A DNA stretch of 38,001 nt. Origin: Chiloscyllium plagiosum (Eukaryota). Each line of letters opens with the position of its first letter. Within the stretch, counting starts at the first letter, position 1. The stretch spans positions 6,227,477 to 6,265,477 of the forward strand of contig NC_057759.1 in the NCBI RefSeq assembly GCF_004010195.1, given 5' to 3'. Both the position numbers and the translations under genes were made by a program. The notes under the pieces are model-generated. The model had not been told where the DNA came from and did no database searches. It worked only from the letters and a program-made list of their open reading frames with translations. This document shows, in pieces, positions 1-38,001 of the stretch.

Positions 1-19
1 ATAACTTTAAAAATGCCTT

Positions 20-1187
20 TTCTGCATATGGATTTAATGCAGCTCAAATGTATATTTATTACAAGCATACAGTCTAACCTGCTCTAATCTTATGAATGAT
101 AATCGGCTTTGAATAATGGAATTTACCGTCAGTGAGATGGTATGCATTGAGAACAGGGTGAAATAATATAGATTTATATATTGTCAGTTGTGTTTAACTC
201 TGATTGAGCTCAATTTCCAGAAGTACACATTCAAAGTGCGTCTGACTCAATCCACTCAGACAGAGGAAAGGACATTCTCCTCTCCGACAGTGGTAACATA
301 CCTGCTGGGGGTGAGAAGCAGCTGGTCACCCTTGGATTGGTCCATCAAATATTTCCCTGGAGAAAAAGACAGAGCTCCTGTACATCACTAGCAGCTGAGT
401 AGGAAGACATCAAATGATCAATGCAATATTCAGGTCATGATCATTATAATTCTTTGTTTTTGAACAAGGTAAGGTGAACAGTGCAGAGCCTGATTCCACT
501 CGAACCCTGAGCACCTTCCAGTCTTTGTCTAAGATAAAATAAACTAACCAACATATGCACAGCTCCACAAATGGAATGATTACACAGTTCAATATCCAAC
601 TCCCAATACACCAACTGTTGAAAGACGAACACTGGGCACGATTTCACACACTTTGAGACGTTTACCGGTGCCTGATATACTTACCCTTCACAGGGTTATT
701 ACATTTGTTTCTACAGTCCTTTACTTCAATGTCTATTGGCATCAAAAAGCGTGAAACAGAAGCCAAACAATGAATTCTTTTCAGTGTTTAGGGGATTGCA
801 AACCACAAGAATGTCCCACAGCAGCTTCTTCCCGCTCTGTCTCCCTCAGCAGGCCCACACACAGCCCGAGAAAGGCCTCTCTCTTCCCCCCAGCCCGCTC
901 ACTCCAAGTTCCGGGACCAGTTCCTGCTCCGCTCGGCCTCTTACAAACAGCCCCCGGTTCTCCCTGAACTCACCCCGAATCAATCCCGGTCTCGGAGCCT
1001 CCTCTGTGTCCCAGGCTCCCATCCCGATGTGCTGCTGGAAGGAGCCTGCTGTTCCCTCACTTCCCTGGGCGCTGATCTCTCCATTGCGGTCTGTTTCAAA
1101 CAAACCTCTTGCACTCACTGAGTAAATGCTCCTCAATGGCAGCGCTGGGGGAGGGCCTCACGAATGCGCTCCTCTGGTCAGGAACAG
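20..1187 (-). repeat. Inverted paralog of 26338-27505 (putative promoter/first-exon module plus downstream exon)
   Basis: 782-1187 is the reverse complement of 26338-26743 with about 12 mismatches in 406 bp (counted by eye). Weaker colinear similarity continues over ~20-780 against 26744-27505, e.g. GGAGTTGGATATTGAACTGTGTAA and GTGACCAGCTGC. Confidence 0.9.
302..377 (-). other. Putative short internal exon (paralog of 27300-27406 and 33246-33352)
   Basis: The minus strand reads GATGTACAG|GAGCTC...CCAGCAG|GTATGT. The AG acceptor and GTATGT donor are shared with the two other copies. Confidence 0.4.
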
Positions 1188-1839
1188 TCAGAGTTGGGGG
1201 AGGGGCAGCATTGCGCATGCCACGCTTGTCCCAATGATTCCCAGAAATAAACATCAATTGGCCATTTCACCAATTCCCTTTTCTCCCAGTTTGACCAAAG
1301 GAACTGGGGCTGTGGGGGAAAGGGCAGAGAAGGTTTCAAGCTGGGACATTGTCCCTTTATGAAACTCCAATGGTGCTCATTCCCGGGTCATGTTAATAAC
1401 TCCTCCCTCCGGCTCTCTCACAATCTGATCAGGGAGCGGGGAAGCTGGCGGCCATACGGCCCATCCCCTGTGCTCCCCTATTCGATAACATCACGTCTGA
1501 TCGAATGTTAACGGTGGTATTTAATCCTGCTGACCCCTCATCCACTAATCTTAACTCCTTGCCCAAAGTATCATATAAAGAGATGGATTAAGTGGACCAT
1601 TCTTACGAAGGCAGAAAATTACTGATGGAGAGAGTCTTGAATCACAGTGTCAGTGCTTATTTCTGGGTCTGGAGGCATGTGCAATAGTCATACCAGGTGT
1701 GCAATAACATCTCTGCGACTCGATTTAGTTTGTAGTGGATGACAGATTTTAGTATTAGGTATGCCGCAGACAGAAAATTGTGATGTATTGTATGCCACAA
1801 CGAGAGACCCCAGCTGTTTTTGTTTATTCACTCCTCGAA

Positions 1840-2100
1840 CGTGGATGTCGCTGGCTGAGCCTCGCATTTATTCTCCATCCCTTTGAGAAGGCGGTGGTGA
1901 GCCACCTTCTGGAACCGCTGTTGTCCATGTGCTGCCTACAATGCCATGAACAAGGAGTTCCAGGGTCTTGATCCAGTGACAGTGAAAGAAAATGGTCTTA
2001 TTTTGAAGTCAGGATCGTGAGTGCCTTGGATGGGAGCTTGTCTGATATCAAGGTGATGTTTCCCTACATCAGCTGCCTTAATCGTTCTGGAAGGTCCTCC
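1840..2100 (-). mobile_element. Degenerate non-LTR retrotransposon (CR1/L2-type) 3' fragment
   Basis: TTGAGAAGGCGGTGGTGAGCCACCTTCTGGAACCGCTG resembles, from memory, the reverse complement of an elasmobranch LINE 3' end. There is no ORF support. Confidence 0.45.
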
Positions 2101-4547
2101 TTTTACAAATAACAAAACTCGAATCTCTTTGTCAGCGGCCTAGACAGACATCTCTCTGGCTGACAGCGAGAAATCAGAATAGTGAGCTATCTTCCTGGTG
2201 ACAGAATTAAGGAAAACTCGGAGAGAGTGCACGATATTCACAAAAGCAAGAGGGACCAGCTGGAGTAAACACTGGAACTAACTACATAGGAAGGGAAAAG
2301 GATGAGATTCCGAAGGAAGAATAAGGAAGAGAGGCAAGAATTTAAAAAAGGAGGTCCTCTCCGATAGTGATATCTAATTTACTCCCTCTGCTCCGAGCAA
2401 GTGAGGGTAGGAATAGGATGATAGAGTAAGAAAATGCCCAACTCAGGAGTTGGTGCATGGGGAGAGGCTTCACATTGTTGGATCATTGGAATCTCTTCGG
2501 AGGAAGACGTGACTTGTATAAAAATGGATGGATTGCACCTGAATTGGAATGGATCTAACATACTGGCAGGGGCATTTCCTTGAACTGCTGGGGAGAGGTT
2601 AAACTAGTAAGGTGTGGGGGCAGGAACCAAGGATATAGTGAGGAAAGAGAGCGATCTGAAACTGGTATAGTTGGCAAGTCAAACAGTCAGGACAGGCAGG
2701 AACATTGCAGAGAATGAGGTAGGATTCATAAATTAAACTGCATTTATTTCATGCAAGAAGCCTAACAGGGAAGGAGGATGAACTCAGGACATGAATAGGT
2801 GAATGGGATTGGTGTTGGGATATCATAGCTATTACAGAGACATGGTTTGGGGATGACAACTGCAGCTTAATGTTCCAGGAATCAAAGGATGGGGGTGAGG
2901 GGAGCAGCAAGAGAAAATGAGGAGTGACGTGTTTGGTAAGAGATAACATTTCAGCTGTACTTAAGGAGGATTTTCCTGGGATTACATCCATGGACATTAT
3001 TTGGGTAGAACAGAAATAAGAAAGGGTTTGATCACCTTATTGGGATTGGACTGTAGACACCCAACAGTCATCAGGAAATTGAAAAACAAATTTGTAAGGA
3101 GATCTTAGATCTGCAGGAACACTGGTATGGTTATGGTGAGGGATTTTAACATTTCAAACACAGATTGGGGCTGCCATATTGTTAATGGTTTTGACAGAGA
3201 GGAATTTCTTAAGTGTGTACAAAAATAATTGATTCAATATGTGAATATATCTTCTAGACAAGGTGCAAAACTTGATCTACTCTAGGGATGTAATGATGTG
3301 TCAGTTGGGGAGCATTTTGTGGCCAGCGACCATAATTCAATTAGTTTTAAAACTGTTATGCAAAAGGATATCAAGATCTCAAAGTTAAATTTTTGACAGT
3401 ATTACGCAAGAACTTTCAAAAGTTGACTGAGGGCAGATGTTCACAGGCCAAAGGGATGGCTGGAAAATGGGAAGCCTTCAAAAATGAGAAAAGGAGGGTC
3501 CAGAGACAGCATGTTCGTGTTAGAGTGAAAGGCATGATCGGTAAGTGTAGGAAATGCTGGATGAGAAAAGAAATTGAAGTTTTCGTTCGAATAAGAAGGA
3601 AGCATGTGCTAGGTATGTACAGCAGAGATTGAGTGAATCCTTCAAAGAGTATAAAGGCATTAGGGATATACTTAAGAAGGAAATCAGGAGGGCAAAAAAT
3701 GGACGAAAGATAGCTTTAGCAAATAGTGTTAATGAAAATTCAAATGTATTTTATAAATACATAAAGGACAAAAGGGTAACCAGGGCAAGATTAGGGCACA
3801 GCAAAGATTAGCAAGGCAGCTTATGTGTGGAACAACAGGAAATGTGGGAGATACTAAGCGAGTGCTTACTGAGGAGAAGGAAATGGAAGATATAGAATGT
3901 GGGGAAACAAATGGTGACATCTTGAAAAATGCCCATAATACAGAAGAGGTGCTGCTGGATGTTTCTAAACAGAAACGGTGGATGAAGTACGAGCACCTGA
4001 TCAGGTGTACCCTGGAACACGGTGATAAACTAGGGAAGTAATTGTTGGGCCCCTTGCTGAGATTCCTGTATCATCGATAGTCACACGTGAAGTGCAAAAA
4101 GACTAGTGGTTGGCTTTCGTAATGCCAATATTTAAGAAAGGTGGTAAGGAAAAGCCAGGGAACTATTGACTACTGTTGATGTTGCACTCACTGTTCAAAC
4201 AGTTGAGGGGATTGTGGGAGGCAGGATTTACATCTTTTTGAAAGGCCAGGATTGATTGGAGTAGTCAACATGGCTTTCTGCGTGGGAAGTCATGTATCAC
4301 TAACTCGACTGAGTTTTTTTTGATTTGGCAAGGAAGAGGACTGATGAGGCCAAAGTGGTGGATGTGATTTACATGGTCTTCAGTAAGGGGTTTGTTTGTG
4401 TTCCCCGTGGGAAATTGGTTAGCAAGATTACATCATATGGAATACAGGAAGAACTCACCAATTGGAAACAGAACTTGTTCGAAAGTAGAAGACAGAGGGT
4501 GGTGGAGGGATGCTTTTCAGACTGGAAGCCTGTGACAATTGATGTGC

Positions 4548-4714
4548 GAGGAGAAAGTGAGGACTGCAGATGCTGGAGATCGAGCTGAAAAATGTGTTGT
4601 TGGAAAAGTGCAGCAGGTCAGGCAGCATCCAAGGAGCAGGAGAATCGACATTTCGGGCAAATGCTGCTCGGGATGCGGCCTGACCTGCGTTTTTCAAGCA
4701 ACACATTTTTCAGC
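4548..4714. mobile_element. Fold-back PLE pLTR insertion (family A)
   Basis: A minus-strand pLTR (GGAGAAAGTGAGGACTGCAGATGCTGG...AATCGACATTTCGGGC) is followed by its partial inverted copy. It is flanked by ACAATTGATGTGC (4535-4547) and ACAAGTGATGTGC (4715-4727). Confidence 0.8.
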
Positions 4715-4779
4715 ACAAGTGATGTGCTACAACGATTACTGCTGGGTCCACTGCATTTCATCATTTATATAAATGATTT

Positions 4780-4973
4780 TAGTTTTAAAAATGACACAAC
4801 ACCAGGTTATAGTCCAACAGTTTTATTTGGAAGTACAAACTTTCGGAGTGCTGCTCCTCCGTCAGGTGTCTATGCTCTGAATGCTTGTACTTCCAAATAA
4901 ACCTGTTGGAGTATAACCTGGTATTGTCATTTTTAACTTTGCACACCCCAGTCCAACACCAGCACCTCCACAT
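4780..4973. mobile_element. Fold-back PLE pLTR insertion (family B) with degenerate hammerhead
   Basis: ACACCAGGTTATAGTCCAACAG...TTGGAAGTAC is inverted against GTACTTCCAAATAAACCTGTTGGAGTATAACCTGG. The minus strand near 4838-4866 reads CTGACGG-AGGAGC-AGC-ACTCC-GAAA. An imperfect TSD ends in AATGATTT on both sides. Confidence 0.75.
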
Positions 4974-5479
4974 TATTATGAATGATTTGGATGTAAGGTT
5001 GCAGGTAAGTTAGTTAGTAAGTAAGTTTGCAGATTACACAAAAATTGGAGGTGTAGTGGACTGCAAAGAAGGCTACCTCAGAATACAACAGGATCTTGAT
5101 CAGATGGGCTACTGGACCCAGGAGTGGCATATTGAGTTCAATTTAAATCAATATGATGTGCTGCAATTTTGAAAGGCAAATCAGGGCAGGACCTACACAC
5201 TTAATATTAAGGTCCTGTGGAATGTTGCTGAACAAAGAGACTTTGGAATGCAGGTTCATTGTTCCTTGAAAGTGGAGTTATAGTTAGATAGGATAGCAAG
5301 AAGGCATTTGAAATGTTTTCCTTTACTGGTTAGAACTTTGAGTATGTGACTTAAGAGAACATGTTGTGGGTGTACAGAATATTGGTTATGCCACTTTTGG
5401 AATATTATGTGCAATTCTGGTCTCTCTCCTATAAAAAGGATGTTGTGAAACTTGAAACGGCTATTCAAGATCATTTTTG

Positions 5480-6260
5480 GTCCAAAGAAAAGGCCTACAA
5501 TTTGGGAAGAAATATAGCAAGACAGGAAGGCTGCAAACAGATCAAAATTTAGCAAATGACAGCGAAAAGAACAAATGAAGAAAAGAGTAATGCTGCAGAA
5601 GCCATTTAAAAAAAACTGCTAAAACACCAATACATGTGTAAAGAGAGAAATAAACATAAATAGGTTGGTAAAGAGGACCACATGTCACTTACAACATTAA
5701 AGAGGGGAGTTCAAAATGGGGAACAAAAACATCTCAAAAATCACGAACATACTGTTGTTCTCTGTTCACAAATATTAACACAACTAACACAACAGTAATG
5801 TTGGGGAATTTAGTGAGTGGGAAATACTGAACCAAATCAGTATTATTTGGGAAATGATGTTGGGACAATGGATTGGGTTGAAGGTTGTGAAACACCAGAC
5901 ATTGATCATCTGCGCCCAGACTATTTAATGTAGTGGATGCAGTAGTGGTCATGTTCCAAGATTCTATCGGCTCTGCAATAATTTACACAGATTAGGGGCT
6001 AGCGAGTGTAAGCAATCCAATGGAAAAGGGAGGTAGGTATAAAACTGGGAACTATAGACCAGTCAGCCTGCAGGGAAAAAATCAAAATGAAAGCTTCAAT
6101 TGCGAAGCATTTGACAAAACAGTATTCAGGATCTGCTAGACTCAGCATGGACTTGAACGCCCTGTTCCAGTGCATACTGTTCTGTCTTCCAAGCTTGACA
6201 AACCGACTGGCCATCTTTGAGGATGTAAACAGTAGAGCTGATGATAATGTAACAGTTACT
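5480..6260 (+). mobile_element. Old CR1 ORF2 fragments
   Basis: GGGAACTATAGACCAGTCAGCCTG (GNYRPVSL) and CL.NxL.FFEDV-like residues; highly degenerate. Confidence 0.6.
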
Positions 6261-6430
6261 GAGGAGAAAATAACCAAGAAACTCCCTGGACAACGCAGCA
6301 AAAGCTGAAAGGAGGAGAAAGTCTATCCTTCCACACTTACATTTGGTGATATTTCTGGCGTGTGACTGTGTGAGTGTGAATATTGTGTCAGAGAGACTCG
6401 GAAAAGGGCGGATGGTTAGTCTAACGTAAC

Positions 6431-6437
6431 TGTGTTT
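6431..6437 (+). promoter_or_regulatory. H1 upstream TG box (TGTGTTT)
   Basis: Exact reverse complement of the H1/AC box, 353 nt upstream of it. Confidence 0.55.
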
Positions 6438-6783
6438 GTGTGTCCGCTAATATTATGATATTTCCAAGTTTCTCTTATTTAACTCAAAAATATTTTGAAT
6501 TCAAGTTATCGCCCTGCTCCCCTTCTAAACCCCAAATGTAGATTTGAAGGTAATATATTTGTTAGTTTCAAGATTGGCACTAAAAGTAGTGACAATGTCA
6601 CCGTTCACCTCAGAAAGCGCGATCAGTACAGCAGCAAAATGCGTTTAACTCGACAATGGAGCCGCCTATTCGAGTGAAAATTTTTCGGCCGTAAAGCTTG
6701 CAGTATCAGGATCAGGAGCGATCGAGCCCGGCTCTTTGGAGATGCGGAATTTCAGAGGAATCGGGGAGTTTCGGCCGTTCGAG

Positions 6784-6790
6784 AAACACA
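6784..6790 (+). promoter_or_regulatory. H1 box (AC box, AAACACA)
   Basis: Canonical H1-specific element 155 nt upstream of the H1 ATG, followed by a GGCGGG GC box near 6808-6813. Confidence 0.75.
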
Positions 6791-6938
6791 GAGAGGCAGC
6801 AGGAGCAGGGAGCTGACGGCGGGTTGTCCCTGCGCCGTCCGCTCGCTGCCTTGAAGTTGCTCAGTGCCGCCGCCAACAGCTTCATTGCTGACCCAGTTCA
6901 GACTGATCCAGAAAGAGATTCAGCGCAGAGTTCTCAAC

Positions 6939-7640
6939 ATGAGCGACAGTGCAGCCGCCGAAACGGCTCCTCCAGCCTCCGCTCCCACCAAAGCCAAGGC
7001 TCCCAAGAAGAAGGCAGCGGCTCCCAGGAAAAAAACACCCGGTCCCGGATTAGGAGAGATGATACTGAAGGTTGTCGGGGATATCAAGGATCGCAAAGGG
7101 GCGTCTCTGTCCGCTGTAAAGAAGGCGCTGGATAGAAGCGGAATCGATGTGGGAAAGCGAAAGGCACAGATCAAGATGAGTATCAGGAGGTGCCTGACGA
7201 ACGGCTCCCTTGTTCTGGTCAAGGGCCATGGCGTCTCCGGCTCCTTCAAACTCCCAAAGAATCCAGTCAAGGCAAAAGCGGGAAAGAAGGCGGGAACATC
7301 AGCGGCCGCCAAGAAATCGGCCGTGAAGAAATCACCGGCCAAAAAGGCGACAGCGAATAAATTCCAGGCCAAGAAAGCGACAGCCAAGAAATCCCCAGCC
7401 AAGAAAGCGACAGCCAAGAAATCCCAGGCTAAGAAAGCGACCGTCAAGAAATCCCCAGCCAAGAAAGCGAGCGGCAAGAAGACGGCACCGCCAAAGAAAG
7501 CGGTGAGCAAAGCAGCGCCAAAGAAACGCACTCCCGTGAAGAATGTGAAAAAGATCAAGGGTCCTAAACCCCTCAGCAAACCGGCTAAAAGCAAGGCCAA
7601 GCCCAAAGCGAAAGTGACCAAGACAGCAGCAAAGAAATGA
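6939..7640 (+). CDS. H1: Histone H1 (replication-dependent, 233 aa)
   Basis: ATG at 6939 starts MSDSAAAETAP. The globular domain includes DRKGASLSAVKKAL and GSLVLVKGHGVSGSFKL, followed by a K/A/P-rich tail with SPAK repeats. The gene is intronless and has a 3' stem-loop and HDE. Confidence 0.96.
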   Translation: MSDSAAAETAPPASAPTKAKAPKKKAAAPRKKTPGPGLGEMILKVVGDIKDRKGASLSAVKKALDRSGIDVGKRKAQIKMSIRRCLTNGSLVLVKGHGVSGSFKLPKNPVKAKAGKKAGTSAAAKKSAVKKSPAKKATANKFQAKKATAKKSPAKKATAKKSQAKKATVKKSPAKKASGKKTAPPKKAVSKAAPKKRTPVKNVKKIKGPKPLSKPAKSKAKPKAKVTKTAAKK

Positions 7641-7676
7641 ACCAGTCAGTGTAATATACACCCATCTGAACCCAAA

Positions 7677-7719
7677 GGCTCTTATCAGAGCCACCCACTT
7701 GTCTCAGGGAAGAGCTGAG
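7677..7719 (+). terminator. Histone 3' stem-loop (GGCTCT-TATC-AGAGCC, 7677-7692) and HDE (GAAGAGCTGAG)
   Basis: CCCAAA-GGCTCTTATCAGAGCC-ACCCA, with a purine-rich U7-binding element ~15 nt downstream. Confidence 0.92.
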
Positions 7720-7854
7720 CCCGGATCCAATGTACACGAGAACCCGGACTACAAATCTTCTCACAAACTTTGTCTTCGGGCTAATTACAATCGAGGTAAT
7801 TTTAAAAATAACAGACAAAATGAGATTCTGTCCTTTAATCGGTGTACACTAATT

Positions 7855-7965
7855 TTAAATTGGCGGGGTTGTTTAGATTGATTCACGGCCGGTACAAGTT
7901 CGGTTGTTCAGTTTGTCTGGGCTATTTTAAACCCCGCCTTTCCTCCCGCCTGTTACAGACAGACC
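7855..7965 (+). promoter_or_regulatory. Probable orphaned histone (H3) promoter/5' UTR
   Basis: Reverse CCAAT (ATTGG, ~7859), GC boxes and a TATA-like CTATTTTAAA (~7922). It ends exactly where the PLE begins and lies upstream of the 5'-truncated H3. Confidence 0.45.
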
Positions 7966-8555
7966 GGTGTGGCCTCCTCTATATTGGGGAGACAGGCCGC
8001 CTACTTGCGGAGCGATTCAGAGAGCACCTCTGGGCCACCCGGACGAACCAACCCAACCACCCTGTAGCACAGCATTTCAACACCCCCTCCCACTCCACCG
8101 AGGATATGCAGGTCATTGGACTCATCCACCGCCAAACCACAACAACCCGACGGTCGGAGGAGGAGCGTCTTATCTTCCGACTGGGAACCCTCCAACCACA
8201 GGGGATGAACTTGGACTTCACCAGTTTCTTCATCCCCCCTCCCCCCAACTTGTCTCAGCCGAATCCCTCCAGCCCGGCACCGCCGTCCTGACCTGCAGTC
8301 TTCTTCTTGACCTCTCCGCCTCCATCCTACTCCGACCTATCACCCTCACCTTGACCTCTTTCCACCTAGCACATTTCCAACGCCCCTCCTCCAAGCCCCT
8401 CCTCCCTACCTTTTATCTTCTCCTGCTGAACACTCTCTGCTCATTCCTGAAGAAGGGCATGTGCCCGAAACGACGAATCTTCTGTTCCCTAGATGCTGCC
8501 TGACCTGCTGTGCTGTTCCAGCAATAAAGTTTCAACTTTGATATGCAGCAAGACC
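7966..8555 (+). mobile_element. 5'-truncated Penelope-like element: GIY-YIG endonuclease C-terminus plus pLTR with hammerhead motif
   Basis: CGLLYIGETGRLLAERFREH...PVAQHFN...EERLIFRLGTLQPQGMN, then a pyrimidine-rich UTR and CTGAAGAAGGGC...GCCCGAAAC. Confidence 0.9.
8443..8478 (+). ncRNA. Minimal type I hammerhead ribozyme motif, cleavage triplet mutated (GAC in place of GUC)
   Basis: ATTC-CTGAAGA-A-GGGC(ATGT)GCCC-GAAAC-GAC-GAAT: stem I ATTC/GAAT, stem II GGGC/GCCC, and conserved CUGANGA and GAAA boxes. Confidence 0.75.
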
Positions 8556-8559
8556 TAAC

Positions 8560-8827
8560 TTGGAGATGTTGGTAGTGGACTGTGGTGGACAAAGATAAAA
8601 ATCACACAACACCAGGTTATAGTCCAACAGGTTTATTTGGAAACACTAGCTTTCAAGGCACTGCTTCTTCATTAGGTGGTTGTGGAGAATAAGGTCATAA
8701 AACAGCATTTATATCCAAATGAGTACAGTGTCATGGAGATGTGATGATACATTAAACAATTTAAGATAAATTTAGGATGGGATGTGTTGGTTTCTGTTCT
8801 TTGGTATGTAAATCCCAGAACTTCTTT
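8560..8827 (-). mobile_element. PLE family B pLTR/3' UTR fragment with degenerate hammerhead
   Basis: It shares AAAATCACACAACACCAG.TTA.AGTCCA.CAGG with 34966-35000, which links to a PLE ORF end. The minus strand at ~8645-8677 reads CTAATGAAGAAGCAGTGCCTTGAAAGCTA. Confidence 0.8.
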
Positions 8828-8829
8828 AA

Positions 8830-9210
<381 letters not shown>

Positions 9211-9262
9211 ACGGAGCCTGGCCGGCCCTGCACATTCACCCCGGGAGAGAGAGAAACACAAC

Positions 9263-9301
9263 GGCTCTTTTCAGAGCCACTAAACTATCCAGAGAGAGCG
9301 G
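9263..9301 (+). terminator. H3 3' stem-loop (GGCTCTTTTCAGAGCC, 9263-9278) and HDE-like AGAGAGAGCGG
   Basis: Canonical 16-nt hairpin followed by a purine-rich element. Confidence 0.92.
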
Positions 9302-10455
9302 GAAACGATAGGGGACCTGAGAGCATAACAGTAATTTGCTCTTGCCGCACTAAGTCAATTCTGTTGTTAGTAAATATACTTTGAATCTAACCTAGCCGGG
9401 GGAGGTAGTTGGAAAACACACGGCTTTCAGCGGCAGTGATTAGAACATTGCGATGTAATTTTTACACAATATATTAGGTAGGGAAGTGTTAATTCCAGAT
9501 GAAATCTCCTTTCTCCTCATTGTCTCCCTTGGTCTTGCCACCAGCTGTAACAAGATGATCATTGCTGAGAAAACAGGCGGGAAAAAGGGCGCCAAATCAT
9601 CAACCGTTTTCTTTCAAATTTGAAAATCCCGCCACGATGTAGATCAGAGAAGGCAATTTTATTAAAAAAAGCAATGCATTCGTACCTCGTCGTTAATTTG
9701 CTTTTCGATGATAAAAGTACAATTCTCACAATTTTTCTTTTGGGTAATGGGTCCAGGAGCTATTTAAAGGATTCAAGATTCTCTTTCGAGGGAAGGTTCA
9801 GACTCGATGGGCCGAATGCCCTCAATCAGCCCTGTCAGGATTTCATGAACGTTCTTTGCCGGGAGCGCGTTGCTAACGAACACCGCCCTTAGATATTATT
9901 TTAATATCGTGCTCCCTTATTGCAGAAGCTCCACATTAACGATTCCAATCCGGCAAATGTTCTGGTTTGATCTCGGTTTATTTTGAAAGCTTCTAACCGA
10001 CAGCAGAAAACCTCATTTACATCATTCAATCATCATTCCCACCCAACAGAACCCGCACGGAGTTTTGGAAATAAAAAAAAATCAGTGTGTAATGTATCTA
10101 CCCGTGGATCTGTAAGAAAAGGGGCATTTCTTTTGTTTCCCGGGGTGATACTCAGGGCTAACATCCCAACCGCGGCTTGCAGCTCCTGGAATAATCAAAT
10201 ATTAGAGAGTAACTTGAGCAAACAGAGAGAGAGAAAAAATCACCGGTGTTTAATATGCTCCCAAGAGGCAGGGAGTAGAGAGGGCACGTTCTCTTTTGCA
10301 GCCAGCGCCAAATCATCATCAACTTTCTCTCCCATTCGAAGAGCCCGCCGATTTACAAACAACGGAGTATGTTTGCATTGAAAAAGAGGACGTTGTTCAG
10401 AGGAGAATCCATCAATACTTGTTAATTCGATTACAAATATATACTTCAGAATATG

Positions 10456-10484
10456 AGGTAAAAACAATGACTGCAGATGCTGGA
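10456..10484 (-). mobile_element. 29-bp terminus of a young PLE family A pLTR
   Basis: Exact reverse complement of 19352-19380 (TCCAGCATCTGCAGTCATTGTTTTTACCT). Confidence 0.75.
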
Positions 10485-10989
10485 CCCAGTCCCCCTCCCC
10501 CGAAGTCAACACCACAAGTCCCGGCACCGGAAGCTTCCAATGCTCCAGCCTCTGGCAGGGAGGTGGGTGAGCGTCCAGCCGGCCAGAAGGCACTGAAGAA
10601 GACGCGATGCGTCAGGCCCGCCCACGGGGAGACCACCCTATCTCGAAATACCTCATATTTCAACAGTGGCCTAACCAATGTCATGTACAGCTGCAAGGTG
10701 ACCTCCCAACAACTGTACTCAATACTGAATGTGTTTGAGTAATTGTCAACCTAAGTCTGCCAGGTTCTGCTATGTGAATATGAGAATTTACGTTTTAACA
10801 GTCCCTGTCAGTTTTTGCTTCATGAATGTTTTGTTTAGTTAAGAACCCTTCCCGGTCAGGCTCTGTAATGTAAATGTGAGTGCATTTGTCAATGTTTGCA
10901 TGACAGATTTTCTTTTGTGAACATGTGGTTATCAATTTTCCCTGGTAGTTTCTGCTCTGTGAATATGAAAATGTAGTTATTAATCTCGA

Positions 10990-11765
10990 AATGAAAACCA
11001 AAAGAACTGCAGATGCTGGAAATCAGAAACTAAAACAAATTGTTGGAAAAGCTCAGCAGGTCTGACAGAGTCTGTGGACAGAAATCAGAGTTAAGATTTC
11101 CAGTCTAGTACCCCATCCTGTTAAGAGATGCTAGTCAGGAAAATATTAGATTTTCTGAAGAAGATAGGGTATGTTAAAGGGTAAGGGAGTAAATGGTGGA
11201 TGGATATAGAATCCAAAGAGAGGGAAGAACAGTTGAACAGATAAACTAGTGGATCAGTCAAATGAGGATAGTAATAGCTATTAATAGAGACTGTTAGTGA
11301 GTTTTGGTGTACAATAGAAGACGCTATGATAACACTGCATGGTGAGAGAGGTTTTGGGTAATGATACGGGAGAGCTCTAGCTCTAAAGATGTAGAATTCA
11401 GTATTGAGTCCAGAAGGCTGTCGAGTTCCCAAGCAGAAAATGAGGTGCTGTTTTTCCAGCTTGCACTGAACTTTGCTGGAGCACTGCAGCAAGCCTGAGA
11501 CAGAGATGTTGGCCAGGGTACAGGGTGGTGTGTTGAAGTGGCATGCTACTAGAAGCTCAAGGACATTTTTTTCTGGACAGAATGTAAGTGTTCTGCACAG
11601 TGGACACCCAATGTACATTCATTTTCCCCAGCACAGAGAAGACCAAATGGTAGCTAGGAAAATGCACACAATCAGTTCCAAGGAAGGGTCACTAGACCTC
11701 AAATGTTAAGTCTGATTTCCCTTCACCAATGCTGCCAAACCTGTGGATTTTCCAGCAATTTTTGT
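10990..11765 (-). mobile_element. Penelope-like element with GIY-YIG remnant and inverted pLTRs
   Basis: The minus ORF 11121-11618 (VACHFNTPP...LEKQHLIFCLGTRQPSGLN) is homologous to the ORF at 7966-8230. 11675-11765 is an inverted copy of ~11035-11120. GTTATTAAT occurs on both flanks. Confidence 0.85.
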
Positions 11766-12350
11766 TATTAATTTCTACCTGTCAGTTTCTGTGCTGTAAA
11801 CATGTGCATCAAACTGTACATGTCAATTTATGTGATATGAAACGGAGTGTTATTAATCTGTTCCAGTAAGTTTTGTTGATGAGAATGTGGTTATCAGTCT
11901 TCCTCTGAAATGTCCTGCTATGTGCACATGTACATAATTGACCAATCTGTCCCTGTTATGTTCTGCTCTGGGTATCTCGGGATGGAGTTATGAATCTGTA
12001 TCTGTCAGCATCTTATAAATAAATGTGCAAATGCATTAAGCAGACTGTGGTTGCCAGTGTTTGCTAAGTGAACAAATGGTGTGTGTGTGTGTGTGTATGC
12101 GCGCGCACACGCGTGTATATTTATGTATCATTCTCTCCCTTTCAGTTTCTGCAGAGTGAATATGAGACAGCAGCTATCAATCTACACCTGTCAGATTCTG
12201 TTGTGTCCACGAGAGTTTTGGAATTGATCTATACTTGTCAGTTCCTGCTGTGTGACTGAGAGAGTGAAGTACGGAATCAGTACCAACTACTTTCAACTCT
12301 TTTATGTATGAAAGTTGCTTAATTCTCTGGCAGCCAATAATATTCTAAGA

Positions 12351-12640
12351 TTCGATTCCAGCCCTGGGCGACTGTCTGCGTGGTGTTTGCACATTCTCCC
12401 CGTGTCTATGTGGGTATCCTCTGGGTGCCCCGGTTTCCTCCCACAGTCCAAAGAAGGGGTTAGGTGAATTGGCCATGCTAAATTGCCCATAGTGTTTAGG
12501 GATGTATGGGTTAGGTGCATTAGTCAGGGGTAAATGTAGAGTGATAAGGGAATGGCTCTGGTTGAGATAATCATCAGAGGGTCGGTGTAGACTTGCCAGG
12601 CTGAACGTTCTGTTTTGAAATTGTATGGATTCTAATTCTA
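12351..12640 (+). mobile_element. HE1-type V-SINE, 5'-truncated
   Basis: V-domain TTTGCACATTCTCCCCGTGTCT..GTGGGT.TCCTC.GGGTGC.CCGGTTTCCTCCCACAGTCCAAAG, a B-box remnant TTCGATTCC, and a CR1-like tail. Confidence 0.85.
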
Positions 12641-13500
12641 AATAAAAGACGCTCCCTGAAAGTTTCTACTAGATGAATTATTAAATATAAATTGATTAGT
12701 TATTAATCTCTCCCCATCAGTTTCTTAATTGATAATGTATGAATGCATTTATCAATCCGAATCTGCCATTTTTTGTAATATGAATATGGGAGTACAGTTA
12801 CTATTCTATGCCTGGAGACATAGGATTGGAGGCTCGGAAACTTCGGGAAATGTATATTAATATCTTGAAAAATATTTGATATCAGTCCACATGCCAAAAC
12901 AGGTGGTGTTTGGGATGTTAAAAAAAAACAAAGGTGTATCAAACTCTCAGACCTTATCAAGTATAACCCATGATGTTGTAGGGAGCTATATTGGTAATTT
13001 GAATAAATAATATTGTTTTCTTACTTTTTTTTAGAATAACTCATAGGGAGGGTCAATCTACCCCTATCAGTTGTTGCAATATGAATGTGTGACTGTGGTT
13101 ATAAATCTGTACCTGTCAGTTTCTATGTTGGTGCTGTTTCTGCAATGTGAATGAGAGTATAATTATCAGTCTCTAGCTGTCAGCTTCTCCAACATCTATA
13201 TGTGATGTTAGTTATGGAGGTGAACCTCTGTTAGTTTCTGTCATATGAATGAGTGAGTGTCATCATCAATCTGTCCGAGTTACTGCAATGTGAATGGGTG
13301 AGAGCAGATATCAAGCTGTAAATGTTTCTGCCATGTGAATATGAGTTGAATATAAGTGTAGTTGTCAGGCTTTGTCAAACTGAATATTGTTATACTTGTC
13401 AGATTCTGCTGTGCTTTATGCAATAAGAAACTGAGTGTTATTGCTAATCTGTCCCTGTCCATTTCTGCTTTGTGGATATGATACATTTGTTATCAAACGT

Positions 13501-13558
13501 TCTCTGTCAGTAACTACCTCTGTCAGTCATTACCTCTGTCAGTCGCTACCTCTGTCAG
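13501..13558. repeat. 16-bp minisatellite, ~3.6 copies (CTCTGTCAGT...TAC)
   Basis: tctctgtcagtaacta cctctgtcagtcatta cctctgtcagtcgcta cctctgtcag. Confidence 0.85.
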
Positions 13559-14204
13559 GGTGTATTTACTAATTTGTTCCTGTCAGTTTCAGCTCTGTGT
13601 ATTTAAGTATGCTGTTATTAATCTGTAACTCTGTGTCTGCCACGTGAATGTGTGAGTGCATTTAATCTATCAGCTTCTGTGTTGTGAATATGTGAACATG
13701 CTGACTAATTTATACCTGCCAGTTCTGATATGTAAATATCATCCTCAATTTCTCCTTGTCTATTTCTCCTATATATGTTACAGTGTACAGTTAGCAATCT
13801 GTATATGAATGTTTCTGCAATGTGAACATCAGAATATAGTCACCAATCTGACTGCTCTGTAAATGTAGAAGTACAGTCATCAAACTGTACATGGCAGCTT
13901 CTGCTTTGTGACTCTGAATTTAGATATTAATCTTTGCCTGTCAACTTCAGCTATGTGAATGTGTGAGTGCATTTATCAGTATGTACTTGTTAGTTTCTGC
14001 TCAGTGCATTTGATTTGAGTTATGGATTGTGTCATGGAAATTAAAGGGTTTTCCAACTCCAAAAGTGCAGACTCGAACTGGCAGGAATGATACCATAGGC
14101 TGCTCTTCAGGATGTCATCAGTTTTTCTTCAATGCATAGCTACGTACTTTTGTGAATAATGTTGAGAAATAGATAAGTGTTACATTCCTTTGGTCGTGGA
14201 CTTT

Positions 14205-17200
14205 CATGTCTACCCTATCTAATCCTCTGATCATCTTGAATGTCTCTATCAAATCTGGTCTTAGCCTTCTTTTTGCCAATGAGAACAGGTTCAAGTCTCT
14301 CAGCCTTTCCTCATAAGACCTTCCCTCCAGACTAGGCAACATCATGGTAAATCTCCTCCACACCTTTTCCAATGCTTCCACATCCTTCCCAAAATATGGG
14401 AACCAGAACTGTACACAACATTCCAAGTGTGGCCGCATCTGCGTTTTATATAGTTGCAGCATGATATTGCAGTTCCGGAACTCAATCCCTCTACGAATGA
14501 AACCTGACACATCGTATGCCTTCTCAACAGCATTATCCACCTGGGTGGCAACTTTGAGGGATCTCTGTACATGGACTCCAAGATCCCTCTGCACATCCAC
14601 CCTACCAAGAATCTTTCCATCGACCCAGTACTCTGCTTTCCTGTTATTCTTCCCAAAGTGCATCACCTCACATTTAGCTGCATTGAACTCCATTTGCCCA
14701 CCTCTCAGCCCAATTCTGTAGTTTATCCAAGTCCTCCTGCAACCTGTAACATTCTTCCACACTATCTACTACTCCACCGACTTTAGTGTCATCTACAAAT
14801 TTACGAATCCGTCCACCTATGCCTGCATCTAAGTCATTCATAAAAAAAATCACAAACAGCAGTGGTCCCAAAACAGATCCTTGTGGCACACCACTAGTAA
14901 ACGGACTGCAGGCTGAATATTTTCCATCAACCACCATTCGCTGCCTTCTTTCAGAAAGCCAGTTTCTAATCCAAACTGCTAAATCACCCTCAATTCCATG
15001 CCTCTACATTTTCTCCAAAAGCCTACCATGTGGAACCTTATCAAAGGCTTTACTGAAGTCCATGTATACCACATCAACTGCCCTACCCTCATCTACATGC
15101 TTGGTCACCTTCTCAAAAAACTCAACGAGGTTTGTGAGACATGACCTGCCCTTGACGAAATCATGTTGACGATCTGAAATCAAATTGATGCTTGCTAGAT
15201 TATTATAAATCTTGTCTCTTATAAACCTTTACAAACCTTTTCCTACAACAGATGTAAGGCTCACTGGTCTATAATTACCTGGGTCATCTCTACTGCCCTT
15301 CTTGAACAAGGGCACAACATTTGCAATCCTCCAGTCCTCTCTAACCAAATCTGTAGACAATGACGACTCAAATATCAAAGCCAAAGGCTTGGCTATCTCC
15401 TCCCTAGTTTCCCAGGGAATCCTCTGATAAATCCCATCCGGCCCAAGGGACTTGTGTACTTTCACTCCTTCTAGAATTGATAACACCTGTTTGTAACTAA
15501 CCTCGATCCTTTCTAGTCTAATATTTCGTACCTCATTCTTCTCCTCTACAATATTCTCCTTTTCCTGAGTGAAAACCGATGAGGAATGTTCATTTAGCAC
15601 CTCTCTGATCTTCACAGGGTCCACACTCAACTTCCCACTTCTGTCATTTATTGGTCCTATTCCTACCCTAATCATCCTTTTATTCCTCACATACCTATGG
15701 AAAGCTTTAGGTTCTCCTTTATTCTATTTGCTAAAGACTGCTCGTGTACTCTCTTTGCTCTTCTTAACTCTCTCTTTAAATCCTTCCTAGCTGACCTGTA
15801 ACTCTCCATCGCCTCATCTGAACCATCTTGCCTCATCAACACATAAGCCTCCATCTTCTTCGTAACAAGAGATGCAATTTCCCTACCTTATCGCTTCCTT
15901 CATGCCTGACAGGGACATCTCTTTCAAGGACACGCAATATCTGTTCCTTAAACCAGCTCCACATTTCCATTGTCTGCATTCCCTGCATTTTGCTACCCCA
16001 TTCTATGCATCCTAATTGCCCCGCATTATAATTGCCCTTGCCCCATCAATAACTCTTGACCTGTAGCATGTACCTATCACTTTCATCGCTAAACTAAACG
16101 TAACTGAATTATAGTCACTCTCTCCAAAGTGCTCCCCTCTTGCCGGCCCTTCGACATACTGTGTTAGGAAACCCTCCTGTTGACATTGGACGAAGACTGA
16201 TCCATCCGACGTACAGGAGTTATAGCATTTCCAGTCAGTGTTGAGGAAGTTAAAGTCCTCCATAATAACCATCCTGTTCTGTTCACTCCTACCTAGAATA
16301 ATTTTGCTAATCCTCTCTTCCACCTCCCTGGAACTCTGCGGAGGCCTATAAAAAATTCCAAGCAGTGTGACCTCTCCTGTTTCTAACCTCAGTCCACATT
16401 ACGTCAGCAGACAAGACCTCATCAAAAATTCTCTCAGCCACCGTTATACTATCCTTGACTAACAAGGCCATGCCTCCCTCTCTTTTACCGCCTTGCCTGT
16501 TCTTAATGAAAGATCTAAAATCTGGAACCTGCAACATCCATTCCTCACCCTGCTCTATCCAGGTCTCTGAAATGGCCACAACATCAAAGTCCCAGGTACC
16601 TATCCATGCTGCAAGCTCACCTACCTTATTTCGGATATTTCTGGCGTTGAAGTAAACACACTTCAAATCACTTCGCTGTCTGCCAGCGCATTCCTGTGAC
16701 CCTGAAATCATGTCCCTCCTACTCTCATCCTCCTGTGCAATGCAACTACACCTCCGGTTCCCATTCCCCTGCTGAGCTAGTTTAAACCCACCCGAATAGC
16801 ACCAGCAAATTTCCCACCCAGGATATTACCCCTCTGGTTCAAGTGAAGACCATCCTGTTTGTACAAGTCCCAGCTTCCCCAGAATGAGCCCCAATTATCC
16901 AAGAACCTGAAACCCTCCCTCCTACACCATCCTTGTAGCCACGTGTTCAGCTGATAACTCTCCCTATTCTTTGTCTCGCTATCACGTGGCACGTGTTCCA
17001 GCTCTCAGCTTCCACCCTAGCTCCCCGAAATACTGCCTTACATCCTTATCCCTCTTTCCACCTATGCCGTTATTACCTACATGGACAACGACTTGAGGCT
17101 GGTCACCCTCTCCCTTCAGGACCCCGAAGATATGATCCGAGACATCACGGACCCTGGCACCTGGGAGGCAACACACCAACTGTGAGTCTCTCTCACTCTC

Positions 17201-17440
17201 AACAAACCTTCTATCTGAGCCTCTAACTATTGAGTCCCCAATGACGAACACGCTCCTCCTTCTCTTGTGCAACAGGGACAGGCTCTGTACCAGAGACCTG
17301 GGCCCCCTGAACACCACTGGTTAGTCGCCCCCCTTAACAGTATCCAATATGTATACATGTTTTTCAGGTAATGACCACAGGGGATCCGTCACTGACTGCT
17401 TTCCCCCTCCTTCCAACAGTCACCCAGCTTTCTTCGTGCC
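14205..17440 (-). mobile_element. Near-complete decayed CR1 LINE (ORF1 SGNH esterase; ORF2 APE + RT)
   Basis: ORF1: VIGDSIVRG, CCLPGARVRDV, VVVHVGNN, DGLHLN. ORF2: YFNARNIRNK..VAISETW, PGNYRPVSLTSVVGK, SGVPQGSVLGPLLF, KFVDDTK, RPHLECCVQFW. The frames are broken. Confidence 0.95.
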
Positions 17441-18058
17441 TAATGAGTCATTTTTCAGCTGTTTCTATTTCTTGAAGTTACACTTTAACACTTGATCAGT
17501 CCAGACCTACCATTCAGGGTGGGATATGAACGGTAAACATCACCCCAGGCAAACGAGATAGAAACTTGTCCCCATCTTTGAGTACGGGGAGCAGATGCCT
17601 CTTACGATTGTCGGTTTGCGTCTTTAGTTCTATGCCTGGTCGACTCGAACCTGGGTCCCTGACGCTATTTTGTCCGATTGCAGATTACTATAAATGAGGC
17701 TTTCTGTTGCCGGCGAGAGATTTTCAAAATGAAGCGAGATCAAACCAGAGCAGCTGCAAGACTGGGATAGCAAATGTAGAGCGTTTGCTGATGTCAGAAC
17801 TAGTGCACAAAGGCTGGGCGATATTAAAATATTGTCTAAAGACGATTAATATGCTCACCCGGAAGAACGTTCTGTGATGTTTAATCAGCATACCGGAGTG
17901 TTTTTGAAATGTGAAATGAAGAGATTAATTGCATATTGCAGTTCTTGGCGCTTTCTTTGTGTTTCTGCCTGTTCTTCAGGTCCAGAAAAGAAAAAAAATA
18001 GTAGAAAGAGACAGATGCAGTTAGGCAAATGGATGAGCGAGAGAGATTGTATGAAGTA

Positions 18059-18093
18059 TGATTTGGAGATGCCGGTGTTGGACTGGGGTGTAC
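18059..18093 (-). mobile_element. PLE family B pLTR end, apparently continued at 23902-23912 after the Tx1 insertion
   Basis: TTTGGAGATGCCGGTGTTGGACTGGGGTGTAC on the left and ACAAAGTTAAA on the right together match the contiguous sequence in the copies at 4930-4971 and 8561-8600. Confidence 0.7.
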
Positions 18094-19036
18094 CCTATCC
18101 CGACACCTAGCCCACGACCTGCCCTGCCCCAACGATGCCCCTGCGGCCGTGCCAGCGTCGACCTGGCGCGGGAACCCTGACCCCCAAACCCGTACCTGAC
18201 CCTGGCCCTACTGACACCACATCCCGTTAGAGAAACCCCTGGGGCATCAACACCTGCCCCTGGCGCTGCAACACCTAGCACGGGGGCCCCCGAGCCCAGC
18301 CACACCCTAGCACTAACCTGGGGGAAACCACCGCTGCCACACCTCCTTCAGCGACCTCTGGGCCCCCGGAGAGGGAACTGGGCCCCGTCCCCGCCCGCCC
18401 TCACCTGATAAACCAGGGGCGGGTCAGGAAGTGACACGGCTGTCCCTCCCCACCCTGGCCATGCCCCCTGTATTCCCCCAGCCAATCGTATTCCGGGAAA
18501 AGCTGGGGGGGGGGGGGGGTACCTCGGGCCCCATGACCACCAAGGTGGGAGGGCAGGGGAAGACCCATAAATTCCCCACTGTCTTTCTGGGGAAGAGGCG
18601 TCGGCCCTTGGAGGGGAGAGACACTCCAGCGGCCCCTCCCCTCCCCAGGGGACAGGCCAACGGTGCCTCTCGACTCTCCTGCACCGCGGCCCAACCTACC
18701 CGAAACTCCCAGGGGCTGCAGCAGGGCCTCCTGCCTCAACTCCTCCGGCCCCTGGGGAGGACTATAATAACCACGCGGGCCGTGGTGCAGGCGACAACGG
18801 AGGACCCTCTGCTGGGTTGTAGAGGGGAGGAATGTGTTATTCTCACTCCTCCCTCCCAGACTGTTTTTCCGGGGGCCTTGGCCCTGGGGGAGGACCTTTT
18901 CCCCGAGGAGCCGGGCGTCCCTGTGTCGGGAGAGGAGCGGGGCCCTGAGCCTCTGCTGCCCGACGACCCGAACGCGGGGCGTTCCGGGAAGGGTTGCGTC
19001 GAGGAAGGTACCGCCGGTGACCCTGGGGGTAGGGTC

Positions 19037-19377
19037 TGTATCAGTGGTGCTGGAAGAGCACAGCAATTCAGGCAGCATCCGAGGACGGGCAAAAGCCCTT
19101 CATCAGGAAAGGGAACTGGGCCCCTTCCCCGCCCGCCCTCACCTGATAAACCAGGGGCAGGACAGGAAGTGACACGGCTGTCCCTCCCCACCCTGGCCAC
19201 GCCCCCTGTATTCCCCCAGCCAATCGTATTCCGGGAAAAGCTGGGGGGGGTACTTGATGAAGGGCTTTTGCCCGAAACGTCGATTTTGCCTGTCCTCGGA
19301 TGCTGCCTGAATTGCTGTGCTCTTTCAGCACCACTGATCCAGAATCTGGTTTCCAGCATCTGCAGTCATTGTTTTTA
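19037..19377. mobile_element. Composite PLE insertion: inverted pLTR + copy of 18368-18522 + pLTR, with 15-bp TSD
   Basis: TSD CCTGGGGGTAGGGTC at 19022-19036 and 19378-19392; minus pLTR 19037-19108; filler 19106-19253; plus pLTR 19254-19380. Confidence 0.9.
19254..19285 (+). ncRNA. Minimal hammerhead ribozyme motif (UUGAUGA core, GUC site)
   Basis: TTGATGA-A-GGGC(TTTT)GCCC-GAAAC-GTC-GATT. C3 is read as U, and the 5' strand of stem I is replaced by filler DNA. Confidence 0.7.
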
Positions 19378-22300
19378 CCTGGGGGTAGGGTCGCCGGGGG
19401 TTTGAGGCCAGTTGGCAGTGCCGGACCAGCCCCATCCTCTCGGTGGGGGAGGGGTCGGTAACCGAAGGCGATCTCCCGGAGGAGGGTTCGAGATCGGTGG
19501 GGGACGACGTGGACTCTGTCTGCAGTGACATTTTCGAGTCCCGGGTGCCCCCCAACGATCTCCTCCCCCTCGAGGAACTCCGAGAATTTGTCGAGGAAAT
19601 TCTGAGTCGCCAGGATAGAGCCCAACTCGCACTCGACCGCTGGAGCTCCTTTGAAAGAGTTTACTGGTCGGCCCATGCTGCTCGTCAGGTGCCTGGGCTT
19701 GACGTAAATGAGTGAAAGCGAGTCAGGAACTTCCTGGGGGCACTCCTGGTGAGGGCGAGTGACTTCTGTGCCCCTCCCCCGTCCTCCCAGTAAATGGATA
19801 TATCGGTTTTTAACTGTACTGGTGGTGGTTGCACAACGCTTCCGACATGGAGACAACTATAGCCAGCCTCAACAGCAACGGCAGCAGGGAATCACAGCAC
19901 AGATTCCAGACCCTTTCGGTCCTCCGGGACGGGAGGTATGCGGTGTCCTTCCTGCAAGAAACCCACACTACCCCAGGAGACTAAGCGACCTGGCTCCTGG
20001 AGTGGGGTGGGGGGGGTCGACATGAGTCACCTCACCGCAGATCTGGCTATCTTGTTGGCCCTGCATTTTCAGCCGGAGATTTTGGTGGTCAGGGAGCCTG
20101 TGCCAGGCCGTTTGCTTCACCTGACTGGGGGACGCGGTGCTTCACTTGGTGAACGTCTACACTCCTCTGGCTGGACTGAGGCAAGCGAGCTTCTTCGAAG
20201 AAGTGTCCGCTCATCTCGCCTCCATCGACGAGAACCAGTGCATCGTCCTCGGGGGAGATTTTAACTGCGTCCTCGAGGGCAGGGACCACGGCGGTGCCCG
20301 CACTGGTTGGGCGTCGGGGAGGAGGTTGGGGGACTTGGTCAAGTCTGGCGGAATCTCTATCCCGACTCCATTGCCTTCACCTTCGTGAAGATTCTGGTCG
20401 GAGCGTCCAGAATCGACCTCCTGTATGTTTTGCGGGCGTACGCCTCCTGTTTTCCGAAGGCCTCCATGCGGCAGGTGTCGTACACGGACCATCACCTGGT
20501 GTGGGCAGAACTCCTTCCGTTCGGCGCCAGGCTCGGCTCCGCGTACCGGCACTTTAACAACCTGCTGCTGGAGGACGAGCGGTTCCGGGACTCGTTTCGT
20601 TGTTTCTGGGCAAGCTGGAGAAGGAAGCGGGGAAGCTTCCCCTTTGAGGCTATGGTGGGACGTGGGCAAGGCTCACGTCCGCGTCTTCTGTCAGGAGTAT
20701 GCGAGGGGGTCGACAAAGAGGCGGAAATCCAGGATCGGGAAGTTGGAGAGGGAGATGCTCGACCTGGAGTCACGCCTCGGTTAGCCTGACGCGGACCCGG
20801 CCTGTACGGGGCGTACGAAGAGAAGAAGGCCGCGCTCTGGGACCTGCAGCTCCTCGGGGCGCATACGTGAGGTCGTGGATCCAGCTCCTCCAGGACCTGG
20901 ACCGCAGCTCCCCCTTCTTCTACTCGCTGGAAAAAAGGTGTGGCACCTGTCAGCAGCTCCTTGTGTTGCTGGCCGACGACGGGTCCCTCGTCTCGGATCC
21001 GGAGGGGATCAGGGCCCACGTCCGAAAGTATTACACGGTTCTGTTCTCTCCGGATCCGTCCAGAGAGGATGCTCGCAGAGTTCTGTGGGAGGACCTGCCG
21101 CAGCTCGGCCCGGAGGACGCCGGAAGGCTCGATGCTCCCGTCGCTTTAGAGGAGCTGACCGGCGCCCTCGACTGGCTCTCGAGGGGAAGACCTCGGGGCT
21201 GGACGGGCTGACTGTGGAGTTCTTCAGGACGTTCTGGGACTCCTGGGGAGCGACTACGCACAAATCCTGGGGGGGTGTCTAAATGCTGGAGAGCTGCCCC
21301 TTTCTTGGCGCAGGGCTGTCATCGTCCTGCTGCCAAAGAAGGGGGATCTTCGTTCTTTGAAGAACTGGTGTCCGATCTCCCTCCTCAGCACGGACTACAA
21401 AATCTTCGCCAGGCTGTTGTCTTCTTGTCTGGCCTCCGTGCTGGCCCACGTGATTCACCCGGACCAGTCCTACATGGTCCCGGGCCGGAGGATACACGAC
21501 AACGTTCACCTGGTCCAGGACCTGATCCATTTCTGTCGATGGACTGGTCTGCCGAGCGCCTTCCTGTCTCTTGACCAGGAGAAGGCATTCGACAGGGTCG
21601 ATCACGAGTACCTGCTCGGGACTCTGCGGGCATTCGGGTTCGGGATGTAGTTCGTCGCCCGGAACCGACTTTTGTACGCTGTCGCAGAGTGTCTGGTTAA
21701 AGTTAACGGTACCCTGATGGCGCCCCTTCGCTTCGGGAGAGGAGTGTGTCAAGGCTGCCCCCTGTCCGGCCAGCTGTATTCCCTGTGCATGGAGCCTTTC
21801 CTGCGCCTCTTGCGGAGGAGGTTGTCGGGGCTGGTTCTGCGCGGCGCGGGCACGGGGGTGGTCCTCTCGGCCTACGCTGACTTTCACTGACCCGGCGAGG
21901 ATGCGCGAGTGCCAGGCCGTGTACTCGGCAGCGTCTTCCGGCAGGATCAACTGGGCCAAATGTTCCGGACTACTGGTCGGTCTGTGGTGGGTGGACTCTT
22001 TGCCGGAGGAGTTACGGGGGTTCAGCTGGAGTACCACCCATTTCCTTTACCTGGGGGTCTAACTCAGCCCGGCTGAGGAATCCTGGCTGGTCAACTGGCA
22101 GGAGCTGGAGACCAAAGTCTCGGCTCGCCTAGGCCGCTGGACAGGACTGCTCCGAGTGCTATCTTACAGGAGTCGAGTGCTGGTCATAAACCAGCTGGTG
22201 GCCGCCATGCTGTGGTAGCGGCTGGTCACTTTGGTCCCTCCTCCTGGCTTTGTCGCTGACATTCAGAGAACGTTGGTCGACTTCTTCTGGGACAAAAAGT

Positions 22301-23699
22301 TGCACTGGGTCACCGCGCAGGTTCTGAGTCTCCCTATTGAGGAGGGCAGTCAGTCGCTGTTGTGCGTCCACACCCAGGTTGCGACGTTCCGCCTTCAGAC
22401 CTTGCAGTGATACCTTTACGTCGAGCCTCCTCCTAGGTGGTGCGCCCTGGCAATGTATTTTTTTCCGCCAGGTGCGTAGCCTCAACTACGACACGCAACT
22501 CCTGTTCGTCGACCGTGACGGTTTGGAGGTTGCCCTCAAGACGTTGCCTGTCTTTTACCAGGACCTGATCACTGTTTGGAACATAGTCGAATCGCATCGC
22601 GCCTACCCTCCGGCAGGAGTAGCGGCTGTCGTCAGGGAGCCGTTGCTCAGGAATCTGCACCTCCGTACTCGCGGGTTCGAGTGGCTGTCGGAGGGGAGGG
22701 CCGTGGCGGCGAGAATGACCATGGTCGGGGAACGTGCTGGGTGCCAGGGGCCTGGGCTGGATGCTGCCGCAGGACATAGCGAGCAGGGCAGCGGTAGACG
22801 TCCGGTACGTGGCCACAGCCATCCGACGCCTTAAAATGGCGGTGCTCGGACCCGACGTAGTGCACCAGTTGGAGGATGCTCAGGTGTGCGGTGGGATCCC
22901 GTCCGTACTCACCCCAGCCCGGACAGAATTTCAGATTGGCCCCAAGGTCCCCTACTTCCCGCGGGAGCCTGTGCCCCAAAACCTGAGCCGCCTCCAGAAT
23001 TTTAATTTTGTTCCCTTCCAGGGGGTAAAAAGGAGGGCCCTATATAGACTTCTGCTGCACACCGTCCACCTCTTCTCCCACCGTCCGGACACGCCTTGGC
23101 GTGCCCATTTGCCACCGGGCGGTGGGGATCCCCAGTGGAGGGCTCTCTACACGGGAGTCCTCCCACTTTCTCTCGGGGATCTGGGGTGGAGGGTGCTGCA
23201 CGCAGCGGTCCCCTGCAACTGCAGATTGTAGTGGTTCACGGACTCCTAGCCCAACTGCTTGTTCTGTGGCGCTGTGGAGACCATGGACCATGTGTATATT
23301 GGGTGTGGGCATTTGCACTCCCTTTTTGATTTTCTCAAAAACCTCCTCTGCTTTTGGTTGCACTTCAGTCCCACGCTCCTGATCTTCGGGCACCTGGTAT
23401 GGAGGAGGAAGGGCAGGTCTGAAGACCTCCTCGTGGGTCTGCTCCTGGGCCTGGCCAAACTGGCCATCAACAGGACCAGGCAGCGGGCCGTGGAGGGGGT
23501 CGTTAGGGCTGACTGCCTGCCCCTGTTCAGCGGTTACGTTAGAGCCCGGGTGTCCTTGGAGAAGGAGCACACGGTGTCCACCAACACCCTGGAGTTGCTC
23601 AGGAAGAGGTGGGCGCCGCAGGGAGTGGAGTGCATTATTTCCCCCTCCGACTCTATTTTGATTTAGTCGCTACCCTCCCCTTCACTGTTTTGATCACAC

Positions 23700-23873
23700 A
23701 GCATTGCCCTTTGAGGTGAAGGGCAGTGCTTGTCACTGGCCACTCGAGTGTTTTCCTATCTTCCTGGTGGTGGAAATTGAATAAAGATTCGTGCACTTTG
23801 TGTCTCTCAGTGTCTCACACCTACACCATGGGTGCTGGGGAAAAATAAGCACTACCGCAGTTAGGTGGTAGTG
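23700..23873 (+). other. Two stem-loops in the Tx1 3' UTR
   Basis: AGCATTGCCCTT/AAGGGCAGTGCT (23700-23730) and CACTACCGC/GTGGTAGTG (23850-23873), immediately before the A-tail. Confidence 0.65.
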
Positions 23874-24244
23874 TGGGGGTTTAAAAAAAGAGAGAAAAAA
23901 AACAAAGTTAAAGTCATAGATATATAAAGCATGTTAACAGTTGCTGGTTAACAGACATTCGCGTAAGGTTGAGAAATGTTATAAATCCCTAAATGAAACT
24001 GCAAGACGCCTAAATGAAAAGTGCAGCAACGTGGTTTAGTTTCAGCTTCTTCTCAAGGTTTAGAAAATAACCCACTCTCAAGATCAGAAATGGACAGATA
24101 CAGATCGGCAAATGAGGGAGAGTAAGACCGTGTGAAGTACACATTTGTAAACTAAAAGTAAATTAACATGAGTATTAATGTTTTTTGAACTTCCTCAGTT
24201 TTTGTACTTCATTATTCAGGTAAGACATACTCCTTTGTTTGGAG

Positions 24245-24410
24245 ATTGGCGGGCTTTTCAGATTGGAAAGAAAGCGGTTGATGAATTGGCGCCTGTCGAT
24301 TCCGCCCACCTCCCCGTGCCCGCACTCGATTGGGGGAAAGAGGCAGATTTCTGATTGGGAGCTGACCAATCCGAAATTTCCGCCCCACCATTCCTCCCGA
24401 AGCTATAAGA
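24245..24410 (+). promoter_or_regulatory. H2A/H2B-type histone promoter (six CCAAT boxes, GC boxes, TATA)
   Basis: ATTGG at 24245, 24262, 24285, 24329 and 24354; CCAAT at 24366; TATAAGA at 24404-24410. Confidence 0.75.
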
Positions 24411-24466
24411 GGCCGCAATGTGGGCGGATTATAGCTTTCTCTGAAAGTGGTTGTGAAATTGGGAAC

Positions 24467-24497
24467 GTGTCTGGAAGAGAAAAGGGCGGTGGGAAAG
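24467..24497 (+). pseudogene. H2A: Histone H2A-like N-terminal stub (ATG changed to GTG, ~10 codons)
   Basis: GTG TCT GGA AGA GAA AAG GGC GGT GGG AAA reads (M)SGREKGGGK, versus H2A MSGRGKxGGK. It lies ~60 nt after the TATA; no histone fold or stem-loop follows. Confidence 0.6.
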
Positions 24498-25719
24498 AGA
24501 GAGAGCGTATTCAACAGCAGTTAGTCATTTTTCAGCTGTAAAAGGAGGGAATGCGGTAAAGTGAGATTGTAAAGTTTGGTTTTTCGATTATGAAACTAAT
24601 CAACGTGTACGTTGTCGTGCATCCTCCTGCTCTTTTATACGTGATGGCGAAAATAAGCCGTTGATCTCTTGGCGTCATTTTTTACCTTTCTCTCCTGCGT
24701 CCACCTCACCAAGCCGCGTTAACACAAAGTGGGTCAATGAGGAGATGGGTTTTTTCCATAAATATTTAACCGAATACTAAAATTTGATGTGAAAATCATC
24801 TAATTATATTTCCGCAATCCCGGAATGAAGATCTCATTAGTTGCAAATTCACTGCCGCTGCCTTCCGTTTTGTTTTTAACTAAATTCCAAGAAAAATACA
24901 GTACTAATATCCCTTATCGCTTCCTACTCTCTCTGGATGAGCAACTGAACTTGTATCCGCCGTGAATCAATCGAAAAACCGCCGATTTAAACATCCTAAA
25001 AGCTAAAACTGTACACTGATAAAATTACAGAACCACACTTGATCAATAACTTTTATTTCATCCAGACTATTACTTGCCCGAAGACAATTTGTAATCCCTG
25101 CCTGAACGGGCAGATGGAAAAAACGCGCCACATAAACACATCCGCAGGCTCCCAGAGTGTTATGCCTGGGCAATATAATTACTGTAATACATAGCATTAA
25201 TGACTGGATTCCATAATAAATAAAAACAAATTATTATTTATGGCATAGGACAGCCAGGTACACATTGATATTATTACTGGGATGGACAGATATTCACGAA
25301 AAAGACGATCGACGGTCACGGGGAGCAGGCACGAGAATAAGTTTGAGAAATATCACCCATGGCAGAACAAGCTGGATTGGCAGAATGGGCTAATGCTGCT
25401 GCTACATTTACAATTTCAAGTCACGATGCGATTCTTTACATGGACTAACCAGGTTGCACAACAGTAGAGTCTCGATTGGCCGAATAGCCTCTTATCTACA
25501 TGGTAGGAATACTTGCAATTATAAATTCACCGGGCACGGTAAACAGCAACAAAGTGAACTGTCCACACCGAATGCTCTGCCGTACTGCGGAACACAGTAT
25601 TAGTATATTTTCAGAACTGAAATAATTTTAAAAGTCGCGATAAACGTGAAATAACCAGCTAACGTGAAATAAACGTGACGTTCCTCTCAGCATGCGCTGC
25701 CTTCCCCGTCCTCAGGTCT

Positions 25720-25760
25720 CCGCTCTCTATCGGAGGGTTTGAGTGGCTCTGAAAAGAGCC
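25720..25760 (-). terminator. H4 3' stem-loop (25745-25760) and HDE
   Basis: The minus strand reads CCCAAA-GGCTCTTTTCAGAGCC-ACTCA, followed by AGAGAGCGG. Confidence 0.93.
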
Positions 25761-25795
25761 TTTGGGTTCGCTGGAAAAGGGTCGCTTTATTATAC

Positions 25796-26743
<948 letters not shown>

Positions 26744-26996
26744 TTTTAACTTCATTCTGTTTTCCCGCTGTTCCTTGAGGTTGTGTGGACCAACTGTAGG
26801 AATGTGATACTCTTGTAAAAGGACATACAACTAGGGTCTTGGTAAAAACATTAGAAATAGCGCCGTTTTTCCTCTTTCCAACAGGTAGTTGGGGAGTTGG
26901 ATATTGAACTGTGTAAGCATCCTGGTAGTTGAGTAGTCCCATTCATGGTGCTGGGCAGATATTGCTCAGTTTCTGGATCTCACTCAACTGATATCA

Positions 26997-27106
26997 AGTT
27001 AAAAATCGCACAACACCAGGTTATTGTCCAACAGGTTTTTTTGGAAGCTCCTGATGTGTGATGTTTAACATTGTGCACCCCGGTCCAACACCGGCATCTC
27101 CAAATC
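26997..27106. mobile_element. Short fold-back PLE family B insertion
   Basis: Inverted pLTR pieces flanked by TCAACTGATATCA (26984-26996) and TCAATTGGTATCG (27105-27117). The paralogous site at ~33076-33090 is empty. Confidence 0.8.
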
Positions 27107-27299
27107 AATTGGTATCGAATCACTTGAAAAACAAACACAATCCCCAGACAAGGAGCAGCTCAGAGCAACAATGGAATCAGATCCGTGGTTCTGGTTAAGT
27201 TGTTGGCTTTAAATAAAAAAAACACATCCTAATTCATATGCAATGAATGTGATAATGATCAGTTCAATATTGCCAGACGAGCCTCGTGTTGATTTACAG

Positions 27300-27406
27300 G
27301 TGGTGACCCTGTGTCTTCCTCCAGAAAAACACCTGAGGGACTAAGACACTGTAATACTTCCTCAGTTTAAAGCAAAGAGTGACCAGCTGCCTCTAACAAA
27401 CGGAAG
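27300..27406 (+). other. Putative 107-nt exon
   Basis: GTTGATTTACAG|GTG...GGAAG|GTATGT, with the same length and splice signals as 33246-33352. Confidence 0.45.
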
Positions 27407-27654
27407 GTATGTAGCCCATTGACGTTTACACACCAGTGTTGAAGATAGATAAACTGACTCCTCATCCAAAATAGACATTCAGGAACTGCATTAAAATCTG
27501 CAGTTTTTAAGGGCAATTTCAAAGTTACAATGAAGATAGACAAATAGGCCACATTGTTGCAACGTTTCAACAACCATCCGTGAAGGAGGGGGTTAAGCAC
27601 AGAGATGGAAGGAAACTGTGCTCATCGACAGGGCATGAGTTATCGAAGAGTCGT

Positions 27655-28915
27655 CCAGTCATAGAAACATATAGCATGGAAACAGAGCCTTCGGTCCAAC
27701 TTGTCCATGATGACCAGATATTCTAGTCTCGTCTAGTTCCATTTGCCAGCACTTCATCCATCTCTCTCTAAACCCTTCCTGTTGATATTGTTAAAGTATT
27801 TAAGACAGCCCAGGGAATTCCTAGTGGACTCAGACCTATAAGCCTCTCTTAGTTCGTCCTGGAGATTGTACTCTTTGGTAGTCTGGTATAAAAACCTCGT
27901 ACAAACAGTTTAGTTTAATTTTAGCCTTCCCCTTTATTTACTAATAGTATCACTGTTACAACGTAACATTGACACCTATAATCCAGGCAAGCTGAGATTC
28001 TAAAACCTTAGAAAAATAGGATACCAGCTCTTCCTTTAAGAGCCCTCACAGGCTACTCCACTCTTCTGTCACAAACAGGCTTCCTTTTTACAAACTTTTA
28101 CAAAAAACACTGCATGTTCTTAATTAGACAGACAGTGGAAAGGCAATAATTCGTAAGGAAGAGAAGTTAATTAACAGATCTGTGTGCGCTTAGCTGATCA
28201 TTCCTGTAGGCCCTTAGCCATCCATCAGGTGGGAAAAACAGATTCAGCCGAGTCAGTGCCTGTTGGTGAGGTCAGACCCCATCATAAAGAGGTATCAATC
28301 TAAACTAAGTGGGAGAGGTCATAAGGTAACCTTGCATAGAGTTTGCATTTCATAATCAGTGATGGCTACTCAAAATCATCATAAAGTCGTAAAATGCAAA
28401 TAAATTTAAAGCATTCACATCTCTCACACACTAAGAATTCATTATAATTGATAGGACCTGACCGTTTATTACAAGGCTTTTGACATGCTGTCATTAATTT
28501 CACAAGTTAACAACTGTGAATATTATCACTGTGTCCTTCTTACACAGATTCATTGATGTTAAGGCAAATGTTCTTGATTGCTTTAGAGCATCCTGTTATC
28601 ACTTGGTGAGAACAGATTTTTTTAATCTTCTGTACATCCTAGGTTCCCCCTTTTGTGGTCTGATGCCTCCCTGCCTGTCCTGTTTATTTTCTTGTGTTCT
28701 ATAATTCAACATTACATTTAGTCTAAGTATTTAAGGACAAGTTTTAAGGCTTTCTCATTATACTCACTCAGACGCCTTTTAAATGTTATAATTGTACCAG
28801 GCTCCACCACTTCTACATGCGCCTTATGATTTTATAAACGTCTATAAGGTCACTCTCCAGGGAAAACAGCTCCAGCCTATTCAGCCTCTGCCTATAAGTC
28901 AAATCCTCCAACCGG
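27655..28915 (-). mobile_element. CR1 3' fragment (27655-27783 and 28757-28915) split by an unclassified ~970-bp insertion, possibly a solo LTR
   Basis: The CR1 tail motif (CCTTCGGTCCAAC..GTCCATG; CAGCCTATTCAGCCTCT) is colinear across the gap. The insert has no ORF and shows TGTTGA...TCAACA at 27780 and 28711. Confidence 0.55.
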
Positions 28916-30374
28916 GATGAAGCATATTTACATGGAGTTTATGTGTCACTGAGAAGGACAGAATTAATCCTTTACTGAATAGTTGTCACATCCAGAGATG
29001 ACAATTAAATAATGTGAATTTCAAACAGACAATCTATGCAGGTAGCTCATGTGCTACTCGCAACATGTCCTTTCTATAACCCACTGGCAATATAACTTGA
29101 TAAACTTCTGCCCATTCTCATCTGCCTGAATATGATGTTCTCCATTTCCTCATTAAGACATCATTTTAAAGATAATAACAATCAGGGATACATTTGGATT
29201 CGTTTTGTGTATGCCTTTTGATACACTTGCTTTAAATTTTATCTTTTTGCTTTAACTCAGTTAATGTACCTGAGCTAAAGATGTCTGCTTTGTCATCTCT
29301 GTTCCTGGTGTGTCTCAACTATCTGATCAGACAGGATCTCTGCTAATTTCCCTTCAACTTCCTTATCTGTACTCTTTGAACTTTCCTGTTTCAACTGGTG
29401 ACTTTGTGACCTTGTTACCACAGTCAGGAAACATCCCAGTTGTCTGAACTTGCATTGGCTTTTCAACCACAGTCAGCACTCCCACCAGTGATTCAGCAAC
29501 ATCATTAGCAAAGACAAATTGTATTCCTGGAGCTGAGCATTTGTCCAGTACTCCTACTATGACTTCTCCCCTCTTCACGGGACACTCTAACCTCACTTCT
29601 TACAATTGAGTATTTCTTATTTCAATGTGAATTCCCGTTACTCGTACCTTTTCTGGCAGATGTCCTTCGGAGGTACATATATCCTCATCTTTTAGCATCA
29701 CAGATTGAGAGGATCCTTGTATCTCTGAATATTGTTACCTCTTCACCTGCTGCTCCTGGTGTATGTGAGTAAAATTTACCTTCTGACCAGCTTGTATATT
29801 TTGGTGCAGCTTTCTCGTCTCCACAGTGCTCTCTGTTACCACTCCAACAAAATTCACTGGCTTATCCTGTTTTCCTACATCTGGCTTCTAAGTGCTTTTC
29901 CTAACCCACTAATACTGATTCCATGTGGCCTACTTTTTTGACTTCTCTTTCCCCTTCAAGGGTTTTCTTTTTACCCTGTGGTAAATCATCCTTATGCTCT
30001 TCACAGAGATCTACTTTTTATTTTCCATGTGAGAATTTCTCTTAGCCACAATTATTATCTCTCATGGATTCAAATTGATTTTGGCAGCCCAATTTTGATT
30101 TATTGATCAACTCAATTATCAGCCATTTCTGATGCCAGTCTTGCTCTTACACATGAGTTCTCATTACTTCTGGAAGTGATTTTTTGAACTCCTGTCTAAG
30201 TGCCAATTTCCAAAGTTCAAAGTCCCTCTTTCTTCCTTTCCTCACTCTTCTTTTCTCTCTTTTCTCCCTTTCAATCGTAATTCAAACTGTTTCGTTTCTG
30301 TTGCCCTTGACTTTTGCCTCTAACTTGAGTTGTTTCATTTTCAATTGCATGTTAGCCATCTCTGAAGATGGCGT

Positions 30375-30665
30375 TTCCAGCCAATTTAAATGTTGAGCTA
30401 TTGCTGTAGTTATCGCTCATTTCCTCGTGGGTGGAGGCAGGTCAAGCTCCAGCCGGTCTGCTAATTCCAGCAGCTTGACATTAATCACTTTTTGCAAAAA
30501 TCTGAAGCCACTTCTTCCATTCCAGCCAATTTAAATGTTGAGCTATTACTGTAGTTATCGCCCATTTCCTCGGTGGGTGGAGGCAGGTCAAGCTCCAGCC
30601 GGTGTGCTAATTCCAGCAGCTTGACATTAATCACTTTTTGCAAAAATCTGAAGCCACTTCTTCCA
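30375..30665. repeat. 145-bp tandem duplication within the gag relic
   Basis: 30375-30519 and 30520-30665 are nearly identical, with TTCCA microhomology at the junction. Confidence 0.92.
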
Positions 30666-30714
30666 CCCCCAGAAAACTCTTGACTCAGAGCAATTGGTAT
30701 CCCAAGCACTTTTT

Positions 30715-30833
30715 CCTAATGAAAGGCTGATGCCTGAAACATTGATTCTCCTTCTCAGATGCTGCCTGACCTTGCTTTTCCAGTGCTACATTCTCGCCTC
30801 TGATCTCCAGCATCTGCCGTCCTCACTTTCTCC
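30715..30833 (+). mobile_element. PLE family A pLTR with degenerate hammerhead
   Basis: CTAATGAAAGGCTGATGCCTGAAACATTGATT...CTCCAGCATCTGCCGTCCTCACTTTCTCC, flanked by CCAAGCACTTTT and CCAAGCGCTGTT. Confidence 0.8.
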
Positions 30834-31575
30834 AAGCGCTGTTTAAACCAATTGAATTCAACATTCGGAACAAAAGACGCTAAGACTTATCCTTCACTGT
30901 CTTTGAGTCCAACAACCCGAATCCCAAATCAGAACTACAGAATAAATTCTGCAAACAGCCCTCAGCCTGTTATGGAAAAGGCCAGACCCCCTCCAAACAT
31001 TTCAACAAAGTAACCCAGACCCTAACTTTGCTAGTTGTTTTAAGCAGGTATAACGAAGATATTCCAGGGGGGGATGCAGCTGGTCAAACTAGTAGTTTTA
31101 AACAAAACAGTTTGATTTACGAATTTACCGAATGATACACAAACAAAAGAGTACAGAATACTAAATAACTTAAAAATCCAAAAACCCAACAGATTATATC
31201 AATTTAATGATGGTGGGTTCAACATTTACAACAATCCCCATAAACACCTCTTGGCACAAAAGGTAAAATCAAACACAGGGTCTTACAGGAGAGATGTAAG
31301 AGAGAGTGTACCAGCATGGACCTGCTTCTTTGGGTTCAGCAGCTTTTTCAACTGTCTGACTGCTTTCAGTCAATAGCCAGACAGCCAAAAACCAAATCAA
31401 ACCACAGAAAAGCTGAGCTGGTAAAACTGGGATACTCCCCTTTCATTGTACAAGTGTTCTATTTAAAAATGTGGAAGCCTTTTGCCTGGGGCATTACCTG
31501 TTAGCTATAATCAAAATGGCCCTAAAACCCATCAACTTCGACTTTACAAGTTGTTAAAGGAGCAGCAGCATCACA

Positions 31576-32860
31576 GCAGACTGGGTGAAGAAGTAAAAGC
31601 CCACGGGATACAGGGTCATGTGCTGAATTGGATCCAAAGTTGGTTCAGTCACAGGAAAGAAAGGATAATGGTCAATGGTGGCCATTGTGAATGGAAAGCT
31701 GGTTTAAGTGGTGCTCTGCATGGCTCAAACCTGAGCTGTTTGGTTTATACATTAATGATTTGGAGTTGAATATGTTGGGCAAATTTGTGAAATTTGCAGA
31801 CGACACAAAAATTGGCCGTGTAGTGGATAGTGTGGAGGATAGCTGTAAGCTCCAAACCTATATGGATGATTTGGTGGAGTGGGCAGGAAAGTGGCAGAGT
31901 TCAGCTGTGATAAGTATTGGGGAATGCATTTTGGAAAGTCAGACAATAAATGGGAATAGACAGTAAATGGGAATATACTGAGAGGGGCAGATGAAGTGAG
32001 AGATCTTAGTGTGCAAATGCACAGGTCCCTAAAGATAGATGTGGTTGTAAAGAAGGCACATGGAACCTCATTGGCAGATGGGTGCCTACAAAAATAGGGA
32101 AATAACAATGAAACTGTATGAAGCACTGGCGGCTACAACAGAAGATGTGTGTGCAGTCGGGTCACCACGTTACAGGAAGGACGTCATTGCTGTGGAGAGA
32201 GTGCAGAGGAGATTTACTCAAATGTTGTCAGGGCTGGTGAATTGTAGCTATTTGGAGAGGTTGGGGTTGTATTCCTTGGAGCCGAGGTGCCATGATTAAG
32301 GAATACAGGGTGACCTCACATTCGTGGGTCCGGTTATCGCGGTATATAAAGGAGAATGTTCCTGGAACATATCCACCACGGCTACGGCGGGTCTACAGTA
32401 CTAAATAGTGAGCTACCCAATGAAGACGCAGCACTCTGAAAGTGTGCACTTCCATATAAACCTGTTGAACTATAACCTGATGTTTACTAACTAGTGAGAG
32501 GGAGCCATTAGGTAGGAGGAACCCATTTCCTTTGGCAGAGAGTTCAAAAACCAGGGATCACTGATTTAAGCTCAGTGGTTGTAGGATTAGATGATATGAG
32601 CAATTTTTTTATGCAGAGAGTGGTGGGTATCTGGAATTCACTGCCTGATTTGGAGGTGCAGGCAGAGACCTTACTTTTTTTTTAAACAAAAATTCTATGG
32701 AACTGCACCTCAAGTGTTGTAAACTGCAAGGTTACTGGCTGTGGCAGGATGGTGGCATGAGAAAGGGCACCTGGGTGTGGTGGCATTGGCTTGGACAAGA
32801 TGGACTGAATGCCCTCTTCCCCCCCCCTCCCCCGATGCTGTATTATTTTTATGATTCTCT
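31576..32860 (+). mobile_element. CR1 LINE 3' portion (RT C-terminus and 3' UTR)
   Basis: HGIQGHVLNWIQSW, YINDL..KFADDTKIG, YRKDVIAVERVQRRFT, and a CR1-like tail. Confidence 0.9.
32413..32484 (+). mobile_element. Short PLE family B pLTR insertion
   Basis: Degenerate hammerhead plus AAACCTGTTGAACTATAACCTG, with TSD TACTAAATAGTGAG (32399-32412) / TACTAACTAGTGAG (32485-32498). Confidence 0.75.
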
Positions 32861-33029
32861 AGTTATCGATGAGACCAGACCAGTCAATGCTGTGTGAATG
32901 TAAATATATTTACCATACAGCAAAAGTTACCGTTTGATAATTACACCCACACATTCACCAAGCAGGAACTGGCAGGTATAGATCAATAACTGAACTCACA
33001 TATCCACATACCCACTTGCATCAGTTGCC

Positions 33030-33580
33030 CCCATTCATGGAGCTGTATGGGTATTGTTTAGTTTCCGAATCTCACTCAACTGGTGTTAGAATTTTAAGAA
33101 AAAAATGGACAAAGAGCAGCTTTGAGCAGGAGTGGAATCAGACCTGTGGTTCTGTTTAAATTGCTGGCTTTAAACAACAAACCCTAATGATCATTAACTG
33201 AATGTTACATTGATGTTGCCAATCACAACTGAGGTTGATTTACAGGAGGTATCTCTTCTGTCTTCCTCCAGGCAAGTACACAAGGACCAAGACAATGTAA
33301 TATTCCCCCGGTACAGAGCCAAATGTGACCAGCTGCTTCAAACAAACAGCAGGTATGTTACTGCGGTCAGAGCGAAGAACATCCTTTCCACAGTCACAGA
33401 GTGGATTGAGTCAGGTTCACATTGAGCTCCATTTCCAGAGAGATATGTTCAAACCAAGAGTCAAACACGACCAAGGAAATAAAGTTTATATTTTTTAATC
33501 TATATTCTCAATGCATGCTACCCATTTCCAATCAATTTGAATGAATCCTCATCCGAAATATACATTGCATTAAATCTGAA
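33030..33580 (+). repeat. Third diverged copy of the exon-bearing module; putative exon 33246-33352
   Basis: Colinear with 26940-27505 and with the reverse complement of 20-580; TTGATTTACAG|GAG...CAGCAG|GTATGT. Confidence 0.8.
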
Positions 33581-33936
33581 CATAGAAAGGTACAGCACAG
33601 GAACGGGTCCTTCAGCCCACGATGTTGTGCCGAACATGACATCAAATGAAATTTAATCCCTTCTGCCTGCCCATGGTCCATATCCCTCCATTTCTTGCAT
33701 GTTAATTTGCTTATTGTTAAGTCCCTTCAATACCTTTATCGTATCTACCTCCATCAGCACCCCTGGCAGTGCGTTCCACTCCTACCGCTCTCTACATTAA
33801 AAGAAACTGCACCGTGGGTCTCCTTTGAGATTTCCCTGTCTCACCTTATATGCATGCCTCTTAGTTTTAGACATTTCAGCTCTTGGAAATAGATTCTGAC
33901 CGTCAATCTTAAGCATGTATCTCATAATATTATGGA

Positions 33937-34789
33937 GTTCTGGATATAGGTTTGCTCACTGAGATGGAAGGTTTGCTTTCAGACGTTTTGTAGTTAATCA
34001 TCAGTGAGCCTCTGGATGAAGCACTGGTGGTATGGCCCGCTTTCTGTTTATATGTGTAGGTTTCCTTGGGTTCATGATGTCATTTCCTGTGGTGGTGTCA
34101 TTTAGTGTTCATTTTCTCCAGGGTGGTAAATGGGATCCAAGTCAATCTGTTTGTTGATGGATTTCTAGTTGGAATACCATGCTTCTTGGAGTTCTATTGC
34201 ATGTCTCGGTTTGACTTGTCCTAGGATGGATGTGTTGTCACAGTTGAAGTGGTGTCCTTCCTCACGGCACGGTGGCACAGAGGTTAGCACTGCTGCCTCG
34301 CAGCGTCAGAGACCCGGGTTCAATTCCCGCCTCAGGTGACTGACTGTGTGGAGTTTGCACGTTCTCCCCGTGTCTGCGTGGGTTTCCTCCGGGTGCTCCG
34401 GTTTCCTCCCACAGTCCAAAGTAAATGTAGTGGTATGGGTGGGTTGCGCTTCGGCGGGGTGGTGTGGACTTCTTGGGCCGAAGGGCCTGTTTCCACACTG
34501 TAAGTAATCTAATCTAATCTAATTTCACCTGTATGTCAGGATACTAGTGAGAGTGGGTCATGTCTTTTTGTGGCTAGTTGATGTTCATGTATCCCGGTGG
34601 CTAGTTTTCTGCCTGTTTGTCCAATGCAGTGGACACATAAATAGAAAGCAGGCCATACCACCAGTGCTTCATCCGGAGGCTCACTGATAATGGTACCTAA
34701 TATGGTGACAAAACATCTGAAAAGGAACCTTCCAGCTTCGTGAGAGAACCTAGATCCAGAACCTCAACCTGAGCTACAACTCTTCTCAA
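33937..34789 (-). mobile_element. Penelope-like element (third family) with GIY-YIG remnant and inverted pLTRs
   Basis: Minus strand: HCIGQTGRKLATGIHEHQ...EEGHHFN.DNTSIL...EAW..SINK. 33937-34055 is inverted against 34632-34762. A degenerate hammerhead lies at 34684-34717. Confidence 0.85.
34265..34523 (+). mobile_element. HE1-type V-SINE (tRNA-derived head)
   Basis: A box TGGCACAGAGG, B box GGTTCAATTCC, V-domain, a CR1-like tail TGGGCCGAAGGGCCTG, and an (AATCT)n end. Confidence 0.92.
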
Positions 34790-34964
34790 ATTTTTACAGA
34801 CTTCTATTAAGTCTGCCCTCAGCCTTTGCTGCTCAGAAGAAAACTGCTTGGGTTTTTCTAACTTCTCTTTATAGCTCATACCCTCTAGACAACATTCTGG
34901 CAAACCTCTTCTGCACCCTCTCTAAATTCTCCACGTCCTTCCTGTAATGTGCTGACCACAATTG

Positions 34965-35711
34965 AAAAATCACACAACACCAGATTACAGTCCAGCAGGT
35001 TCATTTGGAAGTACTATTTTTCAGAGCTCTGCTCCTTCATCAGGTAGCCATGAAACAGGAACATGAGACACAGAATCTTTCACAAAAGACTATAGTGTTA
35101 TGCAACTGAAATGATATTTAAAGAAACCTAGATTGCTGTTCAGTGTTTCATCTTTTAGAATGGGTTGCAGGTTTCAGTTCATTAATATATACATCCCAGT
35201 ACTTCTTTTAAGTCACATTCCAAAGATAACTTCAGACTTTATTTAAAAGAGGGTGACATCTCAACTCAGTGGAATAAAGGTGTAAGGTTAGAGTCTGTCT
35301 GTATCCCACTCTTGAGTCAGACTGGTTCTCTTGCCAAAGTAGGAAGATATAAAGTATTACATGGATTGACTGCCTGCAGGTTGTGTTCTCTTTTGAGCAA
35401 AATAGAATGCATCTGCAAATATAATCCTGCAAATGCACATTCACCCCAGAGACTTGCATGTGTGTGTGAGAGAGAGAAAGCATTTGAGTGTGAGTACACA
35501 TGCAAATGTGTGTGTGTATGCTTGGTAAAGTGTGTACGAGTGCAATAGAGTATAAGCCTGTGAGAGGATGTGTGCATGGATGGGAGTGTGGGGGGTTGTT
35601 TTGTATGTGTGTATGAGGGAAAGTGTGTGGATGAGAGAGGGTCTGCATGAGTGTGTGGTATGACAGGAACCCAAGGTCCCGATTGAGGTTGTCCTCACAG
35701 GTTCTGAACTA
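34965..35711 (-). mobile_element. PLE family B 3' end (ORF C-terminus, CA-rich UTR, hammerhead-bearing pLTR)
   Basis: Minus strand FRTCEDNLNRDLGFLSYH resembles the PLE GLNRD C-terminus. CTGATGA-A-GGAGC(AGA)GCTCT-GAAA lies at 35017-35043. Confidence 0.85.
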
Positions 35712-38001
35712 TAAAGGATACTTTAAACGTTAAAATCGAGGTGAACAAATAGACGATGCTGTTAGTTTGAACAGCCAAATGTGAGGTAGATAGTGAGCAC
35801 ATTGAAGGATACATTTCAGCTATCAGTAACTGAGAATGACAATTAATCTTTTGTCACTTACATAGACACAGCAATCAAATAATATGAATTCCAAATGCAC
35901 ACTGTGTCAAGGCCTTCCACAGAGTGATTAATGTGTAGCTACGTAACTGAATGTTTCCCCCATGCCCCATCTCTGTCTCACTCACACACACACACGCACT
36001 CTCTGACTTATGAGTTTCAAAAACATACACCATCCTGGCACACATTACAATGTCTAACAGCCATGCAGTTCCATTGATATTGCAAGTAACACAAAATGTT
36101 AGGATCAAAATGATTTCTACCCACAGATCCTTTGTCAGAGAGACCTATAGCACAGAGTCAGGCCATTTGAAACATTTGAGTTTGCACTGATCAGAAACAA
36201 TCAGCTAACAATTTTCATCCTGATCAGCCAGCATCCAATTGCATAAATGGATCATGGTAGCAGAGGAGCTTACCATCCCCATGTTTATCACAACATAATT
36301 CTGCATTTCTTCATATTGCAGTAGAAGATTGTTTTGTCTGTTTCAATCCAACCAGAAACTTTTTTTTAGATATTTATGTGCTTCATTCAAAATTGTTGCA
36401 ATTTTCTACAAAGAGCTCTGCACTCCTCCTCCTCTTCCCTTGGATGCATCACAAAAAAAGTGTGAAATCTGGCTGCAATTTTCATAATGTATCTGTGGAA
36501 TCTAATAACCATTCTTCAAAGCAGTGGAGAATAGGGACAAAAAAGCCAAAATTGTTAGGTTTGTAGAATTGCACATTTTATCTTCATGCAAAGTTCAACA
36601 CTGCTTTTGTTCAATAAATAAATTGTCACTGCATGACAAAAAATAAAAGTCATTTTCCTTTCCTCCTCCCTACCTCTAGAGCAACGCAAAAGTACTGCTA
36701 ATGGTGCATCATCACACTCCAGAGCAGGGGAATGTTCTGTCGACATCAGAAATAAGAAGTGAATTAGCCAATTGTCTTTTCTGTACAAGGAACATTGTGG
36801 TCAGTCAGCTACAATGCAGCTGAATTGTTCACCACCGTTTCTCTTAGTTGCAAATGGATTCAGTTTACATTGATTGTTACTTCAGCAGTGTTCAGAAAAG
36901 TACATCTCTATGCACTGAAACAAAAATTGATGGCATTCTGAAGACCAACATTTTATATCATTACTCTCTGTTAGAGTCCGCACTATCCAAGATACAAAAG
37001 GTCCATTGTGTTTCCTATCTTGACTCGGAGGAGCAGTACAGAATCCTTTCTGTTGTAGTGTGTTACGTTTTCGCTTGCACATGATTCCTACAGGCACTAA
37101 CAATTAAAGAACTTCAGCTGTTTCCTATCCACTACAGGAGATGTGCTGTCAGTCTGTATCTCAGTTCAAGAGTAAACTCACTCACTCTCAGCCACTGGAT
37201 GCTGAATGGAAAATAATACAATTTGGCCTCAATTATTTCCAGATATGAATTGACACTCAACATCACTTATCACAGCTGAGGATATGCAGCACCTGATAAA
37301 GTTTACTATACGTGCACATACATGCACTGTAAAAATAAATTGAGACTGAAATGCAATAAAATTAAGCATCATTGAAAAAAGTTTATTTACAGAGTATATG
37401 CTACACTCAGACAAAAAAAAACACAACTGAATATAGGTGAATGAGATCCAGTAAATCTCCAATGACCCCTCTCCACAGCTTGAGGATCCTTCCTAAAATA
37501 AAGTGCCCAGAACTGAACACAAATGTGATCTGACCAATGTTGTGTGATTGAGATTATGGAAAACCTATCAAAACTAGCACTATAGTTATTAAAAGTTAGA
37601 TGTCTGCAGAATTGATGTCAAATTGTCCTTTCCATATAGACACTGACAATGAGTGGATGAAGTTCTCATTCCCAACAATTACTGCAGAATTGATGCATAA
37701 GAGAATGTCCCAGTACAGATACAATGAGCTGAATGGTCTGCTTCTGAGCTGTGCCATATCAGCGATTCTAATTTTGGTGAGAAAGGAGATGACATGCTGT
37801 TGTGTTGCATATTGGTATTAAAAATATCATACAAAAATGGACTGGCATGCAGAACAAAACTCATTTTCACAAACAAAAACACCAATAATGTCTGGGTACA
37901 AAAATTCAAACTAAATGTCTCAGTGATATCACAGATCCCAGACTCTCTCCCCAAACAAGAAATGTGTGACCATAATTCAGAATGGTTCTCAGAATAAAGC
38001 A

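Follow-up and report, generated by a model that had tools for sequence, protein, structure and literature searches.

The analysed window is a 38,001-nucleotide stretch of Chiloscyllium plagiosum contig NC_057759.1 (positions 6,227,477 to 6,265,477, forward strand), and all coordinates below are counted from its first letter. It contains a small composite insertion lodged in a broken non-LTR retrotransposon (Table 1). The host element has an A-rich 3' end and an RVT_1 match at 21159–21647 (E-value, 2 × 10−15; one of eight pieces matched in Pfam). An endonuclease-like start at 19847 was recognised by eye, and Pfam gave no match for it. We take the host element to be Tx1-like, the analysis itself having yielded RVT_1 alone. 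The locus is situated among histone genes. The small insertion is dead, sits inside a dead element and has no function of its own.

Table 1. Coordinates of the composite insertion, its donor segment and associated elements in the window.
Feature	Position	Strand	Remark
Host element, 5'-truncated broken non-LTR retrotransposon	18093..23903 (approximate ends)	+	multi-copy in reads
Donor segment with microhomologies GGA (18368–18370) and CCT (18522–18524)	18368..18524	+	500–650 bp left of the target site
Target-site duplication, left copy, 15 bp	19022..19036	+	exact match to 19378–19392
Inverted PLE end without tail (left arm)	19037..19109	-	18-bp internal deletion
Filler, 144 bp	19110..19253	+	direct-orientation copy of 18372–18522
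Tailed sense PLE end (right arm), begins at hammerhead box (C3 to T)	19254..19377	+	
Tail of 34–37 nt, right arm only	19344..19380	+	
Target-site duplication, right copy	19378..19392	+	
Related PLE 3' portion: GIY-YIG-like frame remnant followed by a 3' UTR and the hammerhead-box module found in the arms	7839..8560	+	

Organisation of the composite insertion

The insert between the two copies of the 15-mer is 341 bp long, and the 15-mer occurs twice in the whole window. The first-pass annotation had reported this exact direct repeat, which is a genuine target-site duplication with an empty form in family reads: the joint from 19021 to 19378, containing the 15-mer once, was found in 145 reads of run X21 and 140 reads of run X22, which come from other family copies. 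Both copies of the duplication carry an A where the family reads G (139 of 160 reads at 19031 and 444 of 464 at 19387).

The arms are inverted, 5'-truncated PLE ends placed head to head, an arrangement that is also common in reads of the PLE family. With the ATG of the hammerhead box as origin, the left arm terminates at +85 to +87, and the family 3' end reaches 19379–19380, so that it overlaps the right duplication copy by 2–3 letters; loose ends behind 19379 and 19380 were present in 2,976 and 6,749 reads (X21), with an agreement of 0.33–0.35. The two arm ends differ by the 34–37 nt of the tail, which has an in-window copy (10456–10484) identical over 29 nt. A second in-window arm pair (4549–4714) repeats this tail-length offset, with its tail-less end at the same column. 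The short arms are probably tied to PLEs by the related copy at 7839–8560, which joins the GIY-YIG-like remnant (Atlas, 0.95; Pfam E-value, 0.079, below the cut-off, in one of four pieces) to the box module and matches the right arm at 72% over 104 nt.

The filler aligns to the donor at 97% over 145 nt with an offset of 738 (blastn E-value, 1 × 10−63), and its G-run is 8 letters long, compared with 15 in the donor. Inside the filler there are four substitutions (19125, 19159, 19162 and 19200). A fifth difference, at 19109, agrees with the PLE letter and not with that of the donor; thus, the left arm extends to 19109, and only 19110–19253 is unambiguous filler. Counting in the shared GGA (19106–19108) and 19109 gives 148 bp. 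The earlier description of a copy of about 148 bp taken from about 740 bp upstream, with about five substitutions and a shorter G-run, therefore stands in its offset and G-run and is revised in length and number of substitutions; likewise, the arms were correctly recognised as inverted PLE ends, with the left one placed a letter short, at 19108.

The microhomologies that had been noted at the inner junctions, GGA on the left and a CCT-like one on the right, are 3 nt long, each with one misplaced letter. In the left flank GGA occurs at 25 of 927 positions (2.7%) and CCT at 45 of 927 (4.9%), and because of this frequency the inner microhomologies alone are weak evidence. The outer junctions, on which the first-pass annotation was silent, likewise share letters with the duplication, TC on the left (19035–19036, which also fits the PLE) and CCT on the right.

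The arms had been described as hammerhead-bearing, with the filler joined at the hammerhead box; the junctions do lie at the box, but a particular connection of capture with the ribozyme was not supported. The left arm lacks 18 bp (corresponding to 19275–19292 of the right arm), a loss that takes in both the GAAA box and the predicted cut triplet, and the box of the right arm is TTGATGA where the family has CCTGATGA (C3 to T), the box being intact in family reads. With both arms damaged, neither retains an intact hammerhead core (CUGAUGA and GAAA boxes plus cut triplet), for which we assume the generally known numbering. A search of Rfam over the window at E-values up to 1 gave five matches and no hammerhead, and folding of the in-window motif at 8440–8485 gave no energy support (z, −0.28). 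The box is the usual meeting point of arms in the family, with or without filler, and not the cut site: filler-free arm-to-arm joints at this box were found in at least 186 and at least 163 reads of the two runs (13 rows listed), and the family joints begin at 19109. Ribozyme cleavage was rejected as the source of the junctions, as the predicted cut after 19281 lies about 28 nt from the junction at 19253/19254 and PLE insertion in vitro proceeds without need of the ribozyme (PMC11167929, available part). It was also rejected as the source of the 18-bp deletion, which is flanked by imperfect direct repeats and ends off the cut site.

A 146-bp tandem duplication at 30375–30665 was considered as a second capture and discarded, as it lies outside the duplication of that insertion. 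A motif scan of metagenome and viral contigs gave no loci; a second motif gave six, whose similarity to the window was limited to 20–24 nt and was attributed to chance.

Read depth and origin of the filler

In each run, the depth of the filler bins was 24–37, mostly from reads with host-family letters, compared with about 20,000 for the right arm. The composite is thus not multi-copy, and a fixed chimeric element, the alternative that the first-pass annotation had proposed to check, was rejected on this depth. The best read run contained 0.45 of the sampled window words, and read runs from two other organisms contained 0.07–0.11.

Diagnostic letters were taken from the variant rows listed (40 of 251). 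At three site pairs the donor and the filler share a letter unlike that of the family: 18388/19126 (family letter in 69/79 and 27/29 reads), 18472/19210 (88/97 and 58/62) and 18501/19239 (66/71 and 42/44), so that the letters common to both copies (19126, 19210 and 19239) are missing from 87–96% of the family reads. Three shared derived letters mean that the template was this decayed genomic copy or a near-identical paralogue. They also reject a distant family copy as the template and, because the donor was already decayed, exclude an active Tx1 mRNA. Of the earlier proposal of a template switch onto local DNA or a Tx1 transcript, the local source is thus retained, and on the RNA side only read-through RNA of the locus is left. 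Judged from these letters, the filler is very probably of local origin. Both copies have changed since capture: the donor is derived at 18387, where the family has T in 69 of 79 reads and the filler likewise has T, and 18462 in the donor and 19159 in the filler resemble CpG decay, one in each copy.

It is very improbable that the template was a different, near-identical copy of the host element, such as a segmental duplicate or a small sub-lineage, rather than this flank. At the diagnostic pairs the family letter is absent in 6–11% of the reads (12/108, 13/159 and 7/115), which for this depth is somewhat above the single-locus expectation; further duplicated blocks occur in the window, and the filler has kept the family letter at 18387/19125. 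However, the family letter is found in 455 of 457 reads at 19466 and 491 of 495 at 19460, which points to very few relatives, and no source is simpler than a template 500 bp away.

That the composite is an artefact of assembly is hardly credible. The composite junction is spanned by none of the 16 contig pieces listed (of 47,458), and the incomplete word content of the best run points the same way. Against this, the 15-mer is truly duplicated here, single in other copies and marked by the same derived letter in both places, and the donor, the filler and both arms have decayed independently. Weak and indirect indications come from the reads of the donor region, where a filler would be expected to raise depth about 1.3-fold: an X2 contig covering 18394–18512 has a depth of 11, compared with 7.3–7.9 for its neighbours, and stops at the eighth G, the point at which filler and donor diverge.

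Formation of the arms and the filler

The arms most likely arose by priming on both target strands, as the first-pass annotation had suggested, because the tail-length offset, the outer microhomologies and the extension of both strands in vitro (PMC11167929, in its available text) agree on it. For the composite as a whole, the best explanation, with a probability of about 0.5, is two-strand priming followed by copying of the flank by the right cDNA and annealing. The PLE protein would have made cuts in both strands, 15 nt apart, within the old non-LTR copy; each of the two resulting 3' overhangs would then prime reverse transcription on the PLE end module. The right start would lie at the tail end (2–3 nt of microhomology) and the left start 34–37 nt further in (2 nt), and both cDNAs would halt just 5' of the hammerhead box, the usual arm end in the family. 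Ordinarily the two cDNA ends would then be joined directly. Here, the right (bottom-strand) cDNA may instead have used about 3 nt to anneal to the left flank at a distance of 500 bp, on the top strand, which resection had probably laid bare. After being extended by 144 nt towards the left, it would have come off this template and met the left cDNA by annealing at GGA. The bridging polymerase would be either host repair synthesis or the PLE reverse transcriptase, which are indistinguishable here. The duplication, the arm ends, the local genomic template and the low copy number are observed directly; two-strand priming, the direction of copying and capture during insertion are what we infer from the structure.

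Several observations count for this explanation: the empty sites in the reads, the three derived letters common to donor and filler, the tail-length offset and its repetition at 4549–4714, the changes on both copies after capture, and precedents in the available text of two papers, in which an Anolis PLE cuts and extends both strands with two start sites bounding the tail (PMC11167929) and one end copies the other, resected end in direct-repeat inserts (PMC7165422). The two divergences are indistinguishable, with 3 differences in about 73 positions between the arms (about 4%) and 4 in 144 between filler and donor (2.8%; Fisher p, 0.47 and 0.71 for counts close to these), although this comparison is too weak to exclude later capture. 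Against it count that only one event is available, that the composite junction is unbridged in the pieces listed, that 18418, where two contigs of the donor type stop, is one base past the k-mer break expected from the filler, and that the inner microhomologies misfit and are common in the flank. The copy is larger and comes from further away than is typical of Pol theta inserts, and its source is also more distant than the templates of L1 insertions. As a released bottom-strand fragment could yield the same orientation, polarity is not decisive.

Later repair, in which a plain palindrome joined at the box was broken at its hairpin centre and patched by the host with nearby DNA, is unlikely. 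In its favour, filler-free joints at the same position are common, so that junctions at the box need no extra assumption; a 180-bp human palindrome mediates insertions (PMC7999016, available part), the deletion in one arm suggests remodelling of the locus, and the filler is nominally closer to its donor than the arms are to each other. That gap is not significant, however, the arms have lost almost nothing at the centre compared with the common family joint, and arms of 70–90 bp are short. If later repair was the case, the PLE was merely a fragile site. Rather unlikely is one continuous strand, in which only the tailed end was primed on RNA and the cDNA moved to the top strand of the donor, snapped back, copied the inverted arm and was joined to the left target end. 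Self-priming has been suggested for PLE palindromes (PMC3846280) and R2 cDNA snaps back onto itself or nearby target DNA (PMC11371274), both in the available text; minority letters common to both arms place them in one source lineage (at 19066 the family differs in 4,705 of 5,510 reads, one mate class). Nevertheless, the PLE letter at 19109 is absent from the right arm, single-base evidence that the left arm was not copied from it, and a tail-less end at the same column in two insertions fits a second start site of reverse transcription. A switch of the PLE reverse transcriptase from the PLE RNA to a sense read-through transcript of the decayed locus is improbable. Sense RNA has the polarity of the top strand, the L1 enzyme switches between RNAs (PMC11702581, available part) and the locus lies among histone genes; yet a 5'-truncated host element whose segment had acquired three or more private changes before capture is no active master, and internal landing and leaving points with microhomology suit repair-type annealing.

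Under two-strand priming with flank copying, the composite is a well-supported single footprint of insertion sealing, whose steps are already known from other retrotransposons. A filler source 500–650 bp away implies that flank DNA at that distance is usable as a template at an arm junction. Where a genome has a PLE family of very large size, this yields a countable prediction, namely the side and orientation of the donor relative to the tailed arm. For PLEs to be a mechanism of local sequence capture and duplication, as the first-pass annotation had put forward, such capture would have to be frequent. The steps following first-strand synthesis are left unvalidated in the available part of the 2024 in vitro paper (PMC11167929). 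More tentatively, PLE integration may pass through a long-lived state with cDNA on both target ends and one flank open over 0.5–1.3 kb, in which copying of 100–250 bp recurs. If so, shark genomes would hold hundreds to thousands of such fillers. The side on which each lies and its orientation with respect to the tailed arm would record the first-primed strand and the closure, so that the second half of PLE transposition, still unsolved, could be read from natural insertions.

Comparison with known systems

Published precedents exist both for capture between pLTRs and for inserts templated locally at L1; no account of locally templated fillers in PLE insertions was found in the literature, most subscription papers lying beyond the search. 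The comparisons below refer to the available parts of the cited papers. A canonical EN+ PLE insertion has an inverted pLTR, a one-sided tail of 30–40 bp and a target-site duplication (Arkhipova et al. 2013, PMC3846280; Craig et al. 2021, PMC8557442; Frangieh et al. 2024, PMC11167929). The composite shares with it the head-to-head arms, the tail on one arm, the duplication and the ATG inside the hammerhead box; the 3' end lies about 120 nt past this ATG (111–118 in Anolis) and the predicted cut 25 nt past it (26 in Anolis). It differs in consisting of end modules without a coding region and in its central filler. Like the motifs of an earlier hammerhead description, those of the composite have the box, an extra base before helix II, a G–C pair opening helix II and a palindromic helix III, and opposite-strand pairs 100–700 bp apart are already known from that description; unlike there, both copies are damaged and the junctions fall on the motif's 5' edge instead of the cut site.

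As in solo pLTRs of Adineta vaga, unrelated sequence lies between the pLTRs and the whole is flanked by a target-site duplication (PMC3846280). The cargo there is described as either unrelated or transferred in trans, as with an NRPS gene flanked by direct pLTRs, with no local source reported in the available text, whereas here the source lies 500–650 bp away and is traced by shared derived letters. L1 templated insertions (22 cases among 3,598 insertions, bioRxiv 10.1101/2024.08.27.596794; three cases in PMC11702581) likewise place less than 250 bp of nearby genomic DNA in a retrotransposon insertion, with synthesis after strand annealing proposed. Their templates are typically within 15 bp of the site, in contrast to 500–650 bp and the bridging of two inverted PLE ends here. 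Finally, direct-repeat inserts of Pol theta (PMC7165422) and snap-back junctions of R2 (PMC11371274) resemble the composite in priming from short microhomology and copying flank or nearby DNA before joining. Pol theta inserts are 3–30 bp long, rarely gain more than 10 bp per round and are copied from within about 30 bp (PMC7165422), while the filler comprises 144 bp from 500–650 bp away; a Pol theta insertion of this short-tract kind was therefore rejected on size and distance.

Composition of the insertion and its surroundings

The window resembles a histone-gene region of a shark, in which the H3 copy lacks a normal start and looks frameshifted close to its end. The broken, 5'-truncated non-LTR retrotransposon that hosts the Penelope-like element (PLE) insertion (~18093-23903, plus strand) appears to have inserted into the end of a further common repeat: 18059-18093 matches 27073-27107 (94%, 35 nt), and the repeat resumes beyond the A-rich tail of the host, at 23895-23915. 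A target preference is possible.

Features of the window, in window-relative coordinates
Feature	Positions	Strand	Remarks
Histone H1, H3 and H4 frames	6855-7717, 8830-9302, 25720-26150		named by eye; histone stem-loop after each
Inverted duplicate	782-1187 and 26338-26743		406 bp, 97%; 25 kb between
Second PLE pair, head-to-head	4549-4714 (region 4535-4727)		sister subfamily, older; tail on left arm only
Insertion of PLE tail only	10456-10484		29 bp; identical to end of composite's right arm
Target-site duplication, exact 15-mer	19022-19036 and 19378-19392		341 bp between copies
PLE end, left arm	19037-19109	minus
Filler	19110-19253		144 bp
PLE end, right arm	19254-19377	plus
Tandem duplication	30375-30665		146 bp, 97%; ends ~45 bp ahead of the PLE arm at 30712, outside that arm's duplication
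Lone tailed PLE arm	30700-30845		break just 5' of the box; imperfect duplication ~13 bp

Sequence comparison reproduced the layout of the composite described in the first-pass annotation, including the 15-mer, its spacing, both arms and the filler. The filler is 97% identical to 18368-18512 of the host element over 145 nt, and the match goes on beyond a G-run to 18522. About five substitutions had been counted between the filler and this donor (18368-18524); four are internal to the filler, and the one at 19109 belongs to the PLE instead. The shorter G-run of the filler was confirmed (8 versus 15 in the donor). The composite is real, single-locus and locally templated. The offset of 738 keeps the filler in the reading frame of the donor, and within 18317-19405 an open frame of 362 codons crosses the left arm, filler and right arm, probably by chance in a dead, GC-rich element.

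Target and donor in the read data

Raw reads (X21, X22) and contigs (X1, X2) were compared in four runs with an 88% cut-off, covering some 4% of each raw run. In 145 and 140 reads, other copies of the host element run on without interruption and have a single 15-mer. The two 15-mers of the duplication both bear a letter absent from most family reads, so the host copy was already mutated when the PLE inserted. The filler-bin depth was 24-37 per run, compared with ~20,000 for the right arm; filler-bin reads mostly carry host-family letters. Hence, the composite has not spread as an element, which contradicts the alternative, envisaged in the first-pass annotation, of a fixed chimeric element at many loci.

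The proposed local origin of the filler is supported by at least three site pairs (among the 40 of 251 variant rows listed), at which donor and filler agree with each other but not with the family; the family letter was found at the donor and filler sites in 69/79 and 27/29, 88/97 and 58/62, and 66/71 and 42/44 reads, respectively. At a fourth pair (family letter in 115/121 and 54/61 reads), donor and filler each differ from the family and from one another, and at 18387 the donor alone has a derived letter. The chance of all three shared letters in a random copy is <0.001 if letters are independent, which those of kin would not be. At 19466, the family letter occurs in 455/457 reads, indicating that close kin of the host copy are few; together with the shared derived letters, this points to the present decayed copy or a near-identical paralogue as the template, the paralogue being highly improbable. 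Composite-junction bridging was seen in 0 of the 16 pieces listed of 47,458, which counts against the composite in the reads. So do two donor-type contigs that end at 18418, since the end expected from a k-mer shared with the filler is 18417, whereas one X2 contig across the donor (depth 11 versus 7.3-7.9) stops at the eighth G and counts for it; that the composite is an artefact can hardly be credited.

In the G-run (18505-18519), two X2 contigs end or start at 18512, and 6 G's are missing in 4/29 and 5/42 raw reads, hinting that the shorter run is ancestral and the donor run expanded. The top-strand G4Hunter maximum of 18093-19500 (2.76, at 18490-18520) adjoins the place where the right junction of the filler lands; this value rests on the run of 15 G's, a later lengthening of which is possible.

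Hammerhead box, arm ends and tail

In PLE family reads, CC precedes TGATG of the hammerhead (C)CTGATGA box (loose-end consensus, 14,002 and 13,938 reads, agreement 0.67); in the composite, C3 is replaced by T in the right arm, and 18 bp, including the GAAA box and the cut triplet, are missing from the left arm. Direct, filler-free joints of the left arm (19109-10) to the right-arm box were found in at least 186 X21 and at least 163 X22 reads (13 rows listed; best 15 of 440 rows of read joints), with 101 and 96 reads in the best single row, as well as in contigs (at least 42 in X1, at least 38 in X2). Arms in this PLE family thus commonly meet at the box, which tells nothing special about the capture, and the suggested tie between the two was not borne out, the predicted cut (after 19281) lying ~28 nt away from the filler/arm junction. 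The lone arm at 30712 is likewise broken at the box. The second pair is not, its centre being downstream of the box; it has both end points in common with the arms of the composite but lacks a filler, and its duplication measures 13 bp, one of them mismatched.

With the ATG within the box as the reference, the arms have their ends at +121 to +124 (right) and +85 to +87 (left). This offset of 34-37 nt is the one-sided tail of PLE insertions reported in PMC3846280 and PMC8557442; according to Frangieh et al. (PMC11167929), the tail maps to two reverse-transcription start sites, used on either cut strand. The letters common to the duplication and the PLE at the outer junctions (TC and CCT; by-composition chance 6% and 2%) would fit priming of synthesis by each of the 3' overhangs, a weak indication at two to three letters. 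A PLE copy at 8448, related to the arms, comes after a GIY-YIG-like frame remnant.

Route of capture and comparison with known systems

Resection of the left flank in the 5'-to-3' direction leaves the top strand single-stranded, and at the composite it would have exposed this strand as a template. The right, bottom-strand cDNA needs the donor top strand, i.e., the one bared by such resection; the left, top-strand cDNA would need the donor bottom strand. The filler is in direct orientation to the donor, and direct-repeat templated insertions described in PMC7165422 have the same geometry. The strand needs and this geometry favour a route (probability about 0.5) in which two primed cDNAs would form, one per target end, and the tailed one would land on CCT at 18522-24, copy 144 nt of the donor and, once extended, anneal through GGA to the other. 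Either the PLE reverse transcriptase or host repair synthesis may have done the copying.

Divergence is similar between the arms (3 of ~73 paired positions) and between filler and donor (4/144; p 0.47 and 0.71 in tests on near values), which allows a single event without proving it. That the centre of the palindrome broke and was repaired later is unlikely, if worth considering. A single strand that jumps out and then snaps back has a precedent in R2 (PMC11371274) and is rather improbable here. Read-through RNA of the host locus is a very unlikely template.

In Adineta, unrelated DNA between solo PLE end repeats (pLTRs), with a target-site duplication, is described in PMC3846280. L1 insertions with nearby genomic DNA comprise 22 cases, typically <250 bp and within 15 bp, in 10.1101/2024.08.27.596794, and three further cases in PMC11702581; hammerheads paired on opposite strands at a spacing of 100-700 bp had already been noted in 2014. 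No published locally templated filler in a PLE insertion was found in the literature searched, mostly without subscription journals. It is plausible that PLEs act as a mechanism of local capture, here in one event only. Compared with the Adineta cargo, the L1 templated inserts and the 2014 hammerhead pairs, the composite differs in that its source was traced locally, 500-650 bp off, and in that its filler sits between two PLE ends.
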